Shown: positions 1 through 64,000 of the stretch, one piece after another
Layout: the number at the start of each line of letters is the position of its first letter
How positions within the stretch are numbered: the stretch's first letter is position 1
DNA from: Candidatus Latescibacterota bacterium
Lineage (GTDB): Bacteria; JAAXHH01
Direction of reading: 5' to 3'
Assembly (NCBI GenBank): GCA_022823465.1
Contig: JAJEHX010000042.1
Coordinates: 18,047 to 82,046, forward strand
Length of the DNA stretch: 64,000 bases
The notes under the pieces: generated by a model
The model's input: the letters and a program-made list of their open reading frames with translations, nothing else
Told to the model about the DNA's origin: nothing
Database searches by the model: none
Made by a program: the position numbers and the translations under genes

Positions 1-981
1 CGCCGTCTTCGGTCCTGGTGCCTTGGACTGGCCAGTGCCGTGCTACTGTTGCTGCCGAGCCTCGGAACCGGCGCGGAAGAGTCCGTGAGAGTCGCCCAGG
101 GCGTTCGATTTACGTTTGAACCCGCCGACGCGCCCTTCGTGGAACACGTGCTGGGCATCGTGCGCGAGGCGTCTCCTCACCTGCGCGCCACGCTGGGACT
201 GCCCGCCGCCGATACCATCCATATCCATATCGCCCCCACGCAGGAAGCTTTTCTGACCTACACGCCCGGCGCCATACCAGACTGGGGCGCGGGTTACGCC
301 GTGCCCGATCGAAGGCTTGTCGTACTCCGGTCCCCCCGGATAACCGGTACGTACGACGGTTCCAACGAACTCGTGGTACACGAACTGGCGCACGTGCTGC
401 TGCATAGCGCGCTGCGCGGCGTGGATATACCTCGCTGGCTGGACGAGGGATTCGCCATGCACATGGCGCGGGAATGGGGATTCTGGGACCGGGCCTCCCT
501 GGTGGTCGCCGTAGTTTCCGGAAACCTGGTCTCCCTGGGCGCCATCCAGGGCGTGAACACGTTTCCCGAACATCGGGCCCAACTGGCCTATCAGGAAAGC
601 GCCCTCGCCGTGCAGTACATACTCCGGCGATACGGTGAAGCGGGACTGCACAACCTGTTCGACCGCCTGAGGCTGACCGGCTCCATCGACCAGGCCTGTT
701 TTGACGCCTTTGGCGTGAGTATCGTGGGCTTCGAGCGGGACTGGCTGGCGTACATGGAGCGCAATTACGGCTGGCGCATGGTGCTCGGCGAAAGCCTGAC
801 CATCGTGATCGCGCCGCTGTTCGGCGTACTATGTCTTCTCGCGTTCCTGCAGATCCGAAGGCGAAGGAGGGCCACGCTGCGTCGCTGGGCGCGGGAAGAG
901 GTGGACGACTGGCACCCTGACGAAGACGACTGGCGAAGGAAGAATGAAGAGTGGGTCACATCCAGAGAGCGGGACGATTGA
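1..981 (+). CDS. Putative zinc metalloprotease (peptidase MA-like, HExxH) with C-terminal TM anchor; 5' end probably outside window
   Basis: Open frame runs from base 1 through GTG at 40. The N-terminus reads like a signal peptide. HELAHVLLH zinc-binding motif. A hydrophobic segment plus Arg-rich tail lies near the C-terminus. Confidence 0.5.
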   Translation, partial: RRLRSWCLGLASAVLLLLPSLGTGAEESVRVAQGVRFTFEPADAPFVEHVLGIVREASPHLRATLGLPAADTIHIHIAPTQEAFLTYTPGAIPDWGAGYAVPDRRLVVLRSPRITGTYDGSNELVVHELAHVLLHSALRGVDIPRWLDEGFAMHMAREWGFWDRASLVVAVVSGNLVSLGAIQGVNTFPEHRAQLAYQESALAVQYILRRYGEAGLHNLFDRLRLTGSIDQACFDAFGVSIVGFERDWLAYMERNYGWRMVLGESLTIVIAPLFGVLCLLAFLQIRRRRRATLRRWAREEVDDWHPDEDDWRRKNEEWVTSRERDD

Positions 982-1069
982 TCGCTCGCTCCGTCAGCAC
1001 CTTAACTGGAACCGCAATGTCCAACGTGGTGCTCTTGATTGATCGTGTGCGAATGAGAACCCGTTTCGA

Positions 1070-1975
1070 ATGAAGCTTTCGCATTTGGTCGAATACGCGG
1101 GACTCCGGCTGTTGATGTCGCTGGCAACGCGGCTTTCTCCTGTCCTGGCAACGCGGGCAGGCGACATACTGGGAGACCTGGTCTTCTATGTGACCGGTAT
1201 GAGGAAGAAGCTGGTCATGGAGCACCTGGGACGCGTTTACGGAGATACCGGGGACGGCGCCACCCCGCGGAGCAGGGCCCGGTCCGTGTACCGCCAGTTG
1301 GGCCGTACCGCCGTGGAACACGCCCGGTTGCTCGCGGGTAAGACGTCGGACCTGCGGGACCGTCTGACCATCTCGGGAGAGGAACACATCGCCCGCGCCC
1401 GCCAGGAGGGTCGCGGGGTCATTCTGATCACCGGCCATTTCGGTTACTGGGAGTTGCTTGGCGCGACGGTCGCCTTGCTCGGCTATCCCATCACCGTCGT
1501 CGCAAAGAAGTTGCACAATCCCGCCGTCGACCGTCTGATGCTCAAGGGGCGCGAGCGACTGGGGATGAAAGTGACGAACATGGACTCGGCAGCACCCGTG
1601 ATGCTGCGGGCGCTGCGGCGCAACGAATGCATCGGGCTGCTCGCGGACCAGGACGCCGGTCCCGGCGGCGTTTTCGTCGAGTTCCTGGGATTAAGGGCGT
1701 CCACCTACCAGGGACCGGCGCTCTTCGCCTTGCGCACGGGCGCTCTCATCGTGCCGTGTTTCATCATTCGTTCCGGTCCGGAACGCCACCGTGTCTGTTT
1801 CGAGGCTCCGATCGAAGCGACTCCGACAGGCGATGAACCGGCCGACATCGCGCGGATTACCCAGGCTTACACGGACGTACTGGCCCGATATATCCTGGAT
1901 TATCCCGATCACTGGTTCTGGGTACACCGGCGATGGAAGACTCCGGTGCCCGCCGATTCAAGTCACGTTCAGTAA
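1070..1975 (+). CDS. Lipid A biosynthesis acyltransferase (LpxL/HtrB lysophospholipid acyltransferase family)
   Basis: 301 aa. N-terminal membrane anchor. ITGHFGYWE motif and overall length/profile typical of Kdo2-lipid IVA acyltransferases. ATG at 1070. Confidence 0.7.
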   Translation: MKLSHLVEYAGLRLLMSLATRLSPVLATRAGDILGDLVFYVTGMRKKLVMEHLGRVYGDTGDGATPRSRARSVYRQLGRTAVEHARLLAGKTSDLRDRLTISGEEHIARARQEGRGVILITGHFGYWELLGATVALLGYPITVVAKKLHNPAVDRLMLKGRERLGMKVTNMDSAAPVMLRALRRNECIGLLADQDAGPGGVFVEFLGLRASTYQGPALFALRTGALIVPCFIIRSGPERHRVCFEAPIEATPTGDEPADIARITQAYTDVLARYILDYPDHWFWVHRRWKTPVPADSSHVQ

Positions 1976-1989
1976 AGGAGACCTGTTCC

Positions 1990-2655
1990 ATGTCACGTCA
2001 CCAGCTCATCTCCATTTGTGCGGTTTTCCTCTTCGGTGTCGTCGCGGCCTGCGGAAACGGAGGAGAGCAGTCCGATCCACGGTCGTCGAATCCGCCTGCC
2101 GATCCTCCCCCGCCGGCGACGGTTCCTGCCGTCGCGGAGAGACCGGATGCCCCTGCTCCGGTGCAAACCCAGGGAGAAGTTGCAACGGGCGCAGCCGCGG
2201 GAGTCGCCTGGACCGTGCCCCCTCGCTGGGAGGTACAGCCACCCCGGACGATGCGCGTGGCGACCTATCTGATCCCCGAGGCCGAAGGCGACGACGAACC
2301 CGGCGAATGCGCCGTGTTCTTTTTCGGCCAGGGGCAGGGAGGCAGTGTCGACCTGAACCTGCAGCGTTGGCGGGACCAGTTCGAGACCGAGTCCGGGGGG
2401 CCGCCCTCACCGGCCGAGCGGAAATCGACCATTAACGATCTGGCCGTGACCACGGTGTCCCTGGCGGGCACGTACCTCGCCTCCATGGGTCCCATGTTCC
2501 AGTCCGGCGCCGTGAAAAAACCAGGCTACAAGATGCTCGGCGCCATTATCGAAGCGCCGGAAGGCAACGTGTTCGTCAAGCTCACCGGACCGGAAAAGAC
2601 GGTCCTGAGCGCAGAAGGCGAGTTCCAGGATCTTCTGAATTCGCTCAGGAAATAA
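1990..2655 (+). CDS. Hypothetical lipoprotein
   Basis: ATG at 1990 is preceded by AAGGAG. Signal peptide with lipobox (VVAAC). Pro-rich linker. The longer ORF from 1933 overlaps the upstream gene and was trimmed. Confidence 0.55.
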   Translation: MSRHQLISICAVFLFGVVAACGNGGEQSDPRSSNPPADPPPPATVPAVAERPDAPAPVQTQGEVATGAAAGVAWTVPPRWEVQPPRTMRVATYLIPEAEGDDEPGECAVFFFGQGQGGSVDLNLQRWRDQFETESGGPPSPAERKSTINDLAVTTVSLAGTYLASMGPMFQSGAVKKPGYKMLGAIIEAPEGNVFVKLTGPEKTVLSAEGEFQDLLNSLRK

Positions 2656-2705
2656 CTGCAAGTGATAGTGCGGGCGCCTTACAGCCTGCGTTTGGACCAG
2701 GAACC

Positions 2706-3752
2706 TTGAGCGGCTTGAGCATACTCGTCATACAGACCGCTTTCGTGGGCGACGTCGTGCTGTCCACTCCTTTGTTCGAAGCGGCCAGGACGCGGCTGGG
2801 CACCGGCCGCGTCGGAGCCGTCGTACGGCCCGAAACGGCCGACCTGCTGCGAAACAACCCCCACGTAGACGATATCGTCATCTATGACAAGCAAGGTGGG
2901 CAAAAAGGGCCCCTGGAACTGCTTCGCCTCGCCGGCAAGTTGCGCGGGGCTTCCTACGATGCGGCGGTGATTCCTCACCGATCGTTCCGAAGCGCGCTGC
3001 TGGGTTATCTGGCGGGTATACCCATCCGCGTGGGTTTCGATCGGAGCGCGGGGAAGCTGTTCCTGACGGAGCGGATCTCCTACCGGTCCGTCCACGAGGT
3101 CGAACGCAACCTGGCGCTCCTCGCTTCGTTGGGAGTGGATACGGACGGGATTCGTCCCGCCCTTTACCCGGACGATGCGGATCGTGAACGGGTGGATGCA
3201 CTGATGCGTGATTCGGGCGTTGCGCGGACCGAACCGATTTGCGGCGTGAGTCCCGGTTCGGTCTGGGCGACCAAGCGCTGGCTGCCCGGCGGGTATGCGG
3301 ATCTGATCCGCCTTCTCGCCGAAGCATACGGTTATCGTTCCGTGCTCTTCGGCAGTTCCGGGGACCGGCCGCTTTGCACCGAAATCGCCACCGAATCCGG
3401 TGTCGACCCGTTGAACGCGGCCGGACAGTTGACCCTGCTGCAATCGGCTGCCCTCGCCGCGCGTTGCTCCGTTTTCGTTTCTAACGACACCGGCATGGGC
3501 CACGTGGCCGCCGCCATGAACGTGCCCGTCGCAGCCGTCTTCGGACCCACCGTTCCCGCATTCGGCTTTGTCCCTTATGGAGAAGGACACCAGGTCGTCG
3601 AAGCCGCCATGGACTGCCGGCCATGCAGTGCCCATGGCGGAGACCGGTGTCCCATCGGCACCCATGACTGTATGCGCGGCATCGCCGTGGAGCGGGTTAT
3701 GGAAGCCGTGGCCGTTCAACTCGGGAAACCTGAACCACCCGTTATAGACTGA
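2706..3752 (+). CDS. Glycosyltransferase family 9 (ADP-heptose:LPS heptosyltransferase-like)
   Basis: 348 aa with TTG start. N-terminal ILVIQTAFVGDVV, central GVSPGSVWATKRWLP, and C-terminal FVSNDTGMGHVAAAMNVPVAAVFGPT are typical GT9 heptosyltransferase motifs. Confidence 0.75.
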   Translation: MSGLSILVIQTAFVGDVVLSTPLFEAARTRLGTGRVGAVVRPETADLLRNNPHVDDIVIYDKQGGQKGPLELLRLAGKLRGASYDAAVIPHRSFRSALLGYLAGIPIRVGFDRSAGKLFLTERISYRSVHEVERNLALLASLGVDTDGIRPALYPDDADRERVDALMRDSGVARTEPICGVSPGSVWATKRWLPGGYADLIRLLAEAYGYRSVLFGSSGDRPLCTEIATESGVDPLNAAGQLTLLQSAALAARCSVFVSNDTGMGHVAAAMNVPVAAVFGPTVPAFGFVPYGEGHQVVEAAMDCRPCSAHGGDRCPIGTHDCMRGIAVERVMEAVAVQLGKPEPPVID

Positions 3753-3764
3753 TTCGGAAAAGAC

Positions 3765-4799
3765 ATGCGCATCGGCATCATCGGCCTCATCAACCACGAT
3801 ACCATCTACATGACCGGCGGCCGTCAGATTCAGGATCTCGGCGGCATATTGTACAATACGACCGTAATGGCCGACCTGGTCGGCAACGGCGACCGGGTGT
3901 ATCCCATCAGCCGCATCGGGGCCGACTGTTACGACGATTTGCGCCGCATCCTGGCGTCCCGTCCTGGCGTCGATATTTCCGGGGTCGCGTTGGCGAAGGA
4001 AGGCACCAGCCGAAACCAGATCCGATACGACGAAACCATGGAAAAAGTCGAGCAACTGACGAACCGCGTCGGCCCCATTACCTTTGAGCAGATCGAACCA
4101 TTCCTGGACCTCGACGCCCTGCTGGTCAATTTCATCGTCGGCGACGATATTACCCTGGAGACCATGGAAGCCATACGGGCCGGCGCTTCCGGGTTGCTGT
4201 ACCTGGACGTGCACAACCTCTGCCTGGGTATCGACGCAGAGGGGTACCGGCGAAGACGGGCGCCGGAAGAATGGCAACGATGGATAGCAATGTTCGATGT
4301 CGTCCAGATGAATGAAGTGGAGGCCCGTCTGCTGGCCGGCGCGGGTGCCGAAGCGGCGGCATCGGGCGGACCAGGCGAGTCGGGTGAACCGGTCCGGCCA
4401 AGCGCAGCTGGAGGGCCTGGCGGGCCCGACGGACGAGACGGACTAGGCGGACTAGGCGGACCGCTGGAAGCGGAGGATGATTTTATCGCCTTCGGACGGT
4501 CGATTACTGCGCTTGGTCCCGCTGTATGCATAACTACCCGGGGCGGCCTCGGTCCCATCACGGTCTATCGCGAGGACGGGGACAATGAAGCTGCCGCCTG
4601 TGTCGTCCCGTCGGCGCCGGTCCGGGAAGTGGTGGACACCACCGGCTGCGGGGACGCCTTTGCCGCCGGCTTCGTAATCGAATACCTGACTTCAAAAGAT
4701 CCGGACCGGGCGACCCGTCTCGCGAACCGGGTCGCAAGCGTGAACTGCACCGTCGCGGGGCTGCCGAAGAGAGGAACGTTCGACGATGTCCGTATCTGA
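3765..4799 (+). CDS. PfkB-family carbohydrate kinase with a Gly/Pro-rich low-complexity insert
   Basis: N-terminal ribokinase-like fold. C-terminal DTTGCGDAFAAGF anion-hole/ATP motif. A roughly 45-aa insertion is rich in GGPGG. Confidence 0.75.
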   Translation: MRIGIIGLINHDTIYMTGGRQIQDLGGILYNTTVMADLVGNGDRVYPISRIGADCYDDLRRILASRPGVDISGVALAKEGTSRNQIRYDETMEKVEQLTNRVGPITFEQIEPFLDLDALLVNFIVGDDITLETMEAIRAGASGLLYLDVHNLCLGIDAEGYRRRRAPEEWQRWIAMFDVVQMNEVEARLLAGAGAEAAASGGPGESGEPVRPSAAGGPGGPDGRDGLGGLGGPLEAEDDFIAFGRSITALGPAVCITTRGGLGPITVYREDGDNEAAACVVPSAPVREVVDTTGCGDAFAAGFVIEYLTSKDPDRATRLANRVASVNCTVAGLPKRGTFDDVRI

Positions 4800-5520
4800 T
4801 GAAACCGTTGTCATCCTTTTCCGCGGTGGTCGTTTGCCGGAGTGGCATCAACTCGAAAAGGCCCGGCGGACCGACTACGAGCGCCAGCACGTTGACCTGA
4901 TGCTGTCGGTCTCCGAGCGCCACGGCCTGATCGGCCTGCACGGATATCGTCTGCTGGGACCCCGCGGCAGTTGGGAGCGGTTCTGGACCATCGAATTCCC
5001 GGATCTTGCCGGCGCCGAGGCCTGGATGTCGGCCGAAGCGGAACCGCCATACGGAAGCTACGGTTTCTACGACTATACTCTTGCCCGACGCTGGCGACCG
5101 GAGGGCCTTAACTGGCTGCCGCGCAAGCCGGAACCTCCCGTTTCTCCGGGAGTCGACCCGCACACGATCCCGATCCTGTCCGCCGATCCTTCATCGATCG
5201 TCCTGCTGGCCTTCGGCGGCCGGCACCGAGGTACAGACCAGGATGACCCCGGGGAGCACAACGAAGAGAGATGGCGACGAATGCGGAAGGTAAGCCGGGA
5301 CCACAACCTCATCCATGGCGAGGTCTTCCGACTGATGGGAGCCAGCGTCCGTGGCGAATTCGCCTGGATCCTGGAATTCCCCGACCTGGCAGGCGTCGGG
5401 GTCTGGATCGATGCGGAGACGGCACCGCCGCTGGCGGCCGGTCAGAAACACGACTTCCAAGTCGCCAGACGCTGGGCGCCGGAGTACTTCACCACGTGGC
5501 CTCCGGGACGGGGAGGGTGA
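4786..5520 (+). CDS. Hypothetical protein built from two tandem homologous domains
   Basis: ATG at 4786 with AGAGAGGA RBS. Internal duplication: (W)ERFWTIEFPDLAGAEAWMSAEAEPPYG and EFAWILEFPDLAGVGVWIDAETAPPLA. Confidence 0.5.
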   Translation: MSVSDETVVILFRGGRLPEWHQLEKARRTDYERQHVDLMLSVSERHGLIGLHGYRLLGPRGSWERFWTIEFPDLAGAEAWMSAEAEPPYGSYGFYDYTLARRWRPEGLNWLPRKPEPPVSPGVDPHTIPILSADPSSIVLLAFGGRHRGTDQDDPGEHNEERWRRMRKVSRDHNLIHGEVFRLMGASVRGEFAWILEFPDLAGVGVWIDAETAPPLAAGQKHDFQVARRWAPEYFTTWPPGRGG

Positions 5521-5572
5521 TACGGCGTTGGGTATTGGTCAAGGAGAGCAAAATGGAAAAGTAAACTGGCCT

Positions 5573-5782
5573 ATGGTAGGCGTTCAGGCAGTTTCTACTA
5601 TCGTGATCATCGTCATCACTCTGCTTACCTTTGCTTCTCAGGTCACTCAAGTACAAAGGGAAGAGATGAGCGTGGAATTTATGGAAATACGCGCTGATCT
5701 CAACGAGTTACGTTCCGAGTTCTCCGCACTGCGCCCGATTCAACCTGCAATCTGTACTCGATTCTTAATGTCCCGTGTGTAA
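5573..5782 (+). CDS. Possible small membrane/coiled-coil protein
   Basis: ATG at 5573. A hydrophobic helix (VSTIVIIVITLLTF) is followed by a charged helix. The region is AT-richer than its flanks. Weak RBS. Its 3' end overlaps the apbE 3' end convergently. Confidence 0.25.
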   Translation: MVGVQAVSTIVIIVITLLTFASQVTQVQREEMSVEFMEIRADLNELRSEFSALRPIQPAICTRFLMSRV

Positions 5783-6762
5783 GTCAACCGGCCCTGCCTA
5801 TCGATCCAGATTCCTTCGACGTGAGGTAAATCATCCAATAACCGTCGTGATTTTTCGACGCCCATGACATATGTCGCCGTTGCCAGGGCGTCCGCTGTCA
5901 TGGCATCGGGCGCAATGATCGTGGCGCTGACCACGTGGTCCGATGACATCCCCAGCCGTGGGTTGAGAATGTGCGCAATACGACGACCCTGCGCGATCCG
6001 ATAGTTCTCATAGCCCCCCGCTGTGGCAATGGCCTCGTCTTCGAGTTCGACCATGGCGCATAGTGCATCCGGGCGGTATGGTGCACGTATCCCGACGCGC
6101 CACAGGCGATTCGGTGCGGGCCGTCCCAGGGCGAAGATGTCTCCTCCGGCCGAAACCAGGCCATATCGGATGTTTTGGTCCCGCAACGCCCGAATCGCCC
6201 TATCCACGCCGTATCCTTTTGCTATCCCGCCGAAGTCCGCGCTATACCCGGCCGACGCGACCCGCGCTTCGCGCCCCTTCACCTGTAGCTGACGGAAATC
6301 GACTCGTTCGAGTAAACTTCGAAGCGAGGGGCGAGACCGGTTCGTGCCTTGACCGGGCAGTCCCGCGTCGTAAAATCCCCAGTGCCGCATAATGGGCAAT
6401 ACGGTCACGTCGAAAGCCCCGCCCGTCATCTCGCCGATCCTCCGGGCGGCCGACGCGACCCGGCTGAAGTGAGGCGACACTTCGTGCCAGTTTCCGGGGT
6501 CGTGGTTGACCAGTGAGAGTTCGCTGCGGACCCGATAGACGCTGAGCAAGCGGTCGACCTCGGCCAGGGCATCGAAGGCTTGGATCGCCGACTCGCGATT
6601 GTACTCGTCTTCGGCAAGCATCAGTTCTATCGTCGTCCCCATGTGAAACTGATGGCGGCGAACGAATCGACGATCGGCGGAAGTCCCCGCGATGACGCCT
6701 GATGGCGCAAGCAACAAAGCCGAGGAAAGGCCGAGTGATTTGATGAAATTACGGCGATTCAT
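5740..6762 (-). CDS. apbE: FAD:protein FMN transferase ApbE (Tat-exported)
   Basis: Twin-arginine signal (RRNFIKSLGLSSALL). FHMGTTIEL and downstream ApbE-family conservation. Confidence 0.8.
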   Translation of the reverse strand: MNRRNFIKSLGLSSALLLAPSGVIAGTSADRRFVRRHQFHMGTTIELMLAEDEYNRESAIQAFDALAEVDRLLSVYRVRSELSLVNHDPGNWHEVSPHFSRVASAARRIGEMTGGAFDVTVLPIMRHWGFYDAGLPGQGTNRSRPSLRSLLERVDFRQLQVKGREARVASAGYSADFGGIAKGYGVDRAIRALRDQNIRYGLVSAGGDIFALGRPAPNRLWRVGIRAPYRPDALCAMVELEDEAIATAGGYENYRIAQGRRIAHILNPRLGMSSDHVVSATIIAPDAMTADALATATYVMGVEKSRRLLDDLPHVEGIWIDRQGRLTYTRDIKNRVQIAG

Positions 6763-6858
6763 GGTGGTTAGTGGATTTTATTAGGCACGCAGAATACGGG
6801 CCTCCGGGGCCAACCGATCCGATGGCCGAGTCGGGCTGACCTCGATAATGGTTGCTAG

Positions 6859-7482
6859 CTAACCCCGATGTGTAAACAGGAGTCTGTTGAGCGCGTCCAC
6901 TATGTGGATCGAGCTCTTCGTGGCGCCGGTGATTCCATCGACATTCTCACCGAGCACATAGGACGGTCCGTTGGACACTTCATTACGATCCGACGTGAAT
7001 TGTGCGAAGAACCTGGTCTCATCCTCAGCCGGCAACGGGTCGCCGGAGAGTTCAAGCGGTTCAAGCGCCTGAATCTCCTTGATCTCGCCGGCGGCATCGA
7101 GTGCGACGAGCAATCGAACGTTGTTGCACACGGGACAGCGCAGATCGTCCTGTACCTCGTAAACGTACCCTACAGGATCGTCCTGCCCGCCGAATATCAC
7201 GTAACGGTCGTATCCCCGGAAGTCCTCTTGCTTCCGGAATTCGGCCATGGGGAAAGTAATCGAGACAAACTCCAAAACCGTGCGTTCGTCGAGCGGGGGA
7301 AACAGGTTGGACGTGCCGGCCGCCTCATTCGATATCCCATAGAGCGATGGGGCGGACCCGACTACGTCGGTTCCAGCGGGTCCCATGAAGTAGACGAGAT
7401 TCACGGCTACGATTACCGCCCCGATCCCGAAGATCAACATCCTTGCCAATCGATTGTTTCTAAAATACCGTGTCATAGGCAA
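6859..7482 (-). CDS. FMN-binding domain protein (likely ApbE flavinylation substrate), membrane-anchored
   Basis: N-terminal signal anchor. C-terminal DGITGATKSS matches the [S/T]GA[T/S] flavinylation motif of NqrC/RnfG-type FMN-binding domains. CxxC (CPVC) present. Adjacent to apbE. Confidence 0.6.
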   Translation of the reverse strand: MPMTRYFRNNRLARMLIFGIGAVIVAVNLVYFMGPAGTDVVGSAPSLYGISNEAAGTSNLFPPLDERTVLEFVSITFPMAEFRKQEDFRGYDRYVIFGGQDDPVGYVYEVQDDLRCPVCNNVRLLVALDAAGEIKEIQALEPLELSGDPLPAEDETRFFAQFTSDRNEVSNGPSYVLGENVDGITGATKSSIHIVDALNRLLFTHRG

Positions 7483-7521
7483 GTCACCCGGCTGGACATC
7501 TGAAGAAGGACAAACGAAACG

Positions 7522-9966
7522 CTACTCGTATCTCAGTGCTTCGACGGGATTCGACCGCGCCGCCCTGAGGACGTGCAGACCGATCGTGGCCGTCGCAATG
7601 ACCAGTACGGCCAGGCCCGTGAGGAAGTAGAGCGCCGGGCTGGGCACGGTGCGATAGGCGAAATCCCGCAGCCAGCTGTCCATGACAAAGTAGACTATCG
7701 GCCAGGCAATAAAACTCCCCGCGACGGCCATGACCACGAACTCTTTCGACATTAGCCGAACGAGCTGCGGCCGGGTCGCGCCGAAGATTTTGCGCACGCC
7801 GATTTCCTTCGTGCGCTGGTGCATGGTAAGGGAGACCAGATTGAACAGTCCCAGAAAAGTTAGAACGATGGCAAGCAACGCGCATACTCCGAGGAGCGTG
7901 CCAAGACGCACTTCGGGCAGATACAGCCTGTCTATGTCGTCTTCGAGGAAGGAATAGAAAAGCGGAATCGCCGGGTAATGAGATTGCCAGACGCTATTGA
8001 GGTACTCGAGCGCAGAGGCCGTACTGCCCGGCTTCAAACGAACGCTCATGTGTTCCCCGAAAGTTCTGTATAGGAATACCATGGGCTCGACGGGCTGGTA
8101 GAGGGAACGAAAGTGGGTGTCCTGGACCACACCGACGACCCTGCCTCGGGTTACAGACCGTGGGTAGACCAGTTCAATCGGCTTGTCCAGGGCCTCTTCG
8201 GGGGAAGTCCATCCCAGATGTCGCACCGCCGTTTCATTCAGCACGATCTCGAGCACGGCGAACGGATTGAAAACCCTCATATCTCTTGGTTTCAGATTCG
8301 CCCCCAGCACCAGGTTCATGCCCAGCGTCTCGAAGAAGTCGTGTTCGACGTTCACTATGCGGATGGACGTGGACGCGGGGATATCGCTGCCGTCTCCTCT
8401 GCGAACCATGGTTTCCCCAATCATTCCCCGCCCCGGCGCGAGTCCGGGTACGTAGTCCGACAGGGAAACACCCTGGATATACGGTGACTGAAGCAACTCA
8501 TTCTGGAATCCCTCGGACGATCTCATGCTAAACTGTTGGGAACCTTCGGAGGATTCCTGTTTATCGGTATCCACGAAGAATCCCGATATGAGTGGAACGA
8601 TCAACATGTCGGACTTTTCGAAGCCCGGAGGTTCGTTCATCATGTACCGCAACTGACTGTACACCACGCCCGTACTGGTGATCAGGATCACGGAGAGAGT
8701 GAACTGCACGGTGATGAGCACCCGCTTGACGAAAGGATAATCGATCGCCTGGCTCAACCGGCGGCTCAGGGCGTCCATCGGTCGGAATCCGGACAGGACC
8801 ATGGCCGGGAAGCTTCCCGACAACGCGCCCACCAGTACCGAGATGGCGATCAGGCCGAGCCAGACGTCGAGATGCTGCATCAGGTCCATGGACAGCGTCT
8901 TCCCGGTCACGGCGTTGAAGGCCGGCAGCGCAAGGCGGGCCAGCAGAACGGCGAGGACCAGCACCAGTCCCGATATCATTATCGAACCGCTCAGGTACTG
9001 CACGACGATACGGGAACGGTTCGCGCCGAACACCTTCATGAGGCCCACTTCCTTCGCACGGGCGGTCGACTGGACCATGGAGAGATTGATGAAATTGATG
9101 CAGGCGATCAGCAGCAGGAAAACGGCCCCCGTCATGAGGGTGTAGAGGTGTGCCATACTGCTGTTTGTTTCGAGTTCGTTGAGGAGATTCGAGCGCAGGT
9201 GTATCGAGGTAAGCGGCTGGAGGGAGAACCGGTAGTCCCGGAGACTCTGTGGGTTTGCGGGCCTGATCTCGGAATCGAAGTATGCCTGAAACTTGGACGT
9301 CAGGTCAGGAGCGAGACTCCGATCGTTGAGGCGCAGATACGTATAGTAGGTCGCGCTCCACCAGTTGTCTATGAAGTCCAACTCAGGTCCAAAAGTCAGG
9401 AACATGTCCGAGGTGAAATGCGTGTGACCCGGGAAATCCTCCATGATGCCCGTGATGGTGAAGCTGTACGTGTTGTCCAGGCGCATGACCTCGCCCATGG
9501 GATCCGCGTCGCCGAAATACTTCCTGGCCATGGATTCCGAGATGACGGCTCTGTTCTGCCCCTCCAGCGCGGTTTCGGGATTCCCCTTGAGCAGGGGTAT
9601 GGTGAATACGTCGAACAGCGAAGGCTCGGTCCAGTAGACGCGGTCTTCGTAGAACTCACGGTCGCCGAACCGAATGAGCCATATGGCCCGGGTCGCCCGC
9701 ATGCGCACGGCGCTTGTGACTTCCGGGAAGTTCTGTTTCAGCGCGGAGCCCGCCGCGCCCGGCATGCGCGTGTTGTTGCCATGAATCAGCCGGAAGACCT
9801 GCGGAGCGTGTTTGTGGTGCGTATCATAGGACCATTCGTCCTTTATGTACAACAGCGTGAGTACGCATGCGGCCATGGCGATGGCCAGCCCCATGACGTT
9901 GACGATGGTATGGAATCTTTGTTTGAGGAAGGACCTCACGGTGATCGTGAGGTGGTGGGAGAACAT
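7522..9966 (-). CDS. ABC transporter permease, FtsX/MacB-like (duplicated FtsX domains)
   Basis: 814 aa. N-terminal TM followed by a large periplasmic domain, repeated twice. Typical MacB/FtsX-like topology and conserved C-terminal TM bundle. Confidence 0.85.
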   Translation of the reverse strand: MFSHHLTITVRSFLKQRFHTIVNVMGLAIAMAACVLTLLYIKDEWSYDTHHKHAPQVFRLIHGNNTRMPGAAGSALKQNFPEVTSAVRMRATRAIWLIRFGDREFYEDRVYWTEPSLFDVFTIPLLKGNPETALEGQNRAVISESMARKYFGDADPMGEVMRLDNTYSFTITGIMEDFPGHTHFTSDMFLTFGPELDFIDNWWSATYYTYLRLNDRSLAPDLTSKFQAYFDSEIRPANPQSLRDYRFSLQPLTSIHLRSNLLNELETNSSMAHLYTLMTGAVFLLLIACINFINLSMVQSTARAKEVGLMKVFGANRSRIVVQYLSGSIMISGLVLVLAVLLARLALPAFNAVTGKTLSMDLMQHLDVWLGLIAISVLVGALSGSFPAMVLSGFRPMDALSRRLSQAIDYPFVKRVLITVQFTLSVILITSTGVVYSQLRYMMNEPPGFEKSDMLIVPLISGFFVDTDKQESSEGSQQFSMRSSEGFQNELLQSPYIQGVSLSDYVPGLAPGRGMIGETMVRRGDGSDIPASTSIRIVNVEHDFFETLGMNLVLGANLKPRDMRVFNPFAVLEIVLNETAVRHLGWTSPEEALDKPIELVYPRSVTRGRVVGVVQDTHFRSLYQPVEPMVFLYRTFGEHMSVRLKPGSTASALEYLNSVWQSHYPAIPLFYSFLEDDIDRLYLPEVRLGTLLGVCALLAIVLTFLGLFNLVSLTMHQRTKEIGVRKIFGATRPQLVRLMSKEFVVMAVAGSFIAWPIVYFVMDSWLRDFAYRTVPSPALYFLTGLAVLVIATATIGLHVLRAARSNPVEALRYE

Positions 9967-10033
9967 ACGATCTGCACACTCTACGGCAAGGTACGTCCGT
10001 TTACGGGTCGATCAGGGTGTCTCGCGTTACACT

Positions 10034-18398: not shown

Positions 18399-19769
18399 AT
18401 GGATGACAGCACATTCAAAGCGCACCGGAAGACTCAGCCACGGGCTGTCGACCTGTATTCGCGCGCGCTGGAATCGCTGGCCGGCGGGGTGGGTCACGAC
18501 CTCCGCAGGGGACACCCGCTGCCGCTGTATATGTCCCGCGCGGCTGGCTCCCGTAAGTGGGACGAAGACGGCCGGGAATACATCGACTACGGCATGGGCA
18601 ACGCCGCGCTCCTGCTGGGGCACGCGCCGCCGGAGGTATGCCGCGCCATGCACGACGCCCTCGATCTCGGCTTCCATTTCGGCAACGACCACCCGATGCA
18701 GCTGGAATGGGCCGAACTGATCCAGGAACTGGTCCCCTGCGCCGAACGCGTACGCTTCGTGAACTCGGGATCCGAGGGAAGCATGCTCGCCCTCCGCGTA
18801 GCCAGGGCCTTCACCGGCAAGACCAAAGTGCTACGCTTCGAGGGGCACTTCAGCGGTTGGCATGACGGCGTGGGCAAGGGGGCCATGGTCCCCTTTGACG
18901 AACCGGTCTCGGCGGGCATCCCCCCGGCCGTTCTCGATACGATCGAAGTCATCCCGGCGGACCTCGACCGCGTCGCCGACCTATTGGAGAAAGACCGGGA
19001 CATCGCCGCCGTCATGCTGGAGCCGTCCGGCGCTTCCTGGGGTACCGGACCCCTGTCCGTGGAGTTCAATGAGAAACTCCGCGATCTGACCCGGGCAGCC
19101 GGCGTGCTCCTGGTCTACGATGAGGTCATTACCGGTTTCCGATACGCCCCCGGGGGCTACCAGGAATACTCGGGGATCACGCCGGACATGAGTTTCCACG
19201 GCAAGATCGTGGCCGGCGGCATGCCCGGGGGCGTGGTCACGGGCCGCGCCGACATCATGGAAGTATTCGACTACACCGGTGACGCGCATCGGGACCGGTA
19301 CGAACGGGTGCATCATCTGGGTACTTTCAATGCCAACCCGGTCTCCACCGCGGCCGGTATCGCCACCCTGAAGCGCGTAGCGACCGGTCTTCCCCACGAA
19401 CGGGCAAACCAACTGGCCGGCCGCCTCCGTCAGGGCATGGATGACATCCTTCGGGAGGAAGGCGTGGCGGGTTATGTCTACGGGGACGTATCTATTTTCC
19501 ACGTATACCTGGAGGCCTTTCCCGGAAGCGGCGCCTCCGTCCGGGAGCAACTGGTGACCCGTGACGTGAACGTCCTGAAGGGGATCCCGGCGCCTCTCGT
19601 CGCCGCCTTCCAGAAGATGCTGCTCGCCCGGGGCATCGACCTGGTCTCCTACACGGGCGGCGTGACCTCCTCCGCCCATACCGACGAGGATATCGCGTTG
19701 ACGCTGGAAGCCTTCGGAGAGGTCATACGGTCCCTGGTCCGGGAGCACATGATCGCGACACTGAAGTAA
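18399..19769 (+). CDS. Class-III PLP aminotransferase (glutamate-1-semialdehyde aminomutase-like)
   Basis: 456 aa. ITGFRYAPGGYQEYSGITPDMSFHGKIVAGGMPGG contains the PLP-lysine region typical of AT-III/GSA-aminomutase-like enzymes. Confidence 0.8.
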   Translation: MDDSTFKAHRKTQPRAVDLYSRALESLAGGVGHDLRRGHPLPLYMSRAAGSRKWDEDGREYIDYGMGNAALLLGHAPPEVCRAMHDALDLGFHFGNDHPMQLEWAELIQELVPCAERVRFVNSGSEGSMLALRVARAFTGKTKVLRFEGHFSGWHDGVGKGAMVPFDEPVSAGIPPAVLDTIEVIPADLDRVADLLEKDRDIAAVMLEPSGASWGTGPLSVEFNEKLRDLTRAAGVLLVYDEVITGFRYAPGGYQEYSGITPDMSFHGKIVAGGMPGGVVTGRADIMEVFDYTGDAHRDRYERVHHLGTFNANPVSTAAGIATLKRVATGLPHERANQLAGRLRQGMDDILREEGVAGYVYGDVSIFHVYLEAFPGSGASVREQLVTRDVNVLKGIPAPLVAAFQKMLLARGIDLVSYTGGVTSSAHTDEDIALTLEAFGEVIRSLVREHMIATLK

Positions 19770-19897
19770 GGGATACCGGGCTGTGACCATGTAGCAACAC
19801 GAAGCCAGGCGGTGAGGATTCCGCGTGAACATAAATGCGACCATGCGACGCACCACCGGGTAATCTCATTCACTAACACAAGGGAGCGATAGGTTCC

Positions 19898-20998
19898 ATG
19901 AAACTGACTCTGACTTCGCCGCGATCCAGAAAAGAACAACTGGCCGTCATCCCGGCGCCGGACGGTAACAACGCGCCGGTGCTTCGTCTTTCGAGAAGCG
20001 GCGGCGAGACCCTTCTGGCCGAGCGGGATCCCCTGTCGCCTGCCTATCACGCCATCCTGCCGTCCATGAAAGCAGGCGAGGATTCAACCTGGGATGCCAC
20101 CGCCGCCGATGATGCCGCGCTGAGCTGCGGCATTGGACATGAATGCCGCGAAGACCGGGTGGAAGTGTCTCTGGGCGGAGCGCCGTTCATGACCTTCCAT
20201 CACGGTACGGGATATCCCAAGCCCTTCATCAATCCCATTTTGACGCCCGGCGGTGTCAACATGCTCAGGGAGCCCCTGCCGGCTTACAGCGAGGGAGAGC
20301 ATCCCTGGCAACGGGGACTTACCCTGATGCAAGGCGCCATCAACGGGGTGGATTGCTGGGGAGAATTCGACCGGCCCGGGTTCGGACGGACCGTCCAGGA
20401 TGAGATGGCCGTGGAGCAGGGCCCACTGTCGCTCGCCATCGCCTCGCGCAACACCTGGTACGAGGGAGATCGCCCCCTCATGTCCGACCGCCGGCAGTAC
20501 CGCCTCTTCGACACCGGCCGGGACGCCGTCATACTGGACATCCTCTTTACCCTGGTCGCCAGCCACGGTCCCGTGACGATAGGTTCCACGAAAGAAGGCG
20601 GGTTCCTGAGCATCCGTGTCAACCCTTCCATGAACGCCTCGGGCGACGGCCGGATGTGGAACGCCTACGGCGCCGGCGACGAGACCGGGTGCTGGTCGCG
20701 GCGGGCCCACTGGATGGACTACTGCGGACCCGTTGGCGGCGAGACCGCGGGATTCGCCGTCTTCGACCATCCGGACAATCCCCGCTACCCCACGGCCTGG
20801 CACGTACGAGGGTACGGTCTGTTCGCCGCGAACTGCTGGATGATCTGGGACGACTACCACTGCGCCGCGGACACGGAGACCACTTTCCGGTGGCGCGTCG
20901 TGATACACTCGGGCGATACGCGGGGGGCGGCCATCGCCGACCGCTTCCTGGATTACGTGGACGGACCACGGGCGGTATGGAACCAGGGTTTGGCTTGA
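19898..20998 (+). CDS. PmoA-family (DUF6807-like) protein
   Basis: ATG with AAGGGAG RBS. Composition and motifs resemble the 'PmoA-like' family that commonly co-occurs with Gfo/Idh/MocA oxidoreductases. No independent motif proof. Confidence 0.5.
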   Translation: MKLTLTSPRSRKEQLAVIPAPDGNNAPVLRLSRSGGETLLAERDPLSPAYHAILPSMKAGEDSTWDATAADDAALSCGIGHECREDRVEVSLGGAPFMTFHHGTGYPKPFINPILTPGGVNMLREPLPAYSEGEHPWQRGLTLMQGAINGVDCWGEFDRPGFGRTVQDEMAVEQGPLSLAIASRNTWYEGDRPLMSDRRQYRLFDTGRDAVILDILFTLVASHGPVTIGSTKEGGFLSIRVNPSMNASGDGRMWNAYGAGDETGCWSRRAHWMDYCGPVGGETAGFAVFDHPDNPRYPTAWHVRGYGLFAANCWMIWDDYHCAADTETTFRWRVVIHSGDTRGAAIADRFLDYVDGPRAVWNQGLA

Positions 20999-21241
20999 TG
21001 GGGCGCTAAGCCGGTGAACCTGAGTCGTCATCCGGGTAGCCCCGGACCATCCACCGTCCCGGTCTGAGAGGGGACGTGCCGTGCTGTTCAGGCGGTACAG
21101 ACCCCTTTTCCACGGATGTACCGGATATACCCGGTGAAAAACCTTCGTATAGATCGAGAAAATCACAAGAACGTCGACTAATGGTGGCAGAATACGTTCG
21201 TGGTCTGAAGAGATATCTACCATCTGCCGCAGGAGGCGTCT

Positions 21242-21604
21242 ATGTCGATCAACGAAGAGTTAACCAACAGATTCGATGCCCTGGAGAAAAACTTGACCAA
21301 GAGGGCCGATCTCTTTGAGAAAGATATGACCGACAGATTCAACGTCTTTGAGAAAAACATGATCAAGAGGTTGAATGTCTTTGAAGAGGAGATGATCAAA
21401 AGATTCAATGTCTTTGGAAGGGAAGTTACGAGAAAAATCAGTGAACTGCACAGGTGCGTAGATCGGCGGTTCGAAGCCATTGACCGGCGGTTCGACAAAG
21501 TAGACCAGCGATTGGGCCGGATAGAAACCGACATGGCGGAGATCAAGGATCTTCTGATCAACGGACGAGGAAAGTCGCATTTCGAGTCGACCGAAAAGCG
21601 TTAG
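21242..21604 (+). CDS. Small repeat protein made of tandem 11-residue (hendecad) units
   Basis: Strong AGGAGG RBS. At least 5 perfect-spaced 11-aa repeats (TNRFDALEKNL/TKRADLFEKDM/TDRFNVFEKNM/IKRLNVFEEEM/IKRFNVFGREV), followed by degenerate copies. Confidence 0.6.
   Translation: MSINEELTNRFDALEKNLTKRADLFEKDMTDRFNVFEKNMIKRLNVFEEEMIKRFNVFGREVTRKISELHRCVDRRFEAIDRRFDKVDQRLGRIETDMAEIKDLLINGRGKSHFESTEKR
21263..21427 (+). repeat. 5 x 33-bp tandem coding repeats inside the 120-aa ORF
   Basis: accaacagattcgatgccctggagaaaaacttg / accaagagggccgatctctttgagaaagatatg / accgacagattcaacgtctttgagaaaaacatg / …. Confidence 0.7.
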
Positions 21605-21795
21605 CGGAGATCCCGACTGTCGGTTAAACTTCTTGATAGCCTTTCCAATCTTCCTGTATCTTGTCAGGCTGTATCTTGTCGGGCAGTGACCCGCTGAAAC
21701 GGCCTTACGCGCCGAGGTCCGCTGGATCGTGTAGTCACCGGGAATCGATATCGCATGGGAAGTGAAATCGAATCCCATCTACCAAGGATGTGAAA

Positions 21796-22800
21796 ATGGC
21801 AGACGAACCGCGGCAGGACGATCTGAAAATCGTGGAGGAGCTGAAAGAAGCGGGCGAACGCATACGGAAGGAGATATCGAAGGTCATCATCGGTCAGCAG
21901 GACGTGATCCAGCAACTCCTGACTGTCCTCCTGGCCAACGGTCACGCCCTGTTGATCGGCGTACCGGGGCTGGCCAAGACACTGCTGATCAACACGCTTT
22001 CAAACACGCTCGATCTCAAGTTCAGCCGCATACAGTTCACGCCCGACCTGATGCCGTCCGACATCACGGGAACGGAGATCCTGGAAGAGGACCGTACGAC
22101 CGGCCACCGGGAGTTCAAGTTCATCCGCGGACCGATATTCGCAAACGTGATCCTGGCCGACGAGGTCAACCGCACGCCGCCCAAAACCCAGGCGGCCCTG
22201 TTGCAGGCGATGCAGGAACACGAAGTGACGGCCGCGGGGGAATCCATGAAACTCGACGAGCCGTTTTTCGTCCTGGCAACGCAGAATCCCATTGAACAGG
22301 AAGGTACCTATCCCCTGCCCGAGGCCCAGTTGGACCGCTTCATGTTCAGTATATACATGGATTATCCGTCCCGCAGCGAGGAGATCGAGATCGCCCGGAG
22401 TACGACGAGCGTTCAGGAGGCGGTGCCGGAGCATATTCTGACCGGGGGCGACGTAAAGAAACTGCAACAACTGGTCCGACGAGTGCCCGTGGCGGACCAT
22501 GTCGTCGAATACGCGGTCTCACTGGCGCGCATGACCCGTCCGATGGAGCCGGACGCCCCGACGTTCATCCGGGACAGGGTCAGTTGGGGCGCCGGACCTC
22601 GGGCTTCCCAATACCTGATTCTGGGCGCAAAGGCCCGGGCGGTGCTCATGGGAAGCTATACGCCTACGCCGGAAGACGTGCGCTCGCTGGCTCTGCCGGT
22701 GCTGAGACACCGCATAGTGACCAATTTCAACGCCGACGCGGACGGCGTCACCGCCGATGACATCATCACGCAGTTGATAGATGAAATGAAAGCGCCCTAG
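21796..22800 (+). CDS. MoxR-family AAA+ ATPase
   Basis: GVPGLAKT Walker A, DEVNR Walker B, and the MoxR-specific C-terminal region. GTG at 21790 is an alternative start. Confidence 0.85.
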   Translation: MADEPRQDDLKIVEELKEAGERIRKEISKVIIGQQDVIQQLLTVLLANGHALLIGVPGLAKTLLINTLSNTLDLKFSRIQFTPDLMPSDITGTEILEEDRTTGHREFKFIRGPIFANVILADEVNRTPPKTQAALLQAMQEHEVTAAGESMKLDEPFFVLATQNPIEQEGTYPLPEAQLDRFMFSIYMDYPSRSEEIEIARSTTSVQEAVPEHILTGGDVKKLQQLVRRVPVADHVVEYAVSLARMTRPMEPDAPTFIRDRVSWGAGPRASQYLILGAKARAVLMGSYTPTPEDVRSLALPVLRHRIVTNFNADADGVTADDIITQLIDEMKAP

Positions 22801-22825
22801 CCTTCTTCACGCTTCGCGGCAATCC

Positions 22826-23725
22826 ATGAACACGCCCGACTATCGCAAGTACCTCGATCCAATAACCGTGTCCCGGCTCGCCCGGCTGGACCTCAAGGCG
22901 CGGCTGGTCGTGGAAGGGTTCATCGCCGGACTGCACAACAGTCCCTACCATGGGTTCAGCGTCGAGTACGCAGAACACCGGCAATACATGCCGGGCGATC
23001 CCATCAAGCATATCGACTGGAAGGTCTTCGCCAAGTCCGACAGGTTCTATATCAAGGAATACGAAGAAGAAACCAATCTGAAGTCCTATATCTTCCTGGA
23101 CGTCAGCGCGTCAATGGAATACGCGTCTAATGGCATAAGCAAGCTGGAATACGGCAGGTATCTGGCGGCCGCCCTGACCTACCTCATGCTGAGCCAGCAG
23201 GACTCCGTCGGCCTGGTGCTGTACGACGAGCGCATACGGCAATACGTTCCACCACGGTCGATCCGCAACCACCTGCACGCCATTCTACAGCGGCTGCACG
23301 CCGCGACGCCCGGGTCCGGAACGCGAAGCCGGGCGACGTTTCACTCGCTTGCGGAACGGATCAAGCGGCGCGGGCTGATCATCATCATTTCCGACCTGTT
23401 CGACGACCCGGAGGACATCGTCGACAGCATCCGGCATTTCCGCCACCGGAAACATGAAGTGATCGTATTTCGCCTGCTCGATCCCGCCGAGAGGGACTTT
23501 TCCTTTCGGCACCCCGTCCGTTTCCGCGACATGGAGACCGGGGAAGAGGTATACACCCACCCGCACGTTATCCGAGAAGCGTACTTGGGCGACCTGGAGG
23601 AACAGGACGCGTTGTATTCCCGCGTCTGCCGGGAGAACGCGGCGGACTATCTCAGCCTGGACACAGGTACGCCCTTCGACCAGGCCCTGTTGACCTTCCT
23701 CGCCAAACGCGCCCACCTGGGCTGA
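22826..23725 (+). CDS. DUF58 domain protein (MoxR partner)
   Basis: …FSVEYAEHRQYMPGDPIKHIDWKVFAKSDRFYIKEYEEE… is the canonical DUF58 core. Immediately downstream of moxR. Confidence 0.8.
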   Translation: MNTPDYRKYLDPITVSRLARLDLKARLVVEGFIAGLHNSPYHGFSVEYAEHRQYMPGDPIKHIDWKVFAKSDRFYIKEYEEETNLKSYIFLDVSASMEYASNGISKLEYGRYLAAALTYLMLSQQDSVGLVLYDERIRQYVPPRSIRNHLHAILQRLHAATPGSGTRSRATFHSLAERIKRRGLIIIISDLFDDPEDIVDSIRHFRHRKHEVIVFRLLDPAERDFSFRHPVRFRDMETGEEVYTHPHVIREAYLGDLEEQDALYSRVCRENAADYLSLDTGTPFDQALLTFLAKRAHLG

Positions 23726-23764
23726 CGGCGGCGCCCACCTGGACTGGCGCGCAACGATCGCCGG

Positions 23765-24865
23765 TCAAACGATCGCCACCTCATCGTCTCTGGAGAAGAA
23801 GTGCGCCCTGGCCATGTTCACGAGGAGCGGCATTTCCGTATTTATACCGGGGTCCACGAAGGCATCCACCCTGGCGATGAACGGATACCGGCCGGTGGTC
23901 ATGTACAGGAAGGTTTCGCTTCCCATGGGTTCCACCACCTCGACGGTCGCCTTGATCTGACGAGCTTCTTTCCAGTCCTTGTTCGCATCCGTGGAAGTGA
24001 TGTCCTCCGGCCGGATGCCGAACGTGACCTCCCTGTCCCGCCAGGGCGCCAGGGCGTCCCGCATATGGTCCGGGATGGGGAGACGAAGGTTGCCTTCGTC
24101 GAACTCCGCATGCCCGTTGTCGAATACGACCCTGCCCTCCAGGAAGTTCATACCCGGACTGCCGATGAAACCCGCGACGAACCGGTTCGCCGGTCTTTCG
24201 TAAAGCTCGAGGGGGGCGGCGACCTGCTGGACCTCGCCGTCTTTCATCACGGCGATGCGGTCGCCCATGGTCATGGCTTCGACCTGGTCGTGGGTGACGT
24301 AGACGATGGTCGCTTCGAGGCTGTTGTGCAGCTTGCTGATCTCCGTCCGCATCTGCACGCGCAACTTGGCGTCGAGGTTCGAAAGGGGTTCGTCGAAGAG
24401 AAATACCTTGGGTTTGCGCACGATGGCGCGGCCCACCGCCACGCGCTGCCGTTCGCCGCCCGAGAGCGCCTTCGGCTTGCGGGCGAGTAGATGGCCGATG
24501 CCCAGGATGCCCGCGGTCTCGTTGACCCGCGCCTCGATCTCGGAGCGGGGATACTTGCGCAGCTTGAGCCCGAAGGCCATGTTCTCGTATACCGTCATGT
24601 GGGGGTACAGCGCGTAGTTCTGGAATACCATGGCGATGTCCCGGTCCTTCGGCGGGACGTCGTTCACGCGCTTCCCATCGATGTGGATCTCGCCGGAAGT
24701 CACTTCTTCCAGGCCGGCGATCATGCGCAGCGTGGTGGACTTCCCGCAACCTGAAGGTCCGACGAGCACGACGAACTCCCGGTCCCTGATTTCCAGGTTG
24801 ACGTTGCGGACAACCGTGTTCTTGTCGAACTGCTTATCGACGTCCTTCAGGACCACATCCGCCAT
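23765..24865 (-). CDS. ABC transporter ATP-binding protein, MalK/UgpC/MsiK-type (sugar importer ATPase)
   Basis: GPSGCGKST Walker A, LSGGERQRVAVGRA signature, Walker B/H-loop. C-terminal MalK-like regulatory (TOBE) domain. No adjacent permease or SBP genes. Confidence 0.85.
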   Translation of the reverse strand: MADVVLKDVDKQFDKNTVVRNVNLEIRDREFVVLVGPSGCGKSTTLRMIAGLEEVTSGEIHIDGKRVNDVPPKDRDIAMVFQNYALYPHMTVYENMAFGLKLRKYPRSEIEARVNETAGILGIGHLLARKPKALSGGERQRVAVGRAIVRKPKVFLFDEPLSNLDAKLRVQMRTEISKLHNSLEATIVYVTHDQVEAMTMGDRIAVMKDGEVQQVAAPLELYERPANRFVAGFIGSPGMNFLEGRVVFDNGHAEFDEGNLRLPIPDHMRDALAPWRDREVTFGIRPEDITSTDANKDWKEARQIKATVEVVEPMGSETFLYMTTGRYPFIARVDAFVDPGINTEMPLLVNMARAHFFSRDDEVAIV

Positions 24866-25169
24866 GGCGGTATTCCTCCAGGAACTTTCCGATAGGCCGG
24901 TGAGACTCCCGTATTTTGCGGCATGGGGTCGCTTTTGTCAATACAATATCCCTTACCGGGGCGGTGTGCCGCGGCGGTCGCCCGGGCGTATCGCCGGCCT
25001 GCTTTCCGGGCGTGTCGCCGGTCTGCTTCTCGGGCGCGGTATCTTCGCGGTTTTGGTTGACTTCGGCCCGCGCATCCGTTAACTTGTCTGCTCATTTTAT
25101 TAAACAATCCAGATGCCCGCCGCATCGGGTAATTGCTCAGATCAACCAGACTGCCGGGAGGAGTAAAAC

Positions 25170-26117
25170 ATGCCGCTCATCGTCGAACTGGACCGCATCA
25201 AGGAAGCCGTTGCCGGCATTGACGTCATTCAGGACATCGAAGACGGTTTCGTGGCTTATTCGCAGGGTAAGGTGCAGGTGCCCCCCGTTGGCGAAATGCA
25301 CTTCGAGGATCCCCCTGGAAACGTCCATATCAAGTACGGCGCCATCAACGAGGACGACTACTACGTCATCAAGCTGGCGTCCGGGTTCAGCGACAATCCG
25401 AACGTCGGCCTCCCCCGCGTCCAGGGCATGATGCTGATCTTCAACCAGAAAACGGGGCAGCCTGTGGCGTTCCTGCTCGACCAGGGCTACCTCACCAACG
25501 TGCGCACGGCCGCCATGGGGCCCGTCGTGGCCAAGGTCCTCGCCCCGAAGAACGTCGATCGAATCGGGGTATTCGGCACGGGGCTGCAGGCGCGCATGCA
25601 GGTCGAGTACCTGAAGGGCGTCGTCGACTGCACCGACATAATCGCCTGGGGCCGCTCGGCCGAGAGCAAGGCGTCCTACAAAAGCGAAATGGAAGCCCAG
25701 GGATACTCCGTCGAGGTAACGGATGATGCCGGCGCCGTGGCAGCGACAAGCAATCTCATCATCATGTCCACGCCGTCCCTGTCTCCCCTGCTGACCGCCG
25801 ACCAGGTACGCCCCGGCACCCACATCACCGCAATGGGCTCGGACACGCCCGACAAGATCGAACTCGATCCCGGCGTCCTCGCGAAAGCCGACGTGGTCGT
25901 GGCGGACAGCATCCCACAGTGCAGGCTGCGGGGCGAGATCGCACAGGCGATGAAGGCGGGCGCCATATCAGAAGACAAGGTGGTCGAGCTCGGAAACGTG
26001 ATCCAGAATCCGTCCCTGGGCCGCACATCCGACGATCAGATCACGATCGCCGATTCGACGGGCGTCGCCGTGCAGGACATCCAGATATCCAAGGCCGTAT
26101 ACCACGCCGTAAAGTAG
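25170..26117 (+). CDS. Ornithine cyclodeaminase / mu-crystallin family enzyme
   Basis: GGGAGGAG RBS. Rossmann GVFGTGLQA motif and OCD-family architecture. Confidence 0.8.
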   Translation: MPLIVELDRIKEAVAGIDVIQDIEDGFVAYSQGKVQVPPVGEMHFEDPPGNVHIKYGAINEDDYYVIKLASGFSDNPNVGLPRVQGMMLIFNQKTGQPVAFLLDQGYLTNVRTAAMGPVVAKVLAPKNVDRIGVFGTGLQARMQVEYLKGVVDCTDIIAWGRSAESKASYKSEMEAQGYSVEVTDDAGAVAATSNLIIMSTPSLSPLLTADQVRPGTHITAMGSDTPDKIELDPGVLAKADVVVADSIPQCRLRGEIAQAMKAGAISEDKVVELGNVIQNPSLGRTSDDQITIADSTGVAVQDIQISKAVYHAVK

Positions 26118-26233
26118 CACAGCGGCCGGATTGGCCGGGCTGTCGGCATGGGCGGAATGCACTGCACTGCGGCATGAAATGCCAGGCCATGCTGGCCAGC
26201 ATGGCCTGGCGCATATAACCTGAGGAGAAGCAC

Positions 26234-27412
26234 ATGGCAACGTCCTTCCAGACTTTCGAATTGGAACGGATCATGTCGGACTGGGAACAGGTCGTCGAGT
26301 ACAACCTGTCCGAAAGCGGCGCTCACCCGGTGAGCGTCAGGGAACTGATCGAACACGACCCTGATATCCTGGACCGCATGCTCGAGACCGAACTGGGCTA
26401 CGGATACGCGAACGGTTCGCCTGAACTCAGGGAGGCCATCGCCCAGTACTATCCCGGCGCGACCGCCGACAACGTACTGGTGACCGTCGGCTGCATCGAG
26501 GCCAATTTCATCACGTTCCAGACTTTGCTGGATGAAGGTGACGAGGTGGCTGTCCAGGTACCCTGCTATCTCCAGAGCTGGGGACTCGCCCACAACATGG
26601 GCGCCGTCCGCCGGACGTTCAGCCTCGATCCCGACCGCGGTTGGGCACTCGACACCGACAGCCTGGACGCCGCAGTGACGGATGAAACAAAGCTGATCTC
26701 CATCTGCAATCCGAACAACCCGACAGGTCAGATTCTGACGGAATCCGAGATGGACGCCGTGGTCCGCGTGGCGGAACGCAGCGGCGCCTACCTGCTCGCC
26801 GACGAGATCTACGCCGGATCCGAACGGGAACGCGAAGAGGTATCGCCCACTTTCTACGGCCGGTACGACCGGGTAATCTCGGCGGGGAGCATGTCCAAGT
26901 CCTTTGCCATGCCCGGCCTGAGGATCGGCTGGATCGTGGGTCCCGAAGACCTGATCAGGAAACTCTGGATGCGCCACGAATACCTGGCGCTGAGCACCGC
27001 CAAACTGTCCAACCACTTCCTCGCGCCACTGGCGCTGCGCCCGGACGTTCGGAAGGCCATCTTCGACAGGACGCGGGGCTACGTCCGCCGTGGATGGGAA
27101 AACTACCAGGGCTGGATCAGCGACAACGCGGACATCCTGAGTCTCGTGCCGCCCCAGGCGACCGCCGTATCCTTCGTCCGGTACGATCTGAAGGCGGATT
27201 CCGCGACCCTGGCGAACCGGATGATCCGGGAGAAATCGGTGCTCATCGGTCCCGGCGACTACTTCGGCGTGCCCAACCATCTCCGCATCAGTTACGGCCT
27301 GCCGCCCGAATACCTGAACGAGGGGCTCCGCCGTATCGCCGATCTGCTCCGCCAGGTGGCCGAGGAAGAGGCCGCGGGGTCGGAAACCGAGCGCGGCGCG
27401 GCCGCCGGCTGA
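26234..27412 (+). CDS. Class-I/II PLP-dependent aminotransferase
   Basis: NPNNPTG motif and SMSKSFAMPGLRIGW (PLP-lysine region). Confidence 0.8.
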   Translation: MATSFQTFELERIMSDWEQVVEYNLSESGAHPVSVRELIEHDPDILDRMLETELGYGYANGSPELREAIAQYYPGATADNVLVTVGCIEANFITFQTLLDEGDEVAVQVPCYLQSWGLAHNMGAVRRTFSLDPDRGWALDTDSLDAAVTDETKLISICNPNNPTGQILTESEMDAVVRVAERSGAYLLADEIYAGSEREREEVSPTFYGRYDRVISAGSMSKSFAMPGLRIGWIVGPEDLIRKLWMRHEYLALSTAKLSNHFLAPLALRPDVRKAIFDRTRGYVRRGWENYQGWISDNADILSLVPPQATAVSFVRYDLKADSATLANRMIREKSVLIGPGDYFGVPNHLRISYGLPPEYLNEGLRRIADLLRQVAEEEAAGSETERGAAAG

Positions 27413-27430
27413 TCATGGGAAGGGCCTGCC

Positions 27431-28582
27431 ATGCCACAGTCCCTCGATCCGCTGGTACCGGTCGATGAGTTCCCCGTAGCGCGAACCTGCACGTACATCA
27501 ACGCGGCCAACGTGACGCCCATGTACCGTCCGGCGGCCGCGGCGATCACCGATTGGTACCGGGACGTCGCCGAGAACGGCAGCAACCACTTCGACGAAGA
27601 AGCCGAAGCCACGGTTTTCGATGAACTCCACCGGCAGGCGGGCCGTCTCTTCAACACGTCCCCATCTGACATCGCCGCCGGTTCCAGTACCACGGAACTC
27701 CTGAGTTCCCTTGCCTGGGCGGTCATGCCCGGCCCGGAAACCAACGTCGTCAGCACCGACGTTTCCTTTCCCGCCTCGGTCTACCCCTGGCGACGCGTCG
27801 CAAACCACACGGGCTGCGAGATTCGGCTGGCCCACGCGCAGGGCGACACCGTAGATCCCAATCGCGTAAGAGAGCTCGTGGATGATAACACCGCCGTAGT
27901 GGCCCTGTCCCACGTCGAATTCCGCAGTGGGCAACGCTGGGATCTCGGTGCCTTCGCGGACATCGCGCACCGCCACGGCGCCCTGCTCGTCGTGGACGCT
28001 ACGCAGTCGGCGGGCGCCGTCCCTATCGACGCGCCCGGCATGGGTGTGGACGCCGTGGCCGCCGGGGCCTACAAGTGGCTGTGCGGCCCGTTCGGGGTGG
28101 CCGTCATGTACGTTGCACCACACATCGCCACGAGCCTCGAACCCGGCCTGGTGGGCTTCCGAAGCCAGGTGGACATCTGGGACATCCGGACCGATCCGCC
28201 GGACTACCCGGAGGACGCGTCCCGGTTCGAGTTCAGCACCATGGCCTACGGATGCGCCGGAGGCTTCGCGAAGTCGATTGAATTCCTCGTCGATACGGGT
28301 ATCGACCGGATCTTCGCCTATAACCAGGTCCTGGCCGACCATATCATCGACGGCCTGGCGTCGATCGGCGCCGAGGTCACCTCCCCCCGGGACGCCGCTG
28401 AACGCTCGGCCATCGTCACCGCCCGCTTTCCGGGCCGCGACATCTCCGAAGTGGAACGGCACCTGAAGCAAGCCGGCGTCATGGTGGCGTTGCGTGGGAA
28501 CGCGATCCGCTTCTCGCCCCACCTGTACAATCGGATGGACGACGTAGAACGGGCTCTTGAAGTTATATCGGCCATGGGTTGA
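27431..28582 (+). CDS. Class-V aminotransferase / cysteine desulfurase-like PLP enzyme
   Basis: AT-V fold with GAYKWLCGPFG (PLP-Lys region) and HVEFRSGQ motif. Confidence 0.8.
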   Translation: MPQSLDPLVPVDEFPVARTCTYINAANVTPMYRPAAAAITDWYRDVAENGSNHFDEEAEATVFDELHRQAGRLFNTSPSDIAAGSSTTELLSSLAWAVMPGPETNVVSTDVSFPASVYPWRRVANHTGCEIRLAHAQGDTVDPNRVRELVDDNTAVVALSHVEFRSGQRWDLGAFADIAHRHGALLVVDATQSAGAVPIDAPGMGVDAVAAGAYKWLCGPFGVAVMYVAPHIATSLEPGLVGFRSQVDIWDIRTDPPDYPEDASRFEFSTMAYGCAGGFAKSIEFLVDTGIDRIFAYNQVLADHIIDGLASIGAEVTSPRDAAERSAIVTARFPGRDISEVERHLKQAGVMVALRGNAIRFSPHLYNRMDDVERALEVISAMG

Positions 28583-28699
28583 ACCCATCGCATGACCGAC
28601 GTTGGGCTGAAGTTGAACCTATATTGGTCCGACGTTGAACCTACTTGAACGATCTTTTCGGCCCGCTTGAATCAGCACCGATCCGAAACGGAATCCGCC

Positions 28700-30160
28700 A
28701 TGTACAAGTTCCAGTGGTACCAGTCGATCTACGACAATTTCCCGAAAATCGCCGAAGAAGCCCGGAAGTACGGCGAAGAGATCGGCACCCTGAAGTTGAA
28801 CAAGGATATCGGCCTGTACGCCGGCAGCTCGGCGCGGCCCGGCAACCTGCCCGACTATGTGCTGAACGCGATCGTGGACTCCAACCGGGGCGGCAAGACC
28901 TACCCGGTCCGGGTGATCGAGGACGAACTCCGGGAAGTCGTCAAGGACGTCTACGGCGACGAGTACGACGCGGTGGCCGCCAATACCTGCGAAGCCCTGC
29001 TGCGACTCACGCTCGAGACCCTTTGCGCGCCGCCCTCCATGCGCCACGGCGACATCTACCGCGGCCGCGTGCTCATGCCCTACGGGGAGGATTACGAATG
29101 GATCGGCGGCTATGGCCGGGCCTTCCCGCCGAGGTATAAGAACCTCCTCGTGGACCGGACCATCGCCGGCGGCGAACTGGGCATCGAGAACAAGAGCCTG
29201 GCGAACCTCGAGATGCTCTACGTCCGCATGGCCGGCGCGAAGTACGATCCTCACGGGATCCGGTACAATCCCACCTCGCTGCTCACCGAAGTCGACGTGG
29301 ACGGCACCATCGAAAACGTGAAGAAGGCCGCCGAACGGAACGCGTCTCTGCTCACGGGCGTCGCCACGGTGGGATACGACACGCCTAGTTACGGGCTCGG
29401 CGAACAGGACGAGAACGGCGCGCCGGTCCTGCTGAAGAAACTTGCCGACGTGGCCCGGGACTACGATGTCCCATACATCGTCGACACAGGAGGTTCGATT
29501 CCCATTGTCGGCATGGATCCCCGGGACATCGACTGCGACATCATCACCTACAGCATGGACAAGCCGGGCCGAGCGCCCGCGTCGGGACTGCTGATCGGAA
29601 AGGAAGAGATCATCAACCCGGTTCGCAAGGGCATGTGCCTGGGCGGCCAGCGATATGGCGAGCTATCCTCCCACGGTAAGGCCGTATATACTTTCAGCGA
29701 TCCGGGCCGGGACACCCTGGTGGGTTTGACCGCCTACCTGAAAGTCCTGCGCGACCGGCCCCGCCTGGTCACGGACCCCGTAGACCGGTTCCACGAAATC
29801 ATCGTAGAGGAATTCGCGCAGATGAAGCCCGCGCGCTTCCGTGACGACCTGATCTTCACGAAGACCTATCAACTCGGGGGCACCGAACTCAACTACGAAC
29901 GCACGTGGAAGGACGGCGCCTTCGGCATCCCGATCTTCAACCTGGAAGACCTGTGGGCCAACACCAACCCCATCGTGCTCGCCCAGGAGCACATGGGCGT
30001 CGAACCCGCCACGATCTACAGCGGCAAGATGTTTCTCGGACCCGGCCTGGGGACATTGGACCAGGAAGGCAACCTGATCGAGGAATACGCCGTCCTTGGC
30101 GCGAAGACCCTGGTCAAGGCCGTGGAAACAGTCTGTCGGTATGCGGGACTGGGGGATTGA
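28700..30160 (+). CDS. SelA-like PLP-dependent enzyme family protein
   Basis: YSMDKPGRAPASGLLIGKEEII aligns with the SelA/DgaE PLP-lysine motif (S-x-D-K-x-x-G-x-P-x-x-G-x-I-x-G-K-x-E-x-I). A TTG start at 28667 is also possible. Confidence 0.55.
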   Translation: MYKFQWYQSIYDNFPKIAEEARKYGEEIGTLKLNKDIGLYAGSSARPGNLPDYVLNAIVDSNRGGKTYPVRVIEDELREVVKDVYGDEYDAVAANTCEALLRLTLETLCAPPSMRHGDIYRGRVLMPYGEDYEWIGGYGRAFPPRYKNLLVDRTIAGGELGIENKSLANLEMLYVRMAGAKYDPHGIRYNPTSLLTEVDVDGTIENVKKAAERNASLLTGVATVGYDTPSYGLGEQDENGAPVLLKKLADVARDYDVPYIVDTGGSIPIVGMDPRDIDCDIITYSMDKPGRAPASGLLIGKEEIINPVRKGMCLGGQRYGELSSHGKAVYTFSDPGRDTLVGLTAYLKVLRDRPRLVTDPVDRFHEIIVEEFAQMKPARFRDDLIFTKTYQLGGTELNYERTWKDGAFGIPIFNLEDLWANTNPIVLAQEHMGVEPATIYSGKMFLGPGLGTLDQEGNLIEEYAVLGAKTLVKAVETVCRYAGLGD

Positions 30161-30189
30161 CGGACCGCTCGCTGTAACAACAAAACCCT

Positions 30190-30222
30190 TGCATGTGATA
30201 TTATAATGTGATATCATATGTC
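30190..30222. promoter_or_regulatory. Palindrome/direct-repeat operator candidate upstream of hicB
   Basis: atgtgatat-tata-atgtgatatcat includes the 8-bp perfect palindrome tgatatca and a duplicated atgtgatat half-site, within an AT-rich -35/-10-like context. Confidence 0.3.
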
Positions 30223-30270
30223 ATGAACAGTCGTCAACGTAAGATCCTCCCTGAAGGTGGGAAATCTGCC

Positions 30271-30603
30271 ATGAAACCCATGCGATACAAGGGATATCCC
30301 GCACGAATAGAATACAGCGACGAGGATGGATGTTTCGTCGGTCGCGTGGCTGGTATTCGCGACATTATCACGTTTCACGGAGAGAGCGTCGGAGAAGTTC
30401 GCGAGGCGTTCGAAGAGGCCCTTGATTTCTACCTGGACAGTTGTAACGAACGGGACGAGCCGCCGAACAAGCCATATTCGGGGAAACTCCTGTTGCGAAT
30501 TGATCCGGAAATCCACGCGGCGGTGGCCGAGGCGGCCGAAGTCAACGGCGTGAGTATTAATCGGTGGATGGAAGAAAGGTTGATTGAGGCGGTGAGCGAA
30601 TGA
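30271..30603 (+). CDS. hicB: HicB-family type II antitoxin (no adjacent hicA)
   Basis: N-terminal RNase-H-like HicB fold (YKGYPARIEYSDEDGCFVGRVAGI). C-terminal YSGKLLLRIDPEIHAAVAEAAEVNGVSINRWMEERL ribbon-helix-helix/HicB_lk motif. Confidence 0.7.
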   Translation: MKPMRYKGYPARIEYSDEDGCFVGRVAGIRDIITFHGESVGEVREAFEEALDFYLDSCNERDEPPNKPYSGKLLLRIDPEIHAAVAEAAEVNGVSINRWMEERLIEAVSE

Positions 30604-30619
30604 CGAACGCGTTCCATGC

Positions 30620-31249
30620 TCAATCTTGGGAGATCCATGCAGGAGGAGGCCAGGCACCTACATCCTGTTGCAAGTTGCTTAACAGAGCGCCTATCGATCT
30701 TGTTAGTTTTCGAAAAGACCGCGACCTTCGATATGCATCCGACATTGAGAACAATGCACTTAATGCGGGCTGGTCTGTAGTTTCAATGTAACTTCTACCT
30801 GCTTGCATTCTTGCTTCGAGTTGCTCCTTTGCCCCCAGTGGTTCTTCAGGAGACGGGTGAGATTCGGCGTCGCTAAGAATACCTCTACGTCCTCTGATCG
30901 ATTCTATAGTAGCCAGAAACCAAGCCTCATACTCTCGATGTGCTAGTATGACTTCACACGGAATACCACCGGCAGATGCAGTTGCCCATGCTCGGACTGC
31001 GGGTCCCAACTCCGCAGGGCAATCAGTATCGCCGTCGAAAAGAATGAGAATCGCACGGCAATTTTGTTTCGAGAGCGCTAACCGCACCGCCTTTTGAACG
31101 TCAAATTCGCGAACGAGTTCGTGGCGCCGCCGCCGTATCGGGCGTCCAACGCCGATTGTCGATCTGCCGGCTTCCGCAAGAAGACGGCGCAACAGTACTG
31201 GAAAAGCTACTACGTCCCCGTGACCTTCTACGATAGGCTGGATGTTCAA
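30620..31249 (-). CDS. DUF4276-like TOPRIM-motif protein (predicted nuclease partner of upstream ATPase)
   Basis: TTG start overlapping the ATPase stop (TTGA). N-terminal IVEG (conserved TOPRIM Glu). ILILFDGDTDCP (DxDxD TOPRIM motif). About 209 aa. Confidence 0.65.
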   Translation of the reverse strand: MNIQPIVEGHGDVVAFPVLLRRLLAEAGRSTIGVGRPIRRRRHELVREFDVQKAVRLALSKQNCRAILILFDGDTDCPAELGPAVRAWATASAGGIPCEVILAHREYEAWFLATIESIRGRRGILSDAESHPSPEEPLGAKEQLEARMQAGRSYIETTDQPALSALFSMSDAYRRSRSFRKLTRSIGALLSNLQQDVGAWPPPAWISQD

Positions 31250-32478
31250 TGCGCGTTTCCCTCTGGAAACAACTCGTACTGGTACTTTATCTCGTCATCG
31301 AACAAATCCTCGGACATCGGTGTCAGTGCGTTTGATCTTAACAACTCTCCCGCCCCCATCAAGTGATCACACAGTGCCTGTCTTGAAGCTTGGGAAATCA
31401 CGTTTACTCGGGTCACGCCTTTACTCCAGGTTGCTATCCGCAGGTGTCGGTCTTCAATCCACTTAGCGTCCAAAACATCAGGACTGTGGGTTGTAACTAC
31501 TACTTGCATGAAGCGGGCGGCGTGCCTTAGTACATCGAGAATTGAGCCCAAAGCGCCCTGATGCATCGTGGCTTCGGGTTCCTCTATAACAAGAAGTGAA
31601 GGTTTTTGCGGCTGGAAAACGGCCGTGAGGAGCCCAAGTATACGTAGCGTTCCATCTGACATGTTAGAGGCTTCGAATCTCACAGGTTCCTTCTTGGCCC
31701 AGTCTTGCTTGAACTCTAACGTTAGCTTGTTACCATGCTTTTTGGGTTGAACACCAATAGTTCCAGGAACGATACTTTCGAGAACCTCACGTATTAGTTT
31801 CCAGTCATCCCGGGATTCGCGCTGGATTTCGCGCAACACGCTGGCCGCGTTACTACCATCCGAATGTAAACGCAAACCTCCGTCAGGATCCTGCATACCT
31901 CTCAAGGCAGTTGGCTCAATCCGGCATACACGCATTTCCGACAGGAATCTGGAAATGGATTTAAACCTTGCGTCGCCTCCGACAATCGGAAGAGCTAACG
32001 CGCTACGATCCATGACCAAATCTGAAACGTCTCCGAGTGTTAACCGACTCATCTTGGATTCCTTGGGTGCCAAATGGCGATCAAAGAGGTCGATCTGGCC
32101 ATCGGTCCTCTCCAAAGTACATCGCTCACGCACCACCTCGAAACCATAACTACCCCTGAGCGCCCGCAGTTCGAAGGCGTAATTCGCCAAGACCGTGTCA
32201 CTATCCAGGTTGTCTATTGTCACTGCCAGGCCCAAATTAGATGGACGACCCCTTGCAGAGCTCCTGTGGCCTACCGCTGGAAATCCGCCTCTGTGTTCGA
32301 GAACAGCTTGTAAAGGAGATGACATCGCTTCAGCCAAAAAAGCGAAAGCATCGGCAAAGTTACTCTTGCCAGAGCCATTCTGACCTACCAGAAAGGTCGG
32401 ATTGTCAAATTCCACAACATCCTTTTCAAAGCTTCGAAATCGGTGCAGTTTGAGTTTACGAAGTTTAGGATTCGACAT
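31246..32478 (-). CDS. ABC-type AAA ATPase (AAA_21/OLD-family-like)
   Basis: GQNGSGKSNF Walker A. LLVIEEPEATMH Walker B with the characteristic EEPE. VVTTHSP H-loop. Start at MSNPKLRKLKLHRF (32478) with GAGG RBS. Confidence 0.75.
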   Translation of the reverse strand: MSNPKLRKLKLHRFRSFEKDVVEFDNPTFLVGQNGSGKSNFADAFAFLAEAMSSPLQAVLEHRGGFPAVGHRSSARGRPSNLGLAVTIDNLDSDTVLANYAFELRALRGSYGFEVVRERCTLERTDGQIDLFDRHLAPKESKMSRLTLGDVSDLVMDRSALALPIVGGDARFKSISRFLSEMRVCRIEPTALRGMQDPDGGLRLHSDGSNAASVLREIQRESRDDWKLIREVLESIVPGTIGVQPKKHGNKLTLEFKQDWAKKEPVRFEASNMSDGTLRILGLLTAVFQPQKPSLLVIEEPEATMHQGALGSILDVLRHAARFMQVVVTTHSPDVLDAKWIEDRHLRIATWSKGVTRVNVISQASRQALCDHLMGAGELLRSNALTPMSEDLFDDEIKYQYELFPEGNAH

Positions 32479-32779
32479 CGTCGTACCTCGGGTCGACCAA
32501 GTGCTTTCCAGGGCGGCTGTCTGTTCTATTGCTGCTAGTCTATTTCGTCGATATCTGACGAGATTCATCGTATGGGAAGGGATAGATCAGGGCTGTTGGC
32601 CTGCCGTAGAGGAAAACCGGGAGGTGAGCAGCATCCCTATCCCGCCTGAAATAGAGGCCCGCCAGTGAGACGAAAGAAAACTGATTTCAGGATGCGCGTC
32701 AACCTGTACAGGAAAACACCATTGATGGAATTGGCAAAACCGAAGCTGTTAAAGTCATTTATTATTAAAGTCATCCGAC

Positions 32780-33532
32780 TCACTCCAGCCCCTCGAACCA
32801 GTCCATACCGAACAACCGCTCCGCCGCGGCGATGCGGTCTGCGCTTCCGAGATCCGCCCACCTGGCTTCTTTGGCCCAGAAGGCCCGAACTGGCCCGCCC
32901 GAGTCCGCCAGCTCCAGGAAGAAATCGATGATCGAAAGGGGTCCGGTATCGGTCATCTTTCTCAACACGGCCGGGGACATGGCGTAGACGCCCATGAAGG
33001 GTACGGGGGTGACGGGGCCCGCCATCGGCCGGACCGTGCGCGTCTCTCCCGTAACATCCGAACGCCAGCCGCCTAGCCGTCCCGCCTCATCAAATAGCAG
33101 GTGACGCGAACTCTTTCTTCCCTTCACGGCCAGGGTGGCCAGGGTGCCTGAGGCCGAATGGGCATCCGGCACACGGTGGGCGTTCATCAATCCGGACAGA
33201 TCCAGGTCGGTCAGCACGTCGACGTTGTGCACCAGGAACGGCTCCTCGCGGTCGAAGAACCACGCGGCCTTCCGCACCCCGCCGCCCGTGTCCAGGATCT
33301 CCTCCTCTACGGAAACAGTCAGCGAAACCCCGGGACCGTCGTATGCGGCCGCGAAGGCCTCGATCTGCTCCGCGAAGTGGTGGGCATTGATGATGATGTC
33401 GGTAAAACCAGATCGGGCGAGCCGCGCGATCACCCAGTAAATCATGGGTCTGCCGGCCACCGTCACGAGCGCCTTGGGCCGGGCGTCGGTGAGAGGCTGC
33501 AGCCGGGTGCCCAGTCCCGCGGCGAGGATCAT
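32780..33532 (-). CDS. Sugar-1-phosphate nucleotidyltransferase (MurU-like N-acetylmuramate-1-P uridylyltransferase candidate)
   Basis: MILAAGLGTRLQPLTDARPKALV is the canonical NTP-transferase G-x-G-T-R-L motif. Directly downstream of an AmgK-like kinase gene. Confidence 0.65.
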   Translation of the reverse strand: MILAAGLGTRLQPLTDARPKALVTVAGRPMIYWVIARLARSGFTDIIINAHHFAEQIEAFAAAYDGPGVSLTVSVEEEILDTGGGVRKAAWFFDREEPFLVHNVDVLTDLDLSGLMNAHRVPDAHSASGTLATLAVKGRKSSRHLLFDEAGRLGGWRSDVTGETRTVRPMAGPVTPVPFMGVYAMSPAVLRKMTDTGPLSIIDFFLELADSGGPVRAFWAKEARWADLGSADRIAAAERLFGMDWFEGLE

Positions 33533-33537
33533 GGCCT

Positions 33538-34974
33538 TCACGAGTCCTCCTGTTCCCGGTGCCTCAGCCGGACCGTCAGGCCCGGACGCTCCTTCAGGTG
33601 CGCCGCCAGCCGCTCCGCGAAGTATACCGAGCGGTGTTGGCCGCCCGTGCACCCGAAGGCGACGGTGAGGTCGCTGAACCCGCGTCGCTGGTGGTGGCCG
33701 ACCGCCCGGTCGACCATGGTTTTCGCATCCCCCAGGAAGGATTGCGCCTCCTCGAGTTCGTCCAGGAAGGCCGCCACCGGCGGGTCTTTCCCAGTCAGGG
33801 CCGCGTATTCCGGAATACGCCCGGGGTTCTTCACGATCCGGCAGTCGAAGATGAACCCTCCACCGTTTCCGCTCGGATCCCGGGGCAGGCCGAGGTGATA
33901 GGAAAAACTCCAGAGGTGGACGGTCAGTCCCTCTCCGGAAACCTCGCCCATTCGCCGAAGTGCCGGATCTTCGACGATGCGCGACCAGGCCCGGTCCAGT
34001 TCGGGCAGGTTGACCGGCAGATCGGCCCGCGCCAACAGGCCCTCAAGGTTACGGACGCCGTGGGAAATGCTGGTCAGGAAGTGAGACTTCCCCTCGTAGA
34101 GTCCCCGGTATCCATAGGCGCCCAGCGCCTGCATGAGGCGGACCAGGGCGTAACCGTAGTAGTGGGCGAGAAAGGACGCCCGGTGAACCGGCGCACAGGC
34201 GCCCACCGTCTCGATATAATAGTCCAGGAGTTCGCCCCGGGTCTCCCAGGGGATATCCGCCCTGCCATCCTGCAGCAGAGAGGCGACGTCGTATTGAAGC
34301 GCGCCCTGCCGCCCGCCCTGGTAGTCGATGTAGTGCGGCCGGCCGCCGTGCAGCATGATGTTCCGGGACTGGAAATCCCTGTACAGAAAGTAGCGCGTAT
34401 CGGCTTCCATGAGGAAGGCCGTGAACCGTTCGAAGTCGTTTTCGAGGGCCTGCTCGTCAAAGTCGACAGGCACCAGCTTCAGGAAGTGGTACTTGAAGTA
34501 GTTCAGGTCCCACTGGATGGACTGCGCGTCGAAACGGCTCCTGGGGTAGCAGACCGAGAAGTCCAGGTCCTCCGCCGCGGCGACCTGGAAACGGGGCAGG
34601 TCGTCTAGCACCCGCCGGTATATCGCGGCCAGCCGGTCCGAAAACGTCCCTTCCTCCGTGCGAACGGCGGCCACCCGGCTGAACAGCGTCTCGTCGCCCA
34701 GGTCCTGCTGCAGGTAGACGCCCTGTTTCAGGTCCTCGGCGTAGATCTCGGGCACCGGCAGGCCGTGGCGGCGGAAGTGGCGGGAAAGCGACAGGAAGGC
34801 GACATTCTCACGGTGGTCGTCATTTGCCGCGCCGACGACGGTATTTTCCTCGTCAGACAGGCGATAGTACCGCCTCTGGGAGCCGTCCGCGCCCAAGGGC
34901 ACGGTCCGCGTCGGCGCATGGCCGAATGTGCGTCGGAAGAGGCGTTCTAGCCTGTCCCTGGCATCTTGCGTCAT
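33538..34974 (-). CDS. Fusion: APH-fold sugar kinase (AmgK-like) + RapZ C-terminal domain
   Basis: The N-terminal ~330 aa have phosphotransferase Brenner/DFG-like motifs (RDFQSRNIMLH…IDYQ). The C-terminal ~140 aa contain GCTGGQHRSV, the hallmark of the RapZ (YhbJ) C-terminal domain. Confidence 0.6.
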   Translation of the reverse strand: MTQDARDRLERLFRRTFGHAPTRTVPLGADGSQRRYYRLSDEENTVVGAANDDHRENVAFLSLSRHFRRHGLPVPEIYAEDLKQGVYLQQDLGDETLFSRVAAVRTEEGTFSDRLAAIYRRVLDDLPRFQVAAAEDLDFSVCYPRSRFDAQSIQWDLNYFKYHFLKLVPVDFDEQALENDFERFTAFLMEADTRYFLYRDFQSRNIMLHGGRPHYIDYQGGRQGALQYDVASLLQDGRADIPWETRGELLDYYIETVGACAPVHRASFLAHYYGYALVRLMQALGAYGYRGLYEGKSHFLTSISHGVRNLEGLLARADLPVNLPELDRAWSRIVEDPALRRMGEVSGEGLTVHLWSFSYHLGLPRDPSGNGGGFIFDCRIVKNPGRIPEYAALTGKDPPVAAFLDELEEAQSFLGDAKTMVDRAVGHHQRRGFSDLTVAFGCTGGQHRSVYFAERLAAHLKERPGLTVRLRHREQEDS

Positions 34975-35133
34975 GGTCGGCCATCCCTTTTCCAGGCGAA
35001 AACGACCGGCGCTTCAGTCGAAACGTTACTTGATCCGCGGCGCGTGTGTCCCTTCGCTTCGTGACCTGTCGTGACGGAGTCGGCTCGTACATGACCTGTC
35101 GTGATGGATCCGGAAGACGTTACCGGCGAAACC

Positions 35134-36072
35134 TCATCCGGGCCGTTTCATGATCAGGAGCAAGGGCCTGTGATCGGTGGGATACATCCTGCGGGCATCG
35201 TTGTTGTTGTCGAGGATGACGTAGACCCGGTCGCGATCCATCGCGAGTCCCTCTGCCGTCTTCGCGCCGAACTGCTCGTGCTGATAGAGGTATTCCGGAT
35301 CGTTGACAATATGGGCGAAGGACCAGATCGTCGAGGGGCTGTCCACGTCCAGGTACCGGATGGTCTTCCGTATGGTCGCGTTACTCCGCTGCAGGATGTA
35401 TACGTTCTCGGCCTCCCGGTGCAGCCCCGTGTAGCTGTTCGTCGATCCATGATTCGCGATCTCCACGACCCTTTGCACCGGGGCCATGTCTACTTCGATC
35501 AGGCCGCAGGGCTGCCGTTCCGCGGTGACCAGGAACCGGTCCCGGGCCATCATCGTGATTCCCTCGAGATAACCGCCGCGCGTCTGGAAGAGCCCTGCCG
35601 AAGCGCCCACGTCCCGAAGGCTCGTGGTGACCCAGGATGCCTTCTTCCCGTCCGCGTCGACCTTCAGAATGGCGAAGGCCCCTTCGCTGGCGAGATAGAA
35701 ACTGCCGTCGTCACCGCGGGTGATGCCTTCGAGGTCCAGCCGGAACACGCCGAAGGGCCTGGGTGCGTCGAACCGGACGTGGGGTACGAATACCGCGGCA
35801 TCTTCCCGAAGCTCGATCCGGAAGATGGTGTCGTCGTGCTTGTCGGACACGGTATACAGGGTGTCGTTGTGGACGAAAAGTCCCGATGGCTGGTTGGATT
35901 CGGGACCTTCCACGGGGAGGACGCTGATCGCTTCGAGGCGTATCGGATCGGTCTGCGCGTGGGATGCCTGGGGGGTCGAAGCCAGTATTGAGGCCCACAG
36001 GGAGAGCACTGCGAGCGGGAGACATAGCGCCAGCGGCCGCCGCACAACCCCGGGAAGCGCCCTACTCCCCAT
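35134..36072 (-). CDS. Secreted esterase-like-activity-of-phytase family protein
   Basis: Signal peptide. Repeated beta-propeller-like segments. General resemblance to PF13449-type proteins. Confidence 0.45.
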   Translation of the reverse strand: MGSRALPGVVRRPLALCLPLAVLSLWASILASTPQASHAQTDPIRLEAISVLPVEGPESNQPSGLFVHNDTLYTVSDKHDDTIFRIELREDAAVFVPHVRFDAPRPFGVFRLDLEGITRGDDGSFYLASEGAFAILKVDADGKKASWVTTSLRDVGASAGLFQTRGGYLEGITMMARDRFLVTAERQPCGLIEVDMAPVQRVVEIANHGSTNSYTGLHREAENVYILQRSNATIRKTIRYLDVDSPSTIWSFAHIVNDPEYLYQHEQFGAKTAEGLAMDRDRVYVILDNNNDARRMYPTDHRPLLLIMKRPG

Positions 36073-37732
36073 CGTCCACCTCGGCGATGTAGAGCTTGTG
36101 CCAGCGGAAGGAACCCACGGTACCGTCGTCGTTTACGGCATAACCCTTCAGCCAGGGTTTCCGTAGTTGCAGGCCCATCCTGTGAAAGAGGAAGGCCGCG
36201 GGATAGTCCGCCACCTGGACGTCCGCGGCTTCCCGGTAAAGTCTGTCCCTGATTTCAGGGTTCAGTTCGGCCGCGGCCGAGTCCACGAGGCGGTCGAAAG
36301 TCGGATTGTGCCAGTCCTGCCGGCCATGCCCCCGGGGCTGGGAGTGCCAGATCATGTCCAGCATGTTGCGCGGATCGAGGAAATCGGCGCCGAAAGCGAT
36401 CAGACCGAGGTTCATGTTCCACTTGTACAGGTGATCCATGTACGTGTGCAGGTCGGCCGTCCGGATATCCACGTCCACGCCGAGATGCTCTTTCAGCATG
36501 CTCTGTATCGCCACGCCGATGAGGCGGTCGGAAGGGGTGGGCGCCCTGAGCCACAGCTCCTGCCGGGGGAAACCCTGACCCTCGGGATAACCCGCTTCGC
36601 GCATTAACTGCCGTGCCCTCTCCGGGTCGAAGCCCTGTGCCGCGGCATGGCGGTCGCCTTCGAATTCCCTGAAGCCGGGCGGGATCATGGAATAGGCCGG
36701 CACGGCTCCGCCGCGCAGGATGACATTGCACATATTGTCGCGGTCCATCACCCGCGCAAAGGCTTCCCGCACACGAATGTCGTTGAAGGGCGGCAACTGC
36801 GTCCTGAAAAAGAGATACCAGGTGTTCAGCCCGTGGAACCGCACGAGATCCCGCTTCAGTTCGGGGTCCTTCTCGATGCGGTCCAGGTCGTTCACGTCGA
36901 CGTTTTCCATGTCGACTTCGTCGCTCTCGTAAGGAAGTATGGTCGCCGCGGCCGCGTTGCGGAAAGGGTGTATGACCTTCTCCAGGAAGGGTTTATGCGG
37001 ACCGTTGTAATAGGGGTTCGGGACGAGGGTCATATGGCTGCCGTTGACCCATTCCGTAACCATGAAACCGGAATTCGTGATGATGTTCTCCGGCTCGGTC
37101 CACTTTCGGCCGAATTTGTCCACCAGCCGCTTCGGCACCGGCATGGCGTCGCCGAAGGAGACGATATGGGGCAGGTAGGGCGCGCTTTTTTCGGTTTCGA
37201 TGACCAGCGTCGTATCGTCCACGGCCCGGATCCCCAGAGACTCGACGTCCTTGTTCTCCCCCTTGACGATCGCCTCGGCGTTCTTGATATCGTAATAGAA
37301 GAAGGCGTAGATGTTGGTGGATTCGGGGTCGAGCATCCTGCGATAGGAATAGACGAAGTCGTGGGCCGTCAGGGGCGATCCGTCGCTCCAGCGCATCCCC
37401 GATCGGAGATGGAAGGTCCAGACCTTGCCGTCTTCCGAGCCCCAGCTGTGCGCGGCGCCCGGGATCGGGTTCCAGTGCTCGTCCTTGAACAGCAGCGCTT
37501 CATATGGGAGGATCGTCTGCTCGGTATCGTAGGGCTCGATACTGGGATCCAGGCTCTTGGGTTCGGGACTCATGGAGCGCAGCACCTGACGCGAGGCGTC
37601 CACCGCGTCGTCCGGCAGCACCACGCCGATCGAGTTTACACGGTCCCCGGCCGCGGGCGCTTCCGTACCCCGATCGGCGTCTCCGCAAGACAACGGCAAC
37701 ATGATCGATATCAGAAGAATAGATAAGCGCAT
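36062..37732 (-). CDS. ABC transporter substrate-binding protein, family 5 (OppA/DppA-like), lipoprotein
   Basis: Start at MRLSILLISIMLPLSCG (lipobox). SBP_bac_5 conserved regions. The upstream part of the ORF to 37876 was rejected. Confidence 0.8.
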   Translation of the reverse strand: MRLSILLISIMLPLSCGDADRGTEAPAAGDRVNSIGVVLPDDAVDASRQVLRSMSPEPKSLDPSIEPYDTEQTILPYEALLFKDEHWNPIPGAAHSWGSEDGKVWTFHLRSGMRWSDGSPLTAHDFVYSYRRMLDPESTNIYAFFYYDIKNAEAIVKGENKDVESLGIRAVDDTTLVIETEKSAPYLPHIVSFGDAMPVPKRLVDKFGRKWTEPENIITNSGFMVTEWVNGSHMTLVPNPYYNGPHKPFLEKVIHPFRNAAAATILPYESDEVDMENVDVNDLDRIEKDPELKRDLVRFHGLNTWYLFFRTQLPPFNDIRVREAFARVMDRDNMCNVILRGGAVPAYSMIPPGFREFEGDRHAAAQGFDPERARQLMREAGYPEGQGFPRQELWLRAPTPSDRLIGVAIQSMLKEHLGVDVDIRTADLHTYMDHLYKWNMNLGLIAFGADFLDPRNMLDMIWHSQPRGHGRQDWHNPTFDRLVDSAAAELNPEIRDRLYREAADVQVADYPAAFLFHRMGLQLRKPWLKGYAVNDDGTVGSFRWHKLYIAEVDDGE

Positions 37733-37876
37733 GTTAGACGGTTGTTTGTCGCTGCCATCAGTTTCGTGGTGACCGGAATGTGGTCGGCTTACTTTCCAGC
37801 GCGTACAAGTGAACAAAACGGAGGTTACAGACTCAAGACATTCTGAACAACCTGAAGGAATAAAGCTTGAATCCAT

Positions 37877-39436
37877 TTAGCCTTTCTTTGCCATTCTTCT
37901 TAGCCACTCGGACTCATCAACTGCCACACGACTCTGTGTCGTCGCAAAAGTCTGTGCGATTCGTTGGGCGTATTCAGCCTTGAGTTCGCCTCGCCACGTA
38001 TATTGTCTGTCACAGGTGTCTGTGAATTCGAAATTACCATCTGATCTGCTTCTTACCGCGATTATCGCACTATTGCACTCCGACGGCTTGAATTGCGGCA
38101 GAAACCAACCGGACGGATCAAGTCCAATACCCATTCGCTTGAATTCGTGATCGAGTTTGATGACGAGTTGCTCCTTCTCCTTCGTTGGTTCAACCAGCGG
38201 AAGAAAAAGGAACGAAGTCTCCTCGTCCAACCTTACACAATCACATCGTGGCCTCATGCATATCAAGTGCCGTTCATCACCATCCATCGTCGCCGTGACG
38301 ATAGATCCCATCCACAATGTTGGTGGTGGCGCATTAAAAACTGTCCGAAAGCTCATTATCCACGCCAACCGTTCGTCAAGGTCGACGATGTTACCACACG
38401 CAAAACCCGATGAGAGGCCCTTAAATGCATTCTTGGGCAATACGCGAGCCTCCTGTAGACCCTTCTTCGCCAACTTAACCGTCTCTTCCAGGTCAATCTC
38501 TTCATCTCCGAACCGAAATCCTTCACCCTTACGACGTATCCAGCCCTCCACCGCTTCCACCCCGGCCGGAGACTCCTCGGCGACGGCGTTGTCCATAAGA
38601 CCACGAAGTTCCTCAGCAACATGGTTTACGATCTGGCGTTCCGCATCTTCTGGATCGGAAAGACAGACTCTGTGTGCGAGAAACGCCGGGTCCAAATCCG
38701 CACTGAATCGATCCAATACCTTATGCTCGCCCTCTCGAACGGCAGTCAGCGAGGTTAGTGCAATGGAGGGAAGCAATCCCTCTGTCATTGCCGCGAAATC
38801 ACTGATCAGTAAATCGGGAAGATCCTCCTCCGCGACGCTCCGGTTTCTCAGTGGCGCTGCCAGATTCACTGCAGACTTTGCATAAATGACAACTCGACCG
38901 TGCCGATATGAGATTTCCGTCTTGTTTTCATTCGTAGACGGGTCGAGTTCCACCTCTTTTAGTTTAACGACAATATCATTGCAAATGTCCTCCAACCGAC
39001 CTTCACCAGTATAAATAGCCACGAGTCGAAGCGAGTTTCGATTATCTGCCTCATCGGTTAGCAGTTTTGACAGCAACGTCAGCGCATATTGAGGATCGTC
39101 CGCCTGCAATCGCCAATCCAAGACCACGATATCGGCTTGCCTCAGTGCATTTATCTCGGATTGCGTAGGCCCAACTACGCCGCAGATCACGCCGATTGTG
39201 GAGAACGAATCAGTTATTGATCCAGCATTAAGCGATTGTTCCAGCCTCGGGACAACCGGGATTTGATCTTCCTGACTAACGGGCCGAGTTTCCCGACCCG
39301 GCACCACCACCTCTGCCTTGGGTCCAACGTCACCGTCCAATTCCATATATGCTTTGTCGTCCACCACGACGGCTGTCCGTAGAAAGCGCTGAGCGAACAA
39401 GCGGTGGCGACGACGGATCTCTTCTTCCGATACCAT
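37877..39436 (-). CDS. Receiver (REC)-like domain protein with ~330-aa C-terminal domain of unknown function
   Basis: AVVVDDK (acidic pocket), ADIVVLDWRL (phospho-acceptor Asp position), LVAIYT (conserved Thr) and VVIYAKS (Lys). A GGAG RBS lies 8 nt upstream. Translationally adjacent (10 bp) to the hybrid kinase gene. Confidence 0.55.
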   Translation of the reverse strand: MVSEEEIRRRHRLFAQRFLRTAVVVDDKAYMELDGDVGPKAEVVVPGRETRPVSQEDQIPVVPRLEQSLNAGSITDSFSTIGVICGVVGPTQSEINALRQADIVVLDWRLQADDPQYALTLLSKLLTDEADNRNSLRLVAIYTGEGRLEDICNDIVVKLKEVELDPSTNENKTEISYRHGRVVIYAKSAVNLAAPLRNRSVAEEDLPDLLISDFAAMTEGLLPSIALTSLTAVREGEHKVLDRFSADLDPAFLAHRVCLSDPEDAERQIVNHVAEELRGLMDNAVAEESPAGVEAVEGWIRRKGEGFRFGDEEIDLEETVKLAKKGLQEARVLPKNAFKGLSSGFACGNIVDLDERLAWIMSFRTVFNAPPPTLWMGSIVTATMDGDERHLICMRPRCDCVRLDEETSFLFLPLVEPTKEKEQLVIKLDHEFKRMGIGLDPSGWFLPQFKPSECNSAIIAVRSRSDGNFEFTDTCDRQYTWRGELKAEYAQRIAQTFATTQSRVAVDESEWLRRMAKKG

Positions 39437-39445
39437 CCTGTACTC

Positions 39446-42400
39446 CTATGATTCGTCCATTGGCACGATACCGAAAGTCGCGCCTACGTCTCCTACTATC
39501 AATTGTAGATCGAACCCTACCCGATGCAAAGTTTCACGTCCGATGTGTAATCCCATGCCACGACCGCCTGGTTTTCGGCTAAAACCGTATTCGAAAATCG
39601 CCTCCCGGTCACGAACATTGACTCCGGGGCCGTTATCCGCGACGAGCAATGAGCCGTCGTGCTCATCGAGTTCAATGCGCCGGTCTAATTGTGGATTCTG
39701 CTGTGATAGCCAGAAGATCGCGTTGTCTACCAAGTTTACAAACACAGGATAGAAGCTCGACGGAAAGCCTATAACCCTTGCGTTTGCGAAAGCCTTGGTC
39801 GCCGTCAACGTTACGTTATGACGCGACATACGAGCATTGAACAGTTCTTTAAGGAAATCTCGCACTTCGGAACCACGAATTTCCACCTGTTTTCTGTAGA
39901 GACGGCGCTGCAACGGTGTGAACAGTGTCAGGTAACCGTCAAGGTGATCGAAACTTGCTCGTATGCTCTCATACAACTTTGCCAATCCTTCATTCGCATC
40001 AGCCCACGCCCTCAGTTTTCTAAGTCCATTCCGAACTGACCTTATGGTACCAGCAAACTCGTGGTTTATTATTTCAATAGCCATTCCCAACTGCGCCAAC
40101 TGAGCATCGGCTTCCGCTTCCTCCTCCAGCAAGAGATTGCGTTGTTCAATGGCCACCAACTGATCGGCTATGGAACTCTCCCCCGTGACGTCTATGGACT
40201 GTAGTTGCTCCAATATCGAGCGTAACAATTCGCTTTGTTCTTCTGCAATCTTTTGGATTCTTTTCTCCAATTCATCCCTGGTTTCGACGAAAACCTCATC
40301 GGGCATCTCTGCGACGTCTACCCGTTGAAATTCACTCAGCACTGCCCGCAATTCCATCTCGACAGCTTTGAGTGATTGCCCGGCCGCACCCCTTGCAGCC
40401 GAGGCGACATTTTCCGCTTCCGTCCTAACAGCGCGGCTTGATTCTCCGGTAGTTTTGCGGACTTCCTTCCCTAGAGTCTCCAAAGCTTCTTCCGTTCTTT
40501 CACGGCGATCAAGTGCCAATTCCGCCTTTCTGGCTTCTTCACCGATCAGATCCTCAATCAGTTCCCGTGTTGGTCGAAACACATGTTCTTGAAGCGAAGC
40601 GAACTCGGTGTTGTACACGTTCCAATCGCGGAGGACAGCCTTGCTCAATCCGATACGAGGACGCGATACGCGATACTTTGCCTCCAACTCCCTAATATCC
40701 GCGTGCACTCGGCGTTCGAGGTTGAGGACCTCGCGTGCTGCCAATCGACTATCCGCGATGCCGCACGCAGACTGCAACTTTTCCGCGACGCCGTCCGTTA
40801 ATGCCATCGCTTCCTCTTGTGGCATATTGTTCGCGATTTTATCAAAAAACTCGTTCAGACGTTCCTGAAATACCCTCTTTTTTTCCGAAACCTGTCTTTC
40901 GCGTCGCTTCCTCGCTTCATCCTCTTTGGATAGTTCGTCTTTTCTCGTGTCGAACGTTTCAGCATGCACACCATCGGATCTGAAAAAGTCCGCAGCAATC
41001 TGCAGAAGGAAGTTTTGTAGTATTGACCGAAACTGGCGATAGGCTTTGTTTTCCTGGAATCCTTCTCGGCCCGCCTTTTCTCGCAGATCCCCATTCCTGG
41101 TAGCGTCGATCTCCACCGCTCCGAACATCTTGCGGTGTGAAAAATAATAATAATACGCGCTTTTTGTTCGCCTGAACTCGATGTCCAACCAATCAAATTC
41201 GGTATCGCCATATGGCAGTATTCGAATCCCGTTTCGATATATGTACAATCCTCCTATTTGTTCGGTCTTGTATGCCAATCTGGCGTGTTCCTCATTGGGG
41301 ATCGTCGAATACTTGGTTTCCCCCTCGAAGGCTGCAAAGTCGATCGAGAACTGGCCGCAGTTCGTACGTGCTCCTCGTCCACCACCCCAAGGTATGACGT
41401 GATCGGCTGTCGTCTCCCCATAGATCGAGATTTCGCCCATAAACTGACCGAACTCGTCGAACGTCCCTCGGATGCGGTGATCCGCATTCTGAAACTCCTC
41501 TGGAGTAAAAAACTCGTCCTCGCCGATCAGATCTACTGCCACCTCGTCCGTCTTGTGGTCCCGGAACGCGGTATGGATCACGCTATGAGATCCGGGCGTC
41601 ATGGAGTTACTGAATCCGAGCAGTGCTTTTTTCAAAGGCGTCGCCTTCTTCAATGCGGCGGTCTTGCTCGCTGTCGGGTCGCCGTCTATATCTTCTACCA
41701 ACAATGTCGAGGTTGGCTTGATGATGAATTGCGTACCGGAGCCGTCACTGCGAAGGGACGGCTCCCCGAGGTAGGAGTCAATCACTTGCGGATCGATATA
41801 AAAAAGATCCAACTCTCGACCAAGCTTTTTCAAGAACCGATTCTCGACACGCAGGCCGACCCTTTCGGCATTCTCACGGAACTCTCCCACCATCTCGGCC
41901 ACATCATGCGCTGAAGGTAGCGTACCCGGCGCGAATGACCGAAGTGGGATTTCAACTTCGTCCAAGTCGATTCCTGGCCACTCGAATATGCCCCAATTCA
42001 GGAATGCCGCAGTAAGATCGGAAGCTTCGCCGTCGGTCTTCGGTCGAGTGAGTACCAGAAGTTGTGGCCCTATAGTCGAAATGGCGAGTCTCCCGATTCC
42101 CTTCTCGCCGAGCATAGGGCGAGGTTTTGTATCCGGGTCAGGCGGCGGATTTGCGGTCGGGTCGAGTTTGTTCTCCGTACCGATAGTTAGCCACCGGGCT
42201 ACAAAGTTGTCGTAACTCATCCCGACGCCATCGTCCCTCAAAACGAACAGGCCGTCCGAGCGATAGTAATCGATCTCTACACGGACAGCATAGGCATCGT
42301 GGGCGTTCTTGAACAACTCGCTGATTGCCGTGGGCATACCGGCTATTTGTTGCCTACCGAGCATGTCGAGTGTTCGAGCACTTGTCTTGAATTTCGGCAT
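39446..42400 (-). CDS. Hybrid protein: N-terminal GHKL (Hsp90/MutL/MORC-like Bergerat) ATPase + long coiled coil + C-terminal histidine kinase (HisKA + HATPase_c)
   Basis: N-terminus: ELFKNAHDA (motif I) and RDDGVGMS (motif II). A roughly 450-aa charged coiled coil follows. C-terminus: INHEF H-box, NLVDNAI N-box, DNGPGV G1, IFEYGF F-box, GGRGMGLHI G2. The start ATG overlaps the dcm stop (TGATG). Confidence 0.7.
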   Translation of the reverse strand: MPKFKTSARTLDMLGRQQIAGMPTAISELFKNAHDAYAVRVEIDYYRSDGLFVLRDDGVGMSYDNFVARWLTIGTENKLDPTANPPPDPDTKPRPMLGEKGIGRLAISTIGPQLLVLTRPKTDGEASDLTAAFLNWGIFEWPGIDLDEVEIPLRSFAPGTLPSAHDVAEMVGEFRENAERVGLRVENRFLKKLGRELDLFYIDPQVIDSYLGEPSLRSDGSGTQFIIKPTSTLLVEDIDGDPTASKTAALKKATPLKKALLGFSNSMTPGSHSVIHTAFRDHKTDEVAVDLIGEDEFFTPEEFQNADHRIRGTFDEFGQFMGEISIYGETTADHVIPWGGGRGARTNCGQFSIDFAAFEGETKYSTIPNEEHARLAYKTEQIGGLYIYRNGIRILPYGDTEFDWLDIEFRRTKSAYYYYFSHRKMFGAVEIDATRNGDLREKAGREGFQENKAYRQFRSILQNFLLQIAADFFRSDGVHAETFDTRKDELSKEDEARKRRERQVSEKKRVFQERLNEFFDKIANNMPQEEAMALTDGVAEKLQSACGIADSRLAAREVLNLERRVHADIRELEAKYRVSRPRIGLSKAVLRDWNVYNTEFASLQEHVFRPTRELIEDLIGEEARKAELALDRRERTEEALETLGKEVRKTTGESSRAVRTEAENVASAARGAAGQSLKAVEMELRAVLSEFQRVDVAEMPDEVFVETRDELEKRIQKIAEEQSELLRSILEQLQSIDVTGESSIADQLVAIEQRNLLLEEEAEADAQLAQLGMAIEIINHEFAGTIRSVRNGLRKLRAWADANEGLAKLYESIRASFDHLDGYLTLFTPLQRRLYRKQVEIRGSEVRDFLKELFNARMSRHNVTLTATKAFANARVIGFPSSFYPVFVNLVDNAIFWLSQQNPQLDRRIELDEHDGSLLVADNGPGVNVRDREAIFEYGFSRKPGGRGMGLHIGRETLHRVGFDLQLIVGDVGATFGIVPMDES

Positions 42401-43482
42401 CAGGACAGCCTTCCCACATCCTTGAGATGCTCGATGAACTGTTGACCGATTAGCTTGGCCAGACGGACCGGTACTGCGTTTCCGATCTGCCTCGCCATAG
42501 ACGCCATGCTCCCATCAAACACGAAATCTTCCGGAAAAGTTTGTAAGCAAGCCGCTTCTCGAATACTGATCGCCCGATCCTGCTCAGGATGGCCAAAACG
42601 CCCGTTCGAATAGCTAATACACCGAGTAGTCAATCCCGAAGCAGGGGAGTCCCAGGCCATTCGGCCATACACATCGGAATACCCGGTAAAACCCTTGTGA
42701 CATTCGAGCTTTAGGTACTCCGGCCAGTCTCGTTCGCCTCCGCCTTCAGGCGTCGCTTTTATACGGTCGAGGTTTCGTTCAGAAAGATTTGCCGCTTTGT
42801 GATTAAGCACCTCTTCGTGCTCCTCGCCTGCGCGAATCGCCGGAAGATGGGAAATCCAGTCCCGAACCGTCGTGTAATTCTCTTTCGGTGTTCCAGGACC
42901 GTGCGTCTCATCGGGTATTGAAACAGCACCATGGCGGCTTCCTACAAGCACGAGTCGTCGTCGGCTTTGCGGTATACCGTACTTGGCTAGTAGGATGGGA
43001 CGATAGTCCACTTCATACCCTGCTTTATAGAGTCGGTTCAGAAAGTCACCAAAAGGTTGACTAGCGCTGTCTAACTTCTGCAACCCCGGTACGTTCTCCA
43101 CAAACACAAGGTCCGGTCGACAGCCTTCCACAAACCTGGCAAAGTGAGCAAGCAGCGGCACGCGCTCATCCTGGTCCAATCCAGGTCGCTTCGTGTTTTG
43201 CTTGCTGAATGGTTGACACGGTGCGCAACCGCTGAACAGCACCGGATTCGGTCGTTCCGCTTCTATCCGTTGGCGGATCATATCAACGCTAACCATGCGG
43301 ATATCTGCAAACTCGAAGCGGGCGTCGGGAAAGTTGGCTTGGAAACTCTCCCGAACATTCGCGTCATGATCTAGAGCGAACGAAATTTCCATGCCCGCAG
43401 CCCTAAATCCACAACTCGCGCCGCCACAACCAGCGAAAAAGTCATATACCTGAATGGCCATCGGGTCACCCCGGTGGGTCAC
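42400..43482 (-). CDS. dcm: DNA (cytosine-5)-methyltransferase
   Basis: FAGCGG (motif I), PCQPFS (motif IV catalytic Cys), ENV (motif VI), and the C-terminal target-recognition domain. Confidence 0.85.
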   Translation of the reverse strand: MTHRGDPMAIQVYDFFAGCGGASCGFRAAGMEISFALDHDANVRESFQANFPDARFEFADIRMVSVDMIRQRIEAERPNPVLFSGCAPCQPFSKQNTKRPGLDQDERVPLLAHFARFVEGCRPDLVFVENVPGLQKLDSASQPFGDFLNRLYKAGYEVDYRPILLAKYGIPQSRRRLVLVGSRHGAVSIPDETHGPGTPKENYTTVRDWISHLPAIRAGEEHEEVLNHKAANLSERNLDRIKATPEGGGERDWPEYLKLECHKGFTGYSDVYGRMAWDSPASGLTTRCISYSNGRFGHPEQDRAISIREAACLQTFPEDFVFDGSMASMARQIGNAVPVRLAKLIGQQFIEHLKDVGRLS

Positions 43483-43623
43483 ACTTGCTTATCGATGCCA
43501 AGTGCCGAATCATTGGCGCCGCACAGGATCGGGTCCAACTCCCGCCCAGTGCCACAAGGAACTGCGTCGATGTTTCCAGTCATTCAGTCGATTTTAGGTC
43601 CTTGATCTCGACAGGCGAGAGAC

Positions 43624-44058
43624 TCACCCACTCGCAAGATACCCTACTTTACACCGTATGAGTTTTGCCAGCCTGTGCTCCACTGCTGCTTCGTTTCTGG
43701 TCTCACACTGCCATATGACAAGAACCCGCCAGCCGAGTTTTATCAAAGCTGCTTCATGACGAGCATCGCGGTCTATGTTGGCAGCGAATTTCTCGGTCCA
43801 GAAGTCTTTCCGGGATTTCGGAGTGGACGCAAACCGACATCCCGCATGCCGATGCCAGAAGCATCCATGCACGAACACAGCCAGTCTATGTTTAGGAAGC
43901 ACTAGATCGGGACTTCCTGGAAGGTCCTTGCGGTGCAGACGAAAACGCAGGCCCATCCGATGAACGATGCGACGCACGGCAAGTTCCGGGGCCGTATTGC
44001 GAGTGCGAATCGCCGCCATCAATTCGCTACGCCGTTTGCGATCCATGATGTCGGTCAT
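43624..44058 (-). CDS. vsr: Very-short-patch repair endonuclease
   Basis: Conserved Vsr motifs (…TAPELAVRR…HRKDLPGSPDLVLPKHRLAVFVHGCFWHRH…). 144 aa. Confidence 0.85.
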   Translation of the reverse strand: MTDIMDRKRRSELMAAIRTRNTAPELAVRRIVHRMGLRFRLHRKDLPGSPDLVLPKHRLAVFVHGCFWHRHAGCRFASTPKSRKDFWTEKFAANIDRDARHEAALIKLGWRVLVIWQCETRNEAAVEHRLAKLIRCKVGYLASG

Positions 44059-44208
44059 GGGCGGTCTCTCAGAAGGCGGGATACGAGAGATTCGGTCTGT
44101 TTAGCAGCACGTGGTAGGCATAATCCCTTGATGGTCGGTGAAAGCGTTCTTGGCCTGAAGGTAGCATCTAACCGGGGCCATGTCCATGAGTCAATCTGAC
44201 ATAGCAAC

Positions 44209-46143
44209 CTAGATCCGGATCAGTTCCTTGACCAGGAGGTCGTTGATCCGGCCCGCGAAACCCACGGGATCGTCGAGCTTGGATCCCTCGGCCACCACGG
44301 CCTGCTCGTAAAGCAGGCGCCCGATGGACTCGACGCGGGCGTCCGCGTCGTCGCTGTCGTGGAGCTTTTGCAGGCCCTGGACCACAGGATGTCCGGCGTT
44401 GAGTTCCAGGATGCGCTTGGAGGCCTGAGCCTGGGCCCCGCCCTCGCCCATGCGTTGCATGAGCCGTTCCATGTGGGCGCTCATGGCGCCCTCGTCGGCC
44501 ACCAGGCAGGACGCGCTGTCCTTGAGACGCGTGGACAATCGGATATCCTGCACCTCCGATATCTTGCCCTTCAGGGTCTCGATCAGGGCCTTGAAGGTCT
44601 TTTCATCGTCCTCCGCCCTGGCCTTATCGGATTCGTCGGCCGTGATGTCGCCTTTGTCGGCCGCCTTGTACTTCTTCTCGCGGTACTCGGTCACCGACGA
44701 CATGACGAATTCGTCGATGGGATCCGTCATGAAGAGGACGTTCCAGCCACGGTCCCGGAAGATCTCCAGGTACGGCGTCCTTTCGAGCATGCCGCGATGC
44801 TCGCCGATCAGGTAGTAGATCTCCTCCTGGTCGGGCGGCATCTGGTCTACGTATTCATCCATGGAGATGAACTTCCCGGCCTCGGTGTTCATGGATTCGT
44901 ACACGGCGAGGGAGGTAAGGGCGTCCCGGTTCTCGAAGTCCTGCGCCATCCCTTCCTTGAGGATCAGCCCCAGTTCCCTGAAGAAATCCACGTACTTGTC
45001 GAACTCGTCCTTCTTCATCTCCTCCAGCACGGAGAAGATCCGCTTGACGATGTTCTTCCGGATACGGTCGAGTATGGGATTCTGCTGCAGGATCTCGCGG
45101 GAGACGTTGAGGGGCAGATCTGAGCAGTCCACCACGCCCTTGATGAAGCGCAGGTAGGGCGGCAGCAGCTCCTCGCAGTTTTCCATGATCTGGACCCGCT
45201 GCACGTACAGTCTGGGGCCGACCTTGGGATCGCCGAACATCATGTCGAAGGGCCGCTTCGCCGGGATGAAGAGCAGTACCTTGAATTCGGTCAGTCCCTC
45301 GGCCGTGTAGTGGATCACCCTGGCCGGATCGCCGTAATCGTGGGAGATCTGGCGGTAGAAGGCGTTGTACTCGTCGTCCTCGATCTCGTCCTTCGATCGG
45401 AGCCAGAGCGCCTTCATGGAGTTGAGCGTCTCTTCCCGGACCACCGCCTCCGTCTTATCATCCTCCCCCTCGACCGGTTCGTGTCGCTCCACGTCCATGA
45501 CGACCGGGTACTCGATAAAGTCGGAGAACTCCTTGACCACCTGCCGGAGCCGCCATTCCTCCAGAAACTCCTTTTCGTCCTCCTTGAGATGGAGCGTGAC
45601 ATCGGTCCCGTGCGTCTCCTTTTCCACCATCTTCACGGTGAACTCGCCCTCTCCTGCGGAGACCCAGCGGACGCCCTGGTCTTTCGGGTCGCCGGCCAGA
45701 CGGGAGACCACCGTGACCCGGTCGGCCACCATGAAGGCAGAATAGAAACCCACGCCGAACTGGCCGATCAACTCGGGGCGGCTGGCTTCGTCGGCCTGCT
45801 GCAGGGTCTCGAGGAACGCCCTGGTACCCGACTTCGCGATGGTGCCCAGCTGATCGACGATGGTTTCTCGGGACATCCCGGTGCCGTTGTCGGAAACCGT
45901 CAGGGTGTTCTTGTCCTTGTCGGCGATCAGCTTGATCTTCCACTCGGTGTCGCCGTCCAGCAAGTCGCTGTTGTTGATGGAATTGAAACGGATCTTGTTG
46001 ATGGCGTCGCTGGCGTTGCTGATCAACTCGCGGAGGAAGATCTCCTTGTTGGAATAGAGCGAATGGGTGATCAGATGAAGGATCTGCCTCAACTCGCTCT
46101 TGAATTCCATGGTTTCGGTGGATGCGGCAGGTGCTTCGGACAT
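44209..46143 (-). CDS. htpG: Molecular chaperone HtpG (Hsp90)
   Basis: IHSLYSNKEIFLRELISNASDA N-terminal Bergerat motif. Full-length 644 aa with middle and C-terminal dimerisation domains. Confidence 0.9.
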   Translation of the reverse strand: MSEAPAASTETMEFKSELRQILHLITHSLYSNKEIFLRELISNASDAINKIRFNSINNSDLLDGDTEWKIKLIADKDKNTLTVSDNGTGMSRETIVDQLGTIAKSGTRAFLETLQQADEASRPELIGQFGVGFYSAFMVADRVTVVSRLAGDPKDQGVRWVSAGEGEFTVKMVEKETHGTDVTLHLKEDEKEFLEEWRLRQVVKEFSDFIEYPVVMDVERHEPVEGEDDKTEAVVREETLNSMKALWLRSKDEIEDDEYNAFYRQISHDYGDPARVIHYTAEGLTEFKVLLFIPAKRPFDMMFGDPKVGPRLYVQRVQIMENCEELLPPYLRFIKGVVDCSDLPLNVSREILQQNPILDRIRKNIVKRIFSVLEEMKKDEFDKYVDFFRELGLILKEGMAQDFENRDALTSLAVYESMNTEAGKFISMDEYVDQMPPDQEEIYYLIGEHRGMLERTPYLEIFRDRGWNVLFMTDPIDEFVMSSVTEYREKKYKAADKGDITADESDKARAEDDEKTFKALIETLKGKISEVQDIRLSTRLKDSASCLVADEGAMSAHMERLMQRMGEGGAQAQASKRILELNAGHPVVQGLQKLHDSDDADARVESIGRLLYEQAVVAEGSKLDDPVGFAGRINDLLVKELIRI

Positions 46144-46430
46144 CGTTTACCTTTCCTCATTTCAGGGGAGCGGGCCGCTCCCGTTGAGACATGCGGTCCA
46201 GGATCGTGATTTTACGCCTGGATACGGTCCGTATTATTCGTGTGCCACATGCAGTACGAGTTGCCGCTTTGCCGGCTTTCAGTTCACTCGCGCCGGGCCG
46301 GACAACATGCGTATTATAGGGATTTGCACCGTTTATGTCAACACGGAGGTTCCTTCAAAAAAGACTTTGGCGGCGTCGTGCCAGGGGGTAGATTGTTAAC
46401 CTTTAATACACACGTTTATGAATACCGCTG

Positions 46431-47276
46431 ATGCGTCATCAAAGGAGATCTGAAATGCGTCGACGGCAGGTATGGTTCCTGGCCATCCTCCTGATCATCT
46501 TCCTCGCGGTGCTCACCGGCCGTAACCGGACCGCCGCCGATGACCGCCCCGATCAGTCCGTCGATTTCCGGTTGAACCAGATCATGGTCAAACTCGGCCA
46601 GATCGAATGGGAACTGTCGCAGGTCAGGAACAGGCTGGGTTCGCAAGACCGGCGTTTGACCGATATCGATCGGAAGCTGGATCGAATCCTGGAAGAGATC
46701 GATGATGTGGCGTCTACAGCGGCTACGGCATCCACTGAATCCACTGAAACCGCGGAATCCTCTGCATCTGCAGAAACCGCGGAATCCACGGCAACCGTGT
46801 CGTCCCGCGCCGCGATCGATCCGGCGCTGGTGGGTACCTGGCGGTTGGCGGGTAACGACGCCTCTGATGATAGTTTGGAACGAATCCGACGCAATCTCGC
46901 GGGGAACGATGCCGTTCCTGCGATTCCAGATAGTACCGCCCTGGCGTTCGTAAACCGTGTTGAACACGCCCTGGAACTGAACCGATTGCGTATTATCCGC
47001 TTCGATTCCGATGGTCTGTACTCGGACGAAACGGACGACGTGGGGATCTGGACCGTTTACGGCGATCGTCTTATTCGGATAACTAAAAACGGAAACATCT
47101 CCCAGGCCGCCTATCTCGCGACAGGTTCCAGCCTGTCCCTGCTTTTCACGGGGGAGCAGACTCTGAAGTCCCTGAAAGCGGTATCACATACATGGACGAG
47201 TGAAGACCAGGAACTGTTTGACGCAGCCTTCGGGCAATCTGATGAAGTGCGATTCTTGTTGATCAAGGACGATTAA
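46431..47276 (+). CDS. Hypothetical membrane-anchored protein with coiled coil and Ser/Thr/Ala-rich linker
   Basis: N-terminal TM (FLAILLIIFLAVL). Heptad-like region. STAATASTESTETAESSASAETAEST linker. Confidence 0.5.
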   Translation: MRHQRRSEMRRRQVWFLAILLIIFLAVLTGRNRTAADDRPDQSVDFRLNQIMVKLGQIEWELSQVRNRLGSQDRRLTDIDRKLDRILEEIDDVASTAATASTESTETAESSASAETAESTATVSSRAAIDPALVGTWRLAGNDASDDSLERIRRNLAGNDAVPAIPDSTALAFVNRVEHALELNRLRIIRFDSDGLYSDETDDVGIWTVYGDRLIRITKNGNISQAAYLATGSSLSLLFTGEQTLKSLKAVSHTWTSEDQELFDAAFGQSDEVRFLLIKDD

Positions 47277-47344
47277 ACACGATTGCATTAAACCCCTTGA
47301 GAGGGATGTTTGCATTTGGTCTTCGGTATTCGGGAAAAGGATAT

Positions 47345-48211
47345 ACCATGCTCACCGACAGTCAGGTAACCGAGTTTCACCGCAACGGATTCCTCAACGG
47401 GGGCCGCATCCTGGACGACGCCGGGGTCCAGGAATTGCGGGACGAATTGCAGCGCGTCCTCGATACCGGACCGGAGGGATTCCCGGAGGACGGACCGAGG
47501 CCGGTGTTGTTCCACAACATGGTCCGCGAGCGGGAACCGGAACGCTGCGTCTGGCAGATCGTGAATATCTGGGAAGTGTCCGACGCGTACCACCGCCTGA
47601 TCCATCATCCCTTCGTCGTCGAAGCCATCGGCCGGCTCACGGAGGCCGACGAACTGATGGTCTGGCACGACCAGATCCAGTACAAGCCGGCTGGCTACGG
47701 CGGCGTCACCAGCTGGCACCAGGACGCTCCCCTGTGGCCCATCATCCGCCCCATGACCCCGGTATCCGCCTGGGTGGCCCTCGACGACGCGACGGTGGAG
47801 AACGGGTGCATGTGGATGACGCCGGGCAGCCACCGGTGGGGCGACCAGATCGAATTCCTGCGGACGCAGAGCCATTTGAAGCATACCGAGGACTTTGGCC
47901 GGATCGAAGGATTCGCGCCGCCCGCCGGCGCTGATACAACCACCGTGGAACCCCGGCCCTGGCCCGTCATGGCCGGGGAGGTGTCGTTTCACCATTCGCT
48001 GACCTGGCACGGCTCGCCTTTCAACCGGTCCCAACAGCCCAGGCGCGCCATCGCCATGCACTACATGACCGGAGCATCCCGTTTCGTCGCCTCGGGCCAG
48101 CACGTGATGAAAGCCTTCGTGGACCTGCCGGACGGGGCCCCAATGAACCGGGCGGGTGAACATTTCCCCTGCGTGATGAAGGACGGTAAGCCGGCCGTCC
48201 CCGCCGGGTAA
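47345..48211 (+). CDS. Phytanoyl-CoA dioxygenase (PhyH) family oxygenase (second paralogue)
   Basis: Start at MLTDSQVTEFHRNGF. WHQDAPLWP (HxD) and …H… downstream. Confidence 0.65.
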   Translation, partial: TMLTDSQVTEFHRNGFLNGGRILDDAGVQELRDELQRVLDTGPEGFPEDGPRPVLFHNMVREREPERCVWQIVNIWEVSDAYHRLIHHPFVVEAIGRLTEADELMVWHDQIQYKPAGYGGVTSWHQDAPLWPIIRPMTPVSAWVALDDATVENGCMWMTPGSHRWGDQIEFLRTQSHLKHTEDFGRIEGFAPPAGADTTTVEPRPWPVMAGEVSFHHSLTWHGSPFNRSQQPRRAIAMHYMTGASRFVASGQHVMKAFVDLPDGAPMNRAGEHFPCVMKDGKPAVPAG

Positions 48212-48341
48212 GCGAATCCCGTGACGGAGAACGCGACGCGCGGCGAGACGGGATTGCGCGGGCAGGACGGGCGAGCGCGGCGCAGGCTACGCAACACAGT
48301 TAACACTTCACAGACCACGCGGCGCGGACAAGGAGAGTTCA

Positions 48342-49502
48342 ATGGACGTCGTACGTATCGGAGTCATCGGTCTCGGTAACATGGGTAGCTTCCACATCGA
48401 ATACCTCGCCGGGAACGAGATGCCCGGGGCGGAGTTGAAGGCTCTCTGCGATGTCGATCCGGATCAACGTGCCCGTGCGAAACGCCGGGCCGGGGAGGAC
48501 GTCGAGGTCTACGAGAGCGCGGACGAACTGCTGCAGTCCAACACGATCGACGCCGTGATCATCGCGACGCCCCATTACGACCATCCGCCGCTGGCGGTCA
48601 AGGCCTTCGCCCGCGGCCTCCACGTCCTCTGCGAGAAACCGGCCGGCGTGTACACGCGCCAGGTGCGTGAAATGAACGAGGCGGCCGCAGAAAGCGGCCT
48701 GGTCTTCGGCCTGATGTTCAACCAGCGGACCCTCGGGGAACACCGCAAGCTCAAAGAGCTCGTGGAGTCCGGCGAACTGGGCGAACTGCGCCGGACGAAC
48801 TACATCATCACGAACTGGTTCCGCGCCCAGAGCTACTACGACTCGGGCGGCTGGCGCGCCACGTGGGCCGGGGAAGGCGGCGGCGTACTCGCCAACCAGT
48901 GTCCCCACAACCTTGATCTCTGGCAGTGGATCTGCGGCATGCCGGTACGCATCCGCGCCTTCTGCGGATTCGGAAAGTACCACTCCATAGAGGTAGAAGA
49001 CGACGTGACGGCCTACGCCGAGTACGAAAACGGCGCCACGGGCGTCTTCATTACGACCACGGGCGAATCTCCGGGGACCAACCGCATGGAAATCACGGGC
49101 GACAACGGCAAGGTGGTCATGGAGGAAGGAAGGATCACCTTCTGGCGCAATCGAACGCCGGCGAACGTCTTCAACCGCGAATGGAAGGGGGGGTTCGGGA
49201 GCCCGGAGACCTGGAAGTGCGAGATCCCTTTCCAGGCTGGCGGCGAAGAGCATCGCGGCATCACCCGGGACTGGATACGCGCGATCCTCGAGGGAACCCC
49301 CCTGATCGCGCCGGGGATCGAGGGTATCCGGGGCGTCGAACTCGCCAATGCCATGCTGCTGTCCACGTGGCTGGACGACTGGGTCGATATTCCGGTGGAC
49401 GAAACGCTGTACTACGAGAAACTGCAGGAGCGGATCCGGTCGTCTACGGTACGCAAGGAAGATACCGGCGGCACGACGCTGAGCGTGGACGGCACGTTCT
49501 AG
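48342..49502 (+). CDS. Gfo/Idh/MocA-family NAD(P)-dependent oxidoreductase
   Basis: AAGGAGAG RBS. IGVIGLGNMG Rossmann motif. EKP motif (CEKPAG). Confidence 0.85.
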   Translation: MDVVRIGVIGLGNMGSFHIEYLAGNEMPGAELKALCDVDPDQRARAKRRAGEDVEVYESADELLQSNTIDAVIIATPHYDHPPLAVKAFARGLHVLCEKPAGVYTRQVREMNEAAAESGLVFGLMFNQRTLGEHRKLKELVESGELGELRRTNYIITNWFRAQSYYDSGGWRATWAGEGGGVLANQCPHNLDLWQWICGMPVRIRAFCGFGKYHSIEVEDDVTAYAEYENGATGVFITTTGESPGTNRMEITGDNGKVVMEEGRITFWRNRTPANVFNREWKGGFGSPETWKCEIPFQAGGEEHRGITRDWIRAILEGTPLIAPGIEGIRGVELANAMLLSTWLDDWVDIPVDETLYYEKLQERIRSSTVRKEDTGGTTLSVDGTF

Positions 49503-49676
49503 CGTGGTAGACAGGTTCCAGCATAATTTGAAGCATGCGGTCCGCCTGGGCGGACCAGGCGACCAGGAGAAATGTACAGACCGGGCGGACCGGGCGGACC
49601 GCCGATCACAGAAGCGACGCGCAATCCAGGTAGCTCGCAGCGGCCTTCCAGGTCGCTGTCGCGGCCCTGCTGCAGG

Positions 49677-50774
49677 TCACAGAAGCGACGTGCAGTCCCA
49701 GTCGCGGTAGGCGTCGGTCAGGCATTGCATCTTGGGCCGCCAGTAGTCCCGCGTACTCCCGTTCACCTGGTCCCAGACGGGGAGGTGGGCCCGCCAGATC
49801 AGTTGCAGGCGGTAATCCCTGCAGAGATCGTCCCACGCATAGTCCCGTACTCCGCTCTCCACGAGCGACGCGTGATATCGCTTCAAGCATCGTATTTCCC
49901 GGCCGTCTTCCTGTCTCTGTTCACGTGTCCAGAACGTGGCGATCAGGTATACCAGATCTTCCGCGCACAGATATACACACGCTTCTTCCATATCCGACAG
50001 GTAGGTTCCGTGGACCGACGGGTCGTCGGGGCAGAGAAACTGGGTGAAGTAACAATCCGAGTGACACACCGTAAGCTGGCGGAGACCGTCGAACCTGGAT
50101 TGGAAAAACCGACCCCATAGCGCGGGCAGCGCTTCGATCCGCCTTTCGTACAACTCGAGCAATTCGCGGGGCAGTTCGGAACCCGCCTTTTCTCTGAAAC
50201 GCTGCCATTCTTCCGCCTGCTTCCGCACCTCCGCCACATACCGGTCCTCGTCCCTGAACGGTATTGGGATCCTGACGGGTCCTTCCCTCAGTACCGGGTG
50301 CTCCCACCAGTAGGCGTGCAGGCCGGCCAGCGCATCCACACAGCCGGCCAGTTCCCCTTCCTCTGGCACGCCGTCTCCTGTCAGAACGCGCTCGCGGGAG
50401 ACGGGAGCATGGTGCGTCCCGGAGACGTCTTGCATCAGGCAATGCGAAACCCCCGTGTCCCCGTCGTACGCGCCGTCGATGAGCGGAATCGACATGGACG
50501 GCGGCAGCTTCTGCCCGGCTACCAGGCGGTGGAACGCGACTTCATCCCGTCCCCAGTGCTGCTGCTTGATCTTGATGAACAGGCGCTCCGGAACACCTGC
50601 CGGCGCATCCGCGGAATACACGGGCTCCAGGTGCGCCACGATGGAATTGAACGCCGGATTGGGATGGATCTTCACGTCCAGGATCCTGCCCCGGCCCAGC
50701 AGGCCGTTTCCACGAAGTATGGAGGTCAACAGTTCGGGCGTGACCGAATCCAGCGACGAAATTACGTCAGGCAT
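49677..50774 (-). CDS. Phosphotransferase (APH/choline-kinase fold) family protein
   Basis: CHSDCY (HxDxxxxN-type catalytic loop) in a kinase-like context. Start trimmed to MPDVISSL. Overlaps the pyrD 3' end by 8 bp. Confidence 0.6.
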   Translation of the reverse strand: MPDVISSLDSVTPELLTSILRGNGLLGRGRILDVKIHPNPAFNSIVAHLEPVYSADAPAGVPERLFIKIKQQHWGRDEVAFHRLVAGQKLPPSMSIPLIDGAYDGDTGVSHCLMQDVSGTHHAPVSRERVLTGDGVPEEGELAGCVDALAGLHAYWWEHPVLREGPVRIPIPFRDEDRYVAEVRKQAEEWQRFREKAGSELPRELLELYERRIEALPALWGRFFQSRFDGLRQLTVCHSDCYFTQFLCPDDPSVHGTYLSDMEEACVYLCAEDLVYLIATFWTREQRQEDGREIRCLKRYHASLVESGVRDYAWDDLCRDYRLQLIWRAHLPVWDQVNGSTRDYWRPKMQCLTDAYRDWDCTSLL

Positions 50775-51966
50775 CGACGACTCTGCGCGTATTTTGCGTA
50801 CTTCGCGTAGGCGTATGCGGATTGCCCACGCCCACGGCATCGGAAATCCGGCTCAGGCCATCCCGGCTCATCAGGCGGCACAGGCCCCGGTTGATGCGCT
50901 TCACCAGGCCGGGTCCGTGATAGATGAGTGCTGTATACAACTGTACAATCGTAGCGCCCAGGCGGATCTTCCTGTAGACGTCTTCGGCGGTGAATATGCC
51001 GCCGGTGCCTACGATCACGTGGCGGTCGCGATCCATCCGCGGATACCAGGCCTGGATGGACGCGTCGATCAGTGCCCGGACAGGCCGGCCGCAGAGGGTC
51101 CCGGGCATCGCGTCAAGCTGGCGGCGCGGGGTCTTCAGATGGTCATAGGGCTTGCCAGTCGGCAGGCCGAAAACGATCCCTTTGACAAACGGAAAGGGGT
51201 CCATGGCCGCAAGCGTTCCCTCTATTGTCCCGGGATCGGTGGTAGGTACCACCTTCAGGAACGTGGGCGGCATGGCGTCGTACCGCGCGTATCCGGAGAG
51301 CAACGAACCCAAGGTGTCCGGGTCGTCGAAGGGACTTCGTCCCGACGTGGTGTTTGGACAGTTCAGATTGAGCGTCACGTAGTCGGCGAGGCCGATGAAG
51401 GGGCGTACCGCGACGATCAGTTCGTCCACCACCTCGTCTGCGTCCGCCGGCTTTCCGGTGTTCGTTTCGACCAGGTTGATGCCCAGGGGGACGGGCAGTC
51501 TGGACTGTCCATGCAGTCCGGGCTGGCCAGGCTGACTTGGCTGACCTGGCTGGCCGGAGGACGCGAACCGCCGCGCCACGGCTTCCGCGCCGTCGTTAGG
51601 CACCCCGTAGTTTACCACGATCGATTCATCCTCCGGAACCCGGAATAGTCTCGGGCGCCCTGGATTGCCGGCAGACGGGTACGCCGAGACCGAACCGACC
51701 TCCACGAAACCGAAGCCGGCCGAAGCGAGTCCTTCTATGGCGACACCGTTCTTGTCGAATCCCGCGGCCAGGCCGACCGGGTTCGGAAAGGCGAGTCCTC
51801 CCGCTTCCACCCTGAGCCGCGGGTCATCCGTGGCGAACAGGCCGCGGAGCAGGCCGCGCACGGGTGGCATGCGTCCCGCCGCACCAACCGCGGACAGCGT
51901 GACGCGGTGAATCCACTCGGGATCCAGGCCGAATAATACGGGGCGCAGGAGGCGGTAGAGAGACAT
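50767..51966 (-). CDS. pyrD: Dihydroorotate dehydrogenase (quinone), class 2, with a Gln/Pro-rich insertion
   Basis: Start at MSLYRLLRPVLFGLDPE. NPVGLAAGFDKNG and C-terminal GTGGI motifs. Insert SGQPGQPSQPGQPGLHGQ. Confidence 0.8.
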   Translation of the reverse strand: MSLYRLLRPVLFGLDPEWIHRVTLSAVGAAGRMPPVRGLLRGLFATDDPRLRVEAGGLAFPNPVGLAAGFDKNGVAIEGLASAGFGFVEVGSVSAYPSAGNPGRPRLFRVPEDESIVVNYGVPNDGAEAVARRFASSGQPGQPSQPGQPGLHGQSRLPVPLGINLVETNTGKPADADEVVDELIVAVRPFIGLADYVTLNLNCPNTTSGRSPFDDPDTLGSLLSGYARYDAMPPTFLKVVPTTDPGTIEGTLAAMDPFPFVKGIVFGLPTGKPYDHLKTPRRQLDAMPGTLCGRPVRALIDASIQAWYPRMDRDRHVIVGTGGIFTAEDVYRKIRLGATIVQLYTALIYHGPGLVKRINRGLCRLMSRDGLSRISDAVGVGNPHTPTRSTQNTRRVVDA

Positions 51967-52478
51967 GGTGTCTGGCTTGTTCTGGAAGATCGTGGATGAG
52001 CGGCGGATTCCAACCCGTTTATGCACGATTACACCCGGCCGGATCGAGGCGCAAGCACAAAAAACCGGGCGCCTCGCACTGGACAAGGCGCCCGGCCTAC
52101 GTCTGGAGGAATGCCAACTGATCAGATCAGCCGTCACACCTCCGTTGTTTGGTTATCATACTTCCTCCTTTCATTTTGCGCCGCCGTGCTGCAGTACGGG
52201 ACGCGGTACAAGCCGATGCATCAACATGCCGGACATGATCCGGCGTCAAATCCCCGCAACAGCCGGGGATTAAATCTGCAAGTCCTATTGTTTCATCGAG
52301 ATATGGAAATCCGAAACGCCTCCTGAGATTCCACGGGAGCGGATGCATTTTGAACGTTTTTCATTCCCTTACCCTGTTATTGTGCCCGCGTGGCCCCAAA
52401 TCGAAAACTGTTACGCCGGCCAAGCCGGCCTCGCGCGCCTCCTCCGCCGGCCGGTCCAGGTGAGTCGGGCCAGTCGTA

Positions 52479-53528
52479 TCATGCGTACGCGGACTTCAGC
52501 GTGACACCGAATCCGGGCCGGTCCGGCGGTACGATCTCGCCGCCGGACACCAAGGGCTCGTCGAGCAGGACCGTGCCGTCCGGATCGCTCCGCCTGTCCG
52601 GGTGGGTCTCCGCCAGATCCATGCAATCCGTCGCGGCGATAAGGTGCAGCCCCCAGATCTCACCGCCCCGGTGGGGGCATACGGGTATGCCATGCGCTCT
52701 TGCCAGTTCCAGGATGCGCAGGCCCGCGGTAATCCCTCCGCACCAGGTGATATCGGGCTGCCACAGGTCCAGGGCCCCGGAGCGGGCAATGGCACCGAAG
52801 GTGTGGTGGGAGAAGTCGTGTTCGCCGCCCGCCAGGAGTACGGGCGCCAGCCGGGGCCGGAGTACGGCCAGTTCGTCAAGATGATCGGGCGTGATGAGAT
52901 CCTCGAACCAGTAGGGCTCATATTCGGCCAGGAGTTCGCGCATCCTCAGGGCGACCCCGCCGTCCCAGGACATGTAGCAGTCGAACATGAGCAGCGCGTC
53001 CGGGCCGAACATCTCGCGGTGCCGGGCCGCCAGGGCCGCGGCCTTGTCGTAGTCGGCGTCTTCGCGCCACTGGTGGGAGTACTTTACGGCGGTGTATCCC
53101 AGGTCGCGGACCCGGGCCGGTTCTCCTCCCGTCGCGTAGGCGCGTACCGTTTTCTTCTTCAACCCGCCTATCAGTTCGTACACGGGCCACCCTTCGGCCT
53201 TGCCCAGCAGGTCCCACAGAGCCAGGTCGATGCCGCTCAGAGCCATGATCACCATGCCGCCCCGACCGTAAGGCAAGGATTTGGAATAGAGATAGTCCCA
53301 GGTATCGCGGATGTCGTCCACGTGGTCGACCGACCGGCCGATCAGCGCATCGCGCAGGTGGCCGTTAACGATCAGTCTGCCCGGTTCCCCGCCCCCGCCG
53401 TACCCGTACCCCACCACGCTGGCATCCGTCTCGATCCGGACCACGATCTGCCAGTAGTATTCCTGCCAGGCGCCCGTTCCCTTCTTTTTCCGTGCCGGAT
53501 AGACGGCCTTGATATCCGTGATTTTCAT
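52479..53528 (-). CDS. Enolase-superfamily enzyme (mandelate racemase/muconate lactonizing enzyme family; sugar-acid dehydratase-like)
   Basis: N-terminal capping domain followed by a TIM barrel with KxK…D…E…D…H pattern. 349 aa. Confidence 0.8.
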   Translation of the reverse strand: MKITDIKAVYPARKKKGTGAWQEYYWQIVVRIETDASVVGYGYGGGGEPGRLIVNGHLRDALIGRSVDHVDDIRDTWDYLYSKSLPYGRGGMVIMALSGIDLALWDLLGKAEGWPVYELIGGLKKKTVRAYATGGEPARVRDLGYTAVKYSHQWREDADYDKAAALAARHREMFGPDALLMFDCYMSWDGGVALRMRELLAEYEPYWFEDLITPDHLDELAVLRPRLAPVLLAGGEHDFSHHTFGAIARSGALDLWQPDITWCGGITAGLRILELARAHGIPVCPHRGGEIWGLHLIAATDCMDLAETHPDRRSDPDGTVLLDEPLVSGGEIVPPDRPGFGVTLKSAYA

Positions 53529-53631
53529 GTCGGACCGGAATGCCTGGCGCGTTGCGCGTGAGCAACGTGAGCGAAACGAAAGGCAGGATTATACCCGAGG
53601 CGGGGCATGCATAGATGCTGTATGGGTTGAA

Positions 53632-53705
53632 TGGGCGCTAGTGGGATCGAACCACTGACCTCCACGATGTCAACGTGGCACTCTAACCATCTGAGCTAAG
53701 CGCCC
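53632..53705 (-). tRNA. tRNA-Val (anticodon GAC)
   Basis: Reverse complement GGGCGCTTAGCTCAGATGGTTAGAGTGCCACGTTGACATCGTGGAGGTCAGTGGTTCGATCCCACTAGCGCCCA folds as a cloverleaf with GAC in the anticodon loop. Confidence 0.8.
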
Positions 53706-53747
53706 TGCTGCGTTACGAACGTTCCCAGGAGTGTTCGCGACCCCGAA

Positions 53748-53834
53748 TGCCGAGGGCCGGACTCGAACCGGCACGGACTATTGAGGTCCGGGAGATTTTA
53801 AGTCTCCTGTGTCTACCAATTCCACCACCCCGGC
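53748..53834 (-). tRNA. tRNA-Leu (anticodon TAA), long variable arm
   Basis: Reverse complement GCCGGGGTGGTGGAATTGGTAGACACAGGAGACTTAAAATCTCC… has a GTTCGAGTC T-loop, an 87-nt length and an extra arm. Confidence 0.8.
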
Positions 53835-54151
53835 ATACCCTTCCCTTATCTCCCAACACAACTGCAACATGGTAGGGCTGGACACCGCGGAAGTCAAGGG
53901 GAATTGGTTTACTTCCAGGCTGCTCGAAGGCCAGATGCAACCAATCGAAATTCACCCAGGTGTCAGCCCGGCACGCGACCGAAGTGTCCGAGCAAACTGC
54001 AGGTTCAGGTCTTGAACACGTGTGCAAAAACAGTCAAAAAAAAACGACAACTCAGAAATCCCGCATCAGAGACAGATCGGCAGGAACCGGACAGACCGCA
54101 ACCAGGCTCTCCGTCAGGCCGACCGGTCCGCGCCCCGTCAAATCTCGCACC

Positions 54152-54185
54152 GGGTCCAGTCCGGCCGGCATGACCGGACTGGACC
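54152..54185 (-). terminator. GC-rich hairpin downstream of hup (possible terminator or processing signal before the tRNAs)
   Basis: 12-bp perfect inverted repeat ggtccagtccgg/ccggactggacc with a 9-nt loop. No clear U-tract. Confidence 0.3.
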
Positions 54186-54197
54186 GGGGATTACATC

Positions 54198-54470
54198 TTA
54201 GCCTATGGCGTCTTTTAAAGCCTTGCCCGCCGTAAATTTGGCCACGTTTCTCGCCGCGATCGTAATGGACTCGCCCGTACCGGGATTTCGCCCCTGGCGA
54301 GCAGCACGTTCCGATACGCTGAACGTGCCGAAGCCGATCAGCGTGACGGAGTCGCCGTCACTGAGACTGCTCTTGATGGCGTCGAGTGCTGCGGCGACTG
54401 CGCTATCGGCCTGTGCTTTCGACAACCCGGTAGCATCAGCAACCTTACCGGCCAATTCTGTGCGATTCAT
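54198..54470 (-). CDS. hup: HU-family nucleoid-associated DNA-binding protein
   Basis: MNRTELAGKVA…GFGTFSVSERAARQGRNPGTGESITIAARNVAKFTAGKALK is the canonical HU arm. Confidence 0.85.
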   Translation of the reverse strand: MNRTELAGKVADATGLSKAQADSAVAAALDAIKSSLSDGDSVTLIGFGTFSVSERAARQGRNPGTGESITIAARNVAKFTAGKALKDAIG

Positions 54471-54709
54471 TGATTACCCTCCAGATGAAATAATGGGAGT
54501 AATGCACCCGATAGAGTGCGAGAATTCCCGCGACAGACCGTTCTAAGGTCCTGTGCCTGCGGGTGATTTACGTGAATTCTACGTGCAAATTATAATTGTA
54601 CGCGATTCCGTATGCAAGTTTTTTTTCACTGTACATCTGTTTGGCAATGCGACAGGCCGGGCGATTTCATTGATTTCGACCGTCTGAATCTCTATTTTCC
54701 AGTCTTAAC

Positions 54710-56083
54710 ATGCCAGATCAGTCTCCGCCTAAAACAATCCTGCTCCTGATGCCGACGACGACCTACCGGGCCGGTCCTTTTTTGGACGCCGCCCACCAGA
54801 TGAACCTGGACGTCGCCATGGGTTCGGACTTCTGCCACGTGCTGGCGGACGAATGGGGCATCCCGCTTTCGCTGCGATTCAGGCACGTTTCTCAGGCAGT
54901 GGAGGACATCGTCGCGTACGCCCGGGATCATACACTCCATGCCATCGTGCCCGTCGACGACTATACCACCGAGATCGCGGCCAGGGCGTGCGAAGTCCTG
55001 GACCTTCCGCACAACACGCCAGAAGCGGCCGTCGCGGCGCGCAACAAGTACCGCATGCGCGAAATGCTCTCCGCGGCCGGTGAATGGTGTCCGTACTTCG
55101 CCCGGTTCGACGTGACGGCGCCCGTCGAGGAAATCGCGCTGGAGCAGCCCTATCCATGTGTGCTCAAGCCCGTCCTGCTTTCGGGCAGCCGGGGCGTGAT
55201 CCGGGCCGATTCACCTACGGAATTCATAGCAGCTTTCAACCGAATCGGCCGCATACTCGGCAGGGCGACGGACAGGCCGCCGGGCCTGGACCCCGACGCC
55301 GGCCGCATCATGGTGGAATCCTATATTCCGGGCACGGAGCTGGCCCTGGAGGGCCTGTTGACCGGCGGGCGCCTGCGCGTGCTGGCGCTATTCGACAAGC
55401 CGGATCCGCTGGAAGGTCCTTTTTTCGAGGAGACGATTTACGTTACGCCTTCGCGTTTGCCGGATGAAACGCAGAACGCCGTGGCCGAAGCGGTACAACG
55501 GGCTTCCACGGCCGTGGGTCTGACGGAGGGACCCGTCCATGCCGAGCTTCGGGTCCACCACGGCAGGGCCCGGATGATCGAAATCGCCGGCCGGTCCATC
55601 GGGGGCCTGTGTTCGCGGGTCCTGGAATTCGGACTGGGGTTAAGCCTGGAGGAACTCATCCTGCGACACGCGCTGGGCGAGGACGTGGACGGCATCGGCG
55701 GCAAGACGAATGGCATCGGCGGGGAGAAATGCGGGAAGAACGACGTCGACGGGATCGAAATCGACGCGAAGGGCTCTGACCACGGAGCAAGCGTGACGGA
55801 GGGCGCGGGTGTGACGGAGGCCGCGGGCGTGATGATGCTGCCCGTACCGGAAGGCGGACTGTTCCAGGGATATGACGGTGTGGAGGCGGCTAAGAAGGTC
55901 CCGGGCGTCGAGGACGTGGTCATCACCGCGAAGAAAGGTGATATGCTGACCCCGCTGCCGGAAGGCGCCAGCTATCCCGGTTTCATATTTGCAAAAGGAG
56001 TTGGACCCGGCCAGGTGGAACAGGTGCTGCGAAAGGCCCACGGCCGGCTCCACCTGCGCGTCAAAGCGGTCCTGCCCACATGA
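54710..56083 (+). CDS. ATP-grasp domain protein with a Gly/Asp-rich low-complexity insert
   Basis: Pre-ATP-grasp plus ATP-grasp fold (CVLKPVLLSGSRGV, ESYIPGTELALEG). Roughly 50-aa insert GEDVDGIGGKTNGIGGEKCGKNDVDGIEIDAKGSDHGASVTEGAGVTEAAGV. Confidence 0.65.
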   Translation: MPDQSPPKTILLLMPTTTYRAGPFLDAAHQMNLDVAMGSDFCHVLADEWGIPLSLRFRHVSQAVEDIVAYARDHTLHAIVPVDDYTTEIAARACEVLDLPHNTPEAAVAARNKYRMREMLSAAGEWCPYFARFDVTAPVEEIALEQPYPCVLKPVLLSGSRGVIRADSPTEFIAAFNRIGRILGRATDRPPGLDPDAGRIMVESYIPGTELALEGLLTGGRLRVLALFDKPDPLEGPFFEETIYVTPSRLPDETQNAVAEAVQRASTAVGLTEGPVHAELRVHHGRARMIEIAGRSIGGLCSRVLEFGLGLSLEELILRHALGEDVDGIGGKTNGIGGEKCGKNDVDGIEIDAKGSDHGASVTEGAGVTEAAGVMMLPVPEGGLFQGYDGVEAAKKVPGVEDVVITAKKGDMLTPLPEGASYPGFIFAKGVGPGQVEQVLRKAHGRLHLRVKAVLPT

Positions 56084-56180
56084 GCGGAAGGACCCATTCC
56101 GCGCTGTTTCAGAGCCTGGACAGAGAGAAAGCAATCCGAGAGGATTAACAGACAGGATTACCATAAGGGAGATACGCACC

Positions 56181-57674
56181 GTGTCAAAGCACTACGAACG
56201 GGTGATGGCGATCTACCGGGAGGCAAGCGACCTGCACGGGGCCGCCGCCCTGATGGGGTGGGACCAGGAGACCTACATGCCTCCGAGGGGCGCCGCCACG
56301 CGGGGCCGGCAGCTCGCCACCATTTCAGGCTTGATCCATGAACGACTCACGTCGGATGAAATGCGCGGAGCCCTGGGAGAAGCCCGGACCGAATCCCTGG
56401 CGCCCGACCAGGAGGTCAATATCCGCGAAATCGCCCGGGACAGCGACCGGGCAGTCAAAATCCCCGTCACCCTGGTCAAAACTCTGGCGGAAACAACCTC
56501 CGCGGCCATAGGGGTCTGGATCAAGGCCCGGCAGGAAAACGATTTCCCGGCCTTTGCGCCGTGGGTCGCCAGGCTGGTCGGCCTCCAGCGCGAGGTCGCC
56601 GAAGCGGTTGGGTACGAAGACGAACCCTACGACGCGCTGCTCGATGAATACGAACCCGCCGCCACCACGAAAGAAACCGCGGCGGTCTTCGATTCGATTC
56701 GCGCTCCCCTGGTCGACCTGGTGCAGCGCATAGGATCGTCGGGCGTGGCACCCCGTACCGACTTCCTGGAAAGAAGCTACCCCATCGACGATCAAAGGCG
56801 CATGGGCGTCACGGCCGCGGAACGCATGGGCTTCGACTTCGAGGCGGGCCGGCTGGACATATCGCCCCATCCCTTCTGCACGCACCTGGGTGTGCACGAC
56901 GTTCGGCTGACGACCCGGTACTCGGAAACCCTACCCATGCAGTCCTTCTACGGCGTCATCCACGAGGCGGGCCACGGTCTCTACGAACAGGGACACGACC
57001 CGGCCCATGAGGGCACGCCCCGGGGTGCGTCGGTATCCCTCGGCATCCATGAATCCCAGTCGCGCCTCTGGGAGAACATGGTCGGCCGGAGCCGGGCCTT
57101 CTGGCGGTACTTCTTCCCCGAGTTCTCCGCCATCTTCCCCGACAACGCCGCGGACGTGAGCGAAGAGGAAGTCTATGCCGCGGTGAACGAGGTGAAACCC
57201 TCGCTCATCCGGGTCGAAGCGGATGAAATCACCTACAACCTGCACATCCTGCTCCGGTTCGAAATAGAACGCGGCCTGTTCGCGGACGAATACACGCCCG
57301 GCGATCTCCCCGCGGTCTGGAACGAGAAGATGAAAGCGTTTCTCGGCATCACGCCGCCCGACGACAAAGACGGCGTGATGCAGGACATCCACTGGTCGCA
57401 CGGCAGCTTCGGCTATTTCCCCACCTATACCCTGGGCAATCTGTACGCCGCCCAGTTCTACCGCGCCGCCGAGCGCGATATGCCCGACCTGTCGGACCAG
57501 ATCGCCCGCGGAGAACTGCTGCCGCTGCGGGACTGGCTCAGAGACAACATCCATCTGCCCGGCATGACCTACCGCGCCAGCGAACTCGTCGAGCACGTCA
57601 CCGGGGAGCCGCTCTCGGCGGACTACTTCCTTTCCTATATCCGGGAGAAGTACGGATCCCTCTACCGCCTATGA
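56181..57674 (+). CDS. M32 carboxypeptidase (Taq-like)
   Basis: GTG start with AGGGAG RBS. HEAGHGLYEQG (HExxH) and the downstream M32 motifs (…HESQSRLWEN…). Confidence 0.8.
   Translation: MSKHYERVMAIYREASDLHGAAALMGWDQETYMPPRGAATRGRQLATISGLIHERLTSDEMRGALGEARTESLAPDQEVNIREIARDSDRAVKIPVTLVKTLAETTSAAIGVWIKARQENDFPAFAPWVARLVGLQREVAEAVGYEDEPYDALLDEYEPAATTKETAAVFDSIRAPLVDLVQRIGSSGVAPRTDFLERSYPIDDQRRMGVTAAERMGFDFEAGRLDISPHPFCTHLGVHDVRLTTRYSETLPMQSFYGVIHEAGHGLYEQGHDPAHEGTPRGASVSLGIHESQSRLWENMVGRSRAFWRYFFPEFSAIFPDNAADVSEEEVYAAVNEVKPSLIRVEADEITYNLHILLRFEIERGLFADEYTPGDLPAVWNEKMKAFLGITPPDDKDGVMQDIHWSHGSFGYFPTYTLGNLYAAQFYRAAERDMPDLSDQIARGELLPLRDWLRDNIHLPGMTYRASELVEHVTGEPLSADYFLSYIREKYGSLYRL

Positions 57675-64000: not shown

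Follow-up and report, generated by a model that had tools for sequence, protein, structure and literature searches.

An example of a small bacterial protein built of coiled coil only is Tcar0761 of Thermosinus (PDB 5APZ; Hartmann et al. 2016, PMC4786415), in which heptads are combined with non-heptad periodicities. The 120-residue protein studied here, encoded in a stretch of 64,000 nucleotides that was analysed as a whole and that we call the window, resembles Tcar0761 in both respects. The design of Tcar0761 is related to stalks that elsewhere bear a PD-(D/E)XK nuclease, and the distant matches of the window family include proteins annotated as DUF3782. The differences are nonetheless considerable: the window protein gives no match to Pfam PF12644 at E up to 1 (nor is PF12644 among the 25 families that have the most matching members of the set A2), its 120 residues lack A-T-K and hence the β-layer motif [aliphatic]-A-T-K-x-[DE] (defined as [aliphatic]-A-T-K-[polar]-[DE] in PMC4786415), there is no nuclease domain, and the protein has a conserved core of its own, FGREVTRKIS..CVD. 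Since the function of Tcar0761 is also unknown, the comparison gives the window protein no role.

The stalk fragments of the trimeric autotransporters YadA, EibD and SadA are parallel three-stranded rods in which right-handed segments with repeats of 11 or 15 residues and left-handed heptads pass into each other, and such transitions between coiled-coil periodicities are described in PMC4786415. The best PDB sequence matches of the window protein, none of them significant, are to this class (3h7z, the YadA stalk, at E=0.03; also 2wpr and 2xzr). Autotransporter adhesins are, however, surface proteins with a signal peptide, head and neck domains and a β-barrel anchor, whereas the window protein lacks all of these features, is predicted to reside in the cytoplasm, and scores 11.1 bits against NCBIfam YadA_autotrans, for which the cut-off is 750. 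The stalk of tetrabrachion, which is a tetramer, and the peripheral stalks of rotary ATPases, which are part of a complex, are right-handed hendecad coiled coils with the same 11/3 geometry and continuous hydrophobic seam as residues 8-73 here, but there is no sequence relationship, and the window protein differs by its Phe-rich cores and its trimer motif.

This motif, R-h-x-x-h-E, is defined as a trimer determinant and known from engineered variants of cortexillin-1 and GCN4 and from the natural trimer coronin-1 (PMC3653964); the window protein carries it five times, the last copy abutting a trigger-like segment. The resemblance is at the level of the motif only, with no significant sequence similarity to GCN4: a comparison of the C-terminus with the GCN4 trigger gave no BLASTP match, and 1620 of 5000 shuffles attained its ungapped score. 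Repeats of 11 residues with 3.67 residues per turn are also found in the lipid-binding helices of apolipoprotein A-I, α-synuclein, perilipin 4 (Plin4, with its 33-mers) and LEA group 3 proteins, and the arithmetic of 33 bp here and 33 residues in Plin4 is reminiscent (PMC5889406). In contrast to these, the seam of the window protein is narrow and bulky, one of its interfaces is acidic, its net charge is neutral to negative, its C-terminal half is heptad-periodic and it has no profile match. The Bdr proteins of Borrelia are membrane-anchored, and their repeats measure 33 bp or 11 residues. They too are small proteins of unknown function with internal direct repeats that vary in number between strains (about nine against about six in bdrT; PMC3303823), but their genes form plasmid- and prophage-borne paralogous families. 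For the window protein, tblastn found no paralogue or relative within the 64-kb window, and a scan of IMG/VR returned no relatives; PHROGs and PADLOC yielded weak coiled-coil noise only, with no PADLOC match for the window protein itself, and so nothing that would place it among phage or anti-phage defence proteins.

The gene and its start signals

The sequence-only reading that preceded this work had pointed to a 120-aa ORF with an AGGAGG ribosome-binding site in an AT-richer stretch, which was confirmed in each part.

21242..21604, plus strand: protein-coding gene, 120 aa (from the ORF list; orthologues hold the frame over 33-bp and 21-bp indels)
21231..21236, plus strand: Shine-Dalgarno sequence AGGAGG, 5 nt ahead of the ATG (read from the sequence)
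21154..21182, plus strand: conserved upstream block, promoter-like by eye, with TCGAGA (-35-like), a 17-nt spacer and ACTAAT (-10-like)

The ORF is a real gene, and a lineage-restricted one. The start region AGGAGGCGTCyATG is invariant in all eight aligned loci, and further upstream CGAGAAA together with CGACTAAT is kept in the seven loci that extend that far. We regard the block at 21154..21182 as the putative promoter of the gene; it matches the consensus at only 8 of 12 positions and was not flagged by an automatic promoter scan. Two antisense ORFs on the minus strand (21217-21561 and 21260-21778) were considered and rejected, as neither has conserved ends and it is the plus strand that the ribosome-binding site, the start codon and the pattern of synonymous changes all fit. 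An RNA reading of the region was dropped, as Rfam gave no family within the ORF at 21242-21604 or around it.

The local GC content at the ORF is 0.43-0.47 compared to 0.63-0.66 in the flanking DNA, and GC3 is 0.64 against 0.77-0.84 in the neighbouring genes. With GC1 and GC2 at 0.45 and 0.29, the low GC can be attributed mainly to amino-acid composition. Recent horizontal transfer was rejected as its cause, since the AT-richness persists in orthologues with saturated dS, and it is thus a property of the protein.

Two periodicities within one predicted helix

The remaining features divide the protein into two repeat arrays, a conserved core, a conserved C-terminal segment and a tail.

21263..21427, plus strand: five 33-bp (11-residue) hendecads, residues 8-62 (Tandem Repeats Finder, register table, periodicity)
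21404..21463, plus strand: conserved non-repeat core, residues 55-74 (FNVFGREVTRKISELHRCVD), kept in all full-length orthologues, the distant 70-aa ones included
21461..21502, plus strand: two 21-bp (7-residue) DRRF heptads, residues 74-87; the family's fast-varying array (heptad counts across loci)
21503..21556, plus strand: conserved C-terminal heptad segment, residues 88-105 (DQRLGRIETDMAEIKDLL), with mainly synonymous changes over seven loci
21557..21604, plus strand: variable, predicted-disordered C-terminal tail (INGRGKSHFESTEKR) and stop codon (pLDDT, locus comparison)

Over 21263-21416, Tandem Repeats Finder reports a period of 33 with 4.7 copies, 71% matches and 0% indels, and the five exact-length 11-residue repeats noted earlier hold up, with units that fit the consensus then given (TNRFDALEKNL, TKRADLFEKDM, TDRFNVFEKNM, IKRLNVFEEEM and IKRFNVFGREV). 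A sixth, degenerate hendecad follows, TRKISELHRCV (residues 63-73, 21428-21460); it is part of the conserved core, which also contains a conserved Cys. What had been taken for additional degenerate 11-mers turned out to be this one unit and then heptads, DRRFEAI, DRRFDKV, DQRLGRI and ETDMAEI, ending in KDLL. In the hendecads the core is formed by positions 4, 7 and 11 (F/F/M), which are hydrophobic in 17 of 18 cells across the six units and make a narrow seam about 66 degrees wide; position 3 is R/K in six of six units and position 8 is E in four, Arg and Glu lying on opposite flanks of the seam, at -65 and +65 degrees, while the Val at position 6 sits on the polar face. The heptads follow the canonical coil pattern, with F/L/M at position a, I/V at d, D/E at e and R at g. 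Hydrophobic-moment spectra bear out this division: the peak for residues 8-73 lies at 98.0 degrees, or 3.67 (3.673) residues per turn, as for an 11/3 periodicity over several repeats, and that for residues 74-106 at 102.5 degrees, or 3.51 residues per turn, with the switch at residue 74.

The motif R-h-x-x-h-E occurs at residues 10, 21, 32, 43 and 90, so that four of the five hendecads carry it; five copies compare to 0.21 expected, and none of 2000 shuffles reaches five. It is kept in all ten orthologues scanned, directly ahead of the conserved C-terminal segment. This segment (21503..21556) holds the copy R-L-G-R-I-E together with a trigger-like pattern, a loose one that appears in 1-5% of shuffles per sequence.

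An AlphaFold2 model of the monomer, calculated from a 2-sequence alignment, shows a single helix from residue 3 to 107, with block-mean pLDDT of at least 91 through residue 100 and a disordered tail (residues 111-120, pLDDT below 50). AlphaFold2 draws lipid-induced helices as confident helices too. Foldseek found no matches in the PDB for the monomer helix, as expected of one single helix, while a profile search of PDB sequences gave mainly three-stranded coiled coils, all of them weak (reovirus sigma-1, coronavirus spike, autotransporter stalks, CoilSer trimers). In Pfam and NCBIfam there are only sub-threshold, generic coiled-coil matches, and no curated family claims the 120-aa protein. No orthologue has a transmembrane segment or a signal-peptide-like N-terminus, and in none of them does the Kyte-Doolittle mean over 19 residues reach 0.8; the net charge is +1 for residues 8-62 and between +2 and -10 for whole orthologues.

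We suggest that the product is a small soluble cytoplasmic protein, essentially one 105-residue α-helix, and that its helices would pair parallel and in register into a homo-oligomeric coiled-coil rod that is most likely trimeric. Residues 8-73, the N-terminal half with its 11/3 hendecads and Phe/Phe/Met core, would be near-straight or slightly right-handed, and the C-terminal half (residues 74-105) would form a canonical left-handed heptad coil. In each R-h-x-x-h-E the Arg before and the Glu or Asp after the core residues may form inter-helix salt bridges, which would be workable only in a parallel bundle. Judged from sequence, the state is probably trimeric; R-h-x-x-h-E was defined in heptad coiled coils and its effect within hendecads is assumed, and Phe at heptad position a with β-branched Ile/Val at d could also favour a tetramer. 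Taken as a whole, a parallel, most likely trimeric, length-variable coiled-coil rod is the explanation that we favour, with moderate confidence.

The sequence-only reading had left open whether the 11-mers make a coiled coil or a lipid-surface helix, and the evidence favours the former. In the latter case the protein would be unfolded in the cytosol and would fold as an amphipathic 3-11 helix on a membrane, a lipid droplet or a polymer granule, in the manner of apolipoproteins, α-synuclein, perilipin, LEA or phasin-like proteins. The exact 11-residue periodicity with 3.67 residues per turn and the high hydrophobic moment of the hendecad helix (0.45) are what such a helix would show, as 11-mer repeats are a hallmark of lipid-binding 3-11 helices (PMC5889406); the bulky Phe residues could enter lipid packing defects, and the short amphipathic C-terminus LLVKVLAKL of one clade resembles a membrane-targeting tail. 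This periodicity is confined to residues 8-73, however, the C-terminal half being heptad-periodic, and the broad, basic-flanked face and positive charge of lipid helices are missing: the apolar seam takes up only 3 of 11 positions, with Val at position 6 on the polar face, Glu at position 8 makes one interface acidic where Lys/Arg would be expected on both, and the net charge is near zero, whereas droplet targeting by Plin4 required a net positive charge (PMC5889406). Of the 12 windows with their start among the hendecads, 9 have a HeliQuest discriminant below 0.68. The comparison with DUF1640, LEA and apolipoprotein profiles proposed earlier also came out negative in Pfam, in that the weak Apolipoprotein match (E=0.073) reaches 13.2 bits against a cut-off of 90, and that LEA, perilipin, phasin and DUF1640 (PF07798, to which the absence of a transmembrane segment does not fit either) have no match at E up to 1. 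We believe that the narrow F/F/M seam, the opposed Arg and Glu flanks, the five R-h-x-x-h-E motifs, the near-zero net charge and the lack of a transmembrane segment together argue for a coiled-coil rod, and we consider a lipid-surface helix unlikely.

Another view is that the gene encodes a stand-alone "stalk" copy of the widespread RF-repeat coiled coils, whose other members are fused to membrane anchors or to PD-(D/E)XK nuclease domains of the DUF3782 type, and that it would co-assemble or compete with a full-length relative whose gene lies at another place in the genome. There is indeed no shortage of similar repeats: 436 representative proteins match at E up to 1e-3, mostly over residues 72-103, and many of them show xxRFxAMExx 11-mers followed by DxRFEAx heptads (P0034, P0153, P0043 and P0011, for example). 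In a set of 251 retrieved proteins the leading repeat periods are 7, 14, 25, 11 and 18, and a transmembrane segment is predicted for 89 of them; several matches are annotated as DUF3782 or carry PF12644 plus PF07788, and stand-alone bacterial DUF3782 stalks such as Tcar0761 are documented (PMC4786415). The likeness is limited to low-complexity repeats, however, and may be convergent; the window protein itself has no Pfam DUF3782 match, the 64-kb window holds no relative, and the distant matches do not show the conserved core that is specific to the family. We find such a stalk copy decidedly unlikely.

Array length and selection among relatives

A locus search with a 5-sequence alignment (a 7-sequence alignment was too divergent for this purpose) added 14 loci, which stem from at least 13 independent assemblies. 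The number of hendecads per orthologue ranges from 2 to 6, with the five-hendecad layout also found in L002, L003, L017 and L018, while the heptads between the core and the C-terminal motif number 0 (L002), 2 (window), 7, 9, 10, 11 or at least 17, and are near-identical at the DNA level in L004-L006; the length of the orthologues accordingly runs from 56 to at least 204 aa. With such a spread of both units, the variation in copy number is real, and the suspicion that the DNA repeats are a hotspot for it was justified as to the variation, but less so as to the unit: there is strong support for variation mainly in 21-bp heptad units and less in 33-bp units. The tail changes as well, by a TAG that truncates it in L002 and by point changes in the same DNA that give VKVLAKL instead in L004-L006. 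The heptad array is an assembly hazard, as seen from the N-run in L004 and from the indels and frameshift in the 5x-coverage contig L001, and the short array of two heptads in the window could be a short-read collapse.

The earlier reading had staked itself on conservation of the ORF in related genomes, and this holds for the frame, unbroken in all but one of the 14 other loci, including three chromosome-scale records of 3.8-3.9 Mb (L003, L005, L006), but not for the presence of the gene. The ORF is absent in L013 and L019, and L011 and L012 carry a 56-aa allele from which the conserved core is deleted; the gene is thus dispensable. Where the core is present, it is under purifying selection, to judge from a dN/dS of 0.05-0.33, mostly ≤0.2, for the non-repeat part (FGREVTRKISxLHxCVD plus RIETDVAEIKDLL), compared to 0.34-0.66 for the hendecads.

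In the coiled-coil rod that we propose, both arrays would be spacers, their unit numbers shifting by in-frame slippage or recombination in 33-bp and, far more often, 21-bp units, and rod length would differ among strains: at 1.5 Å per residue, helices of ~55 to at least 190 residues would span ~85 Å to more than 280 Å. The selected parts would be the central FGREVTRKISxLHxCVD and the C-terminal RLxRIETDVAEIKDLL. We infer that these segments set the register of the repetitive rod in the way of a trigger site, with residues 88-105 as the register-setting nucleation site, and that they may offer a conserved surface to a putative partner. The independent change in copy number of the two arrays would fit in-register parallel pairing rather than a hairpin or antiparallel arrangement, and a scaffold or spacer function may be envisaged on the same basis.

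One could go further and regard the gene as a contingency-type locus: 21-bp and 33-bp units would be added and lost rapidly and in frame, the trimeric rod would thereby be tuned in length, and the length variation would be selected instead of arising by neutral slippage. In these uncultured Latescibacterota-like bacteria, possibly host-associated, rod length would then set the spacing or reach of the conserved docking segment, and the protein might serve in the cytoplasm as a "molecular ruler", or else be a decoy in contact with a host or phage factor. The variation itself is as described above; to this reading as a whole we give little credence.

Genomic setting and wider meaning

As the sequence-only reading had it, the gene lies between a PmoA-family gene and moxR: the upstream neighbour is DUF6807 ("PmoA family"), and downstream follow a MoxR AAA+ ATPase and then a DUF58/VWA gene. 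Among relatives, however, the DUF6807-moxR interval is a variable slot, empty in L013 and L019 and occupied by other genes in L015 and L016; a 66-aa ORF after DUF6807 in L015 was considered as a relative and proved to be unrelated. The protein might be an accessory subunit, adaptor or substrate of the adjacent MoxR-DUF58 pair, in line with its position on the same strand directly upstream of moxR-DUF58 in the window and in 12 other loci (L001-L007, L011, L012, L017, L018), with no intrinsic terminator detected between the ORF and moxR. Co-occurrence does not extend beyond close relatives, though, since all of these loci come from closely related genomes, DUF6807 being 80-96% identical to that of the window for the homologues traced to loci; the moxR-DUF58 pair is intact in L013 and L019, where the ORF is missing, and moxR keeps its own conserved promoter-like block there (TTGATA, 18 nt, TATCTT); and the distant 70-aa orthologues (L009, L010) have an HHH_3 gene on one side, a TonB-dependent receptor on the other and no MoxR in the vicinity. 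The variable occupancy of the slot argues against a functional tie to MoxR; from this comparison the neighbourhood looks incidental, and a role with the MoxR-DUF58 pair is in our view highly improbable.

That the ORF is a decaying or functionless repeat derivative, or an assembly artefact, is hardly credible, for while its absence or core deletion in four loci, the relaxed constraint on the hendecads, the atypical GC3 (0.64 against ~0.8) and the assembly trouble in L004 and L001 can all be cited in favour, the low dN/dS of the core, the invariant ribosome-binding site and start codon, the frame kept across at least 13 independent assemblies, the recurrence of the five-hendecad layout and the persistence of low GC where dS is saturated speak against it.

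If the coiled-coil rod is correct, the protein would be a compact natural example of a clean hendecad array with a Phe core that gives way abruptly to heptads in a single helix of ~105 residues, with the R-h-x-x-h-E trimer motif repeated within the hendecads and two independently varying arrays bracketed by conserved, register-setting unique segments. It would then be a handy model for how repetitive coiled coils dodge mis-registration and tolerate transitions in periodicity. Because the gene is dispensable, lineage-restricted and without a known role, its wider importance is limited for now. The heptad array, for its part, could serve as a marker in strain typing.

A small gene in a variable slot

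The ORF is a real, lineage-specific small coiled-coil protein gene, previously without annotation. The sequence-only reading had described a 120-aa ORF with an AGGAGG ribosome-binding site in AT-richer DNA, and coordinates, binding site and base composition all match:

21231-21236, + strand: AGGAGG ribosome-binding site, 5 nt ahead of the ATG
21242-21604, + strand: small protein gene, 120-aa ORF

All eight aligned loci carry the invariant block AGGAGGCGTCyATG. GC content at the ORF is 0.43-0.47 vs 0.63-0.66 on both flanks; GC1 is 0.45 and GC2 0.29, most of the dip stems from amino-acid composition, and GC3 is 0.64 vs 0.77-0.84 in neighbouring genes. Since a distant orthologue is also GC-poor (0.44 within a background of ~0.60-0.65), we attribute low GC to the protein itself and reject recent transfer as its source.

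Orthologues occupy the same slot, in the order DUF6807, ORF, MoxR, DUF58, in the related loci L001-L007, L011, L012, L017 and L018 (metagenome contigs and MAGs), and they differ in length only by multiples of 33 or 21 bp. Nei-Gojobori dN/dS across pairs is 0.05-0.33, mostly ≤0.2, for the non-repeat core (36 codons: last hendecad, TRKIS unit and RIETDVAEIKDLL) and 0.34-0.66 for the hendecad region, while differences between loci in the C-terminal motif fall almost only at synonymous sites. L001 (protein P0001) is the sole frameshifted copy. Its first 70 codons are identical to L005, and scattered frame-shifting indels follow within the heptad array (10210-10290) of a contig labelled 5x; the frameshift is thus probably a sequencing error and not a sign of a pseudogene.

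No Rfam family overlaps the ORF region; across the 64-kb window the only matches at gathering threshold are the adjacent tRNA genes Val(GAC) and Leu(TAA) at 53632-53835 (- strand). A 379-aa ORF antisense to the DUF6807 gene (20084-21223, - strand) was rejected as a typical spurious long ORF of high-GC DNA.

Repeat architecture and a predicted rod

At 21263-21416, Tandem Repeats Finder detects 4.7 copies of a 33-bp unit (71% matches, 0% indels). In the protein register, the five 11-residue repeats noted earlier were found as described: TNRFDALEKNL, TKRADLFEKDM, TDRFNVFEKNM, IKRLNVFEEEM and IKRFNVFGREV. The degenerate copies said to follow them were borne out for a single hendecad, TRKISELHRCV; the remainder are not 11-mers but heptads (DRRFEAI, DRRFDKV, DQRLGRI, ETDMAEI, KDLL), ending in a tail of 12-15 residues. 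The hydrophobic-moment spectrum accordingly peaks at 98.0 degrees (3.67 residues per turn) for residues 8-73, and at 102.5 degrees (3.51 residues per turn) for residues 74-106.

AlphaFold2, run on the monomer with a two-sequence alignment, predicts one unbroken helix over residues 3-107, with block-mean pLDDT of at least 91 up to residue 100 and a disordered tail (111-120). Hendecad positions 4, 7 and 11 (F/F/M) form a seam ~66 degrees wide, flanked by R or K at position 3 in every unit (-65 degrees) and mostly E at position 8 (+65 degrees). The heptads have F/L/M at position a and I/V at d, with D at e and R at g. Opposite charges on either side of the seam would attract in a parallel bundle and repel in an antiparallel one, and the independent variation of the two arrays in number would suit in-register parallel pairing rather than a hairpin.

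Arg-h-x-x-h-Glu is a known trimerisation motif (PMC3653964), of which R-F-N-V-F-E is one instance. The window protein contains it five times (residues 10, 21, 32, 43 and 90); shuffled sequences hold 0.21 copies on average, and none of 2000 reached five. In every orthologue scanned, one copy lies immediately N-terminal to the conserved C-terminal segment. This segment, GRIETDMAEIKDL, fits a trigger-like pattern, a loose one matched by 1-5% of shuffles per sequence, and it does not resemble the GCN4 trigger significantly. The PDB yields weak sequence matches, chiefly three-stranded coiled coils, and no orthologue has a hydrophobic stretch fit for a membrane span. The narrow F/F/M seam, its R/E flanks and the five motif copies support the coiled-coil reading proposed earlier. 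The model we favour is a soluble, parallel, probably trimeric rod, hendecad in its N-terminal half and heptad in its C-terminal half; its conserved unique segments would keep the helices in register and offer a binding surface.

The alternative offered by the sequence-only reading, an amphipathic 3-11 lipid-binding helix, is disfavoured. Such helices in apolipoproteins, alpha-synuclein and perilipins fold only upon lipid contact, and Plin4 targeting needed net positive charge (PMC5889406). This protein instead has a narrow, bulky apolar face, one acidic interface and a net charge of ~0. Of 12 windows starting within the hendecad region, 9 have a HeliQuest discriminant under 0.68, and the C-terminal half has heptad periodicity. 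The suggested profile comparison also speaks against it: Pfam Apolipoprotein scores 13.2 bits vs a cut-off of 90, and LEA, perilipin, phasin and DUF1640 give no Pfam match at E≤1.

An exhaustive HMMER search matched 436 representative proteins at E≤1e-3 and only five at E≤1e-10, mostly at residues 72-103. These matches make up a large, loosely defined "RF-repeat" coiled-coil class, with xRFEAxD heptads and xxRFxAMExx hendecads. Among 251 retrieved proteins, repeats most often have a period of 7, 14, 25, 11 or 18, and about a third have predicted membrane anchors. Some carry a fused PD-(D/E)XK-type domain and the annotation DUF3782, a stalk family described by Hartmann et al., who also note bacterial members that stand alone, Tcar0761 among them (PMC4786415). 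The window protein has neither a Pfam DUF3782 match nor a beta-layer motif; we treat the relation as a resemblance in design, not membership.

Copy-number variation among loci

The anticipated copy-number variation is indeed present, chiefly in the heptads (0 to at least 17), with hendecads ranging from about 2 to 6.

Repeat counts by locus: hendecads ahead of the TRKIS unit; heptads from the core to the C-terminal motif; protein length.
Window: 5 hendecads; 2 heptads (as assembled, reads needed to check); 120 aa
L002: 5; 0; 97 aa
L003: 5; 10; 176 aa
L017: 5; 11; 183 aa
L018: 5; about 10; 169 aa
L007: 6; 9; 171 aa
L004: 4; at least 17 (N run within array); at least 204 aa
L005: 3; 7; 125 aa
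L006: 3; 10; 146 aa
L009, L010: about 2; 0; 70 aa

L017 has flanking DNA ~95-96% identical to the window, yet carries nine extra heptads. The 21-bp units of L004-L006 are nearly identical to one another, which indicates a recent expansion, while the 33-bp units, alike at only ~71%, are older. The N run in L004 (~10343-10450; MAG SB0665_bin_8, labelled Gemmatimonadetes) is an assembly gap due to the repeats.

In L011 (8001-8171) and L012 (3628-3798) the allele encodes just 56 aa, the whole conserved core and the heptads having been lost through an in-frame deletion from FGR to DLL. Its presence in two independent assemblies suggests that these are natural loss-of-function variants. One TCG to TAG change shortens the tail in L002 (window 21575-21604 vs L002 995-1018), and in L004-L006 point substitutions within the same stretch of DNA have turned it into VKVLAKL; there is thus no visible constraint beyond LL(I/V).

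The DUF6807-moxR junction

Conserved non-coding elements lie on both sides of the ORF:

21154-21182: upstream block CGAGAAA...CGACTAAT, the ORF's own, promoter-like by eye only
21615-21684: block CTTCTTGATAGCC...CCTGTATCTTGTCAGGCTGTATCTTGT after the ORF stop, better conserved than the ORF repeats
21633-21662, within that block: TTGATA, 18-nt spacer, TATCTT
21654-21684, within that block: 15-bp direct repeat CTGTATCTTGTCAGG, two copies

Because parts of the downstream block persist in L013 and L019, which lack the ORF, the block belongs to moxR and probably serves the moxR-DUF58 operon as promoter or operator.

The slot is without the ORF in L013 (DUF6807 76% identical, gap 190 nt) and L019 (83%, gap 230 nt). 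In the more distant relative L015/L016 (5235-7105) it carries three unrelated ORFs of 66, 339 and 218 aa, none with a Pfam match, so the junction behaves as a variable insertion site. The distant 70-aa orthologues sit elsewhere, flanked by an HHH_3 gene and one for a TonB-dependent receptor. Given these arrangements, a MoxR-related role is not supported; the linkage appears incidental, and the gene is dispensable and lineage-restricted. Homologues of DUF6807 with 59-62% identity carry the label Candidatus Latescibacteria, and the MAGs carrying L002 and L004 are labelled Latescibacterota and Gemmatimonadetes, respectively. In L009, a cobalamin riboswitch (RF00174, 8306-8495, 94.3 bits) lies just downstream of the 70-aa orthologue and upstream of the TonB-dependent receptor, unconnected with the small gene.

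Follow-up and report, generated by a model that had tools for sequence, protein, structure and literature searches.

Organization of the Locus

The window, i.e., the whole stretch of 64,000 nucleotides of a Candidatus Latescibacterota genome that was analyzed, contains on its minus strand two adjacent, co-oriented genes that share four nucleotides (TTGA). The upstream gene encodes an ABC-type ATPase and the downstream gene a small protein of the DUF4276 family. They are designated here HEC-01A and HEC-01B, after the PADLOC models they match. The features of the pair are as follows.

31246-32478, minus strand: HEC-01A, ABC-type (SMC/Rad50/OLD-like) ATPase of 410 aa (PADLOC, Pfam, gene calls, homologs)
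30620-31249, minus strand: HEC-01B, DUF4276 protein of 209 aa with a TTG start (PADLOC, Pfam, homologs, AlphaFold)
31246-31249, minus strand: TTGA junction, in which the TTG start of HEC-01B overlaps the TGA stop of HEC-01A (sequence)
32486-32489, minus strand: GAGG, putative Shine-Dalgarno-like sequence 7 nt before the ATG of HEC-01A (sequence)
31259-31263, minus strand: GAGGG, putative Shine-Dalgarno-like sequence within the 3' end of HEC-01A, 9 nt before the TTG (sequence)

The longest open reading frame for the ATPase in the ORF list (31246-32568, minus strand) would yield 440 aa from its first ATG. The start of the 410-aa form, the ATG at 32478-32476 on the minus strand, is the one chosen by gene callers on the identical public contig, and homologs of the ATPase begin at the matching position. 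The junction reads gcgcaTTGAacatc, with TTG at 31249-31247 and TGA at 31248-31246, and the overlap of the stop codon of the 410-aa ATPase with the start codon of the 209-aa protein, as given in a preliminary description of the locus, is thereby borne out. The two genes are translationally coupled. No Rfam match was found between 29500 and 33500, and a scan for sigma-70 promoters and terminators gave a result at or below chance level.

The ATPase HEC-01A

The Walker A, signature-like, Walker B and H-loop motifs of an ABC-type ATPase are all intact in HEC-01A. In profile searches, it matches the PADLOC model PDLC04178 for HEC-01A with E = 5e-103 (343 bits), and the alignment extends over residues 32-423 of the 440-aa ORF and positions 5-388 of the 399 in the profile. 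Pfam matches are to AAA_21 (E = 5.9e-28) and AAA_15 (E = 2.7e-16), and likeness to Rad50 and SMC proteins is limited to ~45 residues around Walker A. The motifs are listed below in 410-aa numbering.

32362-32385, minus strand: Walker A, G32-Q-N-G-S-G-K38-S39
31645-31659, minus strand: putative ABC signature-like motif, S274-D-G-T-L278, so labeled from its placement before Walker B
31573-31596, minus strand: Walker B, LLVIEEPE, residues 295-302
31483-31494, minus strand: H-loop, T329-T-H-S332

Among 79 sequences, conservation is at least 98% for G32, N34, G35, G37, K38 and S39 of Walker A, for S274, G276, T277 and L278 of the signature-like motif, for E299, E300, P301 and E302 of Walker B, and for T329, T330 and S332 of the H-loop, in which H331 is conserved in at least 95%. 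The three motifs by which the ATPase had originally been recognized, i.e., GQNGSGKSNF, EEPE (within LLVIEEPE) and TTHSP, are all present.

The Small Protein HEC-01B

HEC-01B matches the PADLOC model PDLC04196 with E = 5e-61 (204 bits), residues 1-191 being aligned with positions 1-193 of 197, and this is its sole significant match among the NCBIfam and PADLOC models. The DUF4276 profile of Pfam (PF14103), proposed earlier as a check, is matched with 45.8 bits (E = 1.1e-11), above its gathering cut-off of 30.2, and residues 7-184 are aligned to positions 1-189 of 192. Homologs number 2861, and the best 120 of these 2861 are ~209 aa in length. An AlphaFold model (pLDDT 75, pTM 0.72) consists of a beta-alpha core at residues 2-116 and a helical tail. 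Four elements stand out as a candidate active site.

31226-31228, minus strand: E8 in IVEG, where strand 1 ends, candidate Toprim glutamate (conservation; model strand 2-8)
31022-31036, minus strand: D72-G-D74-T-D76, acidic motif where strand 3 ends (conservation; model strand 64-73)
30926-30934, minus strand: E106-Y-E108, opening helix 106-116, candidate ligands of the second metal (conservation)
30827-30829, minus strand: K141, lysine of the helical region and candidate equivalent of K562 of OLD (conservation)

Six positions (V7, G9, D72, E106, K141 and Q160) do not vary among 61 diverse representatives of the family, in which E8, D74 and E108 reach at least 90% conservation. E8 and D72 are also invariant in an alignment of the close subclade; D74, conserved family-wide, is yet variable there, whereas D76 is invariant in the close subclade only. 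The candidate Toprim glutamate in IVEG is present as claimed, and so is the FDGDTD motif that had been read as the Toprim DxD, but the aspartates conserved deep in the family are those of D72-x-D74, D76 being a feature of the close subclade.

In the model, the motifs are placed as in a Toprim core, with E8 following strand 2-8 and D72-x-D74 where strand 64-73 ends. In the literature, DUF4276 and HEC-01B were placed in the Toprim superfamily by two independent structural analyses, and the metal-binding site of HEC-01 was reported to be conserved relative to that of BpOLD (bioRxiv 10.1101/2024.01.29.577857). On the basis of Pfam membership, motif placement and these two analyses, HEC-01B is predicted to be a Toprim-type protein, and a metal-dependent nuclease. 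Judged by order and spacing, E8, D72-x-D74, E106-x-E108 and K141 are candidate equivalents of the residues that form the two-metal site in OLD nucleases of class 2, in which the role of K562 has been described (PMC6755086); E106-x-E108 would correspond to T506/E508 of BpOLD, a candidate pairing drawn from order and spacing rather than from superposition.

Foldseek searches of the model against the PDB and BFVD returned nothing at E < 1e-3, and hmmsearch of PDB sequences with both alignments of the small protein (close subclade and family-wide) detected no relatives, the only hits being a designed repeat protein and odorant-binding proteins. Scores of the same two alignments against P2 Old in hhalign were insignificant. 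A search of a large database with the C-terminal 250 aa of P2 Old gave four proteins, too few for a profile of the OLD Toprim domain, and tblastn against phages found only P2 itself. PHROGs holds no family for the small protein.

The Islet and Its Neighbors

30161-32779, no strand: low-GC islet and variable defence hotspot, between a gene for a 486/497-aa protein and an NTP_transferase (MurU-like) gene (GC content)
30271-30603, plus strand: orphan hicB, 110 aa, convergent with the pair, 16 nt from the stop of the small gene (Pfam HicB, E = 1e-18)

The islet of ~2.6 kb has a GC content of ~51% overall and is bordered by DNA of 62-67%. The pair had been noted to be AT-richer than the genes around it; consistently, GC is 0.50-0.54 over ~30000-32750 vs. 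0.58-0.68 in the flanks. A check of the islet boundaries found no direct repeats and no tRNA gene close by, and the islet contains no integrase. In the window, the neighbors of the pair are the NTP_transferase gene, hicB and a gene without a Pfam match, with no embedding among Hma genes. The last of these neighbors, at 28667-30160, had been labeled SelA-like; it has no Pfam match at E ≤ 0.001, which leaves the label tentative. The MurU-like label of the NTP_transferase gene is plausible; that gene comes after a gene for an APH-family kinase.

According to the ORF list, there is no room for a hicA gene beside hicB. The earlier remark that an orphan hicB lies next to the pair is correct, but it does not extend to an association with the system: among 80 related loci, HicB is found near the pair only in four syntenic relatives, at the same site, and in one of these loci (L004) three genes intervene. 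HicB was therefore rejected as a system component, being confined to the four closest relatives that have one chromosomal site in common, and it belongs to this site, or islet, and not to HEC-01.

Distribution and Genomic Context

In 79 of the 80 related loci, which come from many phyla, an ATPase homolog is located directly upstream of the small gene. The genes overlap by 4 nt (NTGA) in 49 of the 80 and by 7 nt in six, and the sequences of HEC-01A and HEC-01B diverge in parallel. Across many phyla, the two genes have been passed on and mobilized as one unit. They occur patchily and are shared between phyla at 50-70% identity. Clustering of neighboring genes revealed only lineage-specific synteny and HmaC, and a third conserved gene was rejected.

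The pair is often located inside or beside methylation-based defence systems. Hma genes are found near it in ~13-17 of the 80 loci, including one (L060) in which it is inserted between HmaB and HmaC, and in another (L015) a Type I REase and an NsnB-like ATPase are nearby. In the majority of the loci (e.g., L008), none of the Hma or MjaI-type genes searched for are near the pair. Four close relatives among the Latescibacterota carry the pair at the same site as in the window, adjoining an MjaI-type restriction-modification (R-M) system that is absent from the window, and IS3 elements and other genes are variably present there. The DNA of the pair is 94.6% identical, vs. ~85% for the flanks. In the genome of the window, the site is a small, long-standing defence hotspot from which the MjaI-type R-M system was lost, or in which it was never present.

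Identity of the Pair

The pair is an ordinary, free-standing HEC-01 locus. HEC-01 is a candidate anti-phage module made up of two genes, for which an OLD-like nuclease mechanism is proposed as the probable one. [quoted passage not shown] The preliminary description had correctly read a split ATPase and TOPRIM architecture of a defence type, with AAA_21 and DUF4276 now above their cut-offs and the genes coupled. Its suggestion that the pair was novel did not hold: the PADLOC run it had proposed, with a match to a known system named beforehand as evidence against novelty, gave full-length matches to both HEC-01 models. Since HEC-01 is an already named and published system in PADLOC, the pair is not novel.

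Proposed Mechanism and Alternatives

HEC-01B may be in effect a free-standing OLD C-terminal region, composed of a Toprim core and a helical domain. In the proposed two-metal nuclease site, E8 and D72-x-D74 would bind metal A and E106-x-E108 metal B, with K141 as the catalytic lysine. HEC-01A would serve as an ATP-dependent sensor and regulator and would restrain or license the nuclease pending an infection cue, upon which HEC-01B would nick nucleic acid or degrade it. DNA is rated a likelier target, in the manner of OLD and GajA, than tRNA, in the manner of AriB of PARIS, and the outcome could be direct interference or abortive infection. Two published tests, both with copies other than that in the window, bear on function. 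One HEC-01 representative, overexpressed with IPTG, gave E. coli B protection from one or more of the phages T4, T5 and T7, with no fold-reduction given, whereas the representative of Payne et al. conferred no protection (bioRxiv 10.1101/2024.01.29.577857).

A somewhat unlikely alternative is that the pair works like PARIS, with an ATPase oligomer sequestering the Toprim protein and freeing it when a phage protein is sensed, leading to cleavage of host tRNA and translational arrest, i.e., abortive infection. The split two-gene layout is that of AriA and AriB, the ATPase partially matches AriA models (1.8e-26), and the nuclease is small and stand-alone and hence could be released.

Less probably, the pair would not defend by itself but could be the effector or sensor of an adjoining methylase-based system (Hma, R-M or MADS-like), in which case the partnerless copy in the window would be inert or decaying. 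The position between HmaB and HmaC, the Hma parts near a minority of the loci and the MjaI-type system adjoining the pair in all four close relatives fit such a role, as do the need for Mad3 and Mad4 within MADS and the lack of defence by stand-alone HEC-01 in one study. Against it, most loci have none of the searched-for genes nearby, a HEC-01 cluster alone protected E. coli in the other study, both ORFs in the window are intact with all conserved residues kept, and the DNA of the pair is better conserved than its flanks. A related idea, which we regard as speculative and improbable, is that HEC-01 is more than a simple analog of OLD or PARIS, namely a portable cartridge of a free OLD C-terminal region plus a sensor ATPase, able to plug into systems based on methylation (Hma, MjaI-type R-M) and to exploit the self/non-self marks they set, maybe with a DUF4276-specific chemistry in which, for example, the near-invariant Cys of a D-x-D-x-D-C-P motif might be involved. 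Such plugging-in would explain the conflicting stand-alone tests.

It is quite unlikely that HEC-01B is a Rossmann-like regulator of the ATPase that binds nucleotides or other ligands and has no nuclease activity, as complete or nearly complete conservation is seen for five acidic residues and a lysine, which are placed as in the OLD two-metal site, and both published structural analyses favor Toprim. A housekeeping complex for DNA repair or maintenance like SbcCD, Rad50-Mre11 or RecF is hardly credible: the N-terminus of the ATPase resembles Rad50, SMC and RecF heads, and pairing an ABC ATPase with a nuclease is SbcCD logic too, but the Rad50/SMC likeness is restricted to the short stretch around Walker A, and the patchy, phylum-crossing distribution, the low-GC islet and the variable neighbors rich in R-M, Hma and IS elements all argue against it.

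Significance

As a known system, the pair has small discovery value, because running PADLOC on the contig would label it HEC-01. HEC-01 is widespread, yet it has no solved structure, and functional tests are in conflict. Its DUF4276 relatives form 2,756 clusters at 50% identity, and in cold-seep genomes HEC-01 is among the 12 most abundant system types. The residue map (E8, D72/D74, E106/E108 and K141 in HEC-01B; K38 and E299/E300 in the ATPase) offers concrete mutant targets for the OLD-like two-metal nuclease model. In the Latescibacterota loci, the pair persists in a small hotspot while R-M, IS and unknown cassettes turn over, which constitutes a natural experiment on the dependence of HEC-01 on an adjoining methylase system.

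Comparison With Known Systems

The PARIS or AbiL membership initially envisaged was not confirmed. PARIS (AriA/AriB; PMC11464382), a class 4 OLD system, likewise consists of two genes, for an AAA_15/21 ABC ATPase, probably the sensor, and a Toprim effector. Its effector, however, is of the DUF4435 rather than the DUF4276 type, and the match of the ATPase to AriA is partial and even at best (1.8e-26) far short of that to HEC-01A; membership of PARIS was rejected, the small protein having no AriB or DUF4435 match at E ≤ 1. AbiL (AbiLi/AbiLii) and Gabija (GajA) have the logic of an ABC ATPase plus Toprim in defence in common with the pair. AbiL was rejected with a partial match to AbiLi (5.4e-21) and none to AbiLii. 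The match to GajA (5.3e-13) is limited to the Walker A region, and GajA, unlike the split pair, is a fusion protein with GajB as helicase partner.

OLD nucleases (P2 Old, BpOLD and TsOLD; PMC6755086, PMC7049728) combine, in one polypeptide, an ATPase at the N-terminus with a TOPRIM_OLD domain at the C-terminus, and those of class 2 have a UvrD-like helicase partner, which the pair lacks. The ATPase matches the PADLOC Old model with 2.6e-16, but a canonical OLD nuclease of classes 1-3 was rejected, as the genes are separate and neither protein matches PF20469 (TOPRIM_OLD).

An AAA_21-type ATPase and a DUF4276-type Toprim protein also occur together within two validated defence systems, as Mad3/Mad4 of MADS (bioRxiv 10.1101/2023.03.30.534895) and in the NsnB/NsnC-DUF4276 variants of Menshen (PMC12065111). 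MADS was rejected: NCBIfam MAD3 gives 95.5 bits where its cut-off is 420, neither Mad4 nor any other NCBIfam model matches the small protein, and the other MADS genes, including the mandatory mad6-8, are absent from the window, where the flanking genes are housekeeping genes. For Menshen, the match of the ATPase to NsnB is 2.6e-24, vs. 5e-103 to HEC-01A, and the other Menshen genes are absent.

HEC-01 itself is matched by both proteins over the full length of its A and B models, with the same gene order and tight coupling. Embedding in Hma is how HEC-01 was discovered and is not required for its detection by PADLOC. Relatives of the exact subclade of the pair are located between HmaB and HmaC, whereas the copy in the window lies outside Hma, on its own within a small islet of the Latescibacterota genome.

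Structure and identity of the pair

The two coupled ORFs of the preliminary description were recovered in the ORF listing and in the sequence at their junction, and all motifs quoted for them are present.

31246..32568, minus strand: ATPase ORF, 440 aa counted from the first ATG
32478-32476, minus strand: ATG start of the 410-aa ATPase, the form described previously
30620..31249, minus strand: small-protein ORF, 209 aa, with a TTG start
30271-30603, plus strand: HicB antitoxin-like gene (Pfam HicB, 1e-18)

The 410-aa start has GAGG 7 nt upstream, as read from the sequence, was also chosen by gene callers on the identical public contig, an ENA metagenome scaffold, and coincides with the position where the alignment of homologs begins. 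At the junction (...gcgcaTTGAacatc...), the TTG of the small gene (31249-31247), with GAGGG 9 nt upstream, overlaps the TGA of the ATPase gene (31248-31246). The low-GC island is also real, with a GC content of 0.50-0.54 across about 30000-32750 vs. 0.58-0.68 on both flanks; a search at this islet revealed no direct repeats, tRNA or integrase marking its boundaries.

The ATPase was assigned to Pfam AAA_21 (5.9e-28) and also to AAA_15, and the small protein, in the profile check proposed for it, to DUF4276 (45.8 bits; cut-off 30.2). Given these matches and the tight coupling, the architecture had been correctly read as a split ATPase and Toprim pair of the defence type. Both proteins match PADLOC families over their full length, i.e., HEC-01A (PDLC04178, 5e-103) and HEC-01B (PDLC04196, 5e-61), which is decisive for their identity: the pair is an ordinary member of the already catalogued candidate system HEC-01. 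Since that system has been described by Payne et al., the pair is a known, named system, and the suggested novelty, which an existing name was to exclude, is lost. The proposed kinship with PARIS or AbiL did not hold either, as the ATPase matches AriA (1.8e-26) and AbiLi (5.4e-21) far more weakly than HEC-01A, and the small protein, for which HEC-01B is the sole significant PADLOC match, lacks similarity to AriB. The scores for NsnB (2.6e-24), mad3 (4.3e-22), Old (2.6e-16), and GajA (5.3e-13) are similarly far weaker. On these grounds, membership of PARIS, AbiL, MADS, and canonical OLD was rejected. In NCBIfam, the ATPase reached 95.5 bits against MAD3, where the cut-off is 420, and the profile search gave no match for the small protein.

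[quoted passage not shown] Protection of E. coli B by one HEC-01 cluster, against one or more of T4, T5, and T7, is reported from IPTG-induced spot assays for which the fold-reduction is not given (2026 Nature Communications, PMC12881386). A 2026 Microbiome paper still handled HEC-01 as an unvalidated candidate.

Distribution and genomic context

The small protein has 2861 homologs (E ≤ 1e-3), of which the best 120 are 61-95% identical to it and about 209 aa long; in an exhaustive search, its relatives formed 2756 clusters at 50% identity. A sample of 80 loci was drawn from named MAGs of Latescibacterota, Caldilineaceae, Vicinamibacterales, Gammaproteobacteria, Planctomycetota, Verrucomicrobia, Elusimicrobia, and others. 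An ATPase homolog is located directly upstream of the small gene on the same strand in 79 of them, the lone exception being a truncated small gene, and the two genes overlap by 4 nt (NTGA) in 49 loci and by 7 nt in six. The pair is translationally coupled and co-inherited, and it occurs in defence-island contexts. Neighbour clustering over the 80 loci found no third gene universal to the pair.

One sampled locus, L015 (4885-6720), is a multi-system defence island: just upstream of the pair it has a Type I restriction enzyme and an NsnB-like ABC ATPase (PADLOC NsnB 1.9e-48), the latter followed by a 156-aa ORF. Homologs with 50-70% identity occur in MAGs of at least 10 phyla. Many of the MAG names (SB0661, CO36xxx, COS, RHO, Plut) resemble those of marine sponge or coral microbiome bins, which, read from the names alone, suggests horizontal spread within such communities.

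Among named genomes, the one nearest to the window is a Candidatus Latescibacterota MAG. In four relatives (L009, L010, L011, which is the same Latescibacterota MAG as L004, and L012), the pair occupies the same site, between the MurU-like NTP_transferase gene and a 486-aa gene. In all four, the genes just upstream of the pair encode a MjaI-type restriction enzyme and an N6/N4 methylase, the methylase region in L010 being broken by two IS3-type (rve) transposases; the window carries only about 290 unrelated bp at this position. The pair's DNA (30620-32497) is 94.6% identical to that of L011, vs. 84.6-87% for the flanking core genes, which is consistent with either more recent exchange or stronger constraint. 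The window's counterpart of the 486-aa gene (28667-30160, plus strand), previously called SelA-like, has no Pfam match at E ≤ 0.001, and public contigs record no Pfam family for it.

The hicB gene, previously noted beside the pair, is convergent with HEC-01B across a 16-nt gap. It has no hicA partner in the window, the upstream gene being only about 110 bp away, and in the syntenic relatives it is likewise conserved beside the 486-aa gene. Of the 80 loci, only these four have a HicB gene close to the pair, and in L004 three unannotated genes (176, 169, and 300 aa; no Pfam or PADLOC match) intervene; hicB is therefore a feature of the site rather than of the system. In L004/L011, some 150 bp from the 3' end of hicB (window 30444-30593) occur twice, on either side of this insert (L004 10656-12964), which suggests that cassettes have been exchanged there by recombination.

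Other low-GC regions of the window

Downstream of nucleotide 37877, and bounded by htpG (44209-46143) on one side and an SBP_bac_5 gene on the other, the window has a further insertion of low GC content (~0.51) and about 6 kb (37877-44058, minus strand), which L004 lacks. Another low-GC patch (10034-14545; 0.46-0.54) also holds several small unannotated ORFs.

43624-44058, minus strand: Vsr
42400-43482, minus strand: C-5 cytosine methylase
39446-42400, minus strand: 984-aa HATPase_c_3, HEF_HK, and HATPase_c protein (weak PADLOC REase_II match, 8.7e-9)
37877-39436, minus strand: 519-aa Response_reg_2 protein
10552-11871: DUF7790 protein
13442-14545: sigma-54 activator (PADLOC RtcR_PspF2, 1e-105)

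The insertion resembles a Dcm/Vsr cassette; its GHKL/receiver pair is unusual and may be a restriction component. The sigma-54 activator matches RtcR_PspF2 only from profile position 148 and thus is without a CARF-like N-terminus.

Conserved residues and predicted fold

Both the ABC ATPase and the DUF4276 protein are intact. Among 79 ATPase sequences, the residues of Walker A (G32, N34, G35, G37, K38, S39), the signature-like motif (S274, G276, T277, L278), Walker B (E299, E300, P301, E302), and the H-loop (T329, T330, H331, S332) are at least 95-98% conserved. In 61 diverse representatives of HEC-01B, V7, G9, D72, E106, K141, and Q160 are invariant, and E8, D74, C77, E108, W110, S178, and F179 are conserved in at least 90%. 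FDGDTD had been read as the TOPRIM DxD; given these frequencies, the canonical DxD is D72-x-D74, which is conserved family-wide, whereas D76 is conserved in the close subclade only. C64, C77, and C98 are invariant in that subclade, and C77, which directly follows the acidic loop in a D-x-D-x-D-C-P motif, reaches at least 90% conservation in the full DUF4276 sample; we know of no comparable cysteine in canonical Toprim motifs.

In the AlphaFold model of HEC-01B (pLDDT 75, pTM 0.72), strands 2-8, 38-40, 64-73, and 98-104 alternate with helices and are followed by a helical tail; E8 thus follows the first strand and the DxD the third. Foldseek of the model against PDB and BFVD gave no match below E = 1e-3; the top BFVD matches, above that value, include an RloB-like protein and fragments named "AAA domain". 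The profile search found no sequence relative in PDB, and hhalign against P2 Old was insignificant, its best stretch aligning IVEG with LVEG of Old at 394-402. At the level of motifs, HEC-01B qualifies as a Toprim protein; otherwise, the assignment leans on two published analyses, the description of HEC-01 by Payne et al. and a study that assigned DUF4276 to the Toprim superfamily and tied it to Mad4 (PMC12065111). DUF4276 is also present in the tree of AAA15/21 systems in the PARIS paper (PMC11464382).

Possible mechanism and comparison with OLD

HEC-01A probably acts as an ATP-dependent sensor or regulator, and HEC-01B as a two-metal nuclease effector of the type of the OLD C-terminal region. 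Its substrate is somewhat more probably DNA than anything else, because both the layout of the residues and the best structural match to a Toprim domain point to OLD, and similarity to AriB is lacking; tRNA, as expected of a PARIS-like tRNase, is a less likely target. Less probably, the pair could be an accessory of methylation systems. About 13-17 of the 80 loci have parts of Hma within 8 kb of it. By neighbour clustering, an HmaC homolog is the next gene downstream in nine, and by tblastn one is present inside the 8-kb flanks in 11; L060 is arranged as HmaA, HmaB, a 319-aa gene, HEC-01A, HEC-01B, and HmaC. Other, unlikely rivals to the nuclease effector are a housekeeping repair role for the pair and a non-nuclease regulatory role for HEC-01B.

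In class 2 OLD, the C-terminal region of 205 residues comprises a Toprim and a helical domain; metal A is bound by E400, D455, and D457, metal B by E404, T506, and E508, of which T506 and E508 are at the start of the first helix of the helical domain, and K562 in that domain is the catalytic lysine (PMC6755086). In the HEC-01B model, E106/E108 are likewise at the start of a helix (106-116). In both order and spacing, E8, D72/D74, E106/E108, and K141 parallel the metal and lysine residues of class 2 OLD, and from this layout, rather than from superposition, we infer that the two sets are probably equivalent.

What the first reader, a model, noticed from the sequence alone, without database searches (positions are those of the whole stretch)
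37877..44058. Lower-GC island: vsr-dcm operon translationally coupled to a GHKL-ATPase/histidine-kinase hybrid and a REC-domain effector. Candidate novel methylation-linked two-component defence system
- Four minus-strand genes form one operon: vsr, dcm, a 984-aa hybrid protein, and a 519-aa receiver-like protein.
- The dcm stop overlaps the ATG of the 984-aa protein (TGATG). The 519-aa gene follows 10 bp later with its own GGAG RBS.
- A standard Dcm/Vsr pair normally accompanies a restriction nuclease. Here the restriction slot is filled by (i) a protein that combines an N-terminal Bergerat-fold GHKL ATPase (ELFKNAHDA / RDDGVGMS), a roughly 450-aa coiled coil and a complete C-terminal histidine kinase (H-, N-, G1-, F-, G2-boxes), and (ii) a receiver-domain protein whose roughly 330-aa C-terminal domain has no recognisable motif.
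- Island GC is about 50% against about 67% in the flanking oppA-like and htpG genes, consistent with horizontal acquisition.
- The architecture suggests a phosphorelay-gated, methylation-status-sensing immunity module. It is conceptually related to Detocs and to paraMORC-containing RM systems, but it is a different gene set.
Basis: partly seen in the sequence, partly recalled or inferred. Interest (0 to 1): 0.9.

Follow-up and report, generated by a model that had tools for sequence, protein, structure and literature searches.

The report
Known methylase-linked kinase/receiver module
This low-GC island carries a cytosine methylase and repair nuclease joined to an unusual ATPase/histidine-kinase and a receiver protein with an unknown output domain; the gene set was described by computation in 2021, nobody has tested its function, and it most likely works as a restriction-like defence.

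Summary
Four intact minus-strand genes (vsr, dcm, a 984-aa protein, a 519-aa protein) lie in a ~6.3-kb block of 49-55% GC between htpG and oppA (60-66% GC). dcm and the 984-aa gene overlap by 1 nt.

The claim of novelty does not hold. Both large proteins match Pfam families built on exactly this pair: HEF_HK (PF19191) and Response_reg_2 (PF19192). Bellieny-Rabelo et al. 2021 (PMC8011034) linked the pair to C5-methylases, Vsr and paraMORC ATPases.

My own results:
- dcm, kinase and receiver keep the same order in 62 of 80 fetched genomes and diverge together (r at least 0.956). The receiver protein is always the most divergent.
- Ten loci keep dcm but have lost the kinase and/or receiver. No locus has a fully intact kinase and receiver without a dcm copy. 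This is the asymmetry expected of a restriction-modification system.
- Catalytic residues of both ATPase domains, the phospho-histidine and the receiver aspartate are conserved.
- The 330-aa output domain matches no Pfam family or PDB sequence. The only lead is a weak MazF-like fold hit.

Best reading: a phosphorelay-gated, restriction-like conflict module. It is a new member of a known but experimentally untested kind.

The parts
43624..44058 (-). vsr: very-short-patch repair endonuclease (144 aa)
   Evidence: Pfam Vsr 2.8e-30, NCBIfam TIGR00632 7.2e-44, PADLOC Vsr 2e-32. A Vsr gene lies within 10 kb in 37 of the 62 intact related loci. Its position varies: upstream on the same strand, or downstream on the opposite strand.
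43483..43623 (-). vsr-dcm intergenic spacer (141 nt to the GTG start, about 162 nt to the ATG at 43461)
   Evidence: Sequence read. There is no translational coupling here. No sigma-70-like promoter was found by the consensus scan.
42400..43482 (-). dcm: C5 cytosine DNA methyltransferase (360 aa from the GTG; the likely true start is the ATG at 43461)
   Evidence: Pfam DNA_methylase 7e-54, TIGR00675 1.7e-44, PADLOC MTase_II 4.2e-88. It lies directly upstream of the kinase gene in 76 of 80 related loci. Its stop overlaps the kinase ATG by 1 nt.
42017..42400 (-). 984-aa protein, residues 1-128: N-terminal GHKL ATPase of the MutL/Hsp90/MORC type (HATPase_c_3)
   Evidence: Pfam PF13589 3.3e-14. 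The N-terminus resembles the BbrUII/HgiDII restriction-enzyme family, 1.5e-17, and PADLOC REase_II, 8.7e-9. A profile hits the GHKL domains of GRP94, HtpG and MutL in the PDB. E28, N32, D35, D56/G58/G60 (the DxGxG positions) and GEKGIGRLA 98-106 are invariant or nearly so.
40961..42016 (-). 984-aa protein, residues 129-480: conserved globular middle domain (presumed clamp or transducer of the paraMORC module)
   Evidence: 71 positions are at least 97% conserved, with a high aromatic content. It has no Pfam or PDB sequence match. Its role is inferred by analogy with the middle domains of paraMORC and VcSduA (PMC2292703, PMC12137116).
40106..40960 (-). 984-aa protein, residues 481-765: long, poorly conserved helical linker (coiled-coil-like)
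   Evidence: EKRAQL fraction 0.56-0.62, P+G 0.04-0.05, and only 10 near-invariant positions.
39893..40093 (-). 984-aa protein, residues 770-836: HEF_HK phospho-acceptor (DHp) domain with H780-E-F
   Evidence: Pfam PF19191 2.2e-29. H780, E781 and F782 are invariant. Position H+4 is G784, not T or N. A 2026 preprint notes that PF19191 lacks that phosphatase-linked residue.
39500..39754 (-). 984-aa protein, residues 883-967: histidine-kinase catalytic ATP-binding domain (HATPase_c)
   Evidence: Pfam PF02518 1.1e-13. PDB sequence hits to HK853, PhoQ and CpxA reach 5e-6. The N box (NLVDNA), G1 (DNGPG), F and G2 (GGRGMGL) boxes are conserved.
38870..39385 (-). 519-aa protein, residues 18-189: divergent receiver domain (Response_reg_2)
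37880..38869 (-). 519-aa protein, residues 190-519: output domain of unknown function
   Evidence: - **Predicted layout.** Helical part 194-362, beta-rich part 378-485, C-terminal helices 487-517.
- **No family match.** No Pfam, NCBIfam, PADLOC or PDB sequence match.
- **Conserved polar residues.** R234, D249 and E276 are invariant. H255, R256, C393, C398, D399, R402, R503, E510 and R513 are at least 90% conserved.
- **Only structural lead.** Foldseek hits E. coli MazF: E 2.9e-3, probability 1.0, target TM-score 0.59-0.63. hhalign does not support this, probability 0.5%.

Best explanation
This locus is a member of the published HEF_HK / Response_reg_2 module, a 'two-component-like' pair that travels with a C5 cytosine methyltransferase and often with Vsr.

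Proposed mechanism, with each step marked:
1. Dcm methylates its target sites on host DNA. (Enzyme family shown; protective role inferred.)
2. Vsr repairs the T:G mismatches left by deamination of 5-methylcytosine. (Family shown; role from established knowledge.)
3. The N-terminal MutL/MORC-like GHKL ATPase and the conserved middle domain of the 984-aa protein act as an ATP-driven clamp that senses DNA lacking the methyl mark, or another sign of invasion. (Inferred.)
4. The signal passes along the helical linker of about 285 aa to the C-terminal kinase core, which phosphorylates H780. (Residues shown; activity inferred.)
5. The phosphoryl group moves to D107 of the 519-aa receiver protein. (Residues and gene pairing shown; transfer inferred.)
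6. Phosphorylation releases the 330-aa output domain, a toxic or restricting effector of a so far unclassified fold. (Inferred.)

Because the kinase lacks the T/N residue tied to phosphatase activity, the switch may be hard to reverse.
For: - **Family membership.** Pfam PF19191 and PF19192 match at 2e-29 and 2e-32. The architecture HATPase_c_3 + HEF_HK + HATPase_c is 'group 1' of PMC8011034, found in 174 of 222 sequences.
- **One mobile unit.**
  - The order dcm, kinase, receiver and the spacing are conserved. All three genes are intact in 62 of 80 loci drawn from many phyla.
  - Identities co-vary with r = 0.956-0.976.
  - The 1-nt dcm/kinase overlap recurs in relatives.
- **Restriction-modification-like asymmetry of decay.**
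  - Ten loci keep an intact dcm but have a disrupted kinase and/or receiver. Two of these carry IS insertions in the receiver gene.
  - In the three loci away from contig ends where the adjacent dcm is absent or truncated, none has a fully intact kinase and receiver without a dcm copy. In L009 the kinase ORF starts at about residue 29 and so lacks E28. In L048 the kinase has lost residues 1-435 next to an ISL3 transposase. L054 carries a second dcm copy about 5 kb away.
- **Catalytic competence.** GHKL motifs, H780, the N/G1/F/G2 boxes, the receiver residues D26/D27, D107, T143 and K187, and a set of polar residues in the output domain are all conserved.
- **Fast-evolving effector.** The receiver protein is the most divergent of the three genes in 63 of 63 loci.
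- **Context.**
  - Type I restriction-modification genes lie within 10 kb in 15-27 of 80 loci.
  - PMC8011034 reports enrichment of restriction-modification domains around the pair.
  - A second low-GC islet in this window is a PADLOC HEC-01 defence candidate.
- **Precedent.** VcSduA (paraMORC3: GHKL ATPase + clamp + nuclease) is an experimentally shown anti-phage protein that needs both its ATPase and its nuclease (PMC12137116). The N-terminus here also resembles GHKL-bearing type II restriction enzymes.
Against: - No experiment exists for any member of the family.
- The output domain has no recognisable nuclease, NADase or other toxin motif. The MazF-like hit is weak and is not backed by profile comparison.
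- PADLOC v2.0.0 has no model for the receiver protein.
- No homologue was found in 50,697 phage records, and only two decayed or distant copies were found in 72,556 plasmids.
- The argument from dcm loss rests on only three loci.
- PMC8011034 finds separate nuclease genes (HNH_2, EcoRII-C, MvaI_BcnI) near some family members. In those contexts the pair could be an accessory or a regulator rather than the executor.
- My 80 loci were retrieved with two conserved peptides, so they over-sample one clade.
Confidence: 0.55

Rival explanations
1. Regulatory two-component system. The kinase senses an intracellular cue such as nucleotide levels, and the phosphorylated receiver protein controls expression or activity of the methylase or of other genes. 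In this reading it does not itself harm DNA, RNA or the cell. The 2021 paper favours this idea.
For: - The pair has all the hallmarks of a kinase and response regulator.
- PMC8011034 speculates about a signalling cascade that controls restriction-modification systems.
- The Pectobacterium genes were up-regulated under stress.
- Some relatives have separate nuclease genes nearby.
Against: - No helix-turn-helix or other DNA-binding family is detected in the 330-aa output domain of 80 diverse members, even at E up to 1.
- The output domain carries invariant or near-invariant charged and Cys residues more typical of an active or ligand site.
- Kinase and receiver genes are repeatedly inactivated while dcm survives. 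That fits a costly effector better than a regulator.
- In this clade there is no other nuclease apart from Vsr to be regulated.
Confidence: 0.15
2. Conventional ATP-dependent restriction enzyme made of two subunits. The GHKL module and the receiver-protein output domain cut DNA directly. The kinase and receiver domains serve as docking or dimerisation modules, with no functional phosphotransfer.
For: - The N-terminus is homologous to the GHKL-bearing BbrUII/HgiDII type II enzymes and to PADLOC REase_II.
- The genes occupy the restriction slot next to dcm.
- The decay pattern is like that of a restriction-modification system.
Against: - The residues needed specifically for phosphotransfer would not be kept in a purely structural role. 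H780 and the N/G1/G2 boxes are invariant or nearly so across the loci. D26, D107 and K187 are invariant, and D27 and T143 are at least 90% conserved, down to 26% identity.
- No nuclease motif such as PD-(D/E)xK, HNH or GIY-YIG is conserved in either protein.
Confidence: 0.12
3. DNA-repair or epigenetic-maintenance module. The MutL-like GHKL domain partners with Vsr, as MutL does in E. coli very-short-patch repair. The phosphorelay then reports or coordinates repair of deamination damage caused by the methylase.
For: - MutL-type GHKL homology.
- Vsr is co-located here and in 37 of 62 intact loci.
- The MutL-Vsr functional interaction is established knowledge, cited in PMC2292703.
Against: - Vsr is absent within 10 kb in 25 of 62 intact loci, and its position and strand vary, so it is accessory.
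- Repair does not explain the frequent inactivation of the kinase and receiver, nor the fast-evolving output domain.
Confidence: 0.07
4. Ordinary housekeeping sensor kinase and response regulator that lie next to dcm/vsr by chance.
For: None beyond the generic kinase and receiver domains.
Against: - The dcm-kinase-receiver order is conserved across phyla with co-varying identities.
- The literature reports 91.6% linkage of the pair.
- The island has low GC.
- There are no transmembrane or classical sensor domains and no DNA-binding output.
Confidence: 0.02

Closest known systems
HEF_HK / Response_reg_2 'two-component-like' module linked to restriction-modification systems (Bellieny-Rabelo, Pretorius & Moleleki 2021, Genome Biol Evol; Pfam PF19191 and PF19192)
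   Same: - Same two Pfam families.
- Same 'group 1' kinase architecture (HATPase_c_3 + HEF_HK + HATPase_c).
- The receiver protein has no other known domain.
- A C5-methylase gene lies immediately upstream and Vsr is nearby.
- Soluble proteins.
   Different: There is no difference in kind. This copy belongs to a clade found mostly in uncultured, many apparently sponge-associated, genomes. Here the module is a compact dcm-kinase-receiver (plus or minus vsr) unit with no extra nuclease gene. The paper proposed a regulatory role. The gene-decay asymmetry found here points to an executor role instead.
paraMORC3 / type I-D Shedu (VcSduA of Vibrio cholerae; Iyer et al. 2008; PMC12137116)
   Same: An N-terminal MutL/MORC-like GHKL ATPase followed by a conserved middle domain, carried in restriction-modification or defence contexts. 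For VcSduA the ATPase is needed to license an effector.
   Different: VcSduA carries its PD-(D/E)xK (DUF4263) nuclease on the same chain. Here that position holds a long helix and a histidine-kinase core, and the effector is a separate receiver-fused protein. No SduA model in PADLOC is hit.
Detocs (DtcA kinase, DtcB buffer receiver, DtcC receiver + PNP effector)
   Same: The concept is shared: a defence system that uses His-Asp phosphotransfer to switch on a receiver-fused effector.
   Different: - No buffer receiver protein is present.
- The sensor is different (a GHKL ATPase instead of TPR repeats).
- The kinase DHp family and the receiver family are different.
- The effector is different.
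- A methyltransferase is obligatorily linked here.
- No named defence-system model was hit beyond generic REase_II and a marginal LmuB match.
GHKL-bearing type II restriction enzymes with Dcm/Vsr partners (BbrUII/HgiDII family, NF050001)
   Same: The N-terminal ~120 residues are homologous (1.5e-17), and the genes sit next to a C5-methylase.
   Different: The score of 63 bits is far below the 550-bit family cut-off, and only the GHKL domain aligns. The rest of the protein is kinase machinery rather than a nuclease.

Membership tests
HEF_HK / Response_reg_2 module (PMC8011034) | Kinase-like protein with the HEF_HK (PF19191) phospho-acceptor domain and its H-E-F motif | tested here: met
   PF19191 scores 102 bits against a cut-off of 24.1. 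H780-E781-F782 are invariant in 60 sequences.
HEF_HK / Response_reg_2 module (PMC8011034) | Adjacent gene encoding a Response_reg_2 (PF19192) protein with the receiver Asp, acidic pair, Thr and Lys | tested here: met
HEF_HK / Response_reg_2 module (PMC8011034) | N-terminal HATPase_c_3 and C-terminal HATPase_c (the 'group 1' architecture) | tested here: met
   PF13589 at residues 24-125 and PF02518 at residues 883-967.
HEF_HK / Response_reg_2 module (PMC8011034) | Genomic association with a C5-methylase and other restriction-modification genes | tested here: met
   dcm is overlapped by the kinase start codon. dcm is adjacent in 76 of 80 relatives. Vsr is present here and in 37 of 62 intact loci.
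HEF_HK / Response_reg_2 module (PMC8011034) | Actual His-to-Asp phosphotransfer between the two proteins | not testable with these tools
   This needs purified proteins. It has not been reported in the literature searched.
Classical restriction-modification system | A methyltransferase that protects the host genome | tested here: inconclusive
   A C5-methylase is present and intact. Its protective role is suggested only by the decay asymmetry. Its target sequence is unknown.
Classical restriction-modification system | A recognisable endonuclease that cuts unmodified DNA | tested here: not met
   No nuclease family or motif is found in the 984-aa or 519-aa proteins. Vsr is a repair nickase.
Detocs | DtcA, DtcB and DtcC homologues (TPR-kinase, stand-alone buffer receiver, receiver-PNP effector) | tested here: not met
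   PADLOC v2.0.0 gave no hit for the receiver protein. For the kinase it gave only REase_II and a marginal LmuB match. I did not check whether that version holds Detocs models. No third receiver gene lies in the island, and there is no PNP domain.
paraMORC3 / Shedu type I-D | GHKL ATPase fused to a DUF4263 PD-(D/E)xK nuclease | tested here: not met
   The GHKL domain is present but there is no DUF4263 or nuclease domain. The C-terminus is a histidine-kinase core.
MazF/PemK/CcdB toxin fold (for the receiver protein's beta-rich subdomain) | Sequence or profile similarity to MazF/PemK and a conserved catalytic Arg/Thr | tested here: inconclusive
   - **For.** Foldseek hits three MazF chains: E 3e-3 to 2e-2, probability 1.0, target TM-score 0.59-0.63.
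- **Against.** hhalign gives a probability of 0.5%, and there is no PemK hit in Pfam. R395, in front of the near-invariant P396, is replaced by Q in distant members.
- **Limit.** The aligned region could not be inspected.

The most novel reading that the evidence does not exclude
The module is a restriction-like immune or addiction system in which the 'restriction' step runs through His-Asp phosphotransfer. A MORC-like DNA clamp detects DNA lacking the cognate 5-methylcytosine mark and, through its fused kinase, irreversibly switches on a receiver-fused effector of a new fold, possibly with a MazF-like barrel. This would be a third logic for methylation-based self/non-self discrimination, beside direct cleavage and BREX/DISARM-type exclusion.
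Probability: 0.35. Interest if true: 0.8.

Novelty: new member of a known kind. Interest (0 to 1): 0.45.

Why it matters
- **Size of the family.** The family is large: 1,546 clusters at 50% identity match the receiver protein, 733 of them at E of 1e-30 or better. It spans many phyla. PADLOC v2.0.0 has no model for it, and no experimental paper on it turned up.
- **What a confirmed function would show.** If the proposed logic is right, it would link two of the best-studied bacterial mechanisms, two-component phosphotransfer and methylation-based self-recognition. It would also reveal a new phospho-activated effector domain.
- **Wider relevance.** It bears on how MORC-type ATPases read DNA methylation states, which is relevant to eukaryotic MORCs.
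- **Value of this locus.** The window copy is intact and compact (about 6.3 kb, four genes), which makes it a convenient construct for testing.

Tried and rejected
- **First AlphaFold run.** A shallow alignment of 36 sequences at 62% identity or more gave pLDDT 54 and was unusable. It was replaced by a 100-sequence alignment, which gave pLDDT 81.7.
- **Fold searches.**
  - afdb50 was unavailable.
  - BFVD gave nothing significant.
- **Output-domain homology.**
The probability was 0.5%.
  - Profiles of the beta-rich and helical subdomains found nothing credible among PDB sequences.
  - A lenient Pfam scan of 80 diverse members found nothing beyond the receiver domain.
  - An Rx3H pair (R234...H238) was considered as a HEPN-like motif. 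It was dropped because the spacing is shorter than the Rx4-6H that I recall for HEPN domains, and H238 is not invariant.
- **Origin of the window.** Exact-sequence look-ups of the window's receiver protein found no record.
- **Island boundaries.** No flanking direct or inverted repeats mark the island's ends.
- **MADS.** It was checked as a possible identity and is a different eight-gene system.
- **Plasmid copies.** The Pseudomonas copy is an IS5-truncated remnant. The Phocaeicola record has no annotation.
Full report
**1. What is in the sequence**

- vsr: 43624-44058, 144 aa.
- dcm: 42400-43482, 360 aa from a GTG. An ATG at 43461 gives the typical MAIQVYDFFAGCGG start.
- A 984-aa gene: 39446-42400.
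- A 519-aa gene: 37877-39436.

The dcm stop and the ATG of the 984-aa gene share one base (TGATG). The 519-aa gene starts 9 nt after the upstream TAG, and a GGAG overlaps that stop. vsr is separated from dcm by about 141-162 nt and is not coupled to it.

The block has 0.49-0.55 GC. The htpG and oppA flanks have 0.60-0.66, and the window as a whole is mostly about 0.62. No flanking repeats mark the ends of the island.

The 604-aa ORF that abuts the stop of the 519-aa gene is over-extended. OppA homology in relatives begins at residue 46-62, and a lipoprotein-type signal peptide starts at M49.

**2. Domain content**

Pfam, NCBIfam and PADLOC confirm Vsr and a C5 cytosine methyltransferase.

The 984-aa protein has three Pfam domains:
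- HATPase_c_3, residues 24-125.
- HEF_HK (PF19191), residues 770-836.
- HATPase_c, residues 883-967.

Its N-terminus also resembles GHKL-bearing type II restriction enzymes: NF050001 BbrUII/HgiDII at 1.5e-17 and PADLOC REase_II at 8.7e-9. A profile of the N-terminal half hits the GHKL domains of GRP94, HtpG and MutL in the PDB. The C-terminus matches the solved kinases HK853, PhoQ and CpxA.

I aligned 60 orthologues taken from fetched loci. The following positions are invariant or nearly so:
- E28, N32, D35, D56/G58/G60 (the DxGxG positions) and GEKGIGRLA in the first ATPase.
- H780-E-F in the phospho-acceptor helix.
- The N, G1, F and G2 boxes of the kinase ATP site.

Position H+4 is G784, not T or N. 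A 2026 preprint notes that PF19191 lacks this phosphatase-associated residue.

- Residues 129-480 form a strongly conserved globular domain with 71 near-invariant positions and many aromatic residues.
- Only residues 481-765 form a poorly conserved helical linker rich in E, K, R, A, Q and L.

The 519-aa protein has Response_reg_2 (PF19192) at residues 18-189 and nothing after that.

**3. This gene set is already described**

A full-text search for the two Pfam names led to Bellieny-Rabelo, Pretorius & Moleleki 2021 (PMC8011034). The authors defined both domains starting from a Pectobacterium gene pair. Their main findings were:
- 91.6% linkage of the two genes across 644 regions in 628 strains.
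- The architecture HATPase_c_3 + HEF_HK + HATPase_c as the dominant 'group 1'.
- C5-methylase genes frequently upstream, and Vsr genes nearby in 20 genera.
- A proposed descent from paraMORC ATPases (Iyer et al. 2008, PMC2292703).

They found no further domain in the receiver protein, did no experiments, and suggested a regulatory link to restriction-modification systems.

I found no later experimental work. MADS is a different eight-gene system. PADLOC v2.0.0 has no model for the receiver protein, and the kinase hits no named defence system beyond REase_II and a marginal LmuB match.

**4. Comparative evidence gathered here**

*Family size.* The receiver protein belongs to a large full-length family.
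- 520 clusters at 90% identity came from the word-indexed search.
- 1,546 clusters at 50% identity have E of 1e-3 or better, and 733 have E of 1e-30 or better. Among the 150 best listed, most full-length members are about 500-600 aa.

*Synteny.* A scan of species-representative genomes returned 80 loci, nearly all from uncultured bacteria of many phyla. Several have names typical of sponge symbionts. I ran tblastn with the window proteins against these loci.
- The order dcm, kinase, receiver recurs with near-constant spacing.
- All three genes are intact in 62 loci.
- Identities to the window proteins co-vary with r = 0.956-0.976.
- Median identities are 68% for Dcm, 66% for the kinase and 49% for the receiver protein. 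The receiver protein is the most divergent in 63 of 63 loci.
- Vsr lies within 10 kb in 37 of the 62 intact loci, at variable positions and on either strand. It is therefore an accessory gene.
- L032 shares the htpG and oppA flanks with the window, so the insertion predates the split of those two genomes.

*Pattern of decay.*
- Ten loci keep an intact dcm but have a disrupted kinase and/or receiver. Two of these have DDE transposase insertions in the receiver gene.
- In the three loci away from contig ends where the adjacent dcm is absent or truncated, none has a fully intact kinase and receiver without a dcm copy:
  - In L009 the kinase ORF starts at about residue 29 and so lacks E28. An integrase gene lies upstream.
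  - In L048 the kinase has lost residues 1-435, next to an ISL3 transposase.
  - L054 has a second dcm copy about 5 kb away.
- Orphan methylases are tolerated and orphan 'restriction arms' are not seen. This is the classical signature of a restriction-modification or toxin-antidote system. The dcm-loss sample is small, so I treat this as suggestive only.

*Neighbourhood.* Type I restriction-modification genes lie within 10 kb in 15-27 of the 80 loci.

*Mobile elements.* No homologue was found in phage records. Only two distant or decayed copies were found in plasmids.

**5. The receiver protein**

Across 80 representatives of 26-59% identity, the invariant positions are D26, D102, D107, W108, Y142, K187, G220, R234, D249, E276 and G377. 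D27 and T143 are at least 90% conserved. The receiver domain therefore keeps its acidic pair, its phospho-acceptor Asp, and its Thr and Lys. The output part also has H255, R256, C393, P396, C398, D399, R402, W481, R503, E510, W511 and R513 conserved at 90% or more.

The first AlphaFold run, on a shallow alignment, failed with pLDDT 54. A 100-sequence alignment spanning 39-89% identity gave pLDDT 81.7 and pTM 0.77. The model shows:
- a receiver fold with a disordered insert at residues 31-65;
- a helical region, 194-362;
- a beta-rich region, 378-485;
- C-terminal helices, 487-517.

Foldseek against the PDB puts E. coli MazF first: E 2.9e-3, probability 1.0, target TM-score 0.59-0.63 for three MazF chains. 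This hint is not backed by other tests:
- hhalign against MazF, EndoA and Kid gives a probability of 0.5%.
- Pfam gives nothing at lenient thresholds on 80 members.
- Subdomain profiles find nothing among PDB sequences.

The effector class remains open. No PD-(D/E)xK, HNH or HEPN motif is conserved.

**6. Mechanism**

The best-supported reading is a restriction-like conflict module.
- Dcm marks self DNA, and Vsr offsets the mutagenic cost of 5-methylcytosine.
- The MutL/MORC-like ATPase with its middle domain senses unmarked or foreign DNA.
- The long helix relays that signal to the kinase core.
- H780 passes the phosphoryl group to D107.
- The phosphorylated receiver releases a harmful output domain.

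What is shown: domain identities, conserved catalytic residues, gene coupling, co-inheritance, and asymmetric decay.

What is inferred: what is sensed, the phosphotransfer itself, and the effector's activity.

There is an experimental precedent for a paraMORC-type GHKL module licensing an effector. VcSduA (type I-D Shedu) needs both its ATPase and its nuclease for anti-phage activity (PMC12137116).

The rival readings are listed separately with their evidence: a purely regulatory two-component system, a phosphotransfer-independent two-subunit restriction enzyme, and a Vsr-linked repair role. A housekeeping two-component system is excluded by the synteny data.

**7. Verdict**

It is not a new gene set, and its role in defence is still untested.

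I file it as a new member of a known kind, and of moderate interest. The open and worthwhile questions are the identity of the output domain and whether phosphotransfer really gates restriction.

Noticed in passing
window 30620-32568 (minus strand): A second low-GC islet (about 0.52 GC) encodes an AAA_21 ATPase (440 aa) and a DUF4276 protein (209 aa) with overlapping genes. They match the PADLOC candidate defence system HEC-01 (HEC-01A 5e-103, HEC-01B 5e-61). Low-GC islets in this genome therefore tend to carry defence cargo.
   Followed up: partly
window 10000-15000: A third low-GC block (0.46-0.54 GC) holds a DUF7790 protein (10552-11871), an unannotated 173-aa ORF that overlaps it, a weak AhpC/TSA-like ORF and a sigma-54 activator (13442-14545). 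It has no PADLOC hits, and its function and origin are unknown.
   Followed up: partly
window 42400-43482 (dcm): The best PDB sequence matches of this bacterial Dcm are the catalytic domains of eukaryotic DNMT1 (E about 3e-25, mainly residues 263-352). These rank ahead of M.HaeIII (1.7e-18) and M.HhaI (about 1e-11). This is curious, given that eukaryotic MORCs have been proposed to derive from prokaryotic restriction-modification systems.
   Followed up: no
L001-L080: Close relatives (56-76% identity to the receiver protein, 69-90% to the kinase) occur in MAGs labelled Binatia, Terriglobia, Gamma- and Alphaproteobacteria, Spirochaetia, Cyanobacteria (a Synechococcus bin; a protein hit names 'Candidatus Synechococcus spongiarum'), Poriferihabitaceae and others. 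This points to recent horizontal spread, possibly within sponge-associated communities.
   Followed up: partly
L033 8812-10001; L042 10954-12166; L035 4061-6183; L048 6300-7568: IS elements (DDE_3, DDE_Tnp_1, ISL3 transposases) are inserted in or next to module genes: the receiver gene in L033 and L042, dcm in L035, and the kinase in L048. L024 and L037 have insertions of 1.4-1.8 kb in the kinase gene whose ORFs have no Pfam match.
   Followed up: partly
L054 14733-16273 (opposite strand): This locus has a second, inverted partial copy of the module (a full-length dcm plus the first 164 residues of the kinase) about 5 kb downstream of the main copy. The dcm of the main copy is truncated at its 5' end. 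It looks like a rearrangement that moved the functional methylase.
   Followed up: no
window 36062-37876: The 604-aa oppA-like ORF has an ATG directly after the stop of the receiver gene. Homology and a lipoprotein signal peptide (MRLSILLISIMLPLSCG, from M49) show that the real gene starts near 37732, which leaves an intergenic gap of about 144 nt.
   Followed up: yes
window 39446-42400, residue G784: The HEF_HK phospho-acceptor helix lacks the T/N residue four positions after the histidine, which is linked to phosphatase activity in HisKA kinases. This suggests a kinase-only, poorly reversible switch.
   Followed up: partly

Follow-up and report, generated by a model that had tools for sequence, protein, structure and literature searches.

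A dcm-linked HEF_HK histidine kinase with a MORC-like ATPase head and its receiver partner: a candidate phosphorelay-gated restriction-modification-like module

Introduction

What is a histidine kinase that begins with a second ATPase, of the Hsp90/MutL/MORC type, doing next to a gene for a DNA cytosine methyltransferase? The question arises from one gene in a 64,000-nucleotide stretch of the genome of a Candidatus Latescibacterota bacterium (hereafter the window), whose preliminary description singled out the fusion of the two ATPase types as atypical. This is so only relative to textbook kinases, whereas within the HEF_HK family the arrangement is standard: group 1, with the domain order HATPase_c_3, HEF_HK and HATPase_c, is predominant (174/222), 91.6% of kinases are linked to a receiver, restriction-modification (R-M) domains are enriched nearby, and homologues were first spotted through their in planta induction in Pectobacterium (Bellieny-Rabelo et al. 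2021, PMC8011034). Set beside the HEF_HK/Response_reg_2 pairs of that survey, the locus shows no structural difference, having the identical architecture, an adjacent Response_reg_2 gene, an upstream C5-methylase, the frequently found Vsr and a soluble kinase (PMC8011034). The kinase is a plain group 1 member, and the fusion, described in 2021, is common and neither new nor rare; because it was already catalogued, the headline of the preliminary description is not a discovery. We found no experiments on any HEF_HK family member in the literature. What is added here to knowledge of the family is the lack of a conserved nuclease gene, the co-divergence of three genes, a family of receiver C-terminal domains, copies disrupted by insertion sequences (IS), and the likeness of the kinase head to MORC and SMCHD1.

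Results

Gene order and integrity of the locus

The kinase lies in a run of four genes on the minus strand:

43624..44058, minus strand: vsr, very-short-patch repair endonuclease (Pfam Vsr 2.8e-30, TIGR00632 7e-44, above cut-off)
42400..43482, minus strand: dcm, C5 cytosine DNA methyltransferase (Pfam DNA_methylase 7e-54; PADLOC MTase_II 4e-88)
39446..42400, minus strand: histidine kinase, 984 aa
37877..39436, minus strand: receiver protein, Response_reg_2 (PF19192; 113 bits, E 2.2e-32)

The dcm reading frame is listed from a GTG at 43482, its likely true start being the ATG at 43461 (MAIQVYDFF...), and the translation contains the motifs FAGCGG, PCQ, ENV, QSRRR and GNAVP. Vsr is the companion of dcm and mends the T:G mismatches left by deamination of 5-methylcytosine. 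The reported overlap of the kinase start with dcm was borne out, as the dcm stop and the kinase ATG share one base (TGATG at 42398-42402). Nine nucleotides separate the kinase stop from the receiver ATG, which is directly preceded by GGAG. The adjoining Response_reg_2 protein, overlooked in the preliminary description, is the presumptive substrate of the kinase and as such the key to the system.

Could the fusion be an artefact of assembly or annotation that joined two genes? The reading frame is unbroken over 984 codons, the exact sequence is present in public collections on two contigs, and the 120 best of 4,126 homologues, 978-987 aa long and nearly all of 984 aa, carry the same three Pfam domains; the artefact is thereby refuted. 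A look-up of contigs by exact match to the receiver protein returned nothing. The highest mean Kyte-Doolittle hydropathy over 19 residues is 1.47, in a strand of the catalytic domain, against a usual transmembrane threshold of 1.6, and by this crude test the kinase appears to be soluble, with no transmembrane segment. No catalytic motif is disrupted in either half of the kinase, and kinase and receiver retain the key residues of all four enzymatic or phospho-accepting modules. The AlphaFold2 (AF2) models of the kinase and the receiver protein are of low overall confidence (pLDDT about 60 each).

Domains of the kinase

Five regions can be distinguished along the protein:

41711..42400, minus strand: GHL/MORC-type Bergerat ATPase domain, kinase aa 1-230 (Bergerat motifs I-III)
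41051..41503, minus strand: conserved beta-rich middle domain, kinase aa about 300-450 (GGLYIYRNGIRILPYG, YYYFSHRK, EKAGREGF)
40121..41047, minus strand: charged, all-helical linker, kinase aa about 452-760 (AF2 helices 452-835)
39893..40093, minus strand: HEF_HK DHp domain, kinase aa 770-836 (Pfam PF19191; H-box I-N-H780-E-F)
39449..39883, minus strand: catalytic ATP-binding (CA) domain, kinase aa about 840-984 (N, G1, F and G2 boxes)

An N-terminal GHKL ATPase of the Hsp90/MutL/MORC kind had been proposed, and profile searches place it in that class. Pfam HATPase_c_3 (PF13589) matches aa 24-125 above its gathering cut-off (E 3.3e-14, 53.5 bits), a profile of aa 1-460 finds the N-domains of GRP94/Hsp90 (E 2e-5) and MutL (1e-3) among the PDB sequences, and the N-terminal half aligns with the HtpG of the same window at an hhalign probability of 92%. 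Bergerat motifs I (E28-x3-N32-x2-D35, with E28, N32 and D35), II (D56-x-G58-x-G60) and III (G98-x-K100-G101-x-G103) are invariant down to homologues of 28% identity. The nearest structures to the head are MORC and SMCHD1, and the kinase is 29% identical to a phage protein annotated ParaMORC3. By analogy with the paraMORC context, the head may have a DNA-sensing role (Iyer et al. 2008).

Behind the head, the middle domain is strongly conserved (column identity 0.90-0.94, with invariant residues) and occupies the position of the S5/transducer domain in MutL and MORC proteins; it is also kept in an E. coli variant without the GHKL head. Strands occur at 308-408 in the AF2 model, and pLDDT is < 50 for 387-451; a sequence-profile search of the PDB with aa 300-460 returned no solved relative. 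By position alone, the middle domain is a candidate S5/transducer domain. The following stretch, described earlier as a Glu/Arg/Lys/Ala-rich coiled coil, is a long helical spacer in the AF2 model (ten helices at aa about 452-835, ~380 aa). E, K, R, A and Q make up 45-57% of the linker residues and P and G are scarce; Glu, Ala and Arg, together with Leu, are indeed the commonest residues, but Lys falls outside the top eight. A crude periodicity scan for coiled-coil heptads gave no clear answer, and PADLOC LmuB, an SMC-like protein, matches aa 486-858 weakly; the linker may form a coiled coil or a bundle of helices.

The C-terminal part is, as first described, a bona fide histidine kinase. HEF_HK matches at E 2.2e-29 (102 bits against a cut-off of 24.1), with His780 (codon 40061-40063) as the core histidine followed by an acidic residue in H780-E781-F782 and invariant among homologues of 28-90% identity. 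HATPase_c (PF02518) matches aa 883-967 above the Pfam gathering cut-off (E 1.1e-13, 52 bits), and the C-terminal profile matches HK853 and other kinases at E 1e-5. Invariant in the CA domain are N889 and N893 of the N box, G924-P-G926 (G1), F936 (F box) and the G2 box G946-R-G948-x-G950-L, so that both the H-box and the N-box assignments are supported. The DHp-CA fold is thus complete with its H box and its N, G1, F and G2 boxes; ATP-dependent autophosphorylation on histidine and transfer to the receiver aspartate are predicted. Relative to class I HisKA kinases such as HK853 with its partner RR468, an ATPase takes the place of a PAS, HAMP or transmembrane sensor at the input, the H box is without the conserved T/N at H+4 that is linked to phosphatase activity, and Pfam and NCBIfam detect no DNA-binding domain in the output of the receiver protein.

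The receiver protein and its output region

The receiver protein falls into two parts:

38870..39385, minus strand: Response_reg_2 receiver (REC) domain, receiver aa 18-189 (D26-D27, D107, T143, K187)
37880..38839, minus strand: uncharacterised output (effector) region, receiver aa 200-519, with helical and beta-rich parts

The phospho-acceptor D107 (codon 39116-39118) is accompanied by the acidic pair D26-D27 and by T143 and K187; the phospho-acceptor residues are, like the catalytic residues of the kinase, conserved down to 28% identity. The output region is helical over about 203-360; a beta-rich domain at about 370-519 bears the invariant motif C393-x2-P396-x-C398-D399-x2-R402. The C-terminal domain defines a family that falls into 1,406 clusters at 50% identity, and the complete proteins among the 150 best matches all have it behind an N-terminal region of ~200 aa. 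Profile searches with the C-terminal 320 aa, including 23 diverse members, gave no match in Pfam, NCBIfam, PADLOC or the PDB. Neither a nuclease nor another catalytic signature was recognised in the effector domain by sequence scans and conservation, and Pfam and NCBIfam found no helix-turn-helix (HTH) or other DNA-binding output domain in the protein. A PD-(D/E)xK reading of D399...E484-x-K486 was rejected, as neither E484 nor K486 is kept throughout a set of 120 representatives and K486 is replaced by R in distant homologues.

The only lead at the level of fold is MazF. Foldseek aligned the receiver model with MazF 1ub4_A over 134 columns (E 6.9e-3, probability 1.00, TMt 0.60), in an output that does not give the aligned region of the model, and the matches to 5cqy_A and 5co7_C are similar, none reaching E 1e-3. 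A Pfam scan of 23 receiver members for PemK at E up to 1 found no match, and hhalign of the domain against E. coli MazF returned a probability of 0.3%. The model-based resemblance is a lead that hhalign does not back.

The cassette across genomes

Linkage was assessed at 80 loci from as many genomes, which represent more than 12 phyla. The tie to dcm that had been read from the overlap in the window holds across nearly all of this sample: dcm is directly upstream of the kinase at 78 of the 80 loci, with the start/stop overlap conserved, and the receiver gene is directly downstream at 79. A single locus (L034) has kinase and receiver with no detectable dcm, and vsr is present at 47 of 80, where it precedes dcm or follows the receiver gene. 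Three plasmid copies of 28% identity retain the trio of dcm, kinase and receiver, the order in Rhizobium being kinase-receiver-dcm-vsr. On predicted viral contigs in IMG/VR, the trio is found at 11 of 14 loci, in two of them with dcm after the receiver; the remaining three end within the kinase match, two at a contig end. Identities to the proteins of the window correlate between dcm, kinase and receiver (r 0.92-0.97), with means of 67% for Dcm, 63% for the kinase and 48% for the receiver, which evolves fastest. The three genes are thus tightly linked, in a manner that survives rearrangement, and have diverged together. No conserved fourth gene or separate nuclease gene was found among the related loci.

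The cassette has been acquired horizontally, with an island GC of 51-54% against 58-63% in the flanks. About 20 loci adjoin Type I R-M genes, which places them in defence islands. A two-gene variant in E. coli is devoid of both GHKL head and dcm, so that the kinase-receiver pair can persist without methylase or MORC input. IS elements break the receiver gene at three loci (L002, L007 and L077) and the kinase gene at one (L046), dcm being intact. We rejected this asymmetry as a sign of toxicity: the insertions are real, but four in kinase or receiver and none in dcm is not significant given target size (P about 0.4), nor is the share of three of the four in the receiver gene (P about 0.07).

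Discussion

Proposed mechanism

We propose, with a probability of roughly one half, that the (vsr)-dcm-kinase-receiver cassette is a mobile R-M-like conflict or defence module in which a His-Asp phosphorelay controls the restriction arm. Dcm would methylate host DNA and so mark self, with Vsr mending the T:G mismatches that deamination produces. The kinase would act as a soluble dimer; as its input module, a MORC/paraMORC-type GHKL ATPase would be active and be followed by the conserved middle domain. If MutL and MORC proteins are a guide, the two heads would pair on or around DNA once they bind ATP, and would sense the state of that DNA; the resulting conformational change could pass through the ~380-aa helical linker to the DHp helices. 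The CA domain would then phosphorylate His780, and the phosphoryl group would move from His780 to Asp107 of the neighbouring Response_reg_2 protein, switching its C-terminal effector domain on (or off) to act on the invader or the cell. We infer that the signal is DNA or its methylation state, and likewise which way the switch works and how the effector acts, and "restriction" is an assumption, since the effector carries no recognisable nuclease or catalytic signature. A narrower version, in which the cassette is an immune R-M-like system with a MORC-type clamp that reads DNA or methylation state and passes phosphate to an effector bearing a new toxic or nucleolytic CxxPxCD module, possibly of MazF/CcdB-like fold, is offered only tentatively.

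Relation to known systems

A parallel in logic is Detocs, a two-component system for defence (Rousset et al. 2023), which is reported to comprise the kinase DtcA with a TPR-type sensor, a separate "buffer" receiver DtcB and the receiver-effector DtcC with a PNP-type ATP-nucleosidase, without a methylase. The cassette resembles it in its cytoplasmic sensor kinase, in the fusion of the receiver domain, the presumptive target of phosphorylation, to an effector that is not a transcriptional one, and in the defence context proposed here, but has a single receiver protein without a PNP domain, and the PADLOC Detocs models matched none of its four proteins. ParaMORC GHKL proteins occur in R-M operons with Dcm and Vsr, and paraMORC1-5 combine GHKL and S5 domains with nuclease, TIR or other C-terminal extensions, or with helicase or nuclease partners (Iyer, Abhiman and Aravind 2008, PMC2292703). 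The kinase shares with them the N-terminal GHL Bergerat domain with intact motifs, the operon with Dcm and Vsr, and a sporadic horizontal spread; it differs in that its S5 domain is only a candidate by position, its extension is a putative coiled coil with a full histidine-kinase transmitter, and its cassette has no linked helicase or recognisable nuclease gene (PMC2292703). VcSduA, a paraMORC3-type Shedu protein, joins a GHKL ATPase to a DUF4263 nuclease and loses defence when either is mutated (PMC12137116). There, too, the ATPase is proposed to gate an effector in phage defence, but that effector is a directly fused PD-(D/E)xK nuclease, in place of the phosphorelay and separate, uncharacterised effector protein proposed here. 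As outright matches we rejected VcSduA, a fusion of GHKL and nuclease without a kinase (PMC12137116), MADS, an N6-methylase system in which the sole histidine kinase gene lies at the island boundary (preprint), and the A. baumannii Ssp system, which is irrelevant to the cassette.

Alternative explanations

The cassette could instead be an ordinary regulatory two-component system in which an intracellular cue, such as the NTP level, tunes methylase or R-M genes without any killing effector, as Bellieny-Rabelo et al. 2021 (PMC8011034) proposed. The output domain without a detectable nuclease motif and the discovery of homologues as in planta-induced genes suit such a role. Nonetheless, we consider it unlikely, given that no DNA-binding output was found in the receiver by Pfam or NCBIfam, that a unit of three or four genes moves across phyla and brings along no further R gene that it might regulate, and that the fastest-evolving receiver and the IS in three receiver genes fit a costly effector better. 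More improbable still is that the kinase is itself an ATP-dependent Type II restriction endonuclease of the BbrUII/HgiDII class, with the kinase half and receiver as accessory or degenerate parts. The head is homologous to that of these enzymes, which likewise have a C5 methylase partner, and dcm occupies the place of the cognate methylase; NCBIfam NF050001 matches aa 5-124 (E 1.5e-17) and the REase_II models of PADLOC, which has no other model for the kinase or the receiver protein, match aa 9-110 (E 8.7e-9). The likeness, however, is partial and stops after the head, at 63.4 bits against an equivalog cut-off of 550, the remainder has no nuclease likeness, and BbrUII/HgiDII enzymes, of about 660 aa, have neither kinase module nor receiver partner. 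Degeneration is further argued against by the conservation of kinase and receiver residues to 28% identity.

An addiction (post-segregational killing) module, in which kinase and receiver monitor the cell's own methylation and kill or arrest cells that lose dcm or the cassette, and so stabilise a selfish element, draws on the same structural evidence as defence does and would suit the strictly horizontal distribution, the tight coupling to dcm, and the finding that copies exist with intact dcm and an IS-broken kinase or receiver, while only L034 is without dcm. The E. coli two-gene variant, which has no dcm at all, speaks against it, and we rate it about as unlikely as the regulatory role, although the present data do not separate it from defence, and classical R-M systems combine the two.

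Significance

The family is very widespread and spreads horizontally as a compact dcm-kinase-receiver unit without a recognisable nuclease. In the window, the four genes form a clean and intact example that retains every catalytic residue and is suited to cloning. If the proposed phosphorelay gating is true, the cassette would stand as the first R-M system to be gated by a phosphorelay, and a family that comprises more than 1,400 clusters at 50% identity would acquire a function; kinase activity would provide a tractable read-out for prokaryotic MORC-like ATPases, and a new effector domain would be revealed. Should the phosphorelay indeed gate a restriction or abortive effector by the state of DNA, two-component signalling would reach into the discrimination of self from non-self DNA.

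Architecture of the fusion kinase

Judged by its sequence, the N-terminal domain of the 984-aa protein encoded at 39446–42400 (−) is of the Hsp90/MutL/MORC (GHL) type, as the preliminary description had proposed. HATPase_c_3 covers aa 24–125 (Pfam, E 3.3e-14, above gathering threshold), a profile of aa 1–460 matched GRP94/Hsp90 N-domains (2e-5) and MutL (1e-3) among solved structures, motifs I–III aligned with those of the HtpG encoded in the window (hhalign probability 92%), and aa 4–160 share 29% identity with a phage protein annotated ParaMORC3. E28, N32, D35, D56, G58, G60, G98, K100, G101 and G103 are invariant, and because these motif residues persist even in 28%-identical plasmid homologues, this GHKL head is very probably a working ATPase. 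The C-terminal half likewise reads as a complete class I transmitter, with HEF_HK (PF19191; aa 770–836, E 2.2e-29) and HATPase_c (aa 883–967, E 1.1e-13) both above Pfam gathering thresholds, profile matches to HK853 and its relatives down to E 1e-5, and invariant H780 and N, G1, F and G2 box residues, bearing out the earlier view of a bona fide histidine kinase with its own GHKL-type ATPase. Its H-box carries no T or N at H+4, a position tied to phosphatase activity in HisKA kinases, and the protein may therefore be kinase-only, without phosphatase activity. The head is followed by a highly conserved, beta-rich middle region (aa ~300–450; motifs GGLYIYRNGIRILPYG, YYYFSHRK and EKAGREGF) and then by ten predicted helices (aa 452–835). 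The long Glu/Arg/Lys/Ala-rich spacer described earlier was thus recovered in its helices and abundant E, A and R, together with L, but lysine is not prominent.

The fusion of a GHL-type ATPase with a complete histidine kinase in one protein was confirmed as real; the competing explanation, an assembly artefact, is very improbable. Contrary to what had been supposed, the fusion is not atypical: among the 4,126 homologues found by sequence search, the best 120 (75–95% identity, 978–987 aa) have the same three domains, the closest named one among the matches listed being an "ATP-binding protein" from a Gemmatimonadota MAG. The combination HATPase_c_3, HEF_HK and HATPase_c was described as "group 1", comprising 174 of 222 non-redundant HEF_HK proteins (Bellieny-Rabelo, Pretorius, Moleleki, Genome Biol Evol 2021, PMC8011034). 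The same study found kinase-like and receiver-like genes linked in 91.6% of 644 regions, with C5 methylases, Vsr and other R-M domains over-represented nearby, and considered the HEF_HK family probably a branch of the paraMORCs of Iyer et al. 2008 (PMC8011034). The window protein is an ordinary member of this family, known since 2021 and catalogued in Pfam; literature searches found no experimental work on the family after the 2021 paper.

Gene island and receiver partner

Four co-directional genes occupy one low-GC islet (51–54% GC, versus 58–63% in the flanks).

Genes of the cassette
43624–44058 (−), vsr
42400–43482 (−), dcm
39446–42400 (−), 984-aa kinase ORF
37877–39436 (−), 519-aa receiver ORF

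The dcm stop codon and the kinase ATG have one base in common (TGATG), and the kinase stop codon lies 9 nt before the receiver start, which has GGAG shortly upstream; this layout suggests an operon with translational coupling. On both flanks the window shares synteny with two related genomes (L001 and L002), and the island was therefore inherited within this lineage. A genuine HtpG (Hsp90, also a GHKL ATPase; 44209–46143 (−)) directly adjoins the island, an adjacency that appears coincidental because the same flank occurs in L001. Directly after the receiver stop codon is a 604-aa mechanical ORF (36062–37876 (−)) for a peptide-binding-type ABC substrate-binding protein; its true start is probably ~48 codons downstream, at the lipoprotein-like signal MRLSILLISIMLPLSCGD, in which case the right-hand island boundary falls within that ~140-bp stretch.

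The adjacent receiver gene is the partner that the preliminary description missed. Response_reg_2 (PF19192) spans aa 18–189 (Pfam, E 2.2e-32), and the product looks like a phosphorylatable receiver, since the D26/D27 acidic pair, phospho-acceptor D107, T143 and K187 are 93–100% conserved among 120 representatives of 50%-identity clusters. The remaining 320 residues had no match in Pfam, NCBIfam, PADLOC or PDB sequences. They belong to a large family (1,406 clusters at 50% identity, E up to 1e-3), and in all complete proteins among the 150 best this domain stands behind a ~200-aa N-terminal region, the site of the receiver domain. R234, D249, H255, R256, E276, G377, C393, P396, C398, D399, R402, R503, E510, W511 and R513 are strongly conserved. 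Foldseek matched the predicted beta-rich end (aa ~370–519, pLDDT ~80) to MazF (E 7e-3, probability 1.0, TMt 0.60), a relation unsupported by hhalign (probability 0.3%); MazF is the sole fold-level lead for this end, and a lead only.

Two further low-GC stretches occur in the window, at 30620–32568 (−; 52% GC), an overlapping gene pair matching the PADLOC candidate defence system HEC-01 (HEC-01A, E 5e-103; HEC-01B, E 5e-61), and at 10034–14545 (48–51% GC), where the first gene pair had no PADLOC match.

Genes of the other low-GC stretches
31246–32568 (−), AAA_21/AAA_15 ABC-type ATPase
30620–31249 (−), DUF4276 protein
10034–10555, 173-aa ORF
10552–11871, DUF7790 protein, overlapping the 173-aa ORF
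after this pair, AhpC/TSA-like ORF (below Pfam cut-off)
13442–14545, sigma-54 activator

Distribution and disruption of the cassette

Scanning one genome per species yielded 80 loci (L001–L080; kinase identity 49–90%) in Gammaproteobacteria, Alphaproteobacteria, Binatia, Spirochaetia, Cyanobacteria, Acidobacteriota, Gemmatimonadota, Nitrospirota, Chloroflexota, Verrucomicrobiota, Bacteroidota, Chlorobiota, Latescibacterota and Planctomycetota, a range that clearly points to horizontal spread. ORF calls and phmmer placed dcm directly 5′ of the kinase in 78 of the 80 and the receiver gene directly 3′ in 79, with vsr present in 47, where it precedes dcm in the window's clade and trails the receiver gene in the majority of more distant copies. 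No fourth gene is conserved across the 80 loci, and Type I R-M genes alone recur nearby (~20 loci). Dcm, kinase and receiver diverge from the window proteins in step (their identities correlate at r 0.92–0.97), the receiver fastest. Plasmids of Pseudoalteromonas, Rhizobium and Pantoea keep the trio at only 28% identity, the Rhizobium copy in the order kinase-receiver-dcm-vsr; 11 of 14 IMG/VR contigs also keep it, two with dcm moved to after the receiver gene, and the other three end within the kinase match (two at the contig end). Linkage that outlasts rearrangement argues strongly for joint action of the three proteins. At L055 and L073, Dcm is far more diverged from the window's (36–40% identity) than the kinase is (50–52%), which suggests a methylase swap in an otherwise conserved cassette. 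Many host MAGs bear names (COS4_bin, RHO1_bin, RHO3_bin, APA_bin, CAR3_bin, SB06xx_bin, Ca. Thiosymbion and Ca. Palauibacter) that we take to denote sponge or other marine-invertebrate symbiont collections; symbiont communities are known to be rich in R-M systems, and enrichment of the cassette in them is possible.

Four loci are interrupted by insertion sequences.

IS insertions
L002:11521–12638, receiver gene
L007:12004–13128, receiver gene
L077:11505–13028, receiver gene
L046:10383–11396, kinase gene (rve element)

The receiver-gene elements are DDE_3, DDE_Tnp_1 and DDE_Tnp_1_4, making four families with rve, and dcm is intact in all four loci; the pattern fits a costly restriction arm and is by itself not statistically significant. 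Receiver or kinase genes are truncated or frameshifted at L009, L024, L032, L057, L062, L069 and L080, some perhaps through assembly errors. A two-gene variant in an E. coli "remnant integrative element" (AJ304858.2, L084:2738–6332) has no dcm and encodes a 614-aa HEF_HK and HATPase_c protein without the GHKL head, then a 582-aa Response_reg_2 protein; its kinase alignment begins at aa ~345 of the window protein, and the conserved middle domain is therefore kept.

A candidate methylation-linked conflict system

The cassette comprises a methylase, a methylation-damage repair nuclease, a soluble kinase and a receiver fused to a non-DNA-binding output, with no other gene; this anatomy, like the residue conservation and gene linkage, is directly observed. 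A methylation-linked conflict system is the best-supported reading, the MORC-like ATPase being the only candidate input of the kinase. Alternatives are a purely regulatory two-component system, an addiction module, or a kinase protein that is itself an HgiDII-like restriction enzyme; the last shares the GHKL head, but the match is confined to that head and, at 63 bits, falls well short of the 550-bit cut-off.

In the conflict-system model, DNA state would drive ATP-dependent dimerisation of the GHKL heads, signalling through the helical linker to the dimerisation/phospho-acceptor domain. This would set the phosphorylation state of H780 and, in turn, of the receiver protein's D107, and so control the receiver's effector domain; what the signal is, which way the switch works and what the effector does are inferred. 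The window's cassette is intact, and the idea of a phosphorelay-gated R-M system is directly testable with it.
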